The notes: generated by a model from the letters alone, not told the origin. Positions 1 through 64,000 are shown, numbered from the stretch's first letter. The stretch: DNA of 64,000 bases from an uncultured Actinomycetes bacterium (GCA_963717155.1 OY970326.1:1393897-1457896); one strand, 5' to 3'. Numbers and translations: made by a program.

Positions 1-8
1 TGCCGGAG

Positions 9-539
9 ATGCGAGACGTCCTGCAGGAGACGCTGCCCGAGATCGAGGTCCTCGACGGCACGGCCGAGCAGATCCCGCTGCCGGACGCGAGCGTCGGAGC
101 CGTGGTGGTGGCACAGGCATTCCACTGGTTCGATCCCGAGCCGGCCCTCGCAGAGATCGCACGCGTGCTCGAGCCGGGAGGGAGACTCGGACTCGTCTGG
201 CATACGCCGGACACGTCAGATCCGCTCCAGCGCGCCTTTCGCGGGATCGTCGAGCGCAACCGGCACGGCGCCCCGATCCACGTAGCCGGTGACGCCGCGC
301 GGTACTTCGAGCACCAAACGCTGTTCCGCGAGATCGCGACGCTGGATCTGCCCGAGGCGTACGAGCTGGACGCGGACGGCCTCGCCGTGCTCGCGCGGTC
401 GACCAGCCATGTGGCCGCGCTGCCCGAGGACGCGCGAGAGCGTGCGATCGACGAGATCCGAGCGCTCGTCGGGCCCGGCACCGTGCAGCTTCCCTACGTG
501 ATCGAGCTGAGCGCCTACGCGGCGACGACGAGCCACTGA
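9..539 (+). CDS. class I SAM-dependent methyltransferase, C-terminal part (gene probably begins upstream of the window)
   Basis: The frame is open to the window edge. VVVAQAFHWFDPEPALAEIARVLEPGGRLGLVW resembles the Methyltransf_11 core. Third codon positions are strongly G/C. Confidence 0.6.
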   Translation: MRDVLQETLPEIEVLDGTAEQIPLPDASVGAVVVAQAFHWFDPEPALAEIARVLEPGGRLGLVWHTPDTSDPLQRAFRGIVERNRHGAPIHVAGDAARYFEHQTLFREIATLDLPEAYELDADGLAVLARSTSHVAALPEDARERAIDEIRALVGPGTVQLPYVIELSAYAATTSH

Positions 540-1342
540 TCGAGGCTCGACCGCACCTCTTCGCGCAGCTCTGCGAGGTTGTGATCCGAGAGCCCGAACG
601 TGTCGGCCGCACGCTTGTCCGGCCACTCCGCGTGGTCGAAGGGCACGAAGCCGAAGCCCATCTCGGCGACCAGCCAGTCGGCGACGTGCAGCGTCTCGGC
701 GAGACCTCGCTCGATCCGCGCCTTGGCCGGCTCGTGCTGGTGCAGGATCGCGTCGCAGATCGGCGGCGGGAACCGCCAGAGCTCTGCCAGGCGCGCGCCG
801 AGCTGCGCGTGGTCGAAGCCGAACACCTCGTGCTCGACCTCGGCAAAGCCGACCTGGCGGGCGCGCGCCTGTGCGAGTACGTGGAGGTACTCGCCCCGGG
901 CCTCGCGGGTCAGGATGACGGTGCCCAGCTCGTGCACGGTGCCGCTCAGGAACGCCTTCTCGGGGTGCGCCGTGTCCTGGCGGCGCGCGAGGATGCGCGC
1001 GGCGAGCCCGACGCACACCGAGTGCTCGAGCAGCTGCCGCCGGAACGGCGAGAGTCCGTCGCGGTCGACCGCGAGCAGGCGGAGGACCGCCGAGGTGATC
1101 GCGAGGGAGCGGATCGTCCCGAGGCCGAGCACGACCGCGGCGTCGGGAATCGTCTCGATGCGCCGGCCGAACGCGTAGTGCGCCGAGTTGGCCTGCCGCA
1201 GCACCACGGCCGCGAGACCGGGCTCCCGACCGATGCGGGTCGCGATGTCCTGCATCCCGGAGCGCGGATCGTCGCAGGCGGCGATGACGGACTCGATCGC
1301 GCCGTCCGATGAGAGTGGCAACGAGCGGACGCGGGCGACCAT
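515..1342 (-). CDS. HDOD domain-containing signalling protein
   Basis: Track ORF 515..1396(-), with a likely start at the internal Met (MVARVRSLPLS). DPRSGMQDIATRIGREPGLAAVVLRQANSAHY...LGLGTIRSLAITSAVL is the HDOD signature as I recall it. Confidence 0.7.
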   Translation of the reverse strand: MVARVRSLPLSSDGAIESVIAACDDPRSGMQDIATRIGREPGLAAVVLRQANSAHYAFGRRIETIPDAAVVLGLGTIRSLAITSAVLRLLAVDRDGLSPFRRQLLEHSVCVGLAARILARRQDTAHPEKAFLSGTVHELGTVILTREARGEYLHVLAQARARQVGFAEVEHEVFGFDHAQLGARLAELWRFPPPICDAILHQHEPAKARIERGLAETLHVADWLVAEMGFGFVPFDHAEWPDKRAADTFGLSDHNLAELREEVRSSLDQWLVVAA

Positions 1343-1446
1343 CTCGTCGAGGCGTTCCTCCCCGAAGATCACGCAGATCCATCGGCAGTGCAGCACGACT
1401 TCGATAGGGGAAAAACGCTGTCCGCATCGGGATGTAGGGTCGCGGC

Positions 1447-2187
1447 GTGCGAATCGACGTTGCGCTCTCGCCCGCTGCCGCGCTCGACGCGGCTGCGGTT
1501 GCGATCGCCGTCGACGTGATCCGCGCCACGACGACCATCGCGTATGCGCTCGGACAGGGCTACCAGGAGGTCATCTGCTGTCCGGCAGTGGACGACGCCC
1601 GGGCCGCCGCAGCCGCGATCGGCGACGCCGCGGTGCTGGCCGGGGAGGTCGACCGCCTGCCCCCGCCGGGCTTCGCGCTCGGCAACTCGCCGCGCGAGTT
1701 CGAAGACGGACAGCCGCTCGGCGACGTGCTGGTGCTGTCGACGACGAACGGGACACGCGCTGTCTGCTCCGCAGCCGCGTCTGCCGGGCTGGCGCTGGTC
1801 GGCTCCCTCGCGAACCTGACGTCGTGTGCCGCAGCCGCGGCGCGCGGCGCCCGCGGCGTCCGCGGATCGGTCGCAGTCCTCTGCGCGGGCGCTGATGGAA
1901 ACGTCTGCCTCGACGATGCGTACGTCGCCGGGCGCCTGGTGGCGGAGCTGTCGGCCTATCTGCCCGAGTGGGTGCTGGGCGACGCCGCGGAGCTCGTCCG
2001 CTCGGCGGCCGCTGCCTACACGAGCGAGGTGGAGGCGCTCTGGCACAGCTCGAGCGCCGCCTCGCTGCGCGAGTTCGACCTGGGCGACGACGTCCGCATC
2101 TGCGCGCGCGTCGACGCCGTGCCGCTCGTGATCGAGGCCGAGATGCTCGACGGAGGCCGCGCCCGCGCCTTCACGGCTCAGGCGTGA
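1447..2187 (+). CDS. 2-phosphosulfolactate phosphatase (ComB) family protein
   Basis: GTG-start ORF of 246 aa. VDVIRATTTIAYAL and GEVDRLPPPGFALGNSPREF resemble the ComB family. Confidence 0.65.
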   Translation: MRIDVALSPAAALDAAAVAIAVDVIRATTTIAYALGQGYQEVICCPAVDDARAAAAAIGDAAVLAGEVDRLPPPGFALGNSPREFEDGQPLGDVLVLSTTNGTRAVCSAAASAGLALVGSLANLTSCAAAAARGARGVRGSVAVLCAGADGNVCLDDAYVAGRLVAELSAYLPEWVLGDAAELVRSAAAAYTSEVEALWHSSSAASLREFDLGDDVRICARVDAVPLVIEAEMLDGGRARAFTAQA

Positions 2188-2884
2188 GGTCCGGCTCGCG
2201 CGCCTCGAGCTGGTGCTTCTTCGCGTGCTCGTGGCGGCGCCAGAGTCCGAGCGCGACGACGGCGGCACCGATCAGGACGATCACGCCGCCGATCCCGAGC
2301 ACCCTCTCGACGACGTGGATCGAGTTGCCGAAGAAGTGGCCGACCAGCACGATCGACGTCGCCCAGCAGATGCCGCCTGCCGCGTTCCACAACGCGAACC
2401 TCCACCACGACATGTGCACCATCCCTGCGATCCACGCTCCGAAGATGCGCAGGCCGGGGATCCAGCGGGCGAGGAAGACGGTGATGCCGCCCCTCCGCGC
2501 GAAGTAGTCCTCGCCCCAGGCGAGCGAGCGCTCGATGCCGCCGATGTGCGCGAGTCGCATCACGAGCGGCCGACCACCGAAGCGGCCGATCGCGTAGCCG
2601 ACGTTGTCTCCGAGGATCGCCGCGGTCGCACCGACGACGATCGCCCAGAACACGTCGATGCGACCCGTCGCCGATGCGACGCCCGCGAGCAGGAGCGACG
2701 TCTCGCCCGGGAGCGGGAGTCCGGCCGTCTCGAGGAAGACCGGCACGAAGATCACCGCGTAGCCGTACTCGGCGTACAGGTCGAGCACGCGGTTGAGACT
2801 GATCGTCGGCTCGTATCGTCGCCACACCAGGTAGGCGGCGACCGCGGTGAGGACGACCCCGACCAGGATCGCGACCGTGCGCAT
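2171..2884 (-). CDS. DedA family membrane protein
   Basis: Track ORF 2171..2956(-). The internal Met (MRTVAILVGVVL) avoids overlap with the divergent gene. VIFVPVFLETAGLPLPGETSLLLAG...LGDNVGYAIGRFGGRPLV is the DedA/SNARE-associated motif. Confidence 0.75.
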   Translation of the reverse strand: MRTVAILVGVVLTAVAAYLVWRRYEPTISLNRVLDLYAEYGYAVIFVPVFLETAGLPLPGETSLLLAGVASATGRIDVFWAIVVGATAAILGDNVGYAIGRFGGRPLVMRLAHIGGIERSLAWGEDYFARRGGITVFLARWIPGLRIFGAWIAGMVHMSWWRFALWNAAGGICWATSIVLVGHFFGNSIHVVERVLGIGGVIVLIGAAVVALGLWRRHEHAKKHQLEAREPDLTPEP

Positions 2885-2936
2885 CGAGAGGCGTCGCGTG
2901 GCGCGATTCGGCCAGTTCACTCGCGACCACCGTAGC

Positions 2937-4100
2937 ATGCGCCCCGTGGATGCCAACGACCTCTCCAGGCTCAGAGACGAGCTGCCCGCCGCCGAGACTG
3001 CGGCCTATCTGAACGCCGGAACCTTCGGCCCGTTGCCGCGCAGCACGTACGCGGTGCTCGCGGGCGAGCTGGGGCGCGAGCTCTGGCGCGGCCGCACTGG
3101 TACGAGCGCGTTCCAGCGCTACCAGGCCGCCGCCTCCGCGGCCCGCTCCGCGTTCGCGGAGGCGGTCGCAAGCCCGCCTGAACGCATCGCGCTGACCCAT
3201 TCGACGACCGGCGGAGTCAACCTCGCGCTCGGCGGGCTGGAGTGGCATGCCGGCGACGAGGTGGTGACGACCGACGCGGAGCATCCGGGTCTCGACGAGC
3301 CGCTCGACGAGCTCGCGCGCCGCCACGGTGTCGTCGTGCACCGGGCGCAGGTGCTCGGCGCCGACGATCCCGCGGCGCCGATCGAGGCCCTCGTCGGCGA
3401 GCGGACGCGGCTCATCGCCGTCTCGCACGTGCTCTGGGGCACCGGCCAGGTGCTGCCGCTGCCGCGCCTCGCGAGCGCCGCGAGGGCACGCGGCGCCCTG
3501 CTGCTTGCCGACGGCGCACAGAGCGTGGGGGCGATCGAGGTCGATCCGCTCACCGAGGGCGCCGACCTCTACACGATCTCCGGCCAGAAGTGGCTGCTCG
3601 GGCCGTCAGGCACGGGCGCGCTGTGGGTGCGAGAGGGTCTCGAGGAGCAGCTTGCGCTCGCCCAGCCCGGCTACCTGAGCCGTGACATGCGTTCCGAGGG
3701 GATGCCGCTCTGGCCCGGCGCGCGCCGCTTCGACGGCGCGTCGCTCGCCCCGAGCAGCATGCTCGGGTTGGTGGAGTCGATCCGCTTCCGGCGCGAAGAC
3801 GTCGGCTGGGAAGCGGGCTTCGAGCACGCGAGAGCGATGGCCAACCGTGCCCGGGAGATGCTGAGCGGCGTGCCGGGGGTGAAGCTCGAGACGCCCGCCG
3901 GGCCGCTGGCGACGCTCGTGACGTTCACGGTGGGCGACCTCGAGCCCGAGGCGATCAACGTGGCGCTCGAGGAGCGCGGCGTGCTGGCGCGCTGGCTGCC
4001 CAAGCCGAAGGTCGTGCGGGTGTCGGTCGGGTTCTGGACGGACGAGCGCGACCTCGAACGGTTGGCGGACGCGCTCGCAACGCTCGCAGAGGGCAGCTGA
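2937..4100 (+). CDS. class V aminotransferase / cysteine desulfurase-like PLP enzyme
   Basis: Track ORF 2847..4100, with a likely start at MRPVDAND (2937). Motifs are YLNAGTFGPLP, ADGAQSVGAIEVD and YTISGQKWLLGPSGTGALWV (PLP-lysine context). Confidence 0.75.
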   Translation: MRPVDANDLSRLRDELPAAETAAYLNAGTFGPLPRSTYAVLAGELGRELWRGRTGTSAFQRYQAAASAARSAFAEAVASPPERIALTHSTTGGVNLALGGLEWHAGDEVVTTDAEHPGLDEPLDELARRHGVVVHRAQVLGADDPAAPIEALVGERTRLIAVSHVLWGTGQVLPLPRLASAARARGALLLADGAQSVGAIEVDPLTEGADLYTISGQKWLLGPSGTGALWVREGLEEQLALAQPGYLSRDMRSEGMPLWPGARRFDGASLAPSSMLGLVESIRFRREDVGWEAGFEHARAMANRAREMLSGVPGVKLETPAGPLATLVTFTVGDLEPEAINVALEERGVLARWLPKPKVVRVSVGFWTDERDLERLADALATLAEGS

Positions 4101-4131
4101 TCTGCGACGCGGAAGTAGGGCGTGAAGCGAG

Positions 4132-4494
4132 GCGATCCTCGGACAAGACGCAGGTCAGGAGCGTGGTACTCGGGACCTAGCGTGGGTCCCGTAAGGCGCA
4201 GCGCGGACGTATTCGTCCCATCGAAACGGTGTTAGCGGCTAGGCCGGAAACGAAATAGTCGACCAAGATCCACAGGTCGCAGGTCCGGACCCTTCGAGCG
4301 CAACCTGTGATCCTTCGAACCCGCGCCATCTGCAACCGTGGCGCAGTCGTCTCAACCTGTGGTCTTCGACCTATTGCGTTTGCGGCCTAGCCGCTAACAC
4401 GGTTGCGACGGATCGAATACGTCCGCGCAGCGCCTTACGGGACCGCAGCTAGGTCCCGAGAACCACGCCCCCGACCCGGCTTTCCGAGGCTGGC
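4132..4494 (+). repeat. long-hairpin MITE-like intergenic repeat, copy A (363 bp)
   Basis: The ~110-nt left arm (CCTCGGACAAGACGCAGGTCAGGAGCGTGG...GTTAGCGGCTAGGCCG) is the reverse complement (~85 % by eye) of the right arm (CGGCCTAGCCGCTAAC...TTTCCGAGGCTGGC). The arms flank an asymmetric ~130-bp core with GATCCACAGGT/ACCTGTGRTC subrepeats. Homologous copies lie at 33506-34005 and 59778-60144. Confidence 0.85.
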
Positions 4495-5090
4495 TACCCC
4501 GGCACCCCCAGCTCGGTCGCGATCGGCCGCAGCGCCTCGATCACGACCATGATGTGCTCGTCGAGGTCGACGCCCAGCTCCTCGGCGCCCTCGATCACGT
4601 CGTCGCGATTGACACCGGACGCGAAGCTCTTCTGCTTCAGCTTCTTGCGCACCGACCTCGGCTCCAGCGTCGACAGGCCCTCCGGGCGCACGAGCGCACA
4701 CGCATGCACGAAGCCAGCCAGCTCGTCGCAGGCGAACAGGACGCGCTCGAGGTCGCTCTCTCGCGCCGCCACGTCCTGCAGGTGGTTCGCGTGCGACAGG
4801 ACCGCCCGGATGAACCACTCCGGGTAGCCGGCATCCCGCAGGTACGCAGCGCCGTCCTGGGGATGCTTGTCGAGGGTCGGATGGTGCTCGTAGTCGAAGT
4901 CGTGCAACAGGGCCACGCAGCCCCACGCGTCCTCGTCGGCGCCGAAGCGGCGTGCGTATGCGCGAACCGCAGCCTCGACCGCATAGGCGTGGCGGCGCAA
5001 CGCCTCGCTCTCGGTCCACTCGTGCAGCAACGAGAGCGCGGCGGCACGATCGCGCGCCAGCGCCTCGGGATCCCTCGCATGTGCTTCCAT
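4494..5090 (-). CDS. HD domain metal-dependent phosphohydrolase
   Basis: ORF of 198 aa. LLHDFDYEHHPTLDKHPQDGAAYLRDAGYPEWFIRAVLSHANH contains the H...HD...D pattern of the HD superfamily. Confidence 0.7.
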   Translation of the reverse strand: MEAHARDPEALARDRAAALSLLHEWTESEALRRHAYAVEAAVRAYARRFGADEDAWGCVALLHDFDYEHHPTLDKHPQDGAAYLRDAGYPEWFIRAVLSHANHLQDVAARESDLERVLFACDELAGFVHACALVRPEGLSTLEPRSVRKKLKQKSFASGVNRDDVIEGAEELGVDLDEHIMVVIEALRPIATELGVPG

Positions 5091-5137
5091 GCCGTCGGAC
5101 GGTAGCTGGCTGTCGCCGAGATCAACGGAGGTTCACG

Positions 5138-5851
5138 GTGCCCGATGGAGTTGCGTTCACGTGGTACGGACATGCGACCTGGGGTCTCCGGAGTCTCGAT
5201 AGCGGGGTCCGCGTGCTGATCGATCCGTGGCTTTCCGGCCCGACGTTTCCCGCTGCGCTTCGCGACGGGCTCGCCGCCGACGTGCTCGTGCTCACTCACG
5301 GCCACGTCGACCACACGGGCGAGATCGTCGAGGTCGCCAAGCGGCTCGGCGTCCCGGTGCTCGCGCCCGTCGAGCTCGCCGGCGCGCTCGCCGAGCACGG
5401 AGTCGAGAACACCGTCGGCTTCAACAAGGGCGGGACCGTCGAGGCGAGCGGGGTCGCGTTCACGATGACGAACGCGATCCACACGGGGTCGATCACGATC
5501 GACGGCAAGGCGGGCGGATACAGCGAGCCCGCCGGCTACGTGATCACGTTCACGAACGGGACGCGCGTCTACGCCGCGGGCGACACGGCGATCCATGCCG
5601 ACATGACGCTGCTCGGCGAGCTCTACAAGCCGTCCGTTGCGATCCTGCCGATCGGCGATCACTACACGATGGGGCCGTTCCAGGCAGCGCACGCGTGTCG
5701 CCTGCTCGGGGTCTCGCACGTGTTCCCCGGCCACTGGGGAACGTTCCCGCTGCTCACGGGGACCGCCGATCAGCTGCAGATCGAGCTCTCGAACATCGGC
5801 CTCGACCACGTGCGCGTGCACGCGATGACGCCCGGCGACACCGTCGCGTGA
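5138..5851 (+). CDS. metal-dependent hydrolase, metallo-beta-lactamase fold (UPF0173-like)
   Basis: In-frame GTG at 5138 preceded by GGAG (track ORF 4952..5851). Motifs are FTWYGHATW, VLIDPWLSGP and VLVLTHGHVDHTG (HxHxDH). Confidence 0.75.
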   Translation: MPDGVAFTWYGHATWGLRSLDSGVRVLIDPWLSGPTFPAALRDGLAADVLVLTHGHVDHTGEIVEVAKRLGVPVLAPVELAGALAEHGVENTVGFNKGGTVEASGVAFTMTNAIHTGSITIDGKAGGYSEPAGYVITFTNGTRVYAAGDTAIHADMTLLGELYKPSVAILPIGDHYTMGPFQAAHACRLLGVSHVFPGHWGTFPLLTGTADQLQIELSNIGLDHVRVHAMTPGDTVA

Positions 5852-5951
5852 AGGGGTCCGGGACGCGTTGCCGAACCACGCCAGCGAGGGCCCGCCCGCT
5901 CGGCTTTGGTAGCCTTGCCACGGTGCGAGATGGGGGGCGCCAACCGCTTCC

Positions 5952-7301
5952 GTGTCCGCAATCGCCCCCTACCCCCAGGTGCTGACCGGCATGCTCATGA
6001 CCCGCGCCAGACCCCAGGACTACTTCGTCATCGAGGGTGGCGGGCCGATCTCGGGGCGTGTTCGTCCCGAGGGGAACAAGAACGCAGCGTTGCCGCTGCT
6101 CGCCGCGACGCTCCTGACCGCCGAGCCGGTCGAGCTCTCGAACGTGCCGCGCATCCGCGACGTCGAGACGATGCTCGAGCTGCTCGACGATCTCGGCGCC
6201 GAGGTGGCATGGACCGGCCCGAACGAGGTGCGCGTGTGCGCGGCCGACGTCTCGACGACGGCCCTCGACGAGCGGCTGGCGGAGCGGATCCGCGCGTCGA
6301 TCCTGCTGGCAGGCCCGCTGCTCGGGCGCTTCGGCCGTGCCGAGGTACCGCCCCCGGGCGGCGACGTGATCGGGCGACGCCGCGTCGACACGCACCTGTT
6401 CGCGCTCGCGGGGCTCGGGGCGATCGTCGAGGTCGAGCGGGCCTACAAGTTCTGGGCACCGGGTGGTCTTCGCGGTGCCGAGCTGTTCCTCGACGAGGCC
6501 TCGGTGACCGGTACCGAGAACGCGCTCATGGCCGCGGCGCTCGCCGAGGGACGGACGACGATCGTGAACGCGGCGTGCGAGCCGCACGTGCAGGAGCTGT
6601 GCGAGCTCCTGCAGTCGATGGGCTCGCACATCGAGGGGATCGGCTCGAACCTGCTGCACATCGACGGATGCCGCGAGCTCGGCGGCGCCCGGCACCGCGT
6701 CCGCGCGGACCACATCGAGATCGGCAGCTTCATCGGCCTCGCAGCCGTGACGGGCGGGGATCTCGTGATCGAGGACGCCGAGCCGCGCGACCTGCGCGCG
6801 ACCCTGCACGCGTTCGAGCGGCTCGGAGTGCACTGCGATCCGCTTCCCGACGGCTCGCTGCACGTGCCGGCGAGCCAGGAGCTCGCGATCCAGGACGACG
6901 TCGGCGGCCAGATCGCGAAGATCGAGGATGGCCCCTGGCCCATGTTCCCGGCCGACCTGACGTCGATCGCCGTGGCGGTCGCGACCCAGGCGACGGGCAC
7001 GGTACTCATCTTCGAGAAGCTGTTCGAGAACCGTCTGGTCTTCACCGACAAGCTCGTCAACATGGGCGCCCGGATCATCCTTTGCGACCCCCATCGCGTC
7101 GTCGTCACCGGCCCGGCCAAGCTGTACGGCCAGCGGCTGTCCAGCCCCGACATCCGCGCCGGCATGGCGCTCCTGATCGCGTCGCTGGCGGCCGAGGGAA
7201 CGAGCGTGATCGGCGAGGTCGGACAGATCGATCGCGGCTACGAGCGGATCGATGAGCGCCTCCGCGCCCTCGGGGCGCGCATCGAGCGCGTCACCGCCTA
7301 A
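5952..7301 (+). CDS. murA: UDP-N-acetylglucosamine 1-carboxyvinyltransferase
   Basis: Intact ORF of 449 aa, with an alternative start at Met 5991. GGGPISGRVRPEGNKNAALPLLAATLL, PPGGDVIGRRRVDTHL and the C-terminal IDRGYERIDERLRALGA are typical of MurA. Confidence 0.9.
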   Translation: MSAIAPYPQVLTGMLMTRARPQDYFVIEGGGPISGRVRPEGNKNAALPLLAATLLTAEPVELSNVPRIRDVETMLELLDDLGAEVAWTGPNEVRVCAADVSTTALDERLAERIRASILLAGPLLGRFGRAEVPPPGGDVIGRRRVDTHLFALAGLGAIVEVERAYKFWAPGGLRGAELFLDEASVTGTENALMAAALAEGRTTIVNAACEPHVQELCELLQSMGSHIEGIGSNLLHIDGCRELGGARHRVRADHIEIGSFIGLAAVTGGDLVIEDAEPRDLRATLHAFERLGVHCDPLPDGSLHVPASQELAIQDDVGGQIAKIEDGPWPMFPADLTSIAVAVATQATGTVLIFEKLFENRLVFTDKLVNMGARIILCDPHRVVVTGPAKLYGQRLSSPDIRAGMALLIASLAAEGTSVIGEVGQIDRGYERIDERLRALGARIERVTA

Positions 7302-7318
7302 CAGCTAATCGCCAGACC

Positions 7319-8050
7319 TTGACCAGGCTCGTCGCGGAGCTGCTCGTCGAGGGCGGCGGTGTCGTTCGTCGACGCTTGGCGCCGGGCAACCCGGGTCGCA
7401 TCGTGGCCGCCGATCCGGTGGCGTACGCCCGGGACCTTGCGAGCGCGGGGGTCGGCACCCTGTTCCTGTGCGACCTCGATGGCTGGGTCGCGGGCGCTCC
7501 GCAGGCGCTCGCGATCGCGCAGAGCATCGTCGACGCGACGGGGGTCGAGCTCTGGTATCGCGGCGGGCTGACGATGCCGGGGGCGGTCGAGTCGGCACGC
7601 ACGCACGGCGTCTCGCAGGTCGTTCTCGACCTGCACGTGCTGCGTGATGCCGCGTTCCTCCGCTACGCGCTCGACTCGTTCGGACCGCGTCTCGCGGTCG
7701 CGCTCGACGCCCACGGCGCTCGCGTGCCGAGCCCGTTCGGCCAGGACGCCGATCTCTCGCTTCCGGACGCCGCCGGCGAGCTTGCGTTCCGCGGCGTGGG
7801 CGGCCTCGTGGTCTCCGACACCGCACGTGCCGGCACGCTCGCGGGCCCGAACCTCACGGCGCTTCGCCGGCTCCTGGACGCGGTGCCGTGCCGGGTGGCG
7901 TACGGCGGCGGGGTCGCGTCGATCGACGACCTCCGCGCCCTGCGCGACCTGGGACGTGCGACCCTTCAGGCCGTGCTGGTCGCGACCGCCCTCGCCGAGC
8001 AGCGGCTTGCGGCGGACGAGGCAGTCGCCGTCCTGGAACAGGGAGCATGA
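7319..8050 (+). CDS. HisA/HisF-family (beta/alpha)8 barrel protein
   Basis: TTG-start ORF of 243 aa. DPVAYARDLASAGVGTLFLCDLDG, WYRGGL and VSDTARAGTLAGPNLTALRRL...VAYGGGVASIDDLRAL follow the HisA/HisF pattern. The specific function is not assignable. Confidence 0.55.
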   Translation: MTRLVAELLVEGGGVVRRRLAPGNPGRIVAADPVAYARDLASAGVGTLFLCDLDGWVAGAPQALAIAQSIVDATGVELWYRGGLTMPGAVESARTHGVSQVVLDLHVLRDAAFLRYALDSFGPRLAVALDAHGARVPSPFGQDADLSLPDAAGELAFRGVGGLVVSDTARAGTLAGPNLTALRRLLDAVPCRVAYGGGVASIDDLRALRDLGRATLQAVLVATALAEQRLAADEAVAVLEQGA

Positions 8051-8445
8051 GAATGAGCAGCCGTCAGAGCATTCATACCGAGCGCGCCCCGGCGCCCGTC
8101 GGCGGTGCGCCGTACTCCCAGGCGATCGTGTGCGGCGAGCTGGTCTTCGCGAGCGGCCAGGTGCCGCTTGATCCGTCCACGAACGCGCTCGTCGCGGGCG
8201 GTGTGGCCGAGCAGACGGAGCAGGTGCTGCGCAACCTGCAGGCGGTGCTCGAGGCGGCCGGAAGCGGCCTCGACCGTGCGCTCAAGACGACGGTGTTCCT
8301 CACGGATCTCGGGACGTTCGGCGAGATGAACGACGTGTACGGCCGGCATCTCACCGCGCCCTACCCGGCCCGCTCGACCATCGAGGTCTCCGCGCTGCCC
8401 GCCGGGGCTTCGGTCGAGATCGAGTGCACCGCCGTGCGCGGCTAG
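8047..8445 (+). CDS. ridA: RidA/YjgF family reactive-intermediate deaminase
   Basis: The ATG at 8047 overlaps the upstream stop (ATGA). APAPVGGAPYSQAIVCGELVFASGQVPLDP...TTVFLTDLGTFGEMNDVY...PARSTIEVSALPAGASVEIE is a canonical YjgF/RidA sequence. Confidence 0.85.
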   Translation: MRMSSRQSIHTERAPAPVGGAPYSQAIVCGELVFASGQVPLDPSTNALVAGGVAEQTEQVLRNLQAVLEAAGSGLDRALKTTVFLTDLGTFGEMNDVYGRHLTAPYPARSTIEVSALPAGASVEIECTAVRG

Positions 8446-8456
8446 AGCCTGATCTC

Positions 8457-9104
8457 GTGGGGAACTCGAAGCTCGAGGTCTTCCTGATCGTGCTGCCGAT
8501 CTTCATCGGCTCGCTCACGCTGCACGAGCTCGCCCACGGCCTCGTGGCGTACCGCCTCGGCGATCCCACCGCGAAGCTCATGGGGCGTCTCTCGCTGAAC
8601 CCGATCGTGCACCTGGACCCGCTCGGGAGCCTGTTCTTCGTCGCGAGCTACTGGGTGGGAGGGTTCCTGTTCGGCTGGGCTCGCCCGGTACCGGTCGACC
8701 CGAGGAACCTCCGGATCGGGCCGCAACGCGGGATGGCGCTGGTCGGAATCGCCGGACCGATCACCAACTTCCTGCTCGCGATCCTGTTCGGCGTGATCGT
8801 GGCGCACGGGGGCTACACGGGCACGACGCTGGAAGTCCTGCTGTACGCGTTCTACATCAACATCGTGCTCGGAGTCTTCAACCTGCTGCCGGTCCCACCG
8901 CTCGACGGATCGCGCATCGTTGCCGGTTTCATGGACCGCACGACGTACGCGGCCTGGGCATCGCTCGACCAGTACGGGATGGTGATCCTGCTGATCCTGT
9001 TCTTCGTCTTCCAGGGACCGTTCACGACGCTGCTGCAGCACGCCACGAGCGATGTGGCAGCCATCATCTCCGACATCGTCGGCGGGACGCCGATCGTCGT
9101 GTGA
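8457..9104 (+). CDS. site-2 protease family (peptidase M50) membrane protein
   Basis: Track ORF 8424..9104, with a probable GTG start at 8457. Motifs are HELAHGLVAYRLGDPTAKLMGRLSLNPIVHLDPLGS and NLLPVPPLDGSR. It is multi-pass hydrophobic. Confidence 0.7.
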   Translation: MGNSKLEVFLIVLPIFIGSLTLHELAHGLVAYRLGDPTAKLMGRLSLNPIVHLDPLGSLFFVASYWVGGFLFGWARPVPVDPRNLRIGPQRGMALVGIAGPITNFLLAILFGVIVAHGGYTGTTLEVLLYAFYINIVLGVFNLLPVPPLDGSRIVAGFMDRTTYAAWASLDQYGMVILLILFFVFQGPFTTLLQHATSDVAAIISDIVGGTPIVV

Positions 9105-9796
9105 GCGCGCGGCTCGTCACGTTCGACGGCGACGACACGCTGTGGGCGGTCGAGCCACCGTTCGAGGGCGCGTTGCGTGGGTCGTGCAGCGCGTTCGCCA
9201 GACACTTCCCGGATCGGCCGGTGACGGTCGAGGAACTGGTCGAGGACCGGCGGGCCGTGCACGAGTCGATGCCTCCGGGCAGCGACCTTCGGGCCTACCG
9301 GGTGGCGGCGTTCCAGCGGCGCATCGACATCCTCGGTGGAGCACCCGACGGGCTCGCCGAGGAGCTCTGCGACACCTTCCTGCATTTGCGCTCCTCGCTG
9401 ATCGAGCCGTATGCCGACACCGTTCCGGCGCTCGACCGGCTGACGCAGAGGGCCGTCGTCGGGCTCATCACCAACGGGAACGCCGATGTCGAGAAGACGC
9501 CGCTCGCAGGTCGCTTCGCATTTCGCCTGCACGCCTTCGAGCACGGGCCCGAGAAGCCCGACATCGAGATGTTCGTCGTCGCGCTCGCACGCGCCGGCGT
9601 GTCCGCACGGGCGGCGGTGCACGTCGGCGACTCCCTCGAGTGCGACGTCGCGGGCGCGCAGGCCGCGGGCTTCAAGGCGGTCTGGCTGAACCGGCGCGGT
9701 GCTGCGAACACCTCCGGCCTGCAGCCGGATGCCGAGATCTCGTCGCTCCGCGAGCTCGACACGGTGCTCGACACGCTCGTACCCTGGCCGGCATGA
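9101..9796 (+). CDS. HAD-superfamily hydrolase
   Basis: GTG start overlapping the upstream stop. VTFDGDDTLW (DxD motif I), GLITNG (motif II) and HVGDSLECDVAGAQAAGFKAVWL (motif IV). Confidence 0.75.
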   Translation: MSARLVTFDGDDTLWAVEPPFEGALRGSCSAFARHFPDRPVTVEELVEDRRAVHESMPPGSDLRAYRVAAFQRRIDILGGAPDGLAEELCDTFLHLRSSLIEPYADTVPALDRLTQRAVVGLITNGNADVEKTPLAGRFAFRLHAFEHGPEKPDIEMFVVALARAGVSARAAVHVGDSLECDVAGAQAAGFKAVWLNRRGAANTSGLQPDAEISSLRELDTVLDTLVPWPA

Positions 9797-10491
9797 CGAC
9801 CCTGGACCTGGAGGTGGTGCGCCAGAACGTCGCCGCCGCGCGCGCTGCGATCGACGAGGCGGCGCGCCGGGCCGGACGGACGCCCGGAGCGGTCGAGCTC
9901 CTGGCCGCCACGAAGTACGTCGACGCGGCGGACATGCCGCTCCTCGCCGAGGCCGGGATCGAGCTCGTCGGCGAGAACCGCACCGACGCCCTCGCCGCGA
10001 AGCAGGCGCTGCACGCCGGGCTCTTCGCCTGGGACTTCATCGGCGCGCTGCAAAGCCGCAAGGCGCGCGACGTGGTCGGCCGGGTCAGGCTCGTGCACGC
10101 GGTGGAGAGCCTCAGCGCCGCCGAGCAGCTCGACCGGCGAGCCCAGGAGGACGTCGCCTGCCTGATCGAGGTAGACGTGGCCGGAGAGGCTCAGAAGGCG
10201 GGAGTCCCGCTCGCAGGACTCGACGAGTTCCTCGCCGCGTGCGCGCCGCTCGAGCGGCTGCAGATCCAGGGCCTGATGACGATGCCGCCCCTTGCCGCCG
10301 ATCCCGAGACGTCGCGCCCGCACTTCGCGGCCCTCCGTGAGCTCGCCGCGCGGCTCGACGAGCGCTGGGCCGGTCGCTTCCGGTTCGGGACGCTCTCGAT
10401 GGGGACGTCGCAGGATTTCGCGGTGGCCGTGGAGGAGGGCGCGACCATCGTCCGGCTCGGTTCTGTGCTGTACGGCCGATCGTCCCGGTAA
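9793..10491 (+). CDS. yggS: YggS family pyridoxal-phosphate homeostasis protein
   Basis: The ATG at 9793 overlaps the upstream stop. Motifs are ELLAATKYV, VGENRTDAL, WDFIGALQSRKA, LSMGTSQDFAVAVEEGATIVRLGS. Confidence 0.85.
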   Translation: MTTLDLEVVRQNVAAARAAIDEAARRAGRTPGAVELLAATKYVDAADMPLLAEAGIELVGENRTDALAAKQALHAGLFAWDFIGALQSRKARDVVGRVRLVHAVESLSAAEQLDRRAQEDVACLIEVDVAGEAQKAGVPLAGLDEFLAACAPLERLQIQGLMTMPPLAADPETSRPHFAALRELAARLDERWAGRFRFGTLSMGTSQDFAVAVEEGATIVRLGSVLYGRSSR

Positions 10492-10502
10492 CCTTCCGCG
10501 GC

Positions 10503-11087
10503 ATGGGCGCTCGTGATATGTGGCACCGGGGCCTCGTCTACTTCGGGCTTGCCGAGGACGAGGCGTGGTACGACGACGACGAGGACGGGTCTGCGGCGCA
10601 CGACGACCTCGAGCGGACCTACCGCGAGCGGCCGAACGTCCGCCGCATCGACCGGCAGCGCGGTCGCGGCCAGGTCGAGGTCGAGGACATCTTCCCCGAC
10701 GAGGATCTGCCCCGATCATCGAAGGGCAAGTCCCGCAGAACCGACGGCGGCGCCTCGACCGCCGTGCTCCGCCCGGCCGAGGTCCGCGCCGCGCGTGCAG
10801 CGGGCGAGATCGCCAAGGTCCACCTGATCGCGCCGCGCTCGTTCAACGATGCGCAGCAGATCGCCGATCGCTTCAAGCGCGACATCCCGGTGATCATCAA
10901 CCTGCAGAACTCCGACGCGGCGCTGGGCAAGCGTCTCATCGACTTCGCATCGGGTCTCACCTACGCGCTCGACGGCGGCATGCAGCGCGTGGCCGACAAG
11001 GTGTTCCTTCTCACTCCGCGCGATGTCGAGCTCTCGGCCGAGGATCGCGCGCGCTACCTCGAGGGCGAGTTCTTCAACCAGGCATGA
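10503..11087 (+). CDS. sepF: cell division protein SepF
   Basis: MWHRGLVYFGLAED N-terminus (the start may be Met 10518). KVHLIAPRSFNDAQQIADRFKRDIPVIINL...LIDFASGLTYALDGGMQRVADKVFLLTP is the SepF core. Confidence 0.85.
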   Translation: MGARDMWHRGLVYFGLAEDEAWYDDDEDGSAAHDDLERTYRERPNVRRIDRQRGRGQVEVEDIFPDEDLPRSSKGKSRRTDGGASTAVLRPAEVRAARAAGEIAKVHLIAPRSFNDAQQIADRFKRDIPVIINLQNSDAALGKRLIDFASGLTYALDGGMQRVADKVFLLTPRDVELSAEDRARYLEGEFFNQA

Positions 11088-11172
11088 GCGCGTCCGGCGC
11101 GTGCCGTCTGCCGCGCGGCGTATCCTCGCGGCGACTGTCCCGGTTGTGTCACCCGAGCGGAGGGAAGTGCTG

Positions 11173-12744
11173 ATGGAGACCGAGCCAGGCGGAGCCCCGC
11201 AGCGAACGCTGACCGAGGACGAGAGGATCCTGCACAGGCTGGGGTACGCGCAGGAGCTGATGCGCGCGGTCGGGGGCTTCGGCAACTTCGCGATCTCGTT
11301 CACGATCATCTCGGTCCTGGCGGGATGCCTGACGTCCTACTTCATCGCGTTCAACAACGGCGGCCCGGTCGCGGTCACCTGGGGCTGGCTCCTCGTCGGT
11401 GGCTTCTGCATCATCGTGGCGCTCTCCATGGCCGAGATTGCCTCGGCGATGCCGACGGCCGGTGGGCTCTACTACTGGGCGTCGCGGCTGGGGAGCCCCG
11501 CCTGGGGCTGGTTCACCGGCTGGTTCAACCTGATCGGTCAGATCTCGGTGACCGCGGCGATCGACTACGGCGCGGCCGTCTTCGTCGATTCGCTGCTCAA
11601 CCTCTGGTTCGGCACGTCGCAGACGGCGACCGCGATCTTCGTGATCTTCACGATCATCATCGCCGCGCACCTGCTGATCAACCTGGCCGCCCTGCCGATC
11701 CTCAACATGATCAACACGTTCTCGGCCTGGTGGCACATGGTCGGCGTCGTGCTGATCGTGCTGGTCCTGATCGCGATTCCAGACCACCACCAGTCGGTGG
11801 GCTACGTCTTCGGCAAGACGATCAACAACTCGGGCTTCTCCGGTACGAGCTTCGCGAACCCGATCTTCTGGTTCGTCTTCGGGATCGGCCTGCTGATGGC
11901 CCAGTACACGATCACCGGCTACGACGCCTCCGCGCACCTCTCCGAGGAGACGCTGAACGCGGGACGCGGCGCCGCGGTCGGCATCGTGATGTCGGTCGTC
12001 GTCTCGGTGATCTTCGGCTTCGTCCTCCTCGTGGCCGTGACGTTCGCGATCCCCGACACGGCGGGCACGCTCGCAGCGGGTGCATTCGACGTGCAGTACA
12101 TCTGGCAGACATCGACAAGCGACAAGTGGGCCGAGTTCATGTTGGTGATCGCCTGCGTGGCGCAGCTCTTCTGCGGCCTCGCCTCGGTCACGTCGGCCTC
12201 GCGCATGCTGTTCGCGTTCTCGCGGGACGGTGCGGTTCCCGGGCACCAGCTGTGGCGGCGGTTGGCCTTCCGTCGCGTGCCGGCGTACGCCGCCGCGGCG
12301 ATCTGCGTGCTCGCGTGGGCGCTCATGCTGCCGACGCTGTCGAACGCCGCCGTCGGCTATCTCGTCGGCACGTCGATCGCCGTGATCGGCCTGTACATCG
12401 CGTTCGCCTTCCCGATCTGGCTGCGCTGGCGCGCCGGCGACTCGTTCGAGCATGGCGTGTGGTCGCTCGGCAACCACTACAAGTGGCTCAATCCGCTCGC
12501 GCTTCTCTGGATCCTCCTGATCTGCATCCTGTTCCTCGCTCCGAGCGTGCCGCAGGGCATACCGTGGAAGAACGACTTCTCGTGGGATCTGGCGAACTAC
12601 GCGCCGCTCACCGTGGGCGGGGCCTTCATCCTGTTCGGCGGCTGGTGGATCATCTCGGCGAACCGCTGGTTCAAGGGCCCGATCAGCCAGGGCTCCGAGG
12701 CCGAGCTCGAGCGGATCGAGGCACAGCTCGAAGCATCGGGCTGA
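11173..12744 (+). CDS. APC-family amino acid/polyamine permease
   Basis: Met at 11173 preceded by GGAGGGA (track ORF 11023..12744). About 12 hydrophobic segments; FGNFAISFTIISVLAG and MAEIASAMPTAGGLYYWA are typical of APC transporters. Confidence 0.8.
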   Translation: METEPGGAPQRTLTEDERILHRLGYAQELMRAVGGFGNFAISFTIISVLAGCLTSYFIAFNNGGPVAVTWGWLLVGGFCIIVALSMAEIASAMPTAGGLYYWASRLGSPAWGWFTGWFNLIGQISVTAAIDYGAAVFVDSLLNLWFGTSQTATAIFVIFTIIIAAHLLINLAALPILNMINTFSAWWHMVGVVLIVLVLIAIPDHHQSVGYVFGKTINNSGFSGTSFANPIFWFVFGIGLLMAQYTITGYDASAHLSEETLNAGRGAAVGIVMSVVVSVIFGFVLLVAVTFAIPDTAGTLAAGAFDVQYIWQTSTSDKWAEFMLVIACVAQLFCGLASVTSASRMLFAFSRDGAVPGHQLWRRLAFRRVPAYAAAAICVLAWALMLPTLSNAAVGYLVGTSIAVIGLYIAFAFPIWLRWRAGDSFEHGVWSLGNHYKWLNPLALLWILLICILFLAPSVPQGIPWKNDFSWDLANYAPLTVGGAFILFGGWWIISANRWFKGPISQGSEAELERIEAQLEASG

Positions 12745-12745
12745 G

Positions 12746-14107
12746 GTGCCAGTGGACGGACGGTTGACGCTCGACGAGCTGGGCGCGGCGGTGGCCGCGG
12801 CCCAGCTCGACACCGTGATCGTGGCGTTCTGCGACATGCAGGGCCGCCTGATGGGCAAGCGCGTGCACGGCCCCGCGTTTCTCGACGGGATCGCACAGCA
12901 CGGCGCCGAGGGCTGCAACTACCTGCTCGCGGTCGACGTCGACATGAACACGGTCGAGGGCTATGCGTTCGCCTCGTGGGAGCGCGGGTACGGCGACTTC
13001 GTGCTGCGACCCGACCTCGATACCCTCCGTCGCATCCCCTGGCTGCCGGGGACGGCGCTCTGCATGTGCGATCTCCAGTGGCACGACGGCTCGCCGGTCG
13101 TGCCATCGCCGCGCCAGATCCTGCGTGCCCAGCTCGCACGGCTCGCCGAGCGGGGCTGGCGGGCGATGGTCGGCTCCGAGCTCGAGTTCCTGCTGTTCGC
13201 CGAGTCGTACGACGAGTGCCGCGCCAAGGGCTTTCGCGGCCTCAAGCTCGCGAACGCGTACAACGTCGACTACTCGATCCTCGGCTCGACCTACGTCGAG
13301 CCGGTGCTGCGCGCGATACGGCTTGGAATGGCGGGTGCGGGGATGCCGGTCGAGGACTCGAAGGGCGAGTGCAATTTCGGCCAGCACGAGGTGAACTTCC
13401 GCTACGCCGAGGCGCTTGCGATGGCGGACGACCACACGATCTACCGCAACGGCGCGAAGGAGATCGCCTACCAGCACGGGCACGCACTGACGTTCATGCC
13501 GAAGTACGACGAGCGTGAGGGAAACTCGTGCCACATCCACATCTCGCTGTGGGACGGCGAGCGCAGCCTATTCCCGGATGCGTCGGGGCATGGGCGCTCG
13601 GCGATCTTCTCGAGCTTCCTCGCCGGCATCCTCGCCCATCTGCGCGAGCTCACGCTGTTCCTCGCGCCGAACGTGAACAGCTACAAGCGCTTCCAGCGCG
13701 GCTCCTTCGCGCCGACGGCGTTGGTCTGGGCAGAGGACAACCGCACCTGCGCCCTGCGGGTCGTCGGACACGGCAACGGCATGCGGGTCGAGTCCCGGGT
13801 GGCCGGTGGCGATGCGAATCCATACCTGGCGTTCGCGGCGCTGATCGCGGCCGGCCTTGCGGGCATCGACGGCGACTACGAGCTCGAGCCGCCCTGGGAG
13901 GGCTCGGGCTACGACGCGCTCGACCGCCCGCACGTTCCCGAGACGCTCCGCGAGTCGATCGCGTTGCTCGCAGGCTCCGGGCTGGCACGTCGGTCGTTCG
14001 GCGACGAGGTCGTCGACCACTACTTGCATGCCGGTCGCATCGAGCAGGAGCAGTTCGACCGGGCCGTGACCGACTGGGAGCTGCAGCGCAGCTTCGAGCG
14101 GCTCTAG
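12746..14107 (+). CDS. glutamine synthetase family protein (candidate gamma-glutamyl-polyamine synthetase)
   Basis: Intact GTG-start ORF of 453 aa. Motifs are VGSELEFLLF, CNFGQHEVNFRY, KYDEREGNSCHIHISLW, NSYKRF, NRTCALRV and GGDANPYLAFAALIAAGLAGI (GS catalytic-domain motifs). Confidence 0.8.
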   Translation: MPVDGRLTLDELGAAVAAAQLDTVIVAFCDMQGRLMGKRVHGPAFLDGIAQHGAEGCNYLLAVDVDMNTVEGYAFASWERGYGDFVLRPDLDTLRRIPWLPGTALCMCDLQWHDGSPVVPSPRQILRAQLARLAERGWRAMVGSELEFLLFAESYDECRAKGFRGLKLANAYNVDYSILGSTYVEPVLRAIRLGMAGAGMPVEDSKGECNFGQHEVNFRYAEALAMADDHTIYRNGAKEIAYQHGHALTFMPKYDEREGNSCHIHISLWDGERSLFPDASGHGRSAIFSSFLAGILAHLRELTLFLAPNVNSYKRFQRGSFAPTALVWAEDNRTCALRVVGHGNGMRVESRVAGGDANPYLAFAALIAAGLAGIDGDYELEPPWEGSGYDALDRPHVPETLRESIALLAGSGLARRSFGDEVVDHYLHAGRIEQEQFDRAVTDWELQRSFERL

Positions 14108-14889
14108 TGGGACGCCCGCGGATCGGTCTCGGTGCGTACTGGACCGAGGCGCGCTGGACGTACTGGGAGCTTCCGGTGGCACTCGTGCCCGCGGGCTACA
14201 TCGAAGGTGTCCGCCTCGCCGGGGGCCTTCCGCTGGTGCTGCCGCCGACTCCCGAAGGAGCACGCGAGCCGGGCGAGGTGCTCGACGCGGTCGACGGACT
14301 CTGCCTGATCGGCGGACCCGACCTCGGAGTCGACCTGTACGGCTCGCCGCCGGCACATCCGGAGACCGGCCCCAAGCAGGAGCGGCGCGACGCCTTCGAG
14401 TTCGCACTCCTCGTCGAGGCTCGCCGGCGCGGTCTCCCGGTGCTCGGTATCTGCCGCGGCATGCAGCTCCTCGACGTCGCCGCCGGCGGGGACCTCGTAC
14501 AGCACCTCGCCGACACGACGGACCTCACGCCGCATCGCCCTGCTGCCGGGGTGTTCGGACGGCATCCGGTCGAGATCGAGTCGGGGACTCGTACGGCTTC
14601 GCTCCTCGGATCGATCGTCGATGTCCACTCGGCCCACCACCAGGGCGTCGGACGTGTGGGGGAGGGGCTCGTCGTCGCCGCTCGAGCGCCCGACGGTCAG
14701 ATCGAGGCCGTCGAAGATCCCGAGCAGCCCTTCTGCCTCGGCGTGCTGTGGCATCCCGAGGAGGACCCGCAGGGAGCCGGGGCTCCACTCTTCCGGGGGC
14801 TCGTCGAGGCAGCACGCCGCTACAGCGAGGTGCGACACGGGGCGGACGGCGAGAGGGAGGGAGGCCGCCCGCCCCGTGAAGGTGCGTAG
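14107..14889 (+). CDS. gamma-glutamyl-GABA hydrolase-like class I glutamine amidotransferase (peptidase C26)
   Basis: The GTG at 14107 overlaps the upstream TAG. GLCLIGGPDL, LPVLGICRGMQLLDVAAGG (nucleophile Cys), SAHHQGV and GVLWHPE resemble the PuuD/C26 family. Confidence 0.75.
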   Translation: MGRPRIGLGAYWTEARWTYWELPVALVPAGYIEGVRLAGGLPLVLPPTPEGAREPGEVLDAVDGLCLIGGPDLGVDLYGSPPAHPETGPKQERRDAFEFALLVEARRRGLPVLGICRGMQLLDVAAGGDLVQHLADTTDLTPHRPAAGVFGRHPVEIESGTRTASLLGSIVDVHSAHHQGVGRVGEGLVVAARAPDGQIEAVEDPEQPFCLGVLWHPEEDPQGAGAPLFRGLVEAARRYSEVRHGADGEREGGRPPREGA

Positions 14890-14916
14890 CTCGAGCGTGC
14901 TAGATCGGGCTCGCGT

Positions 14917-15711
14917 TTACGGGCCCGGTGCCGTCTGCGTCGGAGTGGGAGGAGGTGGCGCACCGCCGCCCTTGCCCTTCCAATGGCCCGGACCGACGAA
15001 CCCGCGGTGGCCATGGGCGATCGGACCGAGGATGCCGTTCTTGCCGCCGCCAAAGCCAAACCCGAACGCGCCGAAGCCGAACCCGAAGCCGCCGGCGCCC
15101 TGCGCCTGCTGCGCCTTCTGGATCGCCGCGAAGACGTCCTTCAGGTCGACGCCCTGGGCCGTGGCGATCGCGTCGAGCCGGTCGCCCGCGGCAAGTCGCT
15201 TGGCGAGGTCGGTCGGGGTGAGCTTGAGCGCCCCCGCGGCCGCGTCGATGACGGCCGCACGCGCGCTCGCCTGCTTGGTCAGCGCCGCGAGCAGCGCAGC
15301 GGCCTGACCCTTCGTGAGGGCGTCGTCAGAGACGGCCTGATCCAGACGCGCCTTGGCCGCGGCGATCGCCGCATCGCGGACGTCGTCCGGCGACTTGCCG
15401 GCGTCGGTGGCGGTCTTCTGGGCGGACTGCAGGGCCTCGAATGTCTGCTGGAGCGCGGTCTTCGTCGCCGCGTCGAGGAAGCTGAGGAGCGGGCCGGCGA
15501 AGCCGGCCGGGCCGGCGAACCCGCGAGGGCCGGCGAACCCGCGAGGGCCGGGGAAGGGCCGATGCGCCGGCGGCGTGGGCGCCGTCGTCGTTCCGGTCGT
15601 CGTGGTGGAGCCGTTGTCGGCTCCGCGCGAGCTGCTCGCCGCCGCGACGGCGCCGCCACCTGCGAGTGCGGCGACCGCGAGCCCGACGGCCAAACCCTGG
15701 GAACGTCTCAT
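14917..15711 (-). CDS. secreted low-complexity protein (signal peptide, PRGFAG repeats, one LTXXQ-like motif, FG/G-rich tail)
   Basis: Track ORF 14917..15783(-), with a likely start at MRRSQGLAVGLAVAALAGGGAVAAA (signal-peptide-like). It contains PRGFAGPRGFAGPAGFAGP, DALTKGQAAALLAALTKQ and GAGGFGFGFGAFGFGFGGG. I recognise no family. Confidence 0.5.
   Translation of the reverse strand: MRRSQGLAVGLAVAALAGGGAVAAASSSRGADNGSTTTTGTTTAPTPPAHRPFPGPRGFAGPRGFAGPAGFAGPLLSFLDAATKTALQQTFEALQSAQKTATDAGKSPDDVRDAAIAAAKARLDQAVSDDALTKGQAAALLAALTKQASARAAVIDAAAGALKLTPTDLAKRLAAGDRLDAIATAQGVDLKDVFAAIQKAQQAQGAGGFGFGFGAFGFGFGGGKNGILGPIAHGHRGFVGPGHWKGKGGGAPPPPTPTQTAPGP
15493..15546 (-). repeat. 18-bp tandem repeat (about 3 units) inside the secreted-protein gene
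   Basis: GCCGGCGAACCCGCGAGG occurs twice, plus a degenerate unit. On the minus strand it encodes the PRGFAG peptide repeat. Confidence 0.7.
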
Positions 15712-15877
15712 AGATGTCCTCGCTTCGTTGGCGGGATGCCTTCTCACAGCGTGCGCGAGAATCCTCACTCGTGCACCCCCCATTCGCCGTTGTACGCGAT
15801 CTTCGTAGGAACTTCCTGAGAATCATCGCGCCCGCTGGTCGCGCGCGCGGCTGACCCGCACGCGTACCATCCGAGCC

Positions 15878-16687
15878 GTGCAGCGGGAACGCGTCCTCGG
15901 GCTCATCGGAGCCGGCAACATGGCCTCGGCGATGGTCGACGGATGGGTGCGGGCCGACCCGGCTCGCGCGTCCCGCATCGTCGTGAGCGACCGCGGCTCC
16001 GGCCGCGCCGGGCGCCTGGCGGAGCTGCACGGAGTCGCCGTCGCGGGTTCGAACCGCGACCTGGTGGAGCGCGCGGACATCGTGATCGTCGCGGTCAAGC
16101 CGATCGACGTCGAGCGCGTGCTGCGCGAGGTGTCCGGTCTGATCACGCCCGAGCGCGCGGTGCTGTCTGTCGCCGCAGGCGTGGCGACGACGACGCTCGA
16201 GACGATCGTCGACGAGGACGTTCCGGTATTCCGCGCCATGCCGAACGTCGGCGTGCGCGTGTGCGCGGGCACCCTGTGCTTCGCGGAGGGACGGTTCGCA
16301 GGTGGGGACGCCGAGGCCGGCGTGCTCGAGTGGCTTGCGCTGCTCGGGACCGTCGTGCGGCTCGAAGAGCGGCTGTTCGATGCGGCGACGGCGCTCGCCG
16401 GGTCGGGTCCTGCGTTCCTCGGCCTCGTCATCGAGGCGTTCGAGGACGCGGGCATCGTCTCGGGTCTGTCGGCGGCGAAGGCCCGCGAGCTGGTCCTCTC
16501 GACGATGGTGGGCACCGCAGGGCTGCTCGATGCGTACGGGATGTCGTGCTCCGATCTGCGTCGCACCGTCACCTCACCCGGTGGGACGGCGGCCGCCGGC
16601 CTCGCCCAGATGGAGCGGGCCGGGGTGCGGAGCGGCATCATCGACGGCGTCCTCGCGGCGCTGCGGCGGGCGGCCGAGCTCGGATGA
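15878..16687 (+). CDS. proC: pyrroline-5-carboxylate reductase
   Basis: GTG-start ORF of 269 aa. Motifs are LGLIGAGNMASAMV, IVIVAVKP, AMPNVG and VTSPGGTAAAGL. Confidence 0.85.
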   Translation: MQRERVLGLIGAGNMASAMVDGWVRADPARASRIVVSDRGSGRAGRLAELHGVAVAGSNRDLVERADIVIVAVKPIDVERVLREVSGLITPERAVLSVAAGVATTTLETIVDEDVPVFRAMPNVGVRVCAGTLCFAEGRFAGGDAEAGVLEWLALLGTVVRLEERLFDAATALAGSGPAFLGLVIEAFEDAGIVSGLSAAKARELVLSTMVGTAGLLDAYGMSCSDLRRTVTSPGGTAAAGLAQMERAGVRSGIIDGVLAALRRAAELG

Positions 16688-16974
16688 GCAACTCCACGGT
16701 CGACACGCTCGACACCTTCGTTCGCTCGTTCGTCCAGATCTACGTGCTGCTGATCCTCGTCTGGATCGTGCTCAGCTACTTCCGGCTGCCGTACAACATC
16801 TGGCTCTCGCGGTTCCGCGGATTCCTCGACGAGACGATCCAGCCGTACATGCGGGTGTGGCGGAGGATCCTCCCGATGTTCGGACCGCTCGATCTGAGCC
16901 CGATGGTGGGCATCATCGCCCTGCTCGCCGCCGAGCAGATCGTGATCAGCGTGCTCGACGGCTTCCGGCCGTAG
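16684..16974 (+). CDS. yggT: YggT family membrane protein
   Basis: The ATG at 16684 overlaps the proC stop (ATGA). FVQIYVLLILVWIVLSYF...ETIQPYMRVWRRILPMFGPLDLSPMVGII matches the YggT pattern. Confidence 0.8.
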   Translation: MSNSTVDTLDTFVRSFVQIYVLLILVWIVLSYFRLPYNIWLSRFRGFLDETIQPYMRVWRRILPMFGPLDLSPMVGIIALLAAEQIVISVLDGFRP

Positions 16975-17021
16975 CCGTCCGTACCGGCAGGAAACGGCAG
17001 CAACGGCGCGAACGGCACGCC

Positions 17022-17510
17022 ATGTCGTTGAGTCCGGTCGAGGTACGACACCTGCGCTTCCCGCGGCGCGCGCTCGGCGTGAGCCGGCGCCGTGTCCAGC
17101 GCGAGCTCGAGCACGTCGCCGAGGCGTTCGAGGAGGTCTGGCGCGAGCGAGCCGACCTGGGCGACCGCGTCGAGGAGCTCGAGGGCGAGCTTCGCCACCA
17201 CCGCGAGCTCGAGGAGATGCTGCGCAAGACGCTCGTCTCTGCAGAGCGGGCCTCGGACGCGATGCGCGAGAACGCGCGTCGCGAGGCAGCGACGATCCTG
17301 CGCGACGCGGAGGCACGGGCGCGCGAGATCATCGGCGAGGCCCACTCCGACCGGGAGCGCGTGCGCCGCGAGGCCCTTCGCATCCGGGACGCCGAGCGCG
17401 AGTTCCGTAGCCGCTTCCGCTCGGTCGTCGCGTCGACGGTGCATCTGGTCGAGGCGTACGAGGCAGAGCTGCCAGGCGCGCCAGACGAGGATCCCGGCCG
17501 TGCCGCGTAG
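17022..17510 (+). CDS. divIVA: DivIVA domain-containing cell-division/polarity protein
   Basis: Met at 17022 (track ORF 16302..17510). MSLSPVEVRHLRFPRRALGVSRRRVQRELEHV is a DivIVA N-terminal motif, followed by a coiled-coil region. Confidence 0.75.
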   Translation: MSLSPVEVRHLRFPRRALGVSRRRVQRELEHVAEAFEEVWRERADLGDRVEELEGELRHHRELEEMLRKTLVSAERASDAMRENARREAATILRDAEARAREIIGEAHSDRERVRREALRIRDAEREFRSRFRSVVASTVHLVEAYEAELPGAPDEDPGRAA

Positions 17511-17582
17511 ACTTCCGGCATCGACGCCGCACGCCGCATCACGCTGCGCCTCCGGGTAGTTCCAGGGGCTCGGAGCGACGCC

Positions 17583-17813
17583 GTGGCGGGTCGCCACGGC
17601 GATGGATGGAAGCTGCGCGTCGCCGCGCCTCCCGAGGACGGTCGTGCGAACCGTGCCGTCGAGCAACTGGTCGCCCGTACCGTCGGGCTCGACCTGCGCG
17701 ACGTTCGCATCGTTCGCGGGTTCACCGCGAGGGACAAGCTGATCGAGATCGACGGCGTCGACGTGGCGACCGTCGAGCGCGCTCTCACCGCCGCGACCGG
17801 TCCGGGCGCATGA
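17583..17813 (+). CDS. DUF167 (YggU) family protein
   Basis: LRVAAPPEDGRANRAVEQLVARTVGLDLRDVRIVRGFTARDKLIEIDG matches the DUF167 core (PxxGxAN...G.tsR.K). The N-terminus looks short. Confidence 0.65.
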   Translation: MAGRHGDGWKLRVAAPPEDGRANRAVEQLVARTVGLDLRDVRIVRGFTARDKLIEIDGVDVATVERALTAATGPGA

Positions 17814-18373
17814 ATGCCGATCGGCACACGCTGCCGGTCGGCCCACGGCCCGTCCCGGTTCACGCGAGGTCGGATCGGTGGCGTCCGGGCGTCGCGGACT
17901 GGGCGGGGCTGGCTGCAGTGGCGATCGCCGCGATCGTCGCGGATCAGGTCACCAAGTCCGCGATCTCGAGCTCGCTGAAGCTCGGCGAGTCGGTCGACGT
18001 CGCACCGTCGCTGTCGCTGTGGCACGTGCGCAACAACGGGATCGCCTTCGGCATCTTCACGCGCCGGCTTCCGGTCGTGATCGGCCTGACCGGGCTTGCG
18101 CTCGTCTGGATGCTCGCCTACTTCGCCCGCTCGGGCGCCCGCCACCGGCTGACGCCCGTCGCGATCGGGCTGCTGCTCGGCGGGAGCGTGTCGAACCTCC
18201 TCGATCGCATACGCAACGGGTACGTCACCGACTTCGTCTACCTGCACTGGTTCTCGGCGTTCAACGCCGCCGACTCCTTCATCGTCGTAGGCGTCGGGTT
18301 GCTCCTGTTCTCCCTGTTCCGGGGAGACGAGCGCGAGGGCGAGGCACCGCTCGAGCTGCCTCGACCCCGCTAG
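17810..18373 (+). CDS. lspA: lipoprotein signal peptidase (signal peptidase II)
   Basis: The ATG at 17810 overlaps the upstream stop. Motifs are ADQVTKSAI, LWHVRNNGIAFGIF, GGSVSNLLDRIRNGYVTDFV and FNAADSFIVVG. Confidence 0.8.
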   Translation: MNADRHTLPVGPRPVPVHARSDRWRPGVADWAGLAAVAIAAIVADQVTKSAISSSLKLGESVDVAPSLSLWHVRNNGIAFGIFTRRLPVVIGLTGLALVWMLAYFARSGARHRLTPVAIGLLLGGSVSNLLDRIRNGYVTDFVYLHWFSAFNAADSFIVVGVGLLLFSLFRGDEREGEAPLELPRPR

Positions 18374-18375
18374 AG

Positions 18376-19275
18376 GTGCTCGCACTCACGGCACCGAGCG
18401 ACGCGGGCGGTATCCGTCTCGACCGCTTCCTCGCCGAGCATGCCGAGATCGGTTCGCGCGCGTCGGCGGAGCGGCACGTCGCGGCCGGAAGGGTCACGGT
18501 CGACGGACTCGTCGCCGGCAAGGCGCTCCGGTTGCGCGGCGGCGAGCAGATCGAGGTCGAGCTCGAGGATCCGGGACCCGGCCTCGAGCCGGTCGAGCTC
18601 GGCCTGGACGTGGTGTTCGTGGACGAGTACCTCCTCGTCGTCGACAAGCCCGCAGGGCTCGTCACACATCCAGCCGCCGGGTTGCGAGAGCCGACGCTCG
18701 TGCACGGGCTCCTCGCCCGCGGGCTGGCAGGTGGCGTCGACCCGGAGCGCCCGGGAGTGGTGCACCGGCTCGACCGAGACACCACCGGCCTCCTCGTGCT
18801 CGCGCGCGACGCCGACGTGCACGCCACGCTCTCCGACATGCTGCGCGCGCGAAGCATCGAGCGCGAGTACGTGACGCTGGTGCACGGCCGACCGCCGTCT
18901 CGTCGTGGAACCATCGATGCGCCGATCGGCCGCGACCCTCGGACATCCGGTCGGATGGCGGTCGACGGTCGCGCGCCGCGCCATGCGGTGACGCACTTCG
19001 AGCTCGCGGAGGCGCTCGCGCGCACCAGCCTGCTCGAGGTGCGCCTGGAGACCGGCCGAACGCACCAGATTCGCGTGCACCTCGCCGCGATCGGGCACCC
19101 GGTCGTCGGCGATCGCGTGTACGGGCGAGGCGGCCAGGAGCTCGGACTCACGCGGCAGTTCCTGCACGCTGCCCGCCTCGCGTTCGAGCATCCGGTCACC
19201 GGTCGGCGCATCGAGCTCGACTCGCCGCTGCCACGCGACCTCGTGGCGGCGCTCGAGCTCGCGCGCGAGGAGTAA
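18376..19275 (+). CDS. rluD: RluA/RluD-family 23S rRNA pseudouridine synthase
   Basis: In-frame GTG at 18376. An S4 domain (IRLDRFLAE...GRVTVDG) is followed by LLVVDKPAGLVTHP, HRLDRDTTGLLVLAR (catalytic Asp) and GRTHQIRVHLAAIGHPVVGDRVYG. Confidence 0.85.
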   Translation: MLALTAPSDAGGIRLDRFLAEHAEIGSRASAERHVAAGRVTVDGLVAGKALRLRGGEQIEVELEDPGPGLEPVELGLDVVFVDEYLLVVDKPAGLVTHPAAGLREPTLVHGLLARGLAGGVDPERPGVVHRLDRDTTGLLVLARDADVHATLSDMLRARSIEREYVTLVHGRPPSRRGTIDAPIGRDPRTSGRMAVDGRAPRHAVTHFELAEALARTSLLEVRLETGRTHQIRVHLAAIGHPVVGDRVYGRGGQELGLTRQFLHAARLAFEHPVTGRRIELDSPLPRDLVAALELAREE

Positions 19276-19387
19276 ATACCAGCCGTCCGGGCATCCCCCG
19301 GCGGGACTACCCCGGCGGGACTACCCCAGGCGGGTTGCCTCCCCGGGGGGATGACGTGAGGCCCTCCCTGAGCCGATCACTCAGGGC

Positions 19388-21225
19388 ATGGGGAAGATTC
19401 CCGGATGTGGGCCTCGGCCCGCACTGGCAGCCGCATGCGCGCTTGCACTGTGCCTCGTTCCATCGGTCGCCAATGCCGATGTGACAGTCGCGCTGCAGAC
19501 GCGTCTGACCACGACCAGTGTCACGCAACAGGTGCCTGTTCTGGTCACGCTGCGGGACCAGGTGGACGCGGCGCGCTACTCGGGTCACCCGGCCGCCCTG
19601 ATCGCCGCCCTGCACCGTGAGGCGCGGCGCTCGAGCCACCAGGTTCCGCTCGTCGGGCCCCAGCGAGTCAGGCACTTCTGGCTCGTCAACGCCGTCGCCC
19701 TGAGCGCGAGCCCGACGCAGATCGCGAGGATCGCCCGCGACCCGGATGTCGCGAGCGTCGATCTCGACACCACCGTCCACGCGGCCGACGCCGACACGCA
19801 GGTCGCGGCCCAGAAGACGGCGGGCACGGGCGACTGGGGTCTCGCCGCCGTCGGCGCCCGCTCCGTCTGGGACGCCTACGGCGTCACCGGCAAGGGCGAG
19901 CGGATCGGCGTCATCGACACGGGTGTCGACGCGTCGGACCCCGATCTGACCGGCAAGATCGCAGCCTGGCACGATTTCGTGAACGGACGGCCGACCCCGT
20001 ACGACGACGGCGGCCACGGCACCCACGTTGCGGGAACGCTCGTCGGCGGCTCCGCCGGCGGCGCCGCGATCGGCGTCGCCCCGGGCGCCACGCTCGTCGT
20101 CGCCAAGGCGCTCGACTCCACGGGCGTCGGCAACGGGAGCGCGCTGATCGCTGCCGCACAGTGGATGATGGACCCCGACGGCAACCCGGCAACCGCCGAC
20201 TATCCGACCGTGATCTCCAACTCGTGGGTCTCCCCGGCCGGCACCGACACCTGGTTCCTACCGATGGTGCAGGCCTGGCGCGCGCTCGGGATCGTCCCGG
20301 TGTTCGCGGCCGGCAACACCGGCGGTCCCGGCACGGTCGGCAGCCCGGCGAGCTACAGCGAGAGCGTCGCGGTCGGCGCGATCGACGAGAACAGCGAGCT
20401 CGCACCGTTCTCGTCGGAGGGCCCGATCACCTGGTCCGCCGTGAACGACGAGGGTCTCGCGCCCGGCACGGTCGTCGCCAAGCCCGATTTCGTCGCGCCC
20501 GGCGAGGACGTCATGTCGACCGTTCCCGGCGGCTACGCCGAGATGTCCGGCACCTCCATGGCGACGCCGCACGTCGCCGCGGCGGTCGCACTGCTCCGCC
20601 AGGCCGCACCGACGCTCACGGCAGACCAGGTCATCGCGACGCTTCGCGCGACGGCGGACGACCTCGGCGCTCCCGGCGTCGACAACCAGTTCGGCGCCGG
20701 AAGGATCGACGTCTACGCGGCGATCAAGTCGGTGCTCGGCGCGCCTCCGACCACGACGCTCGTCAAGGCTCCCCCGAGCATCGTCAGCCGCGGCAAGGTC
20801 ACGTTCCAGGTCGCCGGCCAGGGCGCGACGCGCGTTCCGGGCCCGCATCGACGGCAAGCGGTGGAGCGCTCCCCAGACCACGCCGACCGTGACCGTGTCT
20901 CTCTCGGGTGGACGTCACTCGGTGCAGGTGCAGGCCGTCGCGTCCAACGGCTTCATCGACCCGACCGGTGTGACCCGCGTCGTGACCGTCGACAAGGCCG
21001 GGCCCAAGGTCCGCGTCCGGAAGGTGCACCGCGGCGGGCACGTCGTGCTCGTCGCGAAGGTCGCCAACCGGGCATGGCGCATCAAGCCGAGCGCGATCCG
21101 CTGGTCGGGCGGCCACCGCGGCCCGACCGTCGTGTGCGCCGCGCGCTGCCCGTCGACGGTGACGGTGCAGGACAGCTCGGGGGCACAGGGCGACGACCCG
21201 CGTCGCCTCCGCGCTCCGCGTGTAA
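19388..21225 (+). CDS. secreted subtilisin-like serine protease (peptidase S8) with C-terminal Ig-like region; apparent +1 frameshift near 20830, 3' end uncertain
   Basis: It has a signal peptide and the catalytic triad contexts [17 protein letters not shown] and [16 protein letters not shown]. After ...[11 protein letters not shown] the sensible sequence continues in the next frame ([36 protein letters not shown]...). The 870-aa track ORF is a chimeric read-through. Confidence 0.75.
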
Positions 21226-21399
21226 GAGCCCTCTATACTCCACCCGGTGGCGCTCCCTGCGCCGCCAGCGGCAGCCTGCCGCTTCAACGTCCCCCCGTCG
21301 CGCTCCTCACCCGGCGGTGGTGCCGCTCCGCATCGCGGAGGGTTCCGCCGGGCCGCGTGACGGCGAATGCCCCGTCAACCGAACCCTCGGAGGATCCCC

Positions 21400-22248
21400 G
21401 TGCCCGCGGTCACCATGCGCGAGCTCCTGGAAGCCGGAGTCCACTTCGGCCACCAGACGCGTCGCTGGAACCCGAAGATGCGCCGCTTCATCTTCTCGCG
21501 AGCGCAGCGGCATCTACGTCATCGACCTGCAGCAGACGATCGAGCTGATCGAGACCGCGCACTCGTTCGTGCGCAACGTCGCCGAGCGCGGCGGCAGCGT
21601 CCTGTTCGTCGGCACGAAGAAGCAGGCGCAGGACTCGATCCGCGACGAGGCCGACTCGCGTCGGCATGCCGTTCGTCAACCACCGCTGGCTCGGTGGACT
21701 GCTGACGAACCACCGCACGATCCAGAGTCGCATCACGCGCATGCACGACCTGCGCCGCCTGCGCGCCGACGGCCAGCTCGACCTGCTGCCGCCCAAGGAG
21801 CGCATGTCGATCCTGCGCGAGCTCGAGAAGCTCGAGATCAACCTCGGCGGCGTCGCCGAGATGCGACGGCTGCCGCAGGCGGTCTTCGTGATCGACCTCA
21901 AGAAGGAAGCGCTCGCGATCCGCGAGGCGCGCCGCTGCAACATCCCCGTGATCGGGCTCGTCGACACGAACTGCGATCCCGACGAGGCGCAGCTTCGTGA
22001 TCCCGGGCAACGACGACGCGATCCGCTCGTGCGGTGTCGTGGTCCGCGTGCTCGCCGACGGCATCGCCGAGGGTCAGGGCGTCGCGCGGGCCGCTGCCGC
22101 CGAGCTCGCCGCGGCCGCCGAGGCCGAGGCGCTCGCCGCCGAGGAAGCCGCCGCAGCCGCTGCCGCCGAGGCCGAGGCCGCCGCAGCCGCAGCCGCGGCC
22201 GACGAGTCCGACGCGGCCGAGCTGGACGTGCCCGATCCCGAGGCCTGA
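21400..22248 (+). CDS. rpsB: 30S ribosomal protein S2 (split over 4 frames by about 3 single-base shifts near 21498, 21656 and 21995)
   Basis: GGAGGA lies upstream of the GTG at 21400. The four pieces are [30 protein letters not shown] | [13 protein letters not shown]...[19 protein letters not shown] | [16 protein letters not shown]...[16 protein letters not shown] | [11 protein letters not shown], followed by an Ala/Glu-rich tail. Confidence 0.9.
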
Positions 22249-22274
22249 CCGACCCTTCTCCCGGAGACCATTGC

Positions 22275-22875
22275 ATGAGTGACTACACACCCTCGGCCGC
22301 GGAAGTGAAAGTTCTGCGCGAGGCAACCAGCGCCGGCATGATGGACTGCAAGCGCGCGCTCGTCGAGACGGCGGGCGACCACGATGCCGCCGTCACGCTG
22401 CTGCGCGAGCGCGGCATCGCGAAGCAGGCGACGCGCGCAGATCGATCGACCAAGGAAGGCGTCGTCGATGCCTACATCCACGGAAACGGGCGCATCGGCG
22501 TGCTCGTCGAGATCGGATGCGAGACCGACTTCGTCGCGAACACGCCGAGCTTCCGCGAGTTCGCCCACGAGGTCGCGCTGCAGATCAGCGCCCTGCCCGA
22601 GACCCGCTGGGTCCGGCGCGAGGACGTGCCGCCCGAGCTCGTCCAGGCCGAGGTCGACATCTACAAGGCGCAGGCCGCCGACAAGCCCGAGCAGGTGCAG
22701 CAGACAGATCGCCGAGGGCAAGCTCGGCAAGTGGTACGAGGGCGTCGTGCTGCTCGAGCAGCCGTGGATCCGCGACGGCGACCGCACGATCGAGCAGCTG
22801 CGCGCCGAGCTCTCGGTCGCGACGGGCGAGAACGTCGAGATCAAGCGCTTCGCACGTTTCGAGCGCGGGGCGTAG
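22275..22875 (+). CDS. tsf: translation elongation factor Ts (short form; one frameshift near 22705)
   Basis: VKVLREATSAGMMDCKRALVETAGDHDAAVTLLRERG and GRIGVLVEIGCETDFVA are followed, in the next frame, by IAEGKLGKWYEGVVLLEQPWIRD... Confidence 0.88.
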
Positions 22876-22908
22876 GCTTCGCGCCGGGATGACCGACCGG
22901 GTGCGACC

Positions 22909-23779
22909 ATGAGCCTGCCGGCCACCGAGTCGGAGGCCGCCGGCGTCGCCGCCTCGCCGGCGTTCCGCCGCGTGCTGCTGAAGCTGTCGGGCGAGGCCCT
23001 GATGGGCGACCGCAGCGTACGGCCAGGATCCGGAGCGGATCGTTGCGATCGCCGAGGAGGTCCGCGACGTCCGCGCACGCGGCGTGCAGGTCGCGATCGT
23101 CGTCGGCGGCGGGAACATCTTCCGCGGCCTGACGGCTGCGGGCACCGGCATGGATCGCGCGACGGGCGACTACGCCGGCATGCTCGCGACCGTGCTGAAC
23201 GCGCTCGCGATCCAGGATGCGCTCGAGAAGCTCGCGGTCTGGACGCGCGTCCAGTCGGCGCTCACGATCGCGGAGGTCGCCGAGCCCTACATCCGGCGCC
23301 GCGCGATCCGCCACCTCGAGAAGGGCCGCGTCGTGATCTTCGCGGCAGGCACCGGCAACCCGTTCTTCACGACCGACACCGCGGCTGCGCTGCGCGCCTG
23401 CGAGATCGGCGCCGAGGCGATCCTGATGGGCAAGAACGGCGTCGACGGCGTCTACGACGCCGATCCGCGCACCAACGCGGCGGCGCGCCTGCTGCCCGAG
23501 GTGTCGCACCGCGAGGCGCTCGAGCGCGACCTGCGCGTGATGGACGCGACGGCGCTCTCGTTGTGCATGGAGAACGATCTGCCGATCCACGTCTTCAACG
23601 TGAACGACGCACACAACATCGGGCGCATCGTGTCCGGCGCGCGTATCGGCACGCTCGTCTCGTCCGGTGCCCCGCGCGGCGGCCCGCTGCTGCCGCACGA
23701 GCCGCACGGGCCCGACGATGGACGACTTGACAACGGCCCCGGCGCGGGGCGCGACTCCCAGGGGGATCTCCTCTCGTGA
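22909..23779 (+). CDS. pyrH: UMP kinase (one frameshift near 23013)
   Basis: [16 protein letters not shown] is followed in the next frame by [37 protein letters not shown]...[14 protein letters not shown]...[20 protein letters not shown]. Confidence 0.88.
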
Positions 23780-24333
23780 TCGAAGACGTCGTCGCGGACG
23801 CCCAGCGCCGCATGGACAGGACGATCGAGTCGACCCGCCAGGAGTTCGGCTCCGTGCGCACCGGCCGGGCCTCGGCAGGCCTGCTCGACCGTATCCAGGT
23901 GTCGTACTACGGCACCAAGACGCCGCTCAACCAGCTCGCGCAGATCAGCGTGCCCGAGCCGCGGCTGCTCTCGATCCAGCCGTACGACAAGGGCGCGATC
24001 AAGGAGATCGAGCGCGCCATCCTCGAGTCCGACCTCGGGCTGACCCCGGCGAACGACGGCCAGCTGATCCGGCTCCCGGTCCCGCAGCTGACCGAGCAGC
24101 GGCGCAAGGAGCTCGTCAGGGTCGTCGGCAAGCTCGCCGAGGAGGGACGGATCGCGCTGCGCAACGTGCGCCGCGACGCGATCACGCACCTCAAGGAGCT
24201 CGAGAAGAAGGGCGAGGTCGGATCGGACGAGCTGCATCGCGCCGAGGACCGGATGCAGAAGCTGACCGACGAGCACGTCAAGCTGGTCGACGAGCTGTAC
24301 AAGCACAAGGAAACCGAGATCCTCGAGGTCTGA
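23776..24333 (+). CDS. frr: ribosome recycling factor
   Basis: Intact ORF of 185 aa with a GTG overlapping the pyrH stop. It contains [54 protein letters not shown] and [11 protein letters not shown]-like motifs. Confidence 0.95.
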
Positions 24334-24343
24334 GCGATTCCGA

Positions 24344-25107
24344 GTGCCCGCCGGCAGCCTCAAGGATCGCATCCGCCTCCTCGTCCGCCCGCCGCGCGAC
24401 GAGGAGCCGCGGCTGCCCGAGGTCGCATCGAGCGTCGCGCTGATCATGGACGGCAACGGGCGCTGGGCCCGCCGACGCGGGCTTCCCGTGATCGCGGGCC
24501 ATCGCGCCGGCGCGCGGGCGCTGCGACGCACCGTCGAGGCCGCGATCGATCTCGGCGTCGGCTCGCTCTCGGTGTACGCGTTCTCGACCGAGAACTGGAC
24601 GCGTCCGCCCGACGAGGTTCGCGACCTGCTCGACCTGCTCGCCGAGACGATCCATCGCGAGTTCCAGGATCTCGCGGCACAGGGCGTGCGCGTGCGCTTC
24701 GTCGGCACGGCGCGACCGTCTGCTCGCCGGCGCTCGCCGCCGAGATGCAGGGACTCGAGGACTCGACACGGCGTCGAACGAGGCGCTCGACCTGTACGTC
24801 TGCTTCGACTACGGCGGGCGCGACGAGCTCGTCGAGGCCGCGCGTCGGCTCGTGCGCGACGGCGTCGCAGCCGACGAGATCGACGAGGACGGCACTCCGC
24901 GCGCGCCTGTACGAGCCGCGGCTGCCCGATCCCGACCTCGTCATCCGCACCTCCGGCGAGAGCCGCGTCTCGAACTTCCTGCTCTTCCAGATCGCCTACG
25001 CCGAGCTCGTCTTCTCGGACGCGCTGTGGCCCGACTTCGGCCGTGACGAGCTCGCGAGCGCGCTCGCCGAGTACGCGCGCCGCCGCCGGCGCTTCGGAGG
25101 CAGGTGA
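24344..25107 (+). CDS. uppS: isoprenyl transferase / undecaprenyl-diphosphate synthase family (about 4 frameshifts between 24700 and 24900)
   Basis: [29 protein letters not shown]...[14 protein letters not shown] is followed by pieces in other frames (RRDRLL | [14 protein letters not shown] | [19 protein letters not shown] | [36 protein letters not shown]). Confidence 0.82.
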
Positions 25108-25908
25108 CCGCCCTCCTCTCGCGGGTGGTCGTGGCGATCATCCTGATCCCGCCGGTGCTGGCGGCGGCCTGGTACGGCGGCGTCGCGATGCTCGCGCTCG
25201 CGCTCGTCGCCGCGGGCTTCGCCTGCACGAGTACTACCGCATGGCGCGTGCCCTGCGGCCGATCCCGCTGTGCGGCTACGCGGGCGGGGCCGGGCGTCGT
25301 GATCGCCGCCTACGAGTCGAGCATTCCCTGGACGGTCGCGGCGGTGCTCGCCACGATGCTCGCGACGTTCCTCGTCGTCGCCGCCGTCTCGGTGCGCGAG
25401 TCGGCGCTCGGCGTCGCTCGGCGTCACCCTGCTCGGCGTCGTCTGGATCGGCTACGGCGTCGCGTTCCCGGTGCTGCTGCGCGGGCTCGAGGGGCCGAAC
25501 CACTTCGGCTTCAACGTCCTGCTCGCCGTGCTGATCGGCACCTGGGCGTCGGACATCTTCGCCTACTTCGGCGGCCGCCTCTTCGGGAAGCGCCGGCTGG
25601 CGCCTGCCATCTCGCCGAACAAGACCGTCGAGGGCTTCCTGATCGGCCTCGTCTTCGGCACGGCCGCCGGCTGGCTGACGCTCTACGACCAGGACCTCAC
25701 CTGGCTGCAGGCGCTCGAGGTCGCGCTCGCAATCGCGCTGGCCGGGCCGCTCGGCGACCTCTTCGAGAGCTTCGTCAAGCGCGACCTGAACGTGAAGGAC
25801 TCCGGCACGCTGCTCGGCGGCCACGGCGGCGTGCTCGACCGCATCGACGCGCTGCTCTTCTCGTCGGCGGCGGCGTACTTCACGCTGCTCGCGCTGGGGC
25901 GGGCCTGA
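25104..25908 (+). CDS. cdsA: phosphatidate cytidylyltransferase (about 3 frameshifts)
   Basis: The hydrophobic N-terminus is in the frame of 25104, [10 protein letters not shown] is in another frame, and the C-terminal part (track ORF 25471..25908) carries [30 protein letters not shown] and [14 protein letters not shown]. Confidence 0.78.
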
Positions 25909-26417
25909 TCGACGCGAAGGCCGCGCAGGCGGCGCTCGAGCGCGCGCTCGAGGTCGAGGCCGCCGCGCAGCGAGAGCTGCTCGAGGGCGTCCCCGAACCG
26001 GCCGGGTTCCGGGAGGCGGCCGGGCTGGTACTGGAGGAGCTACGAGCTCGCCCCTCCCGCGAGCTACGGACGGCTCGTCGGGATGTTGAAGGCAGCGGTG
26101 CTCGGTGGCGGCGGCAGCGGAGGAGGCGGGCGCGTCCGCGGACTGCTCGCCGACGGCGGCTCGTCGCCGACCGTGGTACGCGATCGCGATCGCCGCGCTG
26201 CTCGTCGACGACTGGCCGCTCGCAACGCGCGCGGCGCGGCGAGATGCGGTCAGGTGGCGACGCGTTCGCTCGTGCGGCCGATGCGATCGCAGCGATCGCC
26301 GACGACGACGTTGCCTCCGCGCGTCGCGCGATCGCGGCGATCGAGGCCGACTTCGCGGCGCGCGACGCTCATCTCACGGGGGTTCAGATTGCGGACACTG
26401 CCGTGCTTTTCACAACA

Positions 26418-26445
26418 TTGCTTGAACGTCGCGCTCGGCTACCCT
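26418..26445 (+). promoter_or_regulatory. candidate promoter of dxr (TTGCTT-16 nt-TACCCT), implying a leaderless or near-leaderless mRNA
   Basis: This is a locally AT-richer stretch. The -10-like TACCCT (TANNNT) ends 8 nt before the dxr GTG at 26454, and there is no Shine-Dalgarno sequence. Confidence 0.25.
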
Positions 26446-26453
26446 GACTTCTC

Positions 26454-27611
26454 GTGAAGCGCCTCGCCCTGCTCGGCGCGACGGGGTCGATCGGCCGTCA
26501 GGCCCTCGATGTCGTCGAGGCCCTCCCGGACATTCAGGTTGTCGCGCTGGCCGCCGGCCGCGGCGATCGCGAGCTCGGCGAGCTCGCCCGGCTGCATGGC
26601 GTGGACACGATCGCCCTCGCCGATCGCGAGGCTGCGGCCGCGTGCGCGCTCGGCGTTCGCACGGACGCGTGCTCGAGGGTGCGGATGGCGTCGCCGGGCT
26701 CGCAGCCGAGGTCGCGGCCGATATCGTGCTGAACGCGTGCGTCGGGGTCGCCGGGCTGGGCGCGACGCTCGCCGCGCTCGAGGCCGGCATCGACGTCGCG
26801 CTCGCGAACAAGGAGAGCCTCGTCGCCGGCGGCCCGCTGGTGCTCGACGCGGCGCGCGGGGCGGCGCGGCGCTGATCCCGGTCGACTCCGAGCACTCCGC
26901 ACTGCACCAGCTGCTGCGCGGCGAGTCGGCCGACTCGGTCGAGTCGCTGTGCTGACGGCCTCGGGCGGGCCGTTCCGCGGCAGCTCGCGCGCCGAGCTCG
27001 CCGACGTCTCGGCGAGCCGACGCGCTGCGCCACCCGACGTGGGCGATGGGCGCGCGGATCACCGTCGACTCCGCCACGCTGATGAACAAGGGCCTCGAGG
27101 TGATCGAGGCGCACCTGCTGTTCGGGGTGCGCGTACGACCGCATCGAGGTCGTCGTCCATCCGCAGTCGATCGTGCACGCGTTCGTGCGCCTGTCCGACG
27201 GAGCCATGCTCGCCCACGTCGGCCTTCCGGACATGCGGGTGCCGATCGCCTACGCGCTCTCCTATCCCGACCGCGCGCGGCTGACCGCGCCCCAGCGGCT
27301 CGACCTGGCCGCGGGCCTCGGACTGACGTTCGAGGCGGCCGATGCCGCAGACGTTCCGCTGCCTCGCGCTGGCACGCGCGGCCGGCGAGGCGGGCGGCCT
27401 CGCCCCGTGTGCGCTGAATGCCGCCGACGAGGAGGCCGTCTCGGCGTTCCTCGCCGGGCGCTGCTCGTTCCTGGAGATCGCCGACCTCGTCGAGCGCGCG
27501 CTCGATGCGGTCGAGCCCGGCCCGCTCGTGGATCGGGCGCAGGTCGTCCGGGCCGATGCGTCGGCCCGCGGGCTCGTGCGTCATGCGCTGTATGCGGGAG
27601 CCGGCCGATGA
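26454..27611 (+). CDS. dxr: 1-deoxy-D-xylulose-5-phosphate reductoisomerase (about 6 frameshifts)
   Basis: Pieces appear in successive frames: [18 protein letters not shown] | [36 protein letters not shown] | [15 protein letters not shown] | [10 protein letters not shown] | [33 protein letters not shown] | [36 protein letters not shown] | [13 protein letters not shown]. Confidence 0.88.
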
Positions 27612-28888
27612 GCATCCCCTTCGCGATCGGCGGCCTGCTGCTGCTGGTCTTCATCCACGAGCTCGGGCACTTCCTCGCGGCCAAGACCGTCGGGCATGCG
27701 CGCGACGCGGTTCTCGGTCGGCTTCGGCCCCGCGCTGCTCTCGCGCACACACGGCGACACCGAGTACCGCCTCGCGGCGCTCCCGCTCGGGGGCTACGTG
27801 CGCATCGTCGGCATGGCGCGTCCGCGGCCCGGCGATCTCGCAACGGTCGGCGAGGCCGTCGAGGAGGCGCAGCGCCGCCGTCCGGCGGACCGGCCCGATC
27901 GCCTCGGTCCGGCGTACCGCCGGCTCACGGCAGCTCTCAACGCGGGCGAGGATGCGTCGCTGAAGCCGCTCGCCGACGAGCTGCAGGCTGCACTGGAGGC
28001 CGACTCCGACCTGATCGATCCGGAGCGCCTCGCCTGGTGCCAGCGCGAGACGACGCGCGTGCGAGATGACGTCGACCCGAACTGCTACTGGCGCGCCGAC
28101 GTCTGGCGGCGCATCGTGGTGATCGCCGCTGGGCCGTTCGCGAACGTGCTGGCGGCCGTCGTGATCCTGACCGCCTTCTTCTGGTCCGGGCCCTCCGCAG
28201 TTCAAGCGTCACCACGAAGGTCGACCAGGTCGTGCAGCCCGAGCCCGGCGAAGCAGAGCGGGCTGCGGGCCGGCGACGTCGTCGTGCGCGTGAACGGCCA
28301 CGCGATCAAGAACTCGCAGCAGGTCAGCGACGCGATCCAGCGCCCGGGCAAGATCACCCTCGTCGTGCGGCGGGCCGGTGCGCTGAAGACGCTCGACGCC
28401 GGAGACCCCGGAGAAGGGCAGCGACGGGCGGCGCTACCTGGGGATCGGTGTTCGGCATCGCGAAGTCGGGCAACCTGCACTACGGGCTCGTCGGCAGCGT
28501 GCGCGCCGCCGGCTCGGACATCTGGTTCACGACCTCGACGACGTTCACCGCGCTCGGCGACATCGTGTCGGGTGGCCGGCGCGACGAGATCTCGAGCCCG
28601 GTCGGCATCGTGCAGCAATCGCAGACGTCCATGAACGAGGGCGTCTACCCGCGCCTGCTCGCCCTGATCTCGCTCTCGCTCGCGATCTTCAACATGCTGC
28701 CGTTCCTCCCGCTCGACGGCGGCCACATCCTGTTCGCGCTGATCGAGCTCTTCCGCCGGAAGCCGCTCGCGCGCGAGGTCTACGAGCGCGTGTCGCTGAT
28801 CGGCATCGTCGCGATGCTGATGCTGTTCGCGCTGGGGCTCTCGAACGACGTCACGCACATCACCAACGGGCCGACGATCGGGCCGTAG
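27608..28888 (+). CDS. rseP: RseP/Rip1-type zinc metalloprotease (peptidase M50 with PDZ domain; 5 or more frameshifts)
   Basis: [12 protein letters not shown] (HExxH), [12 protein letters not shown], a PDZ-like segment [22 protein letters not shown], and the C-terminal [21 protein letters not shown]. Confidence 0.82.
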
Positions 28889-28929
28889 GCCGGCTCGTCG
28901 CCCGCCTCGGGATTGCGTTCCGCACGTGC

Positions 28930-31900
28930 GTGCTGGCACTATCCGCACAAGCAGGTTGGCGAGCGGCGAGAGGAGGGGTCACGGGCGACGGGGACGTCGA
29001 GCTCTCTGGGTCTTACCCCGGAACGGGGCCGGCGGCGCTCGCTCCGAGACGGCCCGCGACTGAAGCGCTAGCACGCCGCATCGGAGCGGTGCTGATGGTC
29101 GCGGCGGTGATCCTTCTCGGTCTTCCGATCCCAGCGCTCGCGGGGAACGGGATATGGACGCGCTCGACGAGCTGGTTCAACGGCTCTGTCGACGACGGTG
29201 TGAGCGCGTCCGTCGCGGGGCCGGACACCAGCGGGAACTCGCTGTTCGCGCTCAGCCTCGAAGGGAGCGGGGTGTGGACGACCACCGACTTCGGTGCGGA
29301 CTGGACGCCGCAGGAGAACGGCCCGATCGATCCGACTGCGGTGGCGGTCGCACCGAGCGATCCCAGCGTCCTGTACGAGGACGCCGATGCGAGCCCGAAC
29401 CCCGGCATCTTCGTTCGCTCGAGCGATTCGGGGTTGACCTGGCAACAGCAGACGCAGCCGTCGCCCGACCGGTTCTGCACCGCGAGTAAGCTCGAGGTCT
29501 CGCCGGTCGACCCTGACACGGTTGTCTACCTGTCGTTCATCTGCAACGCGATCTGGCGCTCGGCTGACGGGGGTGGGCACTGGACGTCCGTCTCAGTCCC
29601 GGCGGCCCAGGTGAACGACGTCGCGATCGACGCCGCAAGCGGGGCGCTGTATGCGGCGGCCGGCAATGGGCTCTACCGAAGCCCCTCGGGCAATGGGGGC
29701 GACTGGACTCCCTTTGCCGCGTTTGACGGTTGCTGGATGTTCGCGGTCCAGCTGTTCGCCGGGCCACCGTTCACGATCTACACGACAGGCGCGTGGCAGG
29801 GGCCTGGAAGCTGCACGATTCTCCAGGGGTCGGGAAGTGGGATCTGGCGCAGCGCCGACGGGGGTGCGAGCTTCGACGAGCTGCTGGACAGTCCTCAGGT
29901 CAGCTGGCAGACGCTCGCGATCGACCCTTCGCAGACGATCATCCTTGCGAGCAACAACGTCGCGCAGCTCGCGGCCAGCCAGGACGGCGGCTCGCACTTC
30001 ACGATCTCCTCGCCCTCGACAGTCGGCCTTGGACCTTTCGCCATCGACCCGCTCGATCCCGAAAATGTTCTCGCAGCGGCGTTTGCAGGATCGCCGAACC
30101 GCTTCGTCCAGTCGACCGATGGTGGCAGGACATGGTTCACACCACCTCGCGTCGATCCCGTCAGCATGCCGGCGACCGCGATCGCGATCGACCCCGGCCG
30201 CCCGGGCACGATCTTCGCGGCGATCCAAGGCGATGGGGCAGCGATCACGCGGGACGACGGCGCGAGCTGGCTACAGGCGACCGGGCTCGCGCCGCCATTC
30301 TGGACTCGTAGCGCCCTCAGCATCGCCCCCGACACCCGCGCGAGCCAGCGGGTGTATCTGGGCACCTACCAGGGCGTCTGGACGAGCGGCGACAACGGTG
30401 AGAGTTTCCAACCGAGTGTGCTCGACCACGGCTCGATCGACGCGCTCGCGGTCGACCCATCGCATCCTGGCACGGCCTACGCCGGCGCATACGACGGCGG
30501 CCTCTGGCGGACCGCCGACGGAGGTGCGACCTGGACACCAGCAACCGGAGGGCTCGCCGACGATGACGTCAACGCCCTCGCCGTCGATCCGTTCAACACG
30601 CAGATCGTGTATGTCGCGACGGCCGCGCACGGCGTCTGGAAGAGCGTCGACGGCGGGTCCAGCTGGAACCCGACTGGTCTGAGCAACGGCTTCGCCGATT
30701 CGCTCGCGATCGACCCGGCGACCCCTGGCACGCTGTACGCCGGAACGTGTCTCGACGCATCCACCAACATCCTTCGAAGCACGGACTCGGGTGCGACCTG
30801 GACGACGCGCGGCGTCGGGTTGCCGGCGCACTGCGTCAATGCGATCACCATCGATCCTGCCGCGCCGGACCTGATCTACGCTGGTTCTGGCGGTCTCGGC
30901 GTCTATGCGTCGCCAGACGCTGGCCTCGACTGGTATCCGCTGGATAACGACCTCGATCGCCTCGGCGGCACCGTCGTCGACTCGCTCGCAATGCCACCTG
31001 GAGGCGCCGAGTTGCACGCAGGGGGCCAGGGTGGAGAGCTGGACTACCGCTTCGCGACCGATGTCTGGAGCTCGATCACCAGCGGCGCCGCGTCGGTCGT
31101 ACAGGGCGGTGCCCTCACCTACACCGCCACCTTCGGGAACGACGGCCCTGACGATGCGACCAACGTCGTCGGCGTTCTCAAGCTCCCGGCTGGTCTTGCG
31201 GCCCCGCCTGTGTCATCCGATCTCGGGAGCTGCAGTGGCGGCGAGGTGGACACGTGCCGATTCGGAATCCTCTCGGCCGGTGAGGGACTCACCTTGACGG
31301 TCTCGCTACCCGCCCCGGAAACGCCTGGCGCGCTCGTTGCCCAGACGAGCATCACCAACGATCGCGACGACCTCGCGAGCCTCGACGATACCGACACGGC
31401 AACGGTCACGGTAACGGCGTCGCTCGCCCCTAACGGGAAGCCAGACACCGTCGCGCCGAACGGCCTGAGTCTCGTCGGGAGCGGAAAGCAGGACTCCCTG
31501 TCCGCGCCATTCCAGCGCGGGCGCACGGTCACGCTCCGCTGGAGTGGACTCGACGCCTCCGGGATCACGAGCTTCGACCTGCGCACCCGGACCGGCACGG
31601 CGTCTCGCGCACTCGGGTCGCCGACGCTTTGGCTGAGCGCGACCACTGGCGCGCAGGCGACCTATACGGCGAAGCCGGGAACGACGGTCTGTTTCGGCTT
31701 GCGTGCCCGTGACGCTGCCGGCAACACGTCGGACTGGACGTCGTACCGCTGTACCGCCTTCCCACTCGCCGCCGGCGCCCTCGTCCACAGCCGCGGCTGG
31801 AGCACGAGGGGATCGCGGATCGCCACCGATCGGGCTGGCGCCACACTTCAGCTGGGAGGCGTTCGCGCCAGGCGCATCGCGCTGATCGCTGACACGTGCC

Positions 31901-32094
31901 CGGCGTGTGGTGAGGTCAGGATCACCCTTGGGAAGAAGCTGATCGGAACCGCCAACCTCGTCTCGCACCATGCCGCGCGGTCCCGTTTGGTCGTGTTCGC
32001 CCCGCTTCCCGCGGTGCGGGCAGGCAGGCTCGTGCTCACAGCGACGACCTCGCGGCCGGTGAACATCGCTGCAATCGGAATCAGCGCCGCCTGA
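28930..32094 (+). CDS. large secreted Asp-box (BNR) repeat beta-propeller protein with DUF11-like and Ig/Fn3-like C-terminal domains
   Basis: Intact 1054-aa ORF with an uncertain start. There is a signal-like segment RRIGAVLMVAAVILLGLPIPALA and about 13 S/T-x-D-x-G-x-(T/S)-W/F boxes (SSDSGLTW, SADGGGHW, STDGGRTW, TADGGATW, SVDGGSSW, STDSGATW and others). Further downstream come LTYTATFGNDGPDDATNVV and ARDAAGNTSDW. Confidence 0.8.
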   Translation: MLALSAQAGWRAARGGVTGDGDVELSGSYPGTGPAALAPRRPATEALARRIGAVLMVAAVILLGLPIPALAGNGIWTRSTSWFNGSVDDGVSASVAGPDTSGNSLFALSLEGSGVWTTTDFGADWTPQENGPIDPTAVAVAPSDPSVLYEDADASPNPGIFVRSSDSGLTWQQQTQPSPDRFCTASKLEVSPVDPDTVVYLSFICNAIWRSADGGGHWTSVSVPAAQVNDVAIDAASGALYAAAGNGLYRSPSGNGGDWTPFAAFDGCWMFAVQLFAGPPFTIYTTGAWQGPGSCTILQGSGSGIWRSADGGASFDELLDSPQVSWQTLAIDPSQTIILASNNVAQLAASQDGGSHFTISSPSTVGLGPFAIDPLDPENVLAAAFAGSPNRFVQSTDGGRTWFTPPRVDPVSMPATAIAIDPGRPGTIFAAIQGDGAAITRDDGASWLQATGLAPPFWTRSALSIAPDTRASQRVYLGTYQGVWTSGDNGESFQPSVLDHGSIDALAVDPSHPGTAYAGAYDGGLWRTADGGATWTPATGGLADDDVNALAVDPFNTQIVYVATAAHGVWKSVDGGSSWNPTGLSNGFADSLAIDPATPGTLYAGTCLDASTNILRSTDSGATWTTRGVGLPAHCVNAITIDPAAPDLIYAGSGGLGVYASPDAGLDWYPLDNDLDRLGGTVVDSLAMPPGGAELHAGGQGGELDYRFATDVWSSITSGAASVVQGGALTYTATFGNDGPDDATNVVGVLKLPAGLAAPPVSSDLGSCSGGEVDTCRFGILSAGEGLTLTVSLPAPETPGALVAQTSITNDRDDLASLDDTDTATVTVTASLAPNGKPDTVAPNGLSLVGSGKQDSLSAPFQRGRTVTLRWSGLDASGITSFDLRTRTGTASRALGSPTLWLSATTGAQATYTAKPGTTVCFGLRARDAAGNTSDWTSYRCTAFPLAAGALVHSRGWSTRGSRIATDRAGATLQLGGVRARRIALIADTCPACGEVRITLGKKLIGTANLVSHHAARSRLVVFAPLPAVRAGRLVLTATTSRPVNIAAIGISAA

Positions 32095-32151
32095 GGGTCG
32101 GCTCGCACGCCCGCAACCCGAAGGGCGCTCCCCGGGCAGTACGATGCAGAC

Positions 32152-33268
32152 ATGGCCAGCGAGCGACGCATCGTGGTCGGAGGCGTGCCGATCGGGGGCG
32201 GGTCCCCCGTGACGGTGCAGTCGATGACCACCACCAAGACGCACGACGTCGAGGCGACGATGGCGCAGATCGACCGGCTGGTCGAGGCAGGCGTCGACAT
32301 CGTCCGCGTCGCCGTCCCGGGGATTCCGGACGCGGACGCGCTGCCCGAGCTCGTCGAGCGCACGCCCGTGCCGGTGATCGCCGACATCCACTTCAACGCC
32401 TCGCTCGCGCTGCGCGCGATCGACGCAGGCGTCGCTGCCGTGCGGATCAACCCCGGCAACATCGGCGGCCCCGACAAGGTCGAGCAGGTCGTGCGGCGCG
32501 CCCAGGAGCGCGGCACGCCGATGCGGATCGGCGCGAACTCCGGCTCACTGCCGGAGCACCTGCGCTGGACCGCGACGGCGGATCCTTCCGGCGCGCTCGT
32601 CCGGGCGGCCATGGAGGAGGTCGAGATCCTCGAGCGGCTCGAGTTCCGCGAGTTCAAGATCTCGGTCAAGTCGAGCTCGCGTGCCGGTCATGATCGAGGC
32701 CTACCGCCGCCTGTCGGAGCTCGTGCCGTACCCGCTCCACCTCGGCGTGACCGAGGCCGGGACCGCGTTCACGGGCACCGTCAAGAGCGCCGTCGGCATC
32801 GGCTCGCTGCTCGCGTCGGGCATCGGCGACACGATTCGCGTGTCGCTCTCGACGGACCCCGTCGAGGAGGTCAAGGCGGGCTACGCGATCCTCAAGGCGC
32901 TCGGCCTGCGCAAGCAGGGTCCCGAGCTCATCGCCTGCCCGTCGTGCGGGCGGACGAACGTCGAGGTGCACGAGCTCGCCGAGCAGGTCGAGGCCCGTCT
33001 CGGGCAGTACGCCGAGCACTTCGAGGTCGCGGTCATGGGGTGCGCGGTGAACGGTCCCGGCGAGGCAGGGGATGCCGACTTCGGGATCGCTGGAGGTCGG
33101 GACGCGGGCTTCATCTACGCGCACGGCGCGGTGCTCCGGAAGGTCGACCAGGCCGTGCTCGTCGACGAGCTGTTCGGCGAGATCGACGCCTGGATCGCCG
33201 CCGGCATGCCTCGGCCCGAGCGCGGGACGCGGAAGCGCGATCTCACGCTGCCGGTCGTGACGCTCTAA
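32152..33268 (+). CDS. ispG: 4-hydroxy-3-methylbut-2-en-1-yl diphosphate synthase (one frameshift near 32680)
   Basis: VTVQSMTTTKTHDVEATMAQIDRLVEAGVDIVRVAV...IADIHF...RINPGNIG is followed in the next frame by VPVMIEAYRRLSELVPYPLHLGVTEAG...CPSCGRT...VAVMGCAVNGPGEA. Confidence 0.9.
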
Positions 33269-33277
33269 GCTCGCCCG

Positions 33278-33457
33278 ATGCGTCCAATCCGGAGTCTGAT
33301 GGTGTTCGCCGCGGGTGTGACCGCGGCGACGCCGCGTGGTCGAGCAGCCGTGAAGCGCGCGATCGGCGCGGCGCGCAAGGCCCGCGCGAAGCACCACACG
33401 TGGCACGAGGTGCCGCCGCCGGATGGGGTTCCCGAGCGCGTTCCGCCGCGGGACTGA
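33278..33457 (+). CDS. possible small protein (59 aa, hydrophobic N-terminus, basic middle)
   Basis: ATG ORF just below the track cutoff: MRPIRSLMVFAAGVTAATPRGRAAVKRAIGAARKARAKHHTWHEV... GC3 is mostly high. I recognise no homology. Confidence 0.2.
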   Translation: MRPIRSLMVFAAGVTAATPRGRAAVKRAIGAARKARAKHHTWHEVPPPDGVPERVPPRD

Positions 33458-33505
33458 GGGCGAGCTGAAGCCGCGAGCGCGCTGCGGAGGCCGGGCGTGG
33501 GACAT

Positions 33506-34005
33506 GCCATCCTCGGACAAGGCGCAGGTGGGGAGCGTGGCTCTCGGAACCTAGCCGCGGTCCCGTAAGGCGCTGCGCGGACGTATTCGATCCGTCGAAA
33601 TGGTGTTCGCGGTTAGACCGCGAACGCAATCGGGCGAAGATCACAGGTTGAGACGAGTGCGCGACGGAGGCAGGTGGCGAGGGTTCGAAGGATCACGGGT
33701 CGCGCTCGAAGGGTTCGGACCCTCGACCTGTGGATCTTGGTCGACTATTTCGTTTGCGGCCTATCCGCGATCACGGTTGCGATGGGACGAATACGTCCGC
33801 GCTGCGCTTCACGGGACCGTCGATAGGTTCCGAGAGCCACGCTCCCGACCTGCGTCTTTTCTGAGGCTGGCATGTGGCCTATGTTCGTTGCGGCCTATCC
33901 GCGATCACGGTTGCGATGGGACGAATACGTCCGCGCTGCGCTTCACGGGACCGTCGCGAGGTTCCGAGAGCCACGCTCTTGACCTGCGTCTTTTCCGAGG
34001 CTGGC
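33506..34005 (-). repeat. long-hairpin MITE-like repeat, copy B (inverted relative to A and C; full unit 33506-33871 plus a tandemly duplicated arm 33872-34005)
   Basis: It has the same termini (GCCATCCTCGGACAAGGCGCAGGT... / ...TTCTGAGGCTGGC). Its core is the reverse complement of the copy A core. The ~127-bp segment GCGGCCTATCCGCGATCACGGTTGCGATGGGACGAATACGTCC...CCGAGGCTGGC occurs twice in tandem. Confidence 0.85.
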
Positions 34006-34047
34006 AATGACCCCTACGACCTGTTGCCGGGTCGCGCTCGCGCATCG

Positions 34048-34076
34048 TTGGGTTCCGCCGGTCGCGTGACTACACT
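34048..34076 (+). promoter_or_regulatory. candidate dnaE promoter (TTGGGT-17 nt-TACACT), near-leaderless
   Basis: The -10-like TACACT ends 3 nt before the TTG at 34080 and 9 nt before the GTG at 34086. There is no Shine-Dalgarno sequence. It lies 43 bp downstream of repeat copy B. Confidence 0.3.
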
Positions 34077-34079
34077 GGC

Positions 34080-37000
34080 TTGCCCGTGGCCGACCCCGCC
34101 TACGTTCACCTTCACGTCCACTCCGAGTACTCGGTGCTCGACGGCGCCTGTCGGATCCCCCAGCTCGTGCAGCGCGCCGCCGATCTCGGCATGCCCGCCG
34201 TGGGGCTCACCGACCACGGCTCGATGGCCGGGGCGGTCGAGCTCTACAAGGCTGCGGGGAAGGTCGGGATCAAGCCGCTGCTCGGCTGCGAGGTGTACGT
34301 CGTCCCCGACCGGCGCGAGCGCCACCGCCACGAGGGCGAGCGGTCCTGGAGCCACCTGACGCTGCTCGCCGAGACGACGGCCGGCTACCACAACCTCGTC
34401 AAGCTGTGCACGCTCGGGTTCCTCGAGGGCTACTACTACAAGCCGCGCGTCGACTACGAGCTGCTCGAGCGCTACGCCGACGGGCTGATCTGCCTGTCCG
34501 GGTGCATGGCCGGGGTCACCTGCCAGGCGCTGGCTCGCGGCGACGAGCCGCGCGGCGCGCGCCGAGCTCGACCGCCTCGTGTCGATCTTCGGACGCGACG
34601 ACGTCTACGTCGAGCTGCAGGACGCCGGCATGGCCGAGCACGCCGAGATCAACCCGGGGCTCCTGCGAATCGCCGCCGACGCCGGCCTCCCGGTCGTCGG
34701 CACCGGCGACGTGCACTACCTGCACGCCGAGGACGCCGGGCCGCACGACGCGCTCCTCTGCATCCAGACGAACGCGCTCCTCGCCGACCAGAACCGCTTC
34801 CGCTTCAAGACGAACGAGTTCTACTTCAAGACCCCTGCCGAGATGCAGGCGCTGATGGCGCGCTGGGGCGACAACCTGCTCGCGCCGACGGTCGAGATCG
34901 CCGAGCGCTGCAACGTCGAGCTCGAGCTCGGGGCGCTGCGGCTCCCGCGCTTCGACGAGGCCGAGGGCGACAGCTTCGGCATGCTCCGCCGTCTCTGCGA
35001 GGAGGGGCTTGCACGCCGCTACTCGCACGTCGACGACGCGATCCGGGCGCGGCTCGAGTTCGAGCTGCAGACGATCAGCGAGATGGGCTTCGCCGACTAC
35101 TTCCTGATCGTCTGGGACTTCGTGCGGTTCGCCAAGCAGAACGGCGTCACGGTCGGTCCGGGGCGCGGATCGGCTGCTGGCTCGCTCGTCGCGTACTGCC
35201 TGCAGATCACCGATCTCGATCCCGATCGCGAACGACCTGCTGTTCGAGCGCTTCCTGAACCCGGGCCGCAAGTCGATGCCCGACATCGACATCGACTTCT
35301 CGGTGCAGGGCCGCGAGCGCGTCTTCGCGTACGTCACCGAGAAGTACGGGCGCGATCGCGTCGCGCAGATCATCACGTTCTCGAAGCTGCAGGCGAAGGC
35401 CTCCGTGCGCGACGCGGGACGCGTGATGGGCATGCCCTACGGCGTCGTCGACCGCATCGCGAAGCTCATCCCCGAGGGTCCGAAGGTCAACTTCGCCGAC
35501 TGCCTCAAGCCGGGCCAGGAGCTCGCGAAGGCCTGCGACGAGGACGAGGCCGCCCGCCAGATCGTCGAGATCGCGCGGCCGCTCGAGGGGCTGACGCGGG
35601 CCGACTCGATCCACGCAGCCGGCGTCGTGATCGGCGACCGCCCGCTGATGGAGTACCTGCCGCTGCAGCAGAAGGGTGCGGGCGAGGCCGTCGTCACGCA
35701 GTTCACGATGGGCGACGTCGAGGCGCTCGGCCTCCTCAAGATGGACTTCCTCGGCCTGCGCAACCTCGACGTGATCGACGAGGCCGTCCGCATCGTCCGC
35801 GAGTCGGCCGGCGTCGACCTCGGCGACCTGTCCGACCTGCCGCTGGACGATGCCCGCACCTACGAGATGCTCGCTCGCGCCGACACGCTGGGGGTCTTCC
35901 AGTTCGAGTCGTCGGGCATGCGCGACGCGTTGCGCGCGGTCAAGCCGACCTGCTTCGACGACCTCGTCGCGCTCGTGGCGCTGTACCGCCCGGGTCCGAT
36001 GCAGAACATCCCGATGTACGCACGGCGCAAGAACGGGCAGGAGGAGACGACGTACCTGCATCCCAAGCTCGAGCCGATCCTCGGCTCGACGATGGGCATC
36101 ACGGTGTACCAGGAGCAGTCGATGCAGATCGCCAAGGATCTCGGGGGCTTCTCGCCCGCCGAGGCCGACGATCTGCGCAAGGCGATCGGCAAGAAGATCC
36201 GCTCGCTGATGGCATCGCTCGAGACGAAGTTCCTCGAGGGCTGCGTCGCGAACGGCATCTCGAGCGAGGTCGCCCGCAGCCTGTGGGACGACAACGAGCG
36301 CTCGGCCGACTACTCGTTCAACAAGGCGCACTCCGCCTGCTACGCGCTCATCGCGTACCGCACGGCCTACCTGAAGGCGAACTACCCCGAGCCCTACATG
36401 GCCGCGCTGATCTCCTCGGTGATGCAGACCAAGGACAAGGTGCCGTTCTACGTCGCCGAGTGCGCGGACATGGGCATCGAGGTGCTGCCGCCCGACGTCA
36501 ACACGTCGGGCTCCGACTTCGTCGTGGTCGACGGGAAGATCCGCTTCGGCCTGACCGCGGTCAAGGGCGTGGGGGAGGGCGCGGTGCGCGCGATCGTGAC
36601 GGCGCGCGAGGAAGGCGGCGCGTTCACCTCGGTCTGGGACATGTGCGAGCGGGTCGACGCGCAGGTGCTCAACAAGCGCGTGCTCGAGAGCCTGATCAAG
36701 TGCGGCGGGCTCGACTCGACCGGTGCGTCGCGCCGAGCGATGCTGGTGGCGTTCGAGACGGCGCTCGCGGCGGGCCAGAAGGCGCAGGCGGACGAGCAGC
36801 GGGGCCAGGGGTCGATCTTCGATCTCGGCGAGCCGGTCGAGGCGGGCGCTCCGTCGAGTCGCCACCACCCGCAGCTGCTCGAGGTCGAGTTCGATCGCCG
36901 GGAGCTGCTGGCGCTCGAGAAGGAGACGCTCGGCCTCTACCTCACCGAGCCATCCGCTCGCCGAGGTGCGCGACCAGCTGCGGCGCAAGGTCGATCTTCC

Positions 37001-37518
37001 GCTCGCCGAGCTCTCGTCGCGCAACGAGGGCGAGGTCGTGACCGTCGGCGGGATCGTCGCGAGCGTGCGCACGACGATGACCCGCAAGGGCGACCCGATG
37101 GCCTTCGTCCGCCTGGACGACGCCGTGTCGCAGGTGGAGGTCGTGGTCTTCAACTCGGCCTACGCCGCCTCGCGCGAGCATCTCTTCGAGGACCGCGTGC
37201 TCGTCGTGCGCGGGCGTGTCGACCGGCGCGAGGAGGGCGAGACGAAGGTCGTGGCGCTCGAGGTCACTCCCTTCGACGAGGTGCCGCTGACCGGCGAGGT
37301 ACGGGTGCGCGTCGACGCGCGCACGGCGCCCGCGTCGTTCGTCGACGGGCTCGGGCGTGCGATCCGCGACTTCCCGGGCAGCAATCCGGTCGTGGTCGAG
37401 ATGAGCACTGCGCGAGGGGCCGCGCAGGCTGCGCCTCGGGCCGGCCTACCGGGTGCGGCCGGCGCCCGACTTCTTCGCCGAGGTGCGGGTGCTCGGCGGC
37501 GAGGCGCAGCTCGTCTGA
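34080..37518 (+). CDS. dnaE: DNA polymerase III alpha subunit (four +1 frame changes near 34550, 35225, 36950 and 37410)
   Basis: The PHP domain ([25 protein letters not shown]) is in one frame. [48 protein letters not shown] is in the next. MPDIDIDF...[13 protein letters not shown]...FQFESSGM...YRPGPM...[11 protein letters not shown] is in a third, and the OB-fold region [14 protein letters not shown] in a fourth. Confidence 0.92.
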
Positions 37519-37593
37519 TGCGGGCTTCCTGCGACTCGTCGACCCGCTGACCGTTTTCGGGCGAGCATCCGCCACCGCTGCCACAATGGCCGG

Positions 37594-38373
37594 GTGAGCG
37601 GCCCGACCATCCTCGAGCTCGAGCTCGACCTCGACGCGTACGCAGGCCCCTTCGACCTGTTGCTCGCGCTGGTGCTGCGCGAGGAGATCGACCTCGTCGA
37701 GGTGCCGGTCGCCGAGATCGTGATCGAGTACATCGAGCGCCTCGCCGAGGTGGAGGAGCTCGATCTCGAGGCGGTGTCCGAGTTCCTGCTGCTCGTGGCC
37801 GCACTGTGCGAGGTCAAGGCTCGCCGGCTGCTCGGCGAGGGCGATAGCGACATCGAGGAGCAGGGCCCCGAGGAGGCTGCCGCCGAGCTCGCCGCCCGCC
37901 TCGCCGAGTACCAGCGCTTCCGTGCCGCCGCAGGCTGGCTCGGCGCGCGCCGAGAGGAGCTCGGCCGCCGCTTCTTCCGCACGGTTCGCGCACCGCTCGC
38001 CCCGAGACCGCTTCCCGCCGACCTGCCGGAGGAGCAGCCATCCGCGCTCGTCGAGGCGATCGTTCGCCTGCTCGAGCCACCGCAGCACCTCGACATCTCC
38101 GCCGTACGCGGGCGCAGCGTGCCGGTCGGCCCGTTCCTTCGCAGGTTCCGCGAGCTCCTGCGCTCGCGGGGGACGTTCCTGTTCGACGAGCAGGTCGAGG
38201 GGCTGTCGCGCGAGGAGCAGGCGGCCGCGTTCCTCGCACTGCTCGAGCTGTACAAGCGCGGCGAGCTGCGTGCCGGTCAGGCCGTGGCGTTCGGCCCGAT
38301 CCGGGTCGCGAGGACGGTCGGCCTGCTCGCTGCGGTCCCGGTTGCAGCCGAGGCCGAGCAGGCCGTCGCATGA
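37594..38373 (+). CDS. scpA: segregation and condensation protein A
   Basis: Intact ORF of 259 aa. LDAYAGPFDLLLALVLREEIDLVEVPVAEI is the ScpA N-terminal motif, and LALLELYKRGEL lies near the C-terminus. Confidence 0.85.
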   Translation: MSGPTILELELDLDAYAGPFDLLLALVLREEIDLVEVPVAEIVIEYIERLAEVEELDLEAVSEFLLLVAALCEVKARRLLGEGDSDIEEQGPEEAAAELAARLAEYQRFRAAAGWLGARREELGRRFFRTVRAPLAPRPLPADLPEEQPSALVEAIVRLLEPPQHLDISAVRGRSVPVGPFLRRFRELLRSRGTFLFDEQVEGLSREEQAAAFLALLELYKRGELRAGQAVAFGPIRVARTVGLLAAVPVAAEAEQAVA

Positions 38374-38945
38374 GCGGCGAGCTGACGCACGTCGTCGAGG
38401 CGCTGCTGTTCGTGAGCGGCGAGCCGTTGACGGTCGCCGAGCTCGCGACGGCTGCCGAGGCGCCTCCCGAGCGCGTCGAGCGCGCACTCGACGCGCTCGC
38501 CGAGCGGCACGCGGAGGGGCGCAGCGGCGTCGTGCTCGAGCGCGTCGCGCGTGGCTACGGGTTCCGCGCCGCGGCGACGACCGCCGAGGCGTGTGCACGG
38601 CTCCTGCAGCGCGCGCCGGATCGTGCCCTCTCGCCGGCCGCGCTCGAGACGCTCGCCGTGATCGCCTACCTGCAGCCCGTCGGGCGGCCGGAGATCACGC
38701 GGATCCGCGGCGTATCGGCCGACGCCGCGGTCGCCGGCCTGCTGGAGCGCGGGCTGATCGAGGAGGCCGGTCGCACGGACGAGCGCGGCGGCGCCGTGCT
38801 GTACCGCACGACCACCGTGTTCGACCGTGTGTTCGCCCTCGAAGCGGGCGTCGACGAGCTGCCACCGCTCCCGGATCTCGCCGATGGCGACGTCGACGAG
38901 CTGCGCGAGCGCCTGCACGCCGTCGCGGCCGAGCGCACGGGCTAG
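38370..38945 (+). CDS. scpB: segregation and condensation protein B
   Basis: The ATG overlaps the scpA stop. VVEALLFVSGEPLTVAELA and LSPAALETLAVIAYLQPVGRPEITRIRGV are ScpB winged-helix motifs. Confidence 0.85.
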   Translation: MSGELTHVVEALLFVSGEPLTVAELATAAEAPPERVERALDALAERHAEGRSGVVLERVARGYGFRAAATTAEACARLLQRAPDRALSPAALETLAVIAYLQPVGRPEITRIRGVSADAAVAGLLERGLIEEAGRTDERGGAVLYRTTTVFDRVFALEAGVDELPPLPDLADGDVDELRERLHAVAAERTG

Positions 38946-38974
38946 GCCTCGCGCGGGCCGCGTACCCTGCGCCC

Positions 38975-39709
38975 GTGGAAGAGGACGCACGCATCAACCG
39001 GTTCCTCGCGTCGGCGGGCTTCGGCTCGCGCCGCGCGGTCGAGGAGCTCGTCGCCGCGCGACGCGTGTCGCTGAACGGCGCCGTGGTCGAGACGCTCGGC
39101 GTGCGGGTGCGCAGCAGCGACGTCGTCAAGGTGGACGGGCGAGCCGTCCAGCCCGAGGCGTCGATCCACGTCCTCCTGCACAAGCCGGCAGGCGTCGTGA
39201 CCACCGCCCACGACCCGCAGGGGCGCCCGACCGTCGTCGAGCTCGTGCGCATTCCCCAGCGGCTCTTCCCGGTCGGACGGCTCGACGCGAACACGACGGG
39301 TGCGCTCGTCCTCACGAACGACGGAGCCCTCGCGAACCGGCTGATGCATCCGCGCTACGGCGTGGAGAAGACCTACCACGCGACGATCAGCCGGCTGCCG
39401 ACCCCGCGCGGCCTCGCCGCGCTCGCGAACGGCGTGATGCTCGACGACGGTCCGACCGCGCCTGCCCAGGTAAGCCTGGTGCGCCGGGTGCCGCCGGTCG
39501 TCGAGCTCGTCCTGCACGAGGGGCGCAACCGCCAGGTGCGGCGCATGATCGAGTCGATCGGGCACTCCGTCGTGGCGTTGCACCGCCCGACCTACGGCGG
39601 GCTCGGGCTTGGCGGTCTCGCCCCGGGAACGTGGCGCTTCCTCACACCGGCCGAGATCGAGACGCTGCGCCGCAGCACCGTGGGAGGTCGGGCGCGGACG
39701 TCCGTCTGA
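38975..39709 (+). CDS. rluB: RsuA/RluB-family pseudouridine synthase
   Basis: In-frame GTG at 38975. An S4 domain (RINRFLASAGFGSRRAVEELVAARRVSLNG) is followed by LLHKPAGVVTT, FPVGRLDANTTGALVLTNDG (catalytic Asp), KTYHA and EGRNRQVRRM. Confidence 0.85.
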   Translation: MEEDARINRFLASAGFGSRRAVEELVAARRVSLNGAVVETLGVRVRSSDVVKVDGRAVQPEASIHVLLHKPAGVVTTAHDPQGRPTVVELVRIPQRLFPVGRLDANTTGALVLTNDGALANRLMHPRYGVEKTYHATISRLPTPRGLAALANGVMLDDGPTAPAQVSLVRRVPPVVELVLHEGRNRQVRRMIESIGHSVVALHRPTYGGLGLGGLAPGTWRFLTPAEIETLRRSTVGGRARTSV

Positions 39710-40154
39710 ACCGGTACCTCGCGCTTGCCGGGCTCGGCACGAGACGTTCCGTCGAGCGGCTCGCGCGGAGCGGGCGCATCGCGATCGGGGGCGTGGCCGC
39801 GACCGATCCCGCGCAGCCCGTCGGGCCGGGCGCGACCGGTCACGCTCGATGGCTACCCGCTCGAGGCCCGCAGTCCGTGCGGCGTCCTGGTGCGCGCGCC
39901 AGGAGGCGCGCTGCCACCGCTCGCGCATCCCGGCCGAGCTGCACGTTGCCGGGGTCAACGAGCACGAGCGGCTGGTGCTGGCGCTCGACGACGCGCGCCT
40001 GGCCGCGGCGCTCAGGGAACGGGGCTACGACCCGGGCCGCCTGATCGTCGGCGAGCTCGCCGACGGGGCGTTCCGACCGCTCTCACCCGCCGAGCTGGAG
40101 GCGGCCGACGTGTTCGCCCGGCGCCCTGCTTCGCGGCGCGCCCCTAGACTGTGA
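39700..40154 (+). CDS. S4-domain protein resembling a truncated, catalytically degenerate pseudouridine synthase (2 frame changes; start codon not identified)
   Basis: The pieces VRLNRYLALAGLGTRRSVERLARSGRIAIGG | RPVTLDGYPLEA...GVLVRAPGG | ELHVAGVNEHERLVLALDDARLAAALRERGYDPGRL lie in three successive frames. The position of the RLD catalytic motif reads VNE. Confidence 0.4.
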
Positions 40155-40157
40155 GCC

Positions 40158-41210
40158 ATGCGCAACGGCGCTCAGACTGGCTCGCCCGAGATGATGGTCG
40201 TCATGCGCGCGTCCGCGTCCGCGGAGGACGTTGCGCACATCGTCGGGCTGATCGAGGAGGCCGGCGGGGGCGCGCACGTCACCGAGGACGGTGACGCGAC
40301 GGTCATCGGAGCGATCGGCGAGCGCGCGCAGATCGCGGTGCTGCCGCTCGAGGGGCTCCCCGGCGTCGATCAGGTGCTGCCGCTGCGCAAGCCGTACAAG
40401 TGGGTCTCGCGCGAGTTCTCGAAGACCGACACCGTGATCGACGTGCTCGGCCACAAGATCGGCGCCGGCGCCTTCATGGTGATGGCCGGGCCGTGCTCGG
40501 TCGAGAGCTACGAGCAGACGCTGCAGGCAGCGCGCGCATGCGCCGCCGCCGGCGTGTCGGTGCTCCGCGGCGGAGCCTTCAAGCCGCGCTCGTCGCCGTA
40601 CGCCTTCCAGGGCCTCGGCCTCGCCGCGCTCGACATCCTCGCGCAGGTGCGCGAGGACACCGGGCTGCCCGTCGCGACCGAGCTGATGGACGCTCGCGAC
40701 CTCGAGGCCGTGTACGACCACGTCGACCTGATCTGGATCGGCGCGCGCAACATGCAGAACTTCAACCTGCTCTCCGAGATCGGCAAGATCGACAAGCCCG
40801 TGATGCTCAAGCGCGGGATGGCGGCGACGGTCGAGGAGCTCCTGATGGCGGCCGAGTACGTGGCCAAGGAGGGGAACGAGCGCATCATCCTGTGCGAGCG
40901 CGGCATCCGCACGTTCGAGCGCTCGACCCGCTTCACGCTCGACATCGGCGCGATCCCCGTGCTCAAGTCCGAGACGCACCTCCCGGTGATCGTCGATCCG
41001 TCGCACGCCGCAGGCAAGCGCCAGCTGGTCGCGCCGCTCGCGCTGGCGGCGGTGGCGGCAGGCGCCGACGGGCTGATCGTCGAGACGCACCCGAACCCCG
41101 AGCACGCGCTGTCGGACGCCGCGCAGCAGATCCCGAGCGCGCAGTTCGCGAGCTTCGTCGACGAGGTCGAGTCGTACCTCGCGGTGGCCGGCAAGACCCT
41201 GTCGCGGTAG
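40158..41210 (+). CDS. 3-deoxy-7-phosphoheptulonate (DAHP) synthase, type I-beta with N-terminal regulatory domain
   Basis: Intact ORF of 350 aa. Motifs are MVMAGPCSVES, LRGGAFKPRSSPYAFQGLG, IGARNMQNF, PVMLKRG, CERGIRTFE and VIVDPSHAAGKR. Confidence 0.9.
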   Translation: MRNGAQTGSPEMMVVMRASASAEDVAHIVGLIEEAGGGAHVTEDGDATVIGAIGERAQIAVLPLEGLPGVDQVLPLRKPYKWVSREFSKTDTVIDVLGHKIGAGAFMVMAGPCSVESYEQTLQAARACAAAGVSVLRGGAFKPRSSPYAFQGLGLAALDILAQVREDTGLPVATELMDARDLEAVYDHVDLIWIGARNMQNFNLLSEIGKIDKPVMLKRGMAATVEELLMAAEYVAKEGNERIILCERGIRTFERSTRFTLDIGAIPVLKSETHLPVIVDPSHAAGKRQLVAPLALAAVAAGADGLIVETHPNPEHALSDAAQQIPSAQFASFVDEVESYLAVAGKTLSR

Positions 41211-41214
41211 ACCA

Positions 41215-42329
41215 GTGTCGTTGCGACTCGCCGTCGTCGGCCTCGGGCTGATGGGAGGCTCGCTCGGTCTCGCCGCGCGTGAGCGCGGCGGGCGCCGAGG
41301 TCGCGGGCTACGACCCCGATCCCGCAGCGCGCGAGGCTGCCGTCGAGCGCGGGCTGCGTGACGACCGTGCACGGCGCGCTGCGCGAGGCGGTCGCCGGTG
41401 CCGACCTCGTCTGCGTGTGTGCCCCGATCGGCGAGCTGCCGGCGGCGATCGGCGAGGTGCTCGCCGCGGCTCCCGGAGCCACGGTCACCGACATCGGATC
41501 GACCAAGAGCGCGGTCGTCGCGTCCGTGTCGGGGGAGGATCGTGCGCGCTTCGTCGGCGGACATCCGATGTGCGGCCGCGAGGTGCGGGGCGCGCAGCAC
41601 GCGGTGGTCGACCTGTTCGTCGGTGCGACCTGGTTCCTGACCCCGATCGCCGACACGGACACGCCGCGCTACCGCGACCTGCACGCGTTCGTCGCGTCGC
41701 TCGGCGCGGAGCCCGTCGCCATCGACCCCGGCGCCCACGACCGGCTGCTCGCGCTGACGAGCCACCTGCCCCACGTGATCGCCAACCTGCTCGTCAACCA
41801 GGCGGGCGCGGGCCGGATCGACGGGCACGATCCGCTCTCCGCGAGCGGAGGCAGCTTCCGCGACATGACCCGCGTGGCCGGCGCGAACCCGCGCATCTGG
41901 GTCGACATCTTCCTCGACAACCGCGAGGCGCTGGCTGCGGCGATCCGCGAGCACCGTCGGCTCTCGGACGAGGTGCTCGCCGCGCTCGAGCGCGGCGATG
42001 CGGGCTTCCTCGCCCGCTGGATCGCGCAGGCGGGCACGCACCGCCGGCGCGCGCTCGAGGTGGCGTACGAGCGCCGGCCCGAGGAGATGGTCCAGATCGA
42101 CGCGCACGTCCCCGACCGGCCAGGCGTGATCTCGGGCATCACCCAGGCGCTCGGCGCCGCGCGGATCAACATCGAGGACTTCGAGCTGCACCACTTCACG
42201 CCCGATCGCGGCGGGACGATCTCGATCGTCGTCGCCGGGCTCGCGGCTGCCGACGAGACCGTCGCGCTGCTCGAGGCGCAGGGCTACTCGGCGATCGCGA
42301 CCCCGCTCGCCGGCGACGGCGGCGCGTGA
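41215..42329 (+). CDS. tyrA: prephenate dehydrogenase with C-terminal ACT-like domain (2 frameshifts near 41275 and 41350)
   Basis: The GTG-start piece VSLRLAVVGLGLMGGSLGLAA, then EVAGYDPDPAAREAAVERG, and then track ORF 41358..42329 with DIGSTKSAV, FVGGHPMCG, AHDRLLALTSHLPHV and SGGSFRDMTRVA. Confidence 0.85.
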
Positions 42330-43639
42330 CCGACGACGACGTCCTGCGCGTCGCGCCGGCGAGCGCGCTCGTGGGCGAGGTGTCCCCGCCGGGCGACAAG
42401 TCCGTCTCGCACCGCGCGGTGCTGCTCGGCGCGCTGGCCGACGGCTCTGTCGAGGTCGACGGGTTCGGTGCGGGGGCGGACACGCTCTCGACCATCGCGG
42501 CCGTCGAGCAGCTCGGCGCGCGGGTCGAGCAGCTCGACGACGGACCGACGCGGCTGCGGGTGCACGGCGTGGGCCTGCGCGGTCTCCAGGCGCCGGACCG
42601 CGCGATCGACGTCGGCAACGCCGGGACCCTGCTGCGGCTGCTCGTCGGCATTCTCGCGGGCCAGGAGGGGACGTTCACGCTCGACGGCGACGAGTCGATC
42701 CGCCGCCGTCCCGTCGATCGCGTGGCGATCCCGCTGCGGCAGATGGGAGCGTCCATCGTCGACACCGATGGCTGCCCGCCGCTCGAGATCGTGGGCGGAG
42801 CGGCGCTGCAGCCGATTCGCTACACGCTGCCGGTCGCATCGGCGCAGGTGAAGTCGTGCGTGCTCCTCGCCGGCCTGTACGCCAGCGAGGGCCCCACGGT
42901 CGTCGTCGAGCCGGTCGCCACGCGCGACCACACCGAGCGCCTCCTGCGTCATGCGGGCGTGCGAATCGAGCGGCGACGAGGCGAGATCTCGGTCTGGCCG
43001 GCCGAGCGCCTCGCGCTCGAGCACATCACGGTGCCGTCCGACCCGAGCTCTGCGGCGCCGTTCCTCGTGGCGGCCACGCTGCTCTTGGAGTCGCGGCTCT
43101 TCCTGCGTGGCATCTCGGCGAACCCCGCCCGCATCGGCCTCCTCACCGTGCTCGAGCGCATGGGCGCCCGTATCACGGTGTTCAACCGGCGGACGCTACC
43201 GGGCGGCGAGCCTGTCGCCGATCTCGAGGTGCGACCGTCCGAGCTCGTGGCGTGCGAGATCGAGCCCGAGCTCATCCCGTCGATGGTCGACGAGCTCCCG
43301 CTGATCGCGCTCGCCGCCTGCCTGGCGCGCGGCACGACGATCGTGCGCGGCGCGGAGGAGCTCGCCGTGAAGGAGTCGAACCGCCTCGAGTCGGTCGGCG
43401 AGCTGCTGCGCGCGGTCGGAGGGCACGTGCGCGTGACGCGCAATGGCTGGGTGATCCGGGGCGTCCCCGCACGCCTGCGCGGCGGCCGCGTCGACGCCCA
43501 TGGCGACCACCGCATCGGGATGCTGGGGGCGATCGCGGGCCTCGTCTCGCAGGACGGTGTCACGATCTCGGGCGCCGGCTCGATCGGCGTCTCGTATCCC
43601 GGGTTCGCGGCCGAGCTCGAGCGTCTCGCGATCCGCTGA
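42326..43639 (+). CDS. aroA: 3-phosphoshikimate 1-carboxyvinyltransferase (EPSP synthase)
   Basis: The GTG at 42326 overlaps the tyrA stop, and the reading frame is intact over about 437 aa. Motifs are PPGDKSVSHRAVLLGALA, GNAGTLLRLLVGILAG, DGDESIRRRP, VKESNRL and HGDHRIGM. Confidence 0.9.
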   Translation: MTDDDVLRVAPASALVGEVSPPGDKSVSHRAVLLGALADGSVEVDGFGAGADTLSTIAAVEQLGARVEQLDDGPTRLRVHGVGLRGLQAPDRAIDVGNAGTLLRLLVGILAGQEGTFTLDGDESIRRRPVDRVAIPLRQMGASIVDTDGCPPLEIVGGAALQPIRYTLPVASAQVKSCVLLAGLYASEGPTVVVEPVATRDHTERLLRHAGVRIERRRGEISVWPAERLALEHITVPSDPSSAAPFLVAATLLLESRLFLRGISANPARIGLLTVLERMGARITVFNRRTLPGGEPVADLEVRPSELVACEIEPELIPSMVDELPLIALAACLARGTTIVRGAEELAVKESNRLESVGELLRAVGGHVRVTRNGWVIRGVPARLRGGRVDAHGDHRIGMLGAIAGLVSQDGVTISGAGSIGVSYPGFAAELERLAIR

Positions 43640-43653
43640 CGCAGAGGCGATCC

Positions 43654-44091
43654 TCAGGACGCTGGCGCCTCTCTGAGCGCGCGCCGATCTTCCGCGAGGA
43701 GGGCAACCGCAAGCCCGGTGAGCAGGAAGGCGTTCAGCACGTGGAGCCCTCCGAAGGCAGCGCCGTTGTCGGTCCCGAGTCCGGCGAGCAGCATCTGCAC
43801 GATGCCGAGCACGAAGAACGCTGCCGACATGCCGACCTGCCGCCGCGACGTGCGTGCCCATCCGGCGGCGATCAGGACGAGCAACGTGCCCAGAACGAGC
43901 AGCGTGCCGGCGATGCGATGCGGGTCGAGGTCGTCGGCGCTCACGAGCTTGGTCGAGCTGTCGTCGCCGAGCTTCGATGTGGTCGTGACCTCGAACACGC
44001 CGAGGCCTGCGAGAAACACCGTGACGGCGAGACCGGCCAGCCAGAGGATGAGGAGGTACTGGTGCACGGTGGTCGCAGTGCGATTGATCAC
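43654..44091 (-). CDS. hypothetical integral membrane protein (4 predicted helices)
   Basis: ORF of 145 aa with four long hydrophobic stretches (LLILWLAGLAVTVFLAGLGVF, LLVLGTLLVLIAAGW, AAFFVLGIVQMLLAGLG, VLNAFLLTGLAVALL). I recognise no family. Confidence 0.6.
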   Translation of the reverse strand: MINRTATTVHQYLLILWLAGLAVTVFLAGLGVFEVTTTSKLGDDSSTKLVSADDLDPHRIAGTLLVLGTLLVLIAAGWARTSRRQVGMSAAFFVLGIVQMLLAGLGTDNGAAFGGLHVLNAFLLTGLAVALLAEDRRALREAPAS

Positions 44092-44130
44092 GGACGGGCT
44101 CCCTTGGATCGCCTGAATGCGATCGCGAAA

Positions 44131-44842
44131 CTACGCCGAATGCGTTACGGGAACGCAACGGGAGCGGCGGTACTCGAGCGCTCCTCCGCGTTTGCCCGAC
44201 AGCTCGATGACGCCGGCCGTCCGCAGCGTGTAGGCGATGCGCTGCGCGAGGGCCCGGTCGATTCCGAGTCCGAGCGCGACGTCCGCCGTTGTGAACTCCT
44301 CGGCGAGCCCGTCGGGAAGGGTGCTCGCAAGCCCTTCGGCGCCGCTGAGCGTGGACTGCTCCACGACCTCGACGAGCACACGGTCGACGATGCGCCACGG
44401 CTTGCGTCTCCGCCGAGTCCGCGGCGCGTCGAGCCGGTGCTCGTCGACCCGCACCAGCACGACCTCGAACGTCAGCGACGGGTGCGCTGCGAGCGTCGCC
44501 AGCGACACGAGCTCGTCGAACAGCGAGAGGTGGCAGCCATGCACGGGCGAGCGCCGGCGGCTCCGCACGACGCCGTCGCCGTCGATTCGCACGATCGTGC
44601 GGTCGACCGCCACCGGATGCACGACGACGCACTCTGTGGTGCGCGAGGAGCGCCGTCAGCTTGGGGCGGAGGCTCGCGAAGTTGCCCGTCTGGAACTCGA
44701 CCAGCTCGTCGGGCCGGACGAGGTCGACGACGTAGCCCTCGCGGACCGCCTCGAGCTCGTCCCCCGGGCGCGCGTAGAGCGCCTTCAGCGACGCGTGGAG
44801 CGAGCTCTCGCGCAGCGTGCCGATGGTCGCCACGGAGGGCAT
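44131..44842 (-). CDS. conserved hypothetical protein, possibly PD-(D/E)XK nuclease fold plus C-terminal winged-helix-like region (one frameshift near 44630)
   Basis: The N-terminal piece MPSVATIGTLRESSLHASLKALYARPGDELEAVREGYVVDLVRPDELVEFQTGNFASLRPKL (D...E-x-Q pattern) is in one frame. The rest is track ORF 44131..44622. Confidence 0.45.
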
Positions 44843-44885
44843 TCTCGCGGGTTCGCCCCGGTGATCGCCTACCCTCCCTCCAGAC

Positions 44886-45474
44886 ATGGTGATCGCGATC
44901 GACGGCCCCGCCGGGGCAGGCAAGTCCACGGTGGCCCGCGAGGTTGCGCGCCGCCTTGGTTACCGCTACCTCGATACGGGCGCGATGTACCGCGCTGTCG
45001 CGCTGGCCGCACTCGATACGGGGACGGACCTCGACGACGCGCGGTCGCTGGCCGGCCTCGGCGGTCTCGCAACCCGGATGACCGATGATCCGCGGCTGCG
45101 CACGCCTGCGGTCGACGCGCGCGTGTCGCAGGTCGCCGGACACGCCGACGTACGTGCTGCCATGCGCGAGGCACAGCGGCGCTTCCTCTCCGAGGGAGAC
45201 ACGGTCGCCGAGGGCCGCGACGTCGGCGCCGTGGTCTGGCCCGACTCCGAGCTGAAGGTCTGGCTCGACGCCGACCCGGTCGAGCGTGCACGACGGCGCA
45301 TCGACGAGTCGGGCGACGCGTCCGCGGCGCCCGCCCTCCACGCGCGCGATCAGCGCGATGCCGCAGCAGACGATGCGAGCGCCCGATGCGGTCACCGTCG
45401 ACTCGACGGATCTGAGCGCCGACGAGGTGGTCGAGCGGATCGTCGCCCTGGCCCGGGAGCGCGGCGCATGCTGA
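44886..45474 (+). CDS. cmk: cytidylate kinase (one frameshift near 45340)
   Basis: VIAIDGPAGAGKSTVAREVARRLGYRYLDTGAMYRAVA and EGRDVGAVVWPD are followed in the next frame by the C-terminal ...DAVTVDSTDLSADEVVERIVAL. Confidence 0.87.
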
Positions 45475-46170
45475 GAGACCGCGTCGCGGCCCATCGCGAG
45501 GAGTTCGGCTTCTGGACGCCCGATCGCACCTGGATGGCGTTCAAGCGCACGTTCGGCCCGCCGTTCAGGCTGACGTTCCGAATTCGCGCCTACGGCACGG
45601 AGCACATGCCGCCGGCCGGCCCCGTCGTGCTCGCGACGAACCACATGTCGGCGTGGGACCCGATCCTGTACGGCGCCGTGCTCGATCGGCCGATCCGCTG
45701 GATGGCCAAGGCCGAGCTCTTCGAGGCGAGCCCCGTGCTCGAGAGGTTCCTGAAGCCACGGCGGCGTCTTCAGCGTCCGCCGAGGCGAGGGCGACTCGCG
45801 GCCGTTCGCACGGCGCGCGACGTGCTGCGCGAGGGCAGCCTGCTCGGCATGTTCGTCGAGGGCACGCGCCAGCGGACCGAGGAGATGGGCGACGTGAAGC
45901 CCGGGACGATGATGATCGCCCTCGCCGAGGGCGCGCCGGTCATCCCCGCGGTCGTGCAGGGGACGCACCGGCTCGTGCGCGAGCCGTGGCACCCCGTGAC
46001 GTTCGCGTTCGGCGAGCAGCTCCGCTTCGAGGGCCGTCCATCCGCGCGCGAGGCGACCGCCCGCCTCGACTCGGAGCTCCGGCGGCTGCAGCGCTTCGCG
46101 CAGTCGACGATCGCGGCCGGGCGGCCGCGAGCGTGCGTGGCCGCCGGTCCCCGAGGGGGCGACGTGGTAG
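45468..46170 (+). CDS. plsC: 1-acyl-sn-glycerol-3-phosphate acyltransferase (compensated frameshift pair near 45755/45800; 3' end uncertain)
   Basis: Motifs are VLATNHMSAWDP (HxxxxD) and MFVEGTRQ. The segment HGGVFSVRRGEGDSR, expected between them, is readable only in the neighbouring frame. Confidence 0.7.
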
Positions 46171-46232
46171 GCGACAGACGCACCCGCCGCGCGCGGAGCA
46201 GATCCGCGGCGAGGCAGGAGGGCCTCCGCACC

Positions 46233-47537
46233 CTGATCGGCACGATCGCCGTCGTCGGCTTCCCGAACGTCGGCAAGTCGACGCTCGTCAACCGCCTGAC
46301 GGCGACCCGCGAGACCGTCGTGCACGCAGCAGCCGGGCGTGACGCGCGACCGCAAGGAGCTGGTCGTCGAGTGGGGAGGAGCCGCCTTCGCGATCCTCGA
46401 CACCGGTGGCGTCGATGCCGGCGACGCCGGGCGCGATGCAGGGCCAGATCGCCGATCAGGCCCGCGCTGCGATCGCCGAGGCCGATCTCGTGCTGTTCGT
46501 GGTCGATGCGCGCGCCGGCATCGGCCCGGGCGACGAGGAGCTCGCCGACATCCTGCGCCGCTCGCGCAAGCCGGTGATCCTGGTCGCGAACAAGCTCGAC
46601 GATCCACGCCGCGATCGCCGAGGCGTTCGAGTTCCACCGGCTCGGCCTCGGCGAGCCCCTGCCGCTGTCGGCGCTGCACGGCGTCGGCACCGGCGACCTG
46701 CTCGACCTCATCGTCGAGACGCTGCGCGGCATCGAGGGCGCCGAGCGCGTCGAGCGTCTGGGCGACGAGATCGGCGTCGCGATCCTCGGCCGCCCGAACG
46801 TCGGCAAGTCGTCGCTGCTCAACGCGCTGCTCGGCCAGCCGCGCACGATCGTCTCGGAGATCCCGGGCACGACGCGCGACTCGATCGACATCCGCCTCGA
46901 GCGCGGCGATCGCGCCTACCGGCTGATCGACACGGCGGGTCTGCGGCGCAAGCGACGGCACCGTCAGGACGTCGAGTTCTGGAGCGAGATGCGCTCGCTC
47001 GACGCCGCTCGCCGGGCGGACGTCGCGCTGATGCTCGTGGACAGCTCGCAGGGCGTCGTCGACCAGGACCTGCACGTCGCGGACGAGGCCCGCAAGGCCG
47101 GCTGCGCGACCCTGGTCGTGCTGTCGAAGTGGGATCTCGGTGGACTCGACCTCGAGGACGTCCGCCTGCGGCTGCTCGACAAGCTGCGCCAGCGCCCGCC
47201 CGTGATCGCGACATCGGCGCTGACCGGGCGAGGGCTGGAGCGCCTGCTCGCCTCCGTGGACGACCTGTACGACCGCTACACCAGCCGCATCTCGACGGGC
47301 ATCCTGAACCGGATCCTCGCGGAGGCCGCCGAGCGCCGCCAGCCGCCGGTCGTGCGAGGTCGCCGGCTCAAGGTGCTGTACGGCGCACAGGTGCAGTCGC
47401 GCCCGCCGCGCTTCCGGCTCACGGTCAACGACCGCACGCTCGTGACGCGCGACTACGCGTACTACCTCGAGAACCACATACGCGATCGGCTCGGACTGCA
47501 GGGCTGCCCGGTGATCATCGACATCGTCTCCCGCTGA
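46233..47537 (+). CDS. der: ribosome-associated GTPase Der/EngA (two GTPase domains; about 3 frameshifts in the first domain; start uncertain)
   Basis: The pieces IAVVGFPNVGKSTLVNRL | GVTRDRKELVVEWGGAAFAILDTGG | ADLVLFVVDARAGIGPGDEELADIL...VANKLD lie in different frames. The second domain, ILGRPNVGKSSLLNAL...TTRDSID...DTAGLRR...SKWDL, and the KH-like C-terminus are intact. Confidence 0.87.
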
Positions 47538-47542
47538 GCCCG

Positions 47543-48576
47543 ATGCGTGCGCTCGTCGTCGGCGGCGGCTCGTGGGGAACCGCGTTCGCGTGCGTGCTGG
47601 CGCGCCGCGGGCACGTGGTGACGCTCGGCTGCGCGATCCCGAGGCCGCGCGCGCGATGGCGCGCGACCGCACGAACGCGCGCTACCTGCCCGAACGTGCC
47701 GCTCGAGGCGCTCGTCACGCCGGTGCCGCTCGACCTGCTCGCCAGTGCGCGGGCGCCGACCTCGTGGTGCTCGCGGTGCCGTCGCGCTCGTTCGCGTCGG
47801 TGGCGGCGACGATGCGGCTCGAGCGCGGCGCGATGGCGCTCTCGCTGACGAAGGGCCTCGATCCCGCGACGGGGCGGCTGCTGCTCGACGTCCTCGCCGA
47901 GCGCGCCGGGATCGATCCGGGGCGCACGGCGTTCCTGACCGGGCCGAACCATGCCGAGGAGATCGCGCCTCGGACATCCCGCGGCGTCGGTGCTCGCGAG
48001 CCCGAGCCCGGATGCCGCGCAGGAAGCTGCAGATCGCAGCTGACGGGCGGGATGTTCCGGGTCTATCGCTCGGACGACGTCGTCGGCGTGCAGCTCTGCG
48101 CCGCCGCCAAGAACGTGGTCGCGGTCGCGGCCGGCGCCTCGGACGGGCTCGGCTTCGGCGACAACGCGAAGGCTGCGCTGATGACCCGCGGGCTGGCCGA
48201 GATGGCGCGGCTCGGCGAGGAGTTCGGCGCCGATCCGCGCACCTACGCGGGGCTTGCGGGCATGGGCGACCTGGTCGCCACGTGCACGTCGCGCCACTCG
48301 CGCAACCGCGCCGCGGGCGAGCAGATCGCCAAGGGCGTCGCGCTCTCGGCGAGATCGAGCGCCGGCTCGGGATGGCCATCGAGGGCCTGACGACCGCGCC
48401 CGCGCTCCGGCAGCCTCGGCGTCGAGCGCGGGGTCGAGCTTCCGATCACCGAGGCGGTCTGCGCCGTCGTCGAGGGCATGCCGCTCGCAGAGGCGCTGGT
48501 CGGGCTGCTCGAGCGCGTTCCGGCGAGCGAGCACGACGCGTCGCAGGGCGCTCGTCGAGGGCGATTCGATCAATGA
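47543..48576 (+). CDS. gpsA: NAD(P)H-dependent glycerol-3-phosphate dehydrogenase (many frameshifts)
   Basis: Recognisable pieces, distributed over all three frames, are [118 protein letters not shown] and AIEGL. Confidence 0.82.
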
Positions 48577-48620
48577 GCTAGGCTTCCGCGTCGTCGTCCA
48601 ACCTGTGCAGGAGGCGCTCC

Positions 48621-49865
48621 GTGAACGGAGACTTCAGCTTCTCCTCGGAGTCCGTCACCGAGGGGCATCCCGACAAGATCGCCGACCAGATCTCCGACGC
48701 CGTGCTCGACGCGGTGCTCGAGAGCGACCCTGCCGGGCGGGTGGCGTGCGAGACGCTGGTGACGACGGGTCTCGTCGTGATCGCCGGCGAGCTGACGACC
48801 GACTCCTGGGTCGACATGAGCCGGCTCGCGCGCAGCGTGATCCGGGACATCGGCTACGTCGGTGGCGCGACGGAGTTCGACGCCAAGACGTGCGGTGTCG
48901 TGGTGGCGATCGACGAGCAGTCCCAGGACATCTCGCAGGGGGTCACCGAGTCGTTCGAGGCGCAGCACGGAAACGTCAGCGAGCTCGACAGGCAGGGCGC
49001 GGGCGACCAGGGAATGATGTTCGGCTACGCCTGCGACGAGACCGACGAGCTGATGCCGCTCCCGATCATGCTCGCGCACGCGATCTGCCGCCGCCTCGCC
49101 GAGCCGTGCGGCGCGAGGGGATCGTCGACTACCTGCTTCCCGACGGCAAGGCCCAGGTCACGATCCGCTACGCGCGTGGCGCCGACGGCGTGCCCGAGCC
49201 GGTGCGCCTCGAGCGCGTGGTGGTCTCGACGCAGCACGGCGCGGAGGCCGACCTCGACCGCCAGATCCGCCCCGACGTGATCGAGCACGTGCTGCGCGCG
49301 ACCGTCCCCGAGCACCTGCTCGACGGCCGCCGGCTCGACGAGCCCGAGTTCGTGCTGGTCAACCCGACGGGCCGCTTCGTCACCGGCGGCCCGGTCGGCG
49401 ACACCGGCCTGACCGGACGCAAGATCATCGTCGACACCTACGGGGGCATGGCCCGCCATGGCGGCGGTGCGTTCTCGGGGAAGGATCCGAGCAAGGTCGA
49501 CCGCTCGGCGTCGTACGCGGCCCGCTGGGTCGCCAAGAACGTCGTGGCTGCAGGCCTTGCGCGGCGCTGCGAGCTGCAGGTCGCCTACGCGATCGGGGTC
49601 GCCGAGCCGGTCAGCGTCGCGATCGAGACCTTCGGCACCCATCGCATCGAGCCCGTCGACGATCGAGACGCTGGTGCGCGAGCACTTCGACCTGCGACCC
49701 GCGGCGATCGTGCGCGACCTCGATCTCCGGAGCCCGGTGTATCGCGCGACCGCGGCCTACGGCCACTTCGGCCGGCGCGAGCCCGGCTTCACGTGGGAGC
49801 GCACCGACCGCGCCGACGCCCTGGCGCGCGCTGCGGGGCTCGGCGCCGCCACGACCGCGAATTAG
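48621..49865 (+). CDS. metK: S-adenosylmethionine synthetase (2 frameshifts near 49103 and 49660)
   Basis: AGGAGG lies upstream of the GTG at 48621. [25 protein letters not shown] and [12 protein letters not shown] are in one frame. DGKAQVT...[27 protein letters not shown]...[24 protein letters not shown] is in the next, and TAAYGHFGR in a third. Confidence 0.92.
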
Positions 49866-50842
49866 GCCTCGAACTCGACGAGCACCTTCCCGGCCTTGCC
49901 CGGGCCGGTCAGGCGGTCGAACGCCTCGCCGATGCGCTCGACCGGGTAGACGCTGTCCACGAGCGGCTTGATGCGTCCCGACGCGAGATGCGGAAGCACC
50001 TCGCGCTCGAACGCGCGCATCGTCAGGGCCTTGCGCTCGAGTGTCCGCGCGCGCAGGGTCGTGCCCTTCACGGTCGCGCGCTTGCTCATCATCTGACGCG
50101 CGGGCAGGTCGATATGCGGGCCGCCGACGTGCGACCCGACGATCATGATGCGGCCATCCTCGGCGAGGGCGTCGAGGTTGTCGGGGAAGTGCACGGCGCC
50201 GACGAGCTCGAGCAGCACGTGGGCCCCGACGCCACCGGTCGCCTCGGCCACCGCGGCGACGAAGCCCTCGTCGGGGAGCGCCTCGGCGCCGAGCGACTCG
50301 ACCGTGGCCCTGGCCCCGGTGCTCCGCACCACGCCGAGCACGCGCGCGCCGCAGACGAGGCCGATCTGACAGGCAGCGCTGCCGACTCCGCCCGCGGCGC
50401 CGTGGACGAGCAGCGTCTCGCCCGACACGAGACCCGCCTGGCTGCGGATCGCGTCGTGGGCCGTCACGAATCCCTCGGCGATCGCTGCGATCGCCTTCTC
50501 GTCGAGCGAGTCGGGAGCCGGCGAGAGGTGGCGCTCGGGCGCGAGCACGTGGCTCGCGAGACCGCCGCCGCCGACCAGTCCGAGCACGCGGTCCCCCGGC
50601 GCGAACCGGAAGACTCCCGGGCCGCACGCGACGACCGTTCCGCCGACCTCGAGCCCGGGAACGTCCGGCGGCCAGCCCGGAGGGGCGGGATAGCGGCCCT
50701 CGCGCTGTTGCACGTCGGCGGGATTCAGCCCCGCGTAGCGAACTGCGATCAGCACCTCGCCCTTGCCCGGTTCGGGATCGGGCCGCTCCTCGATGCGGAT
50801 GACCTCGTTGCCGCCGGCTCCGGTGTAGACCACTGCTCGCAT
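49862..50842 (-). CDS. NADPH:quinone oxidoreductase / zinc-type alcohol dehydrogenase superfamily (MDR)
   Basis: Track ORF 49862..51058(-), with a likely start at MRAVVYTG (50842). Motifs are [32 protein letters not shown] and [16 protein letters not shown]. It overlaps the metK stop by 4 nt (convergent). Confidence 0.8.
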
Positions 50843-50894
50843 GCGAGGAGCGTAGTGGACGGACCCGCGAGCCGGTTTCAGGCCGGGCCGTCGG

Positions 50895-51500
50895 TTGCCG
50901 ATGCGAGGTGACATGCTGTCGCTGACCCGACCGAGCACGTCCGGCCCTCCCGCACCAGGCGACGTCGTGGTGGTGCGCCTGCCCCGGCAGCGTGAGATCG
51001 CGACCGGCGTGCTCGAGAGCTCGGGGCGCCATGTCTGGCTCGACCTGCCGCCGGTCATCCACGCCGGCGCGCGTCTCGATCTGCTGTGGGGATCGGACGG
51101 CGGCGCGCGTGCCGCGGTCGCAACGGTGCTGCCGGTCAGGAAGGGTCGCGTCGGGCTGGCGCTCTCACTCGGCGACGTCTATGCGGTCGAGCGGCGCGTC
51201 CTCGACCGCTGGCGCCCGCGACAGCCGCTGACCGCCCAGGTCGCCGCACCCTCGGGGGATCTGCTCTCCGGGCCGGTGATCAACCTCTCGCTGGGCGGGT
51301 TCGCCGCCCGCGCTCGACCAGGCCGTGGACGCGCGCACTCCCGTCGACGCGACGCTGCTCGACAGCCACGGGCGGCCGATCGTGCTGGCGTCGGGGCCGA
51401 GGTGCGCCGTTGCCGCAGCACCGGGCCGGACGGCCATGCCGTCTCGGTGGCATTCCTCAAGCGCGGCGTCGTCGCGATGACGCTCGCCCGCCTTCGTTAG
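50895..51500 (+). CDS. possible PilZ domain protein (internal out-of-frame segment near 51310-51400)
   Basis: [19 protein letters not shown]...[13 protein letters not shown] resembles the PilZ RxxxR...(D/N)xSxxG motifs. The segment after GGFAA reads more sensibly in the neighbouring frame ([26 protein letters not shown]). Confidence 0.4.
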
Positions 51501-52402
51501 TCCGTCCGCGTCAGCCTCCTCGAGTAGCCGTGGGAAGTCGGGGCCGTCGAACTCGGCGACGGCGCGCACGTACTTCTCCATGCCCCACGACCAGAAGTCG
51601 AAGTCGATCTGGGACACCCCGTCCTGGATCGACGCCCAGAGCGTCCAGCCGTACTTCGACATGAGCCCGAGCAGCCGCGCACGCGCGATCTTGTGTCGCA
51701 GCCGCCGGCCGTAGTAGTGCGTCACCAGCTCGTCGAGCTGTGCGAGCGACAGGTTGGACTCGCTCCAGATGTTGCCGAGCTCGAAGCAGGCGTCGTTGTT
51801 GCCGGCGTACTCGTAGTCGATCAGCCGGAAGCGGTCGCCGACGTCGATGAAGTTCTCCGCGAGCAGGTCGTTGTTGCACGGAACGGTGCCCTCGTCGCGT
51901 ACGGCGAGGGCCTCGCGCATCGCCGCGACCTGCGGCGCGAACTCGTCGTAGCGCTCGGGCAGGCGGAACCCGCGCTCGCCCGACGAGCCGCGGTAGCGCG
52001 CCTGGATCTCGAACATGTCGAAGTCGCCGAGGAAGCGGCGAGCGCCGTGCAGCCGCCGGCACGCGTCGGCGACCCATCGAGGCGATCCCCCCGGCGCAAG
52101 GTCGTCGGCGCTCTGCGTGCGCCCGGCGATGAACTCCAGCACCAGGATCGAGCGCTCGGGGAGGTAGTCGACGACCGCCGCGCCGACGCCGACCTCGGCG
52201 GCGGCGACGGAGTCGTGGTGCTCGTGCTCCCGGTCGATCGCGAGCAGGCCGTGTCCTTGCCCGACACGCGCACCACGTACGAGCGCCCGGCGACGTCGAC
52301 CTTGTAGTTCGTGTTCGTGAGGCCGCCCGGCAGCTCGGCCACCGTGCGGTCGCCGCCCGCCAGCGCGGGCACGAGGTCGAGGATGTCGTCGATCGAGGCC
52401 AC
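51500..52402 (-). CDS. choline/ethanolamine kinase-like phosphotransferase (APH fold; one frameshift near 52270; 3' end uncertain)
   Basis: A GTG start lies just after the upstream TAG. Motifs are ELPGGLTNTNYKV and VPCNNDLLAENFIDVGDRFRLIDYEYAGNND (Brenner/choline kinase motif). Confidence 0.65.
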
Positions 52403-52404
52403 CT

Positions 52405-53077
52405 CTACGCATTCTCCGAGAAGAGCCGCTCGACGAGCTGCGCGTCGAGCCGGTCGACGACGAGGTCGGCGGGCGCCAGGTCCGGCGTCGTAGGCGGGGG
52501 TGCGAAGCGCCACGACGCGCATGCCGGCCGCACGCGCCGAGATGACGCCGACGGTGGCATCCTCCACGACCCAGACCTCGTGGGCGGAGATGTCCCCGTC
52601 CAGGCGCGCGAGCGCGCGGAGGTACGGCTCGGGATCGGGCTTGCCGCGCACGACGTCCTCGCTCGTCACGATCGCGGTGAACAGCGAGCGGAGCCCGGCT
52701 CCCTCGAGCACGGCCTCGACCGTCTCGCGCGGCGCGCCGGACGCGATCGCGATCGGCACGCGCGCGGCAGCGGCGCGCACGAACGCTGCGGCATCCCCCG
52801 TGATCGGGGACTGCGCGCGCACGCGCTCGAGGTAACGGGCCGTGTAGCCGGCGACGAGACGCTCGGCGAGGCCCACCTCGTTCACGCGTCCGGCGAGCGC
52901 GATGCCGCGCGCGACGATCGCAGGGTCCGAGAGGCCCGCGAACTCCTCCTGGTAGCGCGTCCCCGAGACGTCGAGGCCGATCCCGGCGAAGAGCTCGCCG
53001 TAGATCTCCGCCAGCAGTGGCTCGTCGTCGGAGACGGTCCCGTTGAAGTCGAGCACGAAGGCGGCGGGAGCGGGCAC
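52405..53077 (-). CDS. HAD-superfamily hydrolase (beta-phosphoglucomutase-like subfamily; one frameshift near 52470)
   Basis: Motifs are FVLDFNGTVSDDEP (motif I), IAIASGAP, VVRGKPDPEPY and VVEDATVGVISARAAGMRVVAL. The C-terminus PADLVVDRLDAQLVERLFSENA, followed by a stop, is in the neighbouring frame. Confidence 0.7.
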
Positions 53078-53102
53078 GCGCCGCGATCCTATCCTCCAGC
53101 CG

Positions 53103-55211
53103 ATGCCGACCGTCCCGACGCTGCACGTCGTACCGCTTGTCACGACGCGCGCGCTGGCGGGACCGCTCGACTACCTCGGGCCCGAAGGCGAGGCGCCGCT
53201 CGCGATCGGGACGATCGTGCGCGCGCCGCTCGGCGCCCGTGTCGTCGACGGCGTCGTGGTCGGCGCGGGGGAGGCCGACAGCGAGGGTCTTCGTGCGGTC
53301 GAGCCGACCGCGGGGCCTGGCGTCCCGCCCGATCTCGTCGAGCTCGCGTTGTGGATCGGGGCGTACTACGGCTCGACGCCCGCTCGCGCGCTCGCGCTCG
53401 TCCTACCGCCTCGCGTCGCCCCGGCGAGCGAGACCTGGGTGGAGCAGCTTCCACACGATGGCCGACTGCATCCCGCGCGTCGTGCCGTGCTCGCCGCGCT
53501 CGCGGACGGCCCCCGGAGGCTCGGCGAGCTGCAGGGCGAGACCGGCGCCACGCGGCCGCTCCTCCGGCGCATGGCGCACGACGGACAGGTGAGGCTGCAG
53601 GCCCGGCCGCTCGCCCCGGCAGCGGCAGCGCGCGACCGCGCGCCGTTGCCGACCGCCGAGCAGGCCGCCGCGATCGAGCGCATCGACGAGGCCCTCGAGG
53701 ACGGCGGCGCCCTGCTCGTACACGGGGTGACGGGCTCGGGGAAGACCGAGGTCTACCTGCACGCGATCGCCGCAACGCTGGATCGGGGGCTCGCGGCAAT
53801 CGTGCTGGTGCCCGAGATCGCGCTCGCTCCCCAGACCGCGGGGCGTATCACGGCTCGCTTCGGGGCTCGAGTCGCCGTCCTGCACTCGGGGCTCGCCGAC
53901 GGCGTGCGGGCGGCCGCGTACGCGCGGATCCGAAGCGGCGACGCCGACGTCGTCGTCGGACCGCGCTCGGCGGTGCTCGCACCGGTCGGGCGACTCGGCC
54001 TCGTGGTCGTCGACGAGGAGCACGATGCGGCCTACAAGCAGGGCGACGACCCGCGCTACGACGCTCGCCGCGTCGCGCTGCGCCGCGCGCGCTCGGCAGG
54101 GGCGCTCCTGCTCGCCTGCTCCGCGACCCCGCGACCCGAGAGCTGGCACGGACTCGAGCGGGTCACGCTGCGCTCGCGCGTCGGCGGTGCCCTGCCTCCC
54201 GTCGAGGTGGTCGATCTCCGGGGCGATCCCCACTACCCGCTCTCGCGCCCGCTGCGCGACGGCCTCGGCGCTCTCGCCGACGAGGGCGGCCGCGCGATCC
54301 TCCTGCTCAACCGGCGCGGGGCCGCGCCGGCGCTGCACTGTCGCGCCTGCGGACGCGGGTTCCGCTGCCCCAACTGCGATGTCAGCCTCACCCTGTATGC
54401 CGGCGGGCGGCTTCGCTGCCACCACTGCGGGCACACCGAGCACGTGCCTCGCACCTGTCCGACGTGCGGGGCCGTCGACATCGTGCGACTCGGGGCGGGC
54501 ACGGAGCGTGTCGTGGAGGCCGTGGTCGACGCGTGCGGTCCCGGCGTTGCGGTGCTGCGCCTCGACGCCGACGCCTCGGCGCCACGCGGTGCGCTGGAGG
54601 ACGTGCTCGAGCGCTTCGCGCGCGAGCCTCGAGCCGTGCTCGTCGGGACGCAGATGGTGGCGAAGGGGCACGACGTGCGAGGCGTACGGCTCGCGGCGGC
54701 ACTCGACGCCGACCAGGGCCTGCAGTTCCCCGATTTCCGCAGCGAGGAGCGGACGTTCGCCTTGCTGACGCAGCTCGCCGGGCGAAGCGGACGCCTCGGC
54801 GATCCGGGACGCGTGCTCGTACAGGCCTTCGACCCGGACGCGAGGGTCGTGCAGCTCGCGGCGCACCACGCGGTCGAGCCCTTCGTCACCGGCGAGCTGG
54901 CCCGTCGGGAGCTGCTCGGATACCCGCCCTTTCGCAGTCTCGTGCGGGTCGAGGTCGCGGCTGCCCGGCCCGACGCGCCCATGGCGGCCCTCGACGCGCT
55001 CGCGCAGGCTGCCCGCTCCGAGCTCGCGGGCGACGACCTGCTCGGCCCTGCCCCTCTGCTGCGCCTGCGCGGTCGCGCACGGGCCCAGTTGCTCGTGAAG
55101 ACGACGCGGCCGGCGCGGGCCGGATCGGTGCTCGCCGGTCTCGTCGCACGCCAGGGGCGTTCGCTCCGACGGGCCGGCGCACAGGTGGTGATCGACGTCG
55201 ACCCCCAGTAG
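53103..55211 (+). CDS. priA: primosomal protein N' (replication restart helicase PriA)
   Basis: Intact over about 702 aa (track ORF 53043..55211). Motifs are HGVTGSGKTEVY (Walker A), VVVDEEHD (DEAH-like), the Cys4 zinc motifs CRACGRGFRCPNC...CHHCGH...CPTCG, and VGTQMVAKGHD. Confidence 0.92.
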   Translation: MPTVPTLHVVPLVTTRALAGPLDYLGPEGEAPLAIGTIVRAPLGARVVDGVVVGAGEADSEGLRAVEPTAGPGVPPDLVELALWIGAYYGSTPARALALVLPPRVAPASETWVEQLPHDGRLHPARRAVLAALADGPRRLGELQGETGATRPLLRRMAHDGQVRLQARPLAPAAAARDRAPLPTAEQAAAIERIDEALEDGGALLVHGVTGSGKTEVYLHAIAATLDRGLAAIVLVPEIALAPQTAGRITARFGARVAVLHSGLADGVRAAAYARIRSGDADVVVGPRSAVLAPVGRLGLVVVDEEHDAAYKQGDDPRYDARRVALRRARSAGALLLACSATPRPESWHGLERVTLRSRVGGALPPVEVVDLRGDPHYPLSRPLRDGLGALADEGGRAILLLNRRGAAPALHCRACGRGFRCPNCDVSLTLYAGGRLRCHHCGHTEHVPRTCPTCGAVDIVRLGAGTERVVEAVVDACGPGVAVLRLDADASAPRGALEDVLERFAREPRAVLVGTQMVAKGHDVRGVRLAAALDADQGLQFPDFRSEERTFALLTQLAGRSGRLGDPGRVLVQAFDPDARVVQLAAHHAVEPFVTGELARRELLGYPPFRSLVRVEVAAARPDAPMAALDALAQAARSELAGDDLLGPAPLLRLRGRARAQLLVKTTRPARAGSVLAGLVARQGRSLRRAGAQVVIDVDPQ

Positions 55212-55225
55212 CTACGATCCCCGGT

Positions 55226-55807
55226 ATGGCCTCCACCACCAAGCCCTCGCGGAAGGAACGCCGCGAGCAGGAGCGCGAGGATCGCTCCGAGGCGCGACGC
55301 CAGCTCGCGCTCGGGCAGATCCGGCGCTATCCCGATCCCGCGCTGCGCGAGCGAGCGCGCGAGGTCGAGGAGTTCTCGGACGATCTGCGGGCGCTCGTGG
55401 CGCGGATGGGCCGAGTCATGGAGGACGCACATGGTGTCGGTCTCGCGGCCACCCAGCTCGGTCTGCTGCGCCGCGTCCTCGTGTACCGGGCAGACGAGGG
55501 CGACGAGCTCGGCGTGATCGTGAACCCCGTGATCGCCGAGCAGTCCGAGGAGAAGGCGGTCGACGACGAGGGCTGCCTCTCGCTGCCCGAGGTGCATGTG
55601 CCCGTCGAGCGCTTCAGCTCGATCGTCGTCACGGGGCAGGACGGGACAGGCGCCCCGCTGCGGGTCGAGGTCGACGGACTCCAGTCGCGCGTGATCCAGC
55701 ACGAGATCGACCATCTGGACGGCGTCCTGATTCTCGACCGCACGACGCCCGAGGCCCGTCGCGAGGCGATGCGGTCCCTCCGTCCGCGGCCTGACGAACG
55801 GGGGTGA
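55226..55807 (+). CDS. def: peptide deformylase
   Basis: Met at 55226 (the last 193 aa of track ORF 52580..55807). Motifs are GVGLAATQLG, EGCLSLP and QHEIDHLDG (all three PDF motifs). It has a basic N-terminal extension. Confidence 0.9.
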   Translation: MASTTKPSRKERREQEREDRSEARRQLALGQIRRYPDPALRERAREVEEFSDDLRALVARMGRVMEDAHGVGLAATQLGLLRRVLVYRADEGDELGVIVNPVIAEQSEEKAVDDEGCLSLPEVHVPVERFSSIVVTGQDGTGAPLRVEVDGLQSRVIQHEIDHLDGVLILDRTTPEARREAMRSLRPRPDERG

Positions 55808-56730
55808 CCCCGGCCAGGGTCGGCTTCGCCGGCACGACCGCGTGGGCTGCCGACGCGCTGGGCCGGCTTGCCGGAGACTCGAGACTCGACGTCGCGCTCG
55901 TCCTGACGCAGCCGGACAGGCCGGCTGGTCGCGGGCGCGCGGTGCGGCGCCCACCGGTTGCCGAGCGCGCCGTGGAGCTCGGCGTTCCGGTGCTGCAGCC
56001 GGAGAGGCCCGGCGACGTGCTCGACGACCTGCGCTCGGCCGAGCTCGGCGCCATCGCGGTCGTCGCCTACGGCGAGCTCGTTCCGCGCTCGCTGCTCGAC
56101 GCGCTGCCGTGGCTCAACCTGCATCCGTCGAGGCTGCCGCGTTGGCGCGGGGCTGCCCCGATCGAGCGCGCGATCATGGCCGGCGAGAGTCAGCTCGCGG
56201 CCTGCGTCATCCGGCTCGTCGAGGCGCTCGACGCCGGGCCGATCGCAGGCTGTGAGGCGTTCGCCCTGGCTCCAGAGGAGACCTCCGTCGACGCCTACGT
56301 CCGCGCGCTCGAGCTCGGCGTCCCGCTGCTCGCCGACGCGCTGGTCGCCGCCGCCGCCGGACTGCTCGCGACGGTTCCGCAGATCGGCGAGCCGTCGTAC
56401 GCGGCGAAGATCGGACGCGACGACCTCGCGCTCGATCCGGGCGGGCCGGTGGCGATCCAGCACGCTCGGGTCCGCGCGCTCGCGGCGACGACGGGCGCAA
56501 GGCTCGATGTCGGAGGCCAGGCAGTCTCGGTCTGGGGCTCCTGCCTGGCACTCGAGGCTCCGCCGCTCGCGCCGGGCACGCTCGGTGTCGACGATCGCCG
56601 CCTGCTCCTCGGCTGCGCCGACGGCGCCCTCGAGCTCGTCGAGATCCAGCCGGCCGGTCGCCGCCGCATGGACGGGCTCGCGTGGGCGCGGGGCATCCAC
56701 GGCGAGCTCCCGGTCGCGGCCCGCCCGTGA
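55804..56730 (+). CDS. fmt: methionyl-tRNA formyltransferase
   Basis: Intact ORF of 308 aa with a GTG overlapping the def stop. Motifs are VGFAGT, LVLTQPDRPAGRGR, LNLHPSRLPRWRGAAPIERAI and the C-terminal domain ELVEIQPAGRRRM. Confidence 0.9.
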   Translation: MTPARVGFAGTTAWAADALGRLAGDSRLDVALVLTQPDRPAGRGRAVRRPPVAERAVELGVPVLQPERPGDVLDDLRSAELGAIAVVAYGELVPRSLLDALPWLNLHPSRLPRWRGAAPIERAIMAGESQLAACVIRLVEALDAGPIAGCEAFALAPEETSVDAYVRALELGVPLLADALVAAAAGLLATVPQIGEPSYAAKIGRDDLALDPGGPVAIQHARVRALAATTGARLDVGGQAVSVWGSCLALEAPPLAPGTLGVDDRRLLLGCADGALELVEIQPAGRRRMDGLAWARGIHGELPVAARP

Positions 56731-57989
56731 GCGACGCTGCTCGAGCTGTCGCGTACGCCGTCGTGCGTCGATCGCTCGACAGCGGCGCCTATGCCGACCG
56801 TGCGATCGACGGCGAGGCGACCAGGGCGGGACTCGACGCACGCGGACGAGCATTCGCGTCGTTCCTCGCGCTCGGGACCGTGCAGCACCTGCGCACGCTC
56901 GATGCGGCGATCGAGCACGCGGCCGAACGGTCGCCGGACCGCCTCGAGCGTCCGCTGCTGCACGCCCTGCGACTCGGCGCGTTCCAGCTCCTGTTCGCAG
57001 GCTCGGTCCCCGACCGGGCGGCGGTCTCCGAGACGGTGGAGCTCGTGCGCTCGGTCGTCGGGCCACGCGCGACGGGACTCGCGAACGCCGTCATGCGACG
57101 GGTCGCAAGCGATGGCCCGGCCTGGCTCGCCTCGCTTCCAGACGACACCGCCGAGGAGGCCGGCCTCCTTCACTCGCTGCCCGACTGGGTGTGCCGGCTC
57201 TGGTTCGACGCGTATGGCCGCGAGCGTGCGCTGCAGCTATGTCGCGCCGCGAACGTCCCGGCTCGCTCCGTGCTCCGCCCGAACCCGCTGCGTGCCGCGC
57301 CGGGCGAGGTCGAGCTGCTGCTTGCGGCCGCCGGAGTGGAGACCGAGACCGACGCGGCGACGGGCGCGTTCCTCGTCGCAGGCGCGTTCGACCTCGCGGG
57401 ATCCGAGCTCTACGAGCGCGGCCTGGTCGTCGCGCAGTCACTGAGCTCGATCGCCGTCGTCGACCTCGTCGCGGCCGAGCCGGGCGAGCGCGTCCTCGAT
57501 CTCTGCGCGGCACCGGGCGGGAAGACCGCCGGGCTCGCGGCAGCCGGCGCGCACGTCACGGCCGTCGAGAGCAACTCGGCCCGCGCCGCGGCGCTGCGCA
57601 CGACGCTCGCGCGACTGGGTGTCGGTGACGTGGAGGTCGTCGAGGCCGACGGCCGCGCGTACGAGGGCGAGCGGTTCGACGCGATCCTCGTGGACGCGCC
57701 GTGCAGCGGCCTCGGTGTCCTGAACGGGCGGCCCGACTCGCGCTGGCGCCGCTCGCCGTCGGACGTGGAGGCGCTGGCGGTGCTGCAGACCGAGCTCGTT
57801 GCGCATGCGCGCGAGCTGCTGGTGCCTGGCGGGCGGCTCGTGTACGCCGCGTGCACGCTGTCGCCCGACGAGAACGAGCGCGTGCCTCGAGCGGCAGGCC
57901 TGACGCCGGTGAGCGAGCAGCGCCTGTGGCCCGGACCGGGGGCTGACGGCTTCTACGTCGCGACGCTCCGCCCACCACGGACACCATAA
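56727..57989 (+). CDS. rsmB: 16S rRNA (cytosine-C5) methyltransferase RsmB/Sun
   Basis: The GTG at 56727 overlaps the fmt stop. A NusB-like N-terminal domain is followed by VLDLCAAPGGKT, ILVDAPCSGLGV and LVYAACTL (catalytic Cys motifs). Confidence 0.85.
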   Translation: MSDAARAVAYAVVRRSLDSGAYADRAIDGEATRAGLDARGRAFASFLALGTVQHLRTLDAAIEHAAERSPDRLERPLLHALRLGAFQLLFAGSVPDRAAVSETVELVRSVVGPRATGLANAVMRRVASDGPAWLASLPDDTAEEAGLLHSLPDWVCRLWFDAYGRERALQLCRAANVPARSVLRPNPLRAAPGEVELLLAAAGVETETDAATGAFLVAGAFDLAGSELYERGLVVAQSLSSIAVVDLVAAEPGERVLDLCAAPGGKTAGLAAAGAHVTAVESNSARAAALRTTLARLGVGDVEVVEADGRAYEGERFDAILVDAPCSGLGVLNGRPDSRWRRSPSDVEALAVLQTELVAHARELLVPGGRLVYAACTLSPDENERVPRAAGLTPVSEQRLWPGPGADGFYVATLRPPRTP

Positions 57990-57998
57990 GCTCCAGGC

Positions 57999-58674
57999 GT
58001 GGCCTGGCCTGAAGACCAGCTCGTGCTGCCGTCGATCCTCGCGTCGGACTTCGGCGCGTTCCGCGCGCAGGTGCGAGAGCTCCTCGACGCCGGGGCGCGA
58101 GCCTTCCACTGCGACGTGATGGACGGGCACTTCGTGCCACCGATCACGTTCGGGCCGGGCGTCGTCGCCTCGATCGCGGACCAGGTCCACGCCGTCGGCG
58201 GCGTGCTCGACGTGCATCTCATGATCGAACGGCCCGAGCGCCAGCTCGCCGATTTCGCGAAGGCCGGCGCCGACTCGTGCACGCTGCACGTCGAGGCCTG
58301 CCCGAACCTCCACCGTGCGATCGTGGAAGCCCACGAGCTCGGGATCCGGGCCGGCGTGACCCTGAACCCCGCGACGTCGCTCTCGGGGATCGCCGACGCG
58401 ATCCGGTATGCCGACCACGTGCTCTGCATGTCGGTCGATCCGGGCTGGGGTGGCCAGGTCTTCATCGAGGAGTCGCTCGAGCGTCTCCGCGAGCTGCGGG
58501 TGCGCCTGCTTCCCGGCATGGGGCTCGAGGTCGACGGAGGCGTCGGGCCGAACAACGCGGGCCAGTGCGCCGACTGCCGGCGCCAACCTGATCGTCGCGG
58601 GCTCGGCGATCTACGGCCAGCCGTCACCAGGAGACGCCTACCGCGCGATCGTCGCGGCCGCCGGCTTCGCATGA
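57999..58674 (+). CDS. rpe: ribulose-phosphate 3-epimerase (one frameshift near 58575)
   Basis: LPSILASDF, FHCDVMDGHFVPPITFG, LDVHLM, LCMSVDPGWGGQ and LEVDGGV are followed in the neighbouring frame by GANLIVAGSAIY. Confidence 0.87.
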
Positions 58675-59738
58675 CGGGCGACGACGCCCGCTTCCTCGAG
58701 CGAACGCTCGAGCTCGCCGAGCGTGGCCGGTTCACGGCGAGCCCGAACCCCGTCGTCGGATGCGTGATCGTCCGCGACGGCGAGGTGCTCGGCGAGGGGT
58801 GGCACGTCCGTCCCGGCGAGCGCCACGCGGAGACGAACGCGTTGCTGGCCTGCACCGCAGGAGCGCACGGTGCGACCGCGTACGTGTCGCTCGAGCCCTG
58901 CTCGCACCACGGTCGTCAACCGCCGTGTGCCGACGCGCTGATCGAGGCCGGGATCGCACGGGTCGTCAGCGCGGCGGGCGATCCGTCGGCGAAGGTCGGC
59001 GGGAAGGGCTTCGAGCGCCTGCGCGCCGCGCGCGTCGAGGTCGAGGTCGCGACCGGCGACCTGGAGCGGCGCGCTCGGCGTCAGAACGCTGCGTTTCGCA
59101 CGCACACCGTCCACGGGCGACCCTTCGTGCTGCTCAAGCTCGCCGCGTCGCTCGACGGGCGCACCGCAACGGCGGCGGGCGAGAGCCGCTGGATCTCGTC
59201 GCCCGAGAGCCGCCAGCTCGTCCACGACTGGCGAGCCTCGATGGACGCAGTGGCGGTGGGCAGCGGGACGGCGCTCGCGGACGATCCGGGTCTCGACGCG
59301 CGCGACCTGGAGCCCCCGGCCGAGCGCCAGCCGCTGCGCGTCGTGTTCGACCGTCGCGGACGGTTGCGCCAGGGACTCAAGCTTGCGACGTCAGGGACGT
59401 TGAGGGTGGCGCCGGCGGGCGCACCGCCGCCGCCGGCCGGCGTCGAGCGCCTCGATGCGAACACCCCCGACGAAGCGCTGCGCGCGCTCGGCGAGCGGGG
59501 CGTGACGTCGCTGCTGGTCGAGGGGGGCGCCGAGCTCGCGGCCGGGCTGCTGCGAGCCGGAGTGGTGGACTCGATCGCGCTCTTCGTGGCGCCGATGATG
59601 CTCGGCGGCGACGGGCGGGCGATGCTCGGGCGACTCGGGATCGAGGCGCTCGCGGACGCGCCGAGACTGCGCGACCTGCGAGCGCGCCCCGTGGGTCCGG
59701 ACCTGCTGGTCGAGGCGGAGCTGCGCGAGATCCCGTAA
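58671..59738 (+). CDS. ribD: bifunctional diaminohydroxyphosphoribosylaminopyrimidine deaminase / 5-amino-6-(5-phosphoribosylamino)uracil reductase
   Basis: The ATG at 58671 overlaps the rpe stop. Motifs are NPVVGCVIV, HAETNAL, YVSLEPCSHHGRQPPC (deaminase zinc motif), KLAASLDGR and LLVEGGAELA. Confidence 0.9.
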   Translation: MTGDDARFLERTLELAERGRFTASPNPVVGCVIVRDGEVLGEGWHVRPGERHAETNALLACTAGAHGATAYVSLEPCSHHGRQPPCADALIEAGIARVVSAAGDPSAKVGGKGFERLRAARVEVEVATGDLERRARRQNAAFRTHTVHGRPFVLLKLAASLDGRTATAAGESRWISSPESRQLVHDWRASMDAVAVGSGTALADDPGLDARDLEPPAERQPLRVVFDRRGRLRQGLKLATSGTLRVAPAGAPPPPAGVERLDANTPDEALRALGERGVTSLLVEGGAELAAGLLRAGVVDSIALFVAPMMLGGDGRAMLGRLGIEALADAPRLRDLRARPVGPDLLVEAELREIP

Positions 59739-59777
59739 GGCACGAGCGCGACCCGGAGACGGGTCGTGGGGCCAGAA

Positions 59778-60144
59778 GCCGGTCCTCGGAAAAGACGCAG
59801 GTCGGGAGCGTGGTTCTCGGGACCTGACGTGGGTCCCGTAAGGCGCTACGCAGGCGTATTCGATCCGTCGCAACCGTGTTAGCGGTTAGGCCGCCCACGA
59901 AATAATCGACCAGGATCCACAGGTGGCGAGGGTTCGAAAGATCCACAGGTCGCGCGTTCGAAGCTTTCGTGCTCAACCTGGATTCCTTCGACCCCTCGCC
60001 ACCTGAGATCTTCGTGGCCCATATCTTGGCGGCCTGGCCGCTAACACCATTTCGACGGATCGAAGACGTCTGCGCTGCGCCGTACGGGACCATGGCCAGG
60101 TTCCGAGAACCACGCTCCCGACCTGCGTCTTTTCCGAGGATGGC
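59778..60144 (+). repeat. long-hairpin MITE-like repeat, copy C (367 bp), between ribD and ribE
   Basis: The left end ...CCTCGGAAAAGACGCAGGTCGGGAGCGTGGTTCTCGGGACC is an almost perfect reverse complement of the right end GGTTCCGAGAACCACGCTCCCGACCTGCGTCTTTTCCGAGG. The core has 2 forward and 2 reverse GATCCACAGGT-type subrepeats. It is homologous to copies A and B. Confidence 0.85.
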
Positions 60145-60163
60145 ACCGGCCTCACGCGCCTGG

Positions 60164-60192
60164 TCGACATGGCCGAGCGGGCCCTCTATAAG
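60164..60192 (+). promoter_or_regulatory. candidate promoter for ribE-ribBA-ribH (TCGACA-17 nt-TATAAG), predicting a leaderless ribE mRNA
   Basis: The -35 is 5/6 to TTGACA, the spacer is 17 nt, and the -10 is TATAAG. The -10 ends 8 nt before the ribE GTG at 60201. The intervening CTCCTCCC is not a Shine-Dalgarno sequence. Confidence 0.35.
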
Positions 60193-60200
60193 CTCCTCCC

Positions 60201-60785
60201 GTGTTCACAGGAATCGTCGAGGAGCTCGGCGAGGTCGTCGAGCTCTCGGTCACGACTGACGGGAGCCCGGCTGACGATCCGCGCACCCCGGCTCGCTCCA
60301 CTCGCCGGGATCGGCGACTCGATCAGCATCTCGGGCTGCTGCCTCACCGTCGTCTCGGCGACGACAGCCTGCTTCGCTTCGAGGCGGTGCCGGAGACCCT
60401 CGCTCGCACGTCGCTCGGGAAGCTCGCGGTCGGGAGCCGCGTCAACCTCGAGGACGCGCTTCGCGCCGGCGAGCCGTTCGGGGGCCATCTCGTGCAGGGG
60501 CACGTCGACGGCGTCGGCGAGATCTCCGAGATCCGGCCGGAGGGCGACGGGTACCGGATCGCGGTCCGCATCCCCGCCGATCTCTTGCGCTACGTCGCGG
60601 AGAAGGGCTCCGTCGCCGTCGCCGGGATCAGCCTGACAGTCGCAGCGCTGCGCGACGACGGATTCGAGGTCGCGCTGATCCCGCATACGTGGACATCGAC
60701 CACCGTCTCGGACCTGGAGGTAGGGGATCCGGTCAATCTCGAGGTCGACGTGATCGCCAAGTACGTCGAGCGCCTCCTCCCCTGA
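60201..60785 (+). CDS. ribE: riboflavin synthase (alpha chain); ORF looks intact but contains a compensated frameshift pair (about 60258 and 60358)
   Basis: [12 protein letters not shown] and the C-terminal [16 protein letters not shown]...[12 protein letters not shown]...IPHT are in frame. The canonical first-barrel motif RLTIRAP...[15 protein letters not shown] is encoded only in the +1 frame between the two junctions. Confidence 0.87.
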
Positions 60786-60801
60786 AAAGGGCGCTGGTAG
60801 C

Positions 60802-62119
60802 ATGACCGCCACGGTAACCCCCACTGGGAGCCCTCTTGGACACCGAACGTCAGCTCGCCGTTCTGCCCGATCGAAGAGGCCATCGCGGCCGTTCGCGCGC
60901 GGCGAGCTGGTCGTGGTCTGCGATTCGCCCGATCGTGAGAACGAGGGCGACCTCTGCATGGCTGCCGAGCTCGTGACGCCCGAGGCGATCAACTTCATGG
61001 CCACCCACGGCCGCGGGCTGATCTGCCTCACGCTGACGCCCGAACGGTGCGACGAGCTCGGGTTGCGGCTGATGGTCTCGCACAACCAGTCGACGTACGA
61101 GACCGCGTTCACCGTCTCGATCGAGGCCCGCGAGGGAATCGACACGGGCATCTCGGCCGGTGATCGCGCCCGCACCATCAAGGTCGCGGCGGATCCGACG
61201 ATGGGCGCGCGCGACATCGTGCAGCCCGGCCATGTCTTCCCGTTGCGAGCGCGTCCCGGCGGCACGCTCGAGCGCGCGGGGCAGACCGAGGGATCCGTCG
61301 ACCTCGCCCGCCTCGCCGGTCTCACCCCGGCCGGCGTGATCTGCGAGGTCATGAAGGACGACGGCACGATGGCCCGGGTTCCCGACCTCGTGGAGTTCTG
61401 CGAGCGCCACGAGCTCAAGCTGTGCTCGGTCGCAGACCTCATCGCGTACCGCCGCCGCACGGAGAAGCTCGTCGAGCGCCAGGCCGAGGTGCTGCTCCCG
61501 ACCGAGCATGGCGAGTTCCGCGCGGTCGGGCTTCCGCTCGAAGGTCGACAACAAGCACCATCTCGCACTGATCAAGGGCGACGTCGACGGCGTCCCCGAC
61601 GTGCTCGTGCGCGTGCACTCGGAGTGCGTGACGGGCGACGTGTTCGGGTCGCAGCGCTGCGACTGCGGCCCCCAGCTCGAGCAGGCGCTGCGCCAGATCG
61701 AGGCGGAGGGTCGCGGCGTGCTGCTGTACCTGGCACAGGAGGGCCGGGGGATCGGCCTGCTCAACAAGCTCCGCGCCTACGAGCTGCAGGATGGCGGCCT
61801 CGACACGGTCCAGGCCAACCTCGAGCTGGGGTTCCCGGCCGACCTGCGCGACTACGGCGTCGGAGCCCAGATCCTCACCGACCTCGGTCTGACGACCATC
61901 CGCCTGCTGACCAACAACCCGCGCAAGATCGTCGGACTCGAGGGCCACGGCCTGCACGTCACGGCGACGGTGCCGATCGAGGTGCAGCCGCAGGAGCACA
62001 ACCTCCGCTACCTGCGGGTCAAGCGCGACAAGCTCGGCCACGTCCTGCACCACCAGGATCTCCGCCTCGAGGACGCACCGCTGCAGCGCGAGCCGGAGCC
62101 CACACCGCACCCGACGTGA
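60802..62119 (+). CDS. ribBA: bifunctional 3,4-dihydroxy-2-butanone-4-phosphate synthase / GTP cyclohydrolase II (about 3 frameshifts near 60840, 60895 and 61545)
   Basis: [11 protein letters not shown] is in the neighbouring frame. [35 protein letters not shown] and [27 protein letters not shown] are in the frame of 60802. The GCH-II part [25 protein letters not shown]...[14 protein letters not shown] is in track ORF 61508..62119. Confidence 0.87.
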
Positions 62120-62637
62120 CCTCGGCGACGCACGGCGACGGAATCCTGGTTGCGCCGTCCGGGTCGTCGCTGGTCGCCGATGCCGACCTGCCAGCCGGCG
62201 CCCGCGTCGCGATCGTCGCGAGCCGGTACCACTCCGAGATCGTCCAGCGACTGCTCGACGGCGCGCTGCAGGCCGTGGCGGAGGCCGGCCTCGAGCCGGC
62301 GCGCGTCGACGTCCTGCCTGCCGCGGGCGCGTTCGAGCTCGGCCTGCTCGCCCGTGCGGCGGCGCTCTCGGGCCGCTACACCGCGGTCGCCGCGCTCGGC
62401 TGTGTGATCCGCGGCGACACCCCGCACTTCGAGTACGTGTGCTCCGAGGCGTCGCGGGCGATGACGCTCGCCGCGCTCGACAGCGGCGTGCCCGTCGGGT
62501 TCGGGCTGATCACCTGCGATACGCCCGAGCAGGCCTGGGAGCGCGCCGGGGGCGCCGCCGGCAACAAGGGTGCCGAGGCGACCGCCGCGGCGCTCGCGTC
62601 GGCGCGCACGCTCGCAGCGCTTCGCGGGGCGAGCTGA
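62116..62637 (+). CDS. ribH: 6,7-dimethyl-8-ribityllumazine synthase
   Basis: The GTG at 62116 overlaps the ribBA stop. Motifs are [47 protein letters not shown] and GFGLITCDT. Confidence 0.87.
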
Positions 62638-62640
62638 GCG

Positions 62641-63057
62641 ATGGAAGACGGCTTCACCCGGGCTCACATCGACCTGCAACGGCGATCGGCTGATCCCGAT
62701 CCGCCGGGAGCTCGGCATCTCGACGTTCGGCGTGAACCTGATCGCACTGGAGCCACGGCAGCGCCAGCGCATCCACCGCCACCACGCGCAGGAAGAGGCC
62801 TACATCGTCCTCGAGGGCACGCTGACGCTCGTGATCGAGGGCGAGGAGCACGATCCTCGGGCCCTTCGACGCGATCCGCGTCGCCCCGGCGCTGCGTCGC
62901 CAGCTCGATGAACCGCGGAACCGAGCGGGTGCTCGTCATGGCGCTCGGCGGCTCGGCCGAGCATCTCGGCCGCGATGGGGAGGCCTTCGCGAGCTGGGAC
63001 GATGTCGAGGGCCGACCGCCCCCGGAGCTTCCGCTACCCGAGGATCTGCCGGCCTGA
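62641..63057 (+). CDS. cupin domain protein (about 2 frameshifts)
   Basis: FGVNLIALEPRQRQRIHRHHAQEEAYIVLEGTLTLVIEGEEH (cupin motif 1, H.H...E) is in one frame. The N-terminal MEDGFTRAHIDL and the C-terminal RVAPALRRQL.NRGTERVLVMALGG are in the frame of 62641. Confidence 0.55.
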   Translation: MEDGFTRAHIDLQRRSADPDPPGARHLDVRREPDRTGATAAPAHPPPPRAGRGLHRPRGHADARDRGRGARSSGPSTRSASPRRCVASSMNRGTERVLVMALGGSAEHLGRDGEAFASWDDVEGRPPPELPLPEDLPA

Positions 63058-63062
63058 ACCGC

Positions 63063-63254
63063 TCAGAGCGCCTTCGAGACCTTTCCGGCCTTGAGACAGC
63101 GCGTGCAGACGTATGCGCGGCGGGCGACGCCGTCGATCAGGATCCGCATCTTCTGCAGGTTCGGATCGAAGCGACGGCGCGTGGCCACCATCGAATGGCT
63201 CCGGTTGTTACCGAAGCCCGGGTGGCGACCGCAGAGAGAGCAGACCTTGGACAT
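63063..63254 (-). CDS. rpmB: 50S ribosomal protein L28
   Basis: This is the last 63 aa of track ORF 63063..63626(-): MSKVCSLCGRHPGFGNNRSHSMVATRRRFDPNLQKMRILIDGVARRAYVCTRCLKAGKV, a canonical L28 sequence. Confidence 0.92.
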   Translation of the reverse strand: MSKVCSLCGRHPGFGNNRSHSMVATRRRFDPNLQKMRILIDGVARRAYVCTRCLKAGKVSKAL

Positions 63255-63369
63255 GAAAGCGTGTTCCTGTGTTCGGGACCGCGCAAGACCGCTTGCCGGC
63301 CTCACAACGACCGCATTATGCTCGATCTCGGCCAGTGGGGGAGATGACGACGACGATGAGCGGTCCGCG

Positions 63370-64000
63370 GTGAGTGCCACACAGGGCCAGGCCTCCGTGC
63401 TCGCCGCGGTCGAGACCGCCAGCGCGACCCTCGAGTCGGCCCGGCGCAGGATCGACGACCTGAACGTCTTCCCCGTCCCCGATGGCGACACGGGGACGAA
63501 CATGGCGCGGACCGTGCAGGCCCTGGCCGCTGCGCTCGCGGCGCTCGGCCCCGCCGACGCGACACGGCAGGCCGAGACCGCGACCCGCGCCGCGCTGATG
63601 GGGGCTCGCGGCAACTCCGGGATCATCCTGTCGCAGGTCGTGCGGGGCGCCGCCGTCGAGCTCGCGCGCGACGGTCGCTTCGACGGGGCCGCGGTCGCTC
63701 GGGCACTCGCCGCGGCCAGCGATGCGGCCTACGCGGCGGTCGCGGTGCCCGTCGAGGGAACGATGCTGACGGTCATCCGGGAGATGGCTCGCGGCGCCGA
63801 TGCGGCGCGAGACGGCGGTGCGGAGCGCGCCCTCGAGGCCGCCCTCGCAGAGGGCGAGCGGGCGCTCGCTCGCACGCCCGAGCTGCTGCCGCGACTGCGC
63901 GAGGCCGGCGTCGTCGACGCGGGGGGCGCCGGGCTCGTCGAGCTTCTCCGCGGCCTGCTCGCCGGCGTCCGCGGCGAGCCGGCGCCGCCGCCGCTCGGCG
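63370..64000 (+). CDS. DAK2 domain-containing protein (YloV-like), 3' end beyond the window
   Basis: GTG at 63370, not in the track because the frame runs off the window. DDLNVFPVPDGDTGTNM, ALMGARGNSGIILSQV, VPVEGTMLTVIRE and AGVVDAGGAGL are Dak2/YloV motifs. It is divergent from rpmB, as in many Gram-positive genomes. Confidence 0.8.
   Translation, partial: MSATQGQASVLAAVETASATLESARRRIDDLNVFPVPDGDTGTNMARTVQALAAALAALGPADATRQAETATRAALMGARGNSGIILSQVVRGAAVELARDGRFDGAAVARALAAASDAAYAAVAVPVEGTMLTVIREMARGADAARDGGAERALEAALAEGERALARTPELLPRLREAGVVDAGGAGLVELLRGLLAGVRGEPAPPPLG

Follow-up and report, generated by a model that had tools for sequence, protein, structure and literature searches.

The locus lies in a 64,000-nt stretch of DNA from an uncultured Actinomycetes bacterium, referred to here as the window. 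It fills the spacer between two convergent genes, a class-V aminotransferase gene (2847-4100, plus strand; Pfam Aminotran_5 on its orthologues) and an HD-domain hydrolase gene (4494-5090, minus strand). The original prediction described positions 4132-4494 as a ~365-bp hairpin repeat with homologous copies at 33506-34005 and 59778-60144, all three strictly intergenic and the first (copy A) touching the HD stop codon (CTA, 4494-4496). Sequence comparison, an arm motif and an arm profile HMM all agree with the assignment of the two further copies, and the intergenic placing of the three was confirmed. Copy A separates the convergent stop codons of the aminotransferase and HD genes. Copy B occupies the gap between ispG and dnaE, directly upstream of dnaE, and copy C lies within the riboflavin operon, between ribD (stop at 59738) and the riboflavin synthase gene ribE (60201-60785, plus strand). 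The copies lie 0-16 nt from stop codons.

The near end-to-end fold-back described for copy A holds: region 4125-4500 is predicted to form one single hairpin with an RNA minimum free energy (MFE) of -245.1 kcal/mol, compared to -144.6 +/- 5.7 kcal/mol for shuffled sequences (z = -17.7). For copy C, the corresponding MFE is -281.3 kcal/mol (z = -19.5). The inverted arms of copy A (4153-4258 and 4371-4476) measure 106 nt each, are 87 % complementary and are separated by 112 nt, in good agreement with the earlier estimate of ~110-nt arms matching at ~85 %. A palindrome had also been noted in each arm and is indeed present, although its true form is CGGGACC-N7-GGTCCCG (4172-4192 in the left arm) and not GGGACC-N6-GGTCCC.

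A degenerate 32-nt arm motif matched the window seven times (0.00 expected), and the arm HMM returned the identical set of seven arms with E values of about 1e-38 to 1e-42. Copy A aligns with copy B in inverted orientation over 345 nt at 87 %, and the core of copy C is complementary to that of copy B over 68 nt at 81 %. Outside the arms we found ~30-35 nt of further homology, a module termed m0 (CGAGCGCGACCCGGAGGCAGGTCGTGGGG), which has its own small hairpin. It is found beside most copies and inside the core of copy B, and an m0 HMM detected it nowhere else in the window. Because the homology runs outwards through m0, the full elements are about 390-570 nt long, spanning 4104-4494 (A), 33474-34040 (B) and 59743-60172 (C). 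They show no coding signal, carry inverted repeats at their ends and are multi-copy, with seven arms in the window and members at five other loci.

An alignment of 21 arms revealed that the repeat unit is a modular arm of ~135-180 nt, with the order m0-m1-m2-m3-m4 from the outside inwards. Module m1 (TGCCATCCTCGGAAAAGACGCAGGTCGGGAGCGTGG) opens with TGCCA, and m2 is the CGGGACC-N7-GGTCCCG palindrome with a free loop. The best-conserved block is m3, GACGTATTCGATCCGTCG[A/C]AAC[G/C]GTG.T.GCGG.TAG.CCG, and m4 exists in three variants (m4a to m4c), inside which lies a core with frequent CACAGGT and TTCGAA motifs. The arms are inverted around this small core, with one to four tandem arms possible per side; where both sides are present, they form a near-palindrome of ~360-430 nt.

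In copy A, a partial m0 (4104-4131, plus strand), identified by a weak m0-HMM match and by the aligned flanks, precedes a long-form left arm comprising m1 to m4a (4132-4270, plus strand; arm HMM E = 1.7e-42). The asymmetric core (4271-4360, unstranded) contains CACAGGT/TTCGAA sub-hairpins; reverse-complemented, it corresponds to the copy B core. The right arm (4361-4494, minus strand; E = 4.9e-38) has no m0 on its side, and its tip is shortened to TGGC as against the consensus TGGCA, the C at 4494 being the first base of the HD stop codon.

Copy B consists of one left and two right arms, with a 134-nt period repeated 2.0 times. It comprises an outer m0 (33474-33505, plus strand; m0 HMM E = 8e-4), a left arm with m1 to m4b (33506-33642, plus strand; E = 2.5e-40), a core (33643-33732, unstranded) that opens with an internal m0-like module (33654-33684; m0 HMM E = 0.0025), right arm 1 (33733-33871, minus strand; E = 3e-42), and right arm 2 (33871-34005, minus strand), a tandem duplicate recognised by the period and the arm HMM and 96 % identical to right arm 1 over m1-m3. 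An inverted m0 closes the copy (34008-34040, minus strand; E = 3e-5).

Copy C begins 4 nt past the ribD stop codon with an m0 (59743-59775, plus strand; m0 HMM E = 4.3e-5) whose small hairpin reads CGACCCG-GAGA-CGGGTCG. A left arm with m1 to m4a follows (59779-59917, plus strand; E = 3.9e-41), then a core that is nearly palindromic in itself (59918-60006, unstranded), and a right arm with m1 to m4c (60007-60144, minus strand; E = 3.3e-40). A degenerate outer module (60145-60172, minus strand) then gives way to the native ~27-nt ribD-ribE spacer, which is also found in relatives.

To catch spurious open reading frames (ORFs), we searched translations of the element against protein databases, because gene callers sometimes run ORFs through repeats. 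Among 1.84 billion representative proteins there were seven matches, of which only five were ORFs running through a family copy. In all, the protein search recovered the spurious ORFs P0001-P0004, P0006, P0008 and P0009, which provided the route to the loci L008-L011; a final search of proteins with those arm frames that were still left yielded no new members. Three loci (L008, L009 and L015) lie on ENA assembly ERZ25039457 contig_5618, with identities to the window of 95.6-96.3 % for L008 and ~94 % for L015, while L010 belongs to another ENA assembly and L011 to a JGI metagenome contig. The source genome (5.1 Mb) has at least five documented sites: copies A, B and C, and two copies visible as proteins only, through the spurious ORFs P0002 and P0006. 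Some 8 independent sites of the family are known in all.

These members bear on whether the repeat is an artefact, either a palindromic long-read mis-assembly or a purely local segmental duplication. The window assembly is indel-rich and probably derived from long reads, with frameshifts in ispG, dnaE, ribE and ribBA, which would suit such an origin. The artefact reading is nevertheless already contradicted, because independent assemblies carry the arm: it recurs in a short-read Logan contig (L001), in the JGI contig L011 and in the ENA loci L008-L010 and L015. The copies differ in their flanks, being placed at loci unrelated to one another, and an orthologous copy is 95 % conserved in another strain. 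An artefact is therefore hardly credible. The Logan contig (ERR10755946, 1237 nt) is 100 % identical to the window and ends 55 nt into an arm of copy A. A JGI contig that carries P0010 and the HD gene has 268 nt of uncalled sequence. Both contigs terminate within the arm or shortly beyond it, and the repeat seems to interrupt short-read assembly.

Comparison of the loci showed that arm number and arm form differ between strains of 94-96 % identity. A short-form arm, in which m0 is joined straight to m3 without m1 and m2, was found in L009, L011, L015 and P0006. At the ispG-dnaE gap, the L008 orthologue of copy B has three left and three right arms (periods of 149 nt x 1.9 and 134 nt x 2.9). 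L010 comprises four left arms (180-nt period x 3.6, 96 % matches) and one truncated right arm, and L011 two short left and two right arms. At the orthologue of window positions 4101-4493 (L015, 10599-10906), two tandem 143-nt short-form units are laid in the same orientation and form no hairpin; this array (143-nt period x 2.2) also contains small inverted fragments, and its flanks are 94 % identical to the window. Site A was either remodelled or colonised twice. Since same-orientation arrays fill site A in L015, the 365-bp hairpin is one configuration of a cluster, and its original description as the repeat unit has to be replaced by the modular arm. Identity is only 73-87 % among dispersed copies but 93-97 % among neighbours in tandem, which indicates an old dispersal followed by recent local amplification.

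Several short motifs recur within the modules. The heptamer CAGGT[CG]G is present in every module and in both orientations, often within CGCAGGTCGGGAGCG or CACAGGTGGCGAGGG (copies A, B and C; L008-L011), and TTCGAA occurs two to four times per core. These motifs might be bound by proteins, or they might be remnants of a short sub-repeat of greater age. Within m3 we observed an asymmetry between the two arms in copies A, B and C and in L008 and L010: one arm carries CGAAA[C/T]GG, forming a CCGT-CGAA-ACGG mini-hairpin, and the opposite arm carries CGCAACCG (e.g. 4224-4235 vs 4394-4405), resulting in two fixed mismatches in the long stem. In L011, m3 is of the CGCAACCG type on both sides. The asymmetry could be due to chance (n = 5).

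Outside these loci, the family left few traces. The original prediction could not match the element to a known Rfam family, and Rfam indeed gave no hit for the whole window at the gathering score and none for copy A at E <= 10. One degenerate arm pattern gave no match in 185,579 species-representative genomes, and neither this pattern nor a second one matched JGI metagenome contigs or IMG/VR. The second pattern recovers all seven window arms and 15 arms in L008-L011, so the zero matches reflect the content of the collections. Literature searches on Gaiellales or Thermoleophilia repeats and on bacterial foldback MITEs returned nothing relevant. The family does not hinge on any one assembly and is seldom met in public data. 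By RibD, the nearest genomes are Gaiellales/Actinomycetota MAGs (69-74 % amino-acid identity), and the best reading is that the family is lineage-restricted, its hosts being a narrow group of Gaiellales-like soil bacteria that are uncultured.

Empty sites, which had been suggested as a check on mobility, were found in two relatives (L012 and L014) and in three Gaiellales MAGs. In L012, where the HD protein is 87 % identical and gene order is kept, only 6 nt separate the two stop codons (TGA-tcgaga-CTA), compared to 393 nt in the window. In L014 (HD protein 89 % identical), the HD stop codon lies 9 nt from that of the convergent downstream gene, which is cut at the contig end. The m0 stretch of copy A (4104-4131) falls within the DNA missing from both sites. 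Similarly, ribD and ribE are 22-30 nt apart in the three MAGs vs 462 nt in the window, where the last ~27 nt 5' of the ribE start remain recognisable as native spacer. No arm-like sequence was detected in the ~115 kb of these other relatives that was covered. On these comparisons, the copies are insertions relative to the related species. We also considered the element as the source of the HD C-terminus and stop codon, and ruled this out: the C-terminus ...ELG(L/V)PG is conserved in element-free homologues down to 69 % identity and is thus native, and the element therefore adds no coding sequence.

The insertions and their ends allowed us to weigh a classical cut-and-paste MITE, i.e. an internally deleted derivative of a DDE IS with very long terminal inverted repeats (TIRs), whose parent IS resides elsewhere and whose tandem arms are secondary. 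The copies are small, non-coding and dispersed, relatives have empty sites, long inverted arms exist, and the termini are of the TG...CA type (m1 opens with TGCCA and the element closes with TGGCA), all as expected of a MITE. However, homology continues ~30-45 nt past TGCCA/TGGCA, through m0 and a GAACGCA motif present in some copies, and these sequences are consequently not the element boundary. We also considered m0 as an independent REP-like target sequence, which was ruled out, as m0 occurs only together with the element. The ends are ragged: the right end of copy A stops at TGGC on the stop codon, and those of L009 and L010 are truncated at other points. Direct repeats are missing from the flanks of copies A, B and C and of L010 and L011, and comparison of the filled HD/aminotransferase site with the empty ones, from relatives only ~80 % identical, revealed no duplicated spacer. 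Given the ragged ends and this ~80 % identity of the empty-site relatives, a short or eroded target-site duplication (TSD) may have existed.

Further observations fit a MITE poorly. Some sites hold same-orientation units only, and the copies, being just 73-87 % identical, give no sign of having multiplied in a recent burst. Plasmids and phages yielded no IS with similar ends, as blastn in distant mode with copy C returned no match in 72,556 plasmid records or in 50,697 from phages, and no IS was found in the regions covered of the window and the orthologous loci. We looked for a TSD, for sharp termini and for a unit of fixed size and found none of them, and a classical MITE is unlikely. Of the non-autonomous foldback element originally envisaged, the dispersed, non-coding and inserted repeat stands, but the hallmarks of a MITE do not.

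A different possibility is that the host selects the element, either as an RNA whose long hairpin serves as terminator, insulator or RNase III site, or as a protein-binding array made of the recurrent CAGGT[CG]G and dyad motifs, and that recombination copies it. The extreme stability of the predicted hairpins and the position of copies right behind stop codons, including between convergent genes and in the rib operon, speak for such a role, as does the heptamer shared by all modules. Against it, the two arms of one element are 74-87 % identical after reverse-complementing, and arms of different window elements 79-87 %; within-element identity is not above between-element identity, and there is therefore no compensatory stem maintenance. 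Conserved local structure in the single arm gave a weak signal only and was not retained: the Alifold consensus fold of 20 arms reaches -12.7 kcal/mol with a covariation term of -0.73 kcal/mol, and double changes occur in one of 22 pairs. With no compensation within elements and almost no single-arm covariation, the structured intergenic RNA put forward in the original prediction was not borne out.

The orthologous arms give a similar picture. The left arm of copy B is 95 % identical to its L008 orthologue, compared to 92 % at third codon positions; this lower divergence (5 % vs 8 %) favours selection to some extent, but suggests near-neutral arms under mild constraint at most. Besides, the cores of B and C are oppositely oriented although both lie between co-directional genes, so that orientation to transcription is not fixed. 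The site A hairpin is dispensable in a close relative (L015), related species do without the element at the same sites, and Rfam as well as promoter and terminator consensus sequences gave no match. From these alignments, the evidence says that host selection for the hairpin is absent, or weak at best, and a host-selected element is accordingly improbable. As a carrier of sigma-70-type promoters or intrinsic terminators the element was dropped, as neither consensus was found in it. An integron attC site, an invertible promoter, a CRISPR array, a retron and a tRNA-derived SINE were dropped on anatomy alone, because there is no integrase, recombinase or reverse transcriptase nearby, there are no spacers and Rfam gave no match.

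Among known systems, bacterial interspersed mosaic elements (BIMEs) consist of basic modules arranged head to tail, are extragenic, lack a TSD, differ strongly between strains and have been proposed to be amplified by RAYTs (PMC2817692). The term 'Actinobacteria' does not occur in that study (PMC2817692). REPINs are REP doublets that fold into hairpins and are mobilised by RAYT Y1 transposases. With BIMEs and REPINs, the family described here shares the extragenic position right after stop codons, a mosaic of modules, inverted hairpin doublets, head-to-tail amplification, strong variation in length and presence among strains and species, the lack of a TSD and a lineage-specific sequence. Their units, on the other hand, are imperfect palindromes of 20-40 nt, compared to ~135-180 nt here, and the 21-nt palindrome m2 is optional, being missing from short-form arms. 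Tandem arms keep the same orientation, whereas REPs alternate in BIMEs, and there is no consistent GTAG head, a GTAG-type head being found in some m0 copies only. RAYT/REP systems have been described mainly from Proteobacteria, and copy numbers of REP, BIME and REPIN sequences typically exceed 100 per genome. In the present case the host is an actinobacterium, and no RAYT (Y1 transposase) was found in the ~180 kb comprising the window and the family-bearing loci.

The Correia/NEMIS elements of Neisseria and the ERIC/IRU elements, which are co-transcribed with neighbouring genes, resemble the family in being small, non-coding, intergenic or operon-internal, folded back end to end and missing from empty sites in relatives. 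They differ in that the present elements have no TSD, no sharp termini, a variable number of arms and no parent IS that we could find. Their TIRs (26 bp in the Correia element) are also far shorter than the arms. Mycobacterial MIRUs similarly form tandem units of strain-variable number in operon spacers of an actinobacterium, but they measure 40-100 bp and have neither inverted arms nor long hairpins. By analogy only, the Drosophila Foldback (FB) transposons have long inverted arms of tandem sub-repeats whose number varies by arm and copy; these are eukaryotic, with far shorter sub-repeats and kilobase-long arms, and no relationship is implied.

Taken together, we consider it fairly probable that the family is a lineage-restricted, non-coding and non-autonomous palindromic mosaic repeat that colonises very short spacers in a Gaiellales-like soil actinobacterium. 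By analogy, it is best read as a selfish-type, fast-rearranging repeat whose behaviour would be nearest to that of BIME/REPIN clusters, with units 5-10 times larger. To spread, it would depend on an enzyme whose gene lies in another part of the genome. The absence of a transposase from the window, as originally stated, was borne out for the regions covered: none was found among eight ORFs run against Pfam (the seven clearest at 43.7-56.7 kb and a 1054-aa ORF at 28.9-32.1 kb), nor among the gene calls of the orthologous loci that correspond to 1-15 kb and 20-44 kb, all of which proved to be housekeeping or uncharacterised. A duplication-free mechanism acting on single-stranded or hairpin DNA (HUH/Y1, RAYT-like), as proposed for REP, BIME and REPIN sequences, would fit best. 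Arrays could then lengthen and shorten by slippage, unequal recombination or rolling-circle-type amplification. On read-through from ribD to ribE or from ispG to dnaE, a copy would form a long double-stranded RNA hairpin, at which RNase III cleavage or termination would be likely, and fold predictions make polarity or RNase III cleavage plausible whenever the hairpin is transcribed.

A less likely reading, which we put forward with considerable doubt, is that the family represents an undescribed prokaryotic foldback class, in which a unit of ~180 nt would be laid down both inverted and in tandem by a dedicated enzyme acting on single-stranded or hairpin DNA. Such 'giant REPINs' might depend, for example, on a new HUH/Y1 or another TSD-less transposase of uncultured Gaiellales, and would restructure spacers on the time-scale of strain divergence. 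A cognate enzyme, if real, would extend the REPIN/RAYT-type idea of a 'domesticated replicator' to a new phylum and to units of far greater size.

REP, BIME, REPIN and MITE sequences have been described chiefly in Proteobacteria and in a few Firmicutes. Thermoleophilia/Gaiellales are abundant but barely cultured soil bacteria, and to our knowledge almost nothing has been described about their intergenic palindromic repeats. The present family shows that genomes with native spacers of 6-30 nt tolerate near-palindromes of 400-600 nt, even in the riboflavin operon and before dnaE, and that such clusters are remodelled between strains of about 95 % identity. In practical terms, the arms cause spurious ORF calls (P0001-P0009) and could serve as strain-typing loci.

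Two side observations concern the surrounding genes. Frameshifts break ispG (32152-33468), dnaE (34080-37597), ribE (60169-60785) and ribBA/ribH (60802-62637), rpe and ribD are fused in one ORF (57999-59738), and gene calls are fragmented in the related ENA contigs as well; the split essential genes look like indel errors of a long-read assembly rather than pseudogenisation. Furthermore, a 3.2-kb stretch of the window (28893-32140), at which no flanking repeats were noticed, holds a single gene for a 1054-aa secreted-type protein with Sortilin-Vps10/BNR repeats and DUF11 (Pfam). The stretch has no counterpart in the relative of 94-96 % identity, in which rseP lies next to ispG (L008, 8396-8425).
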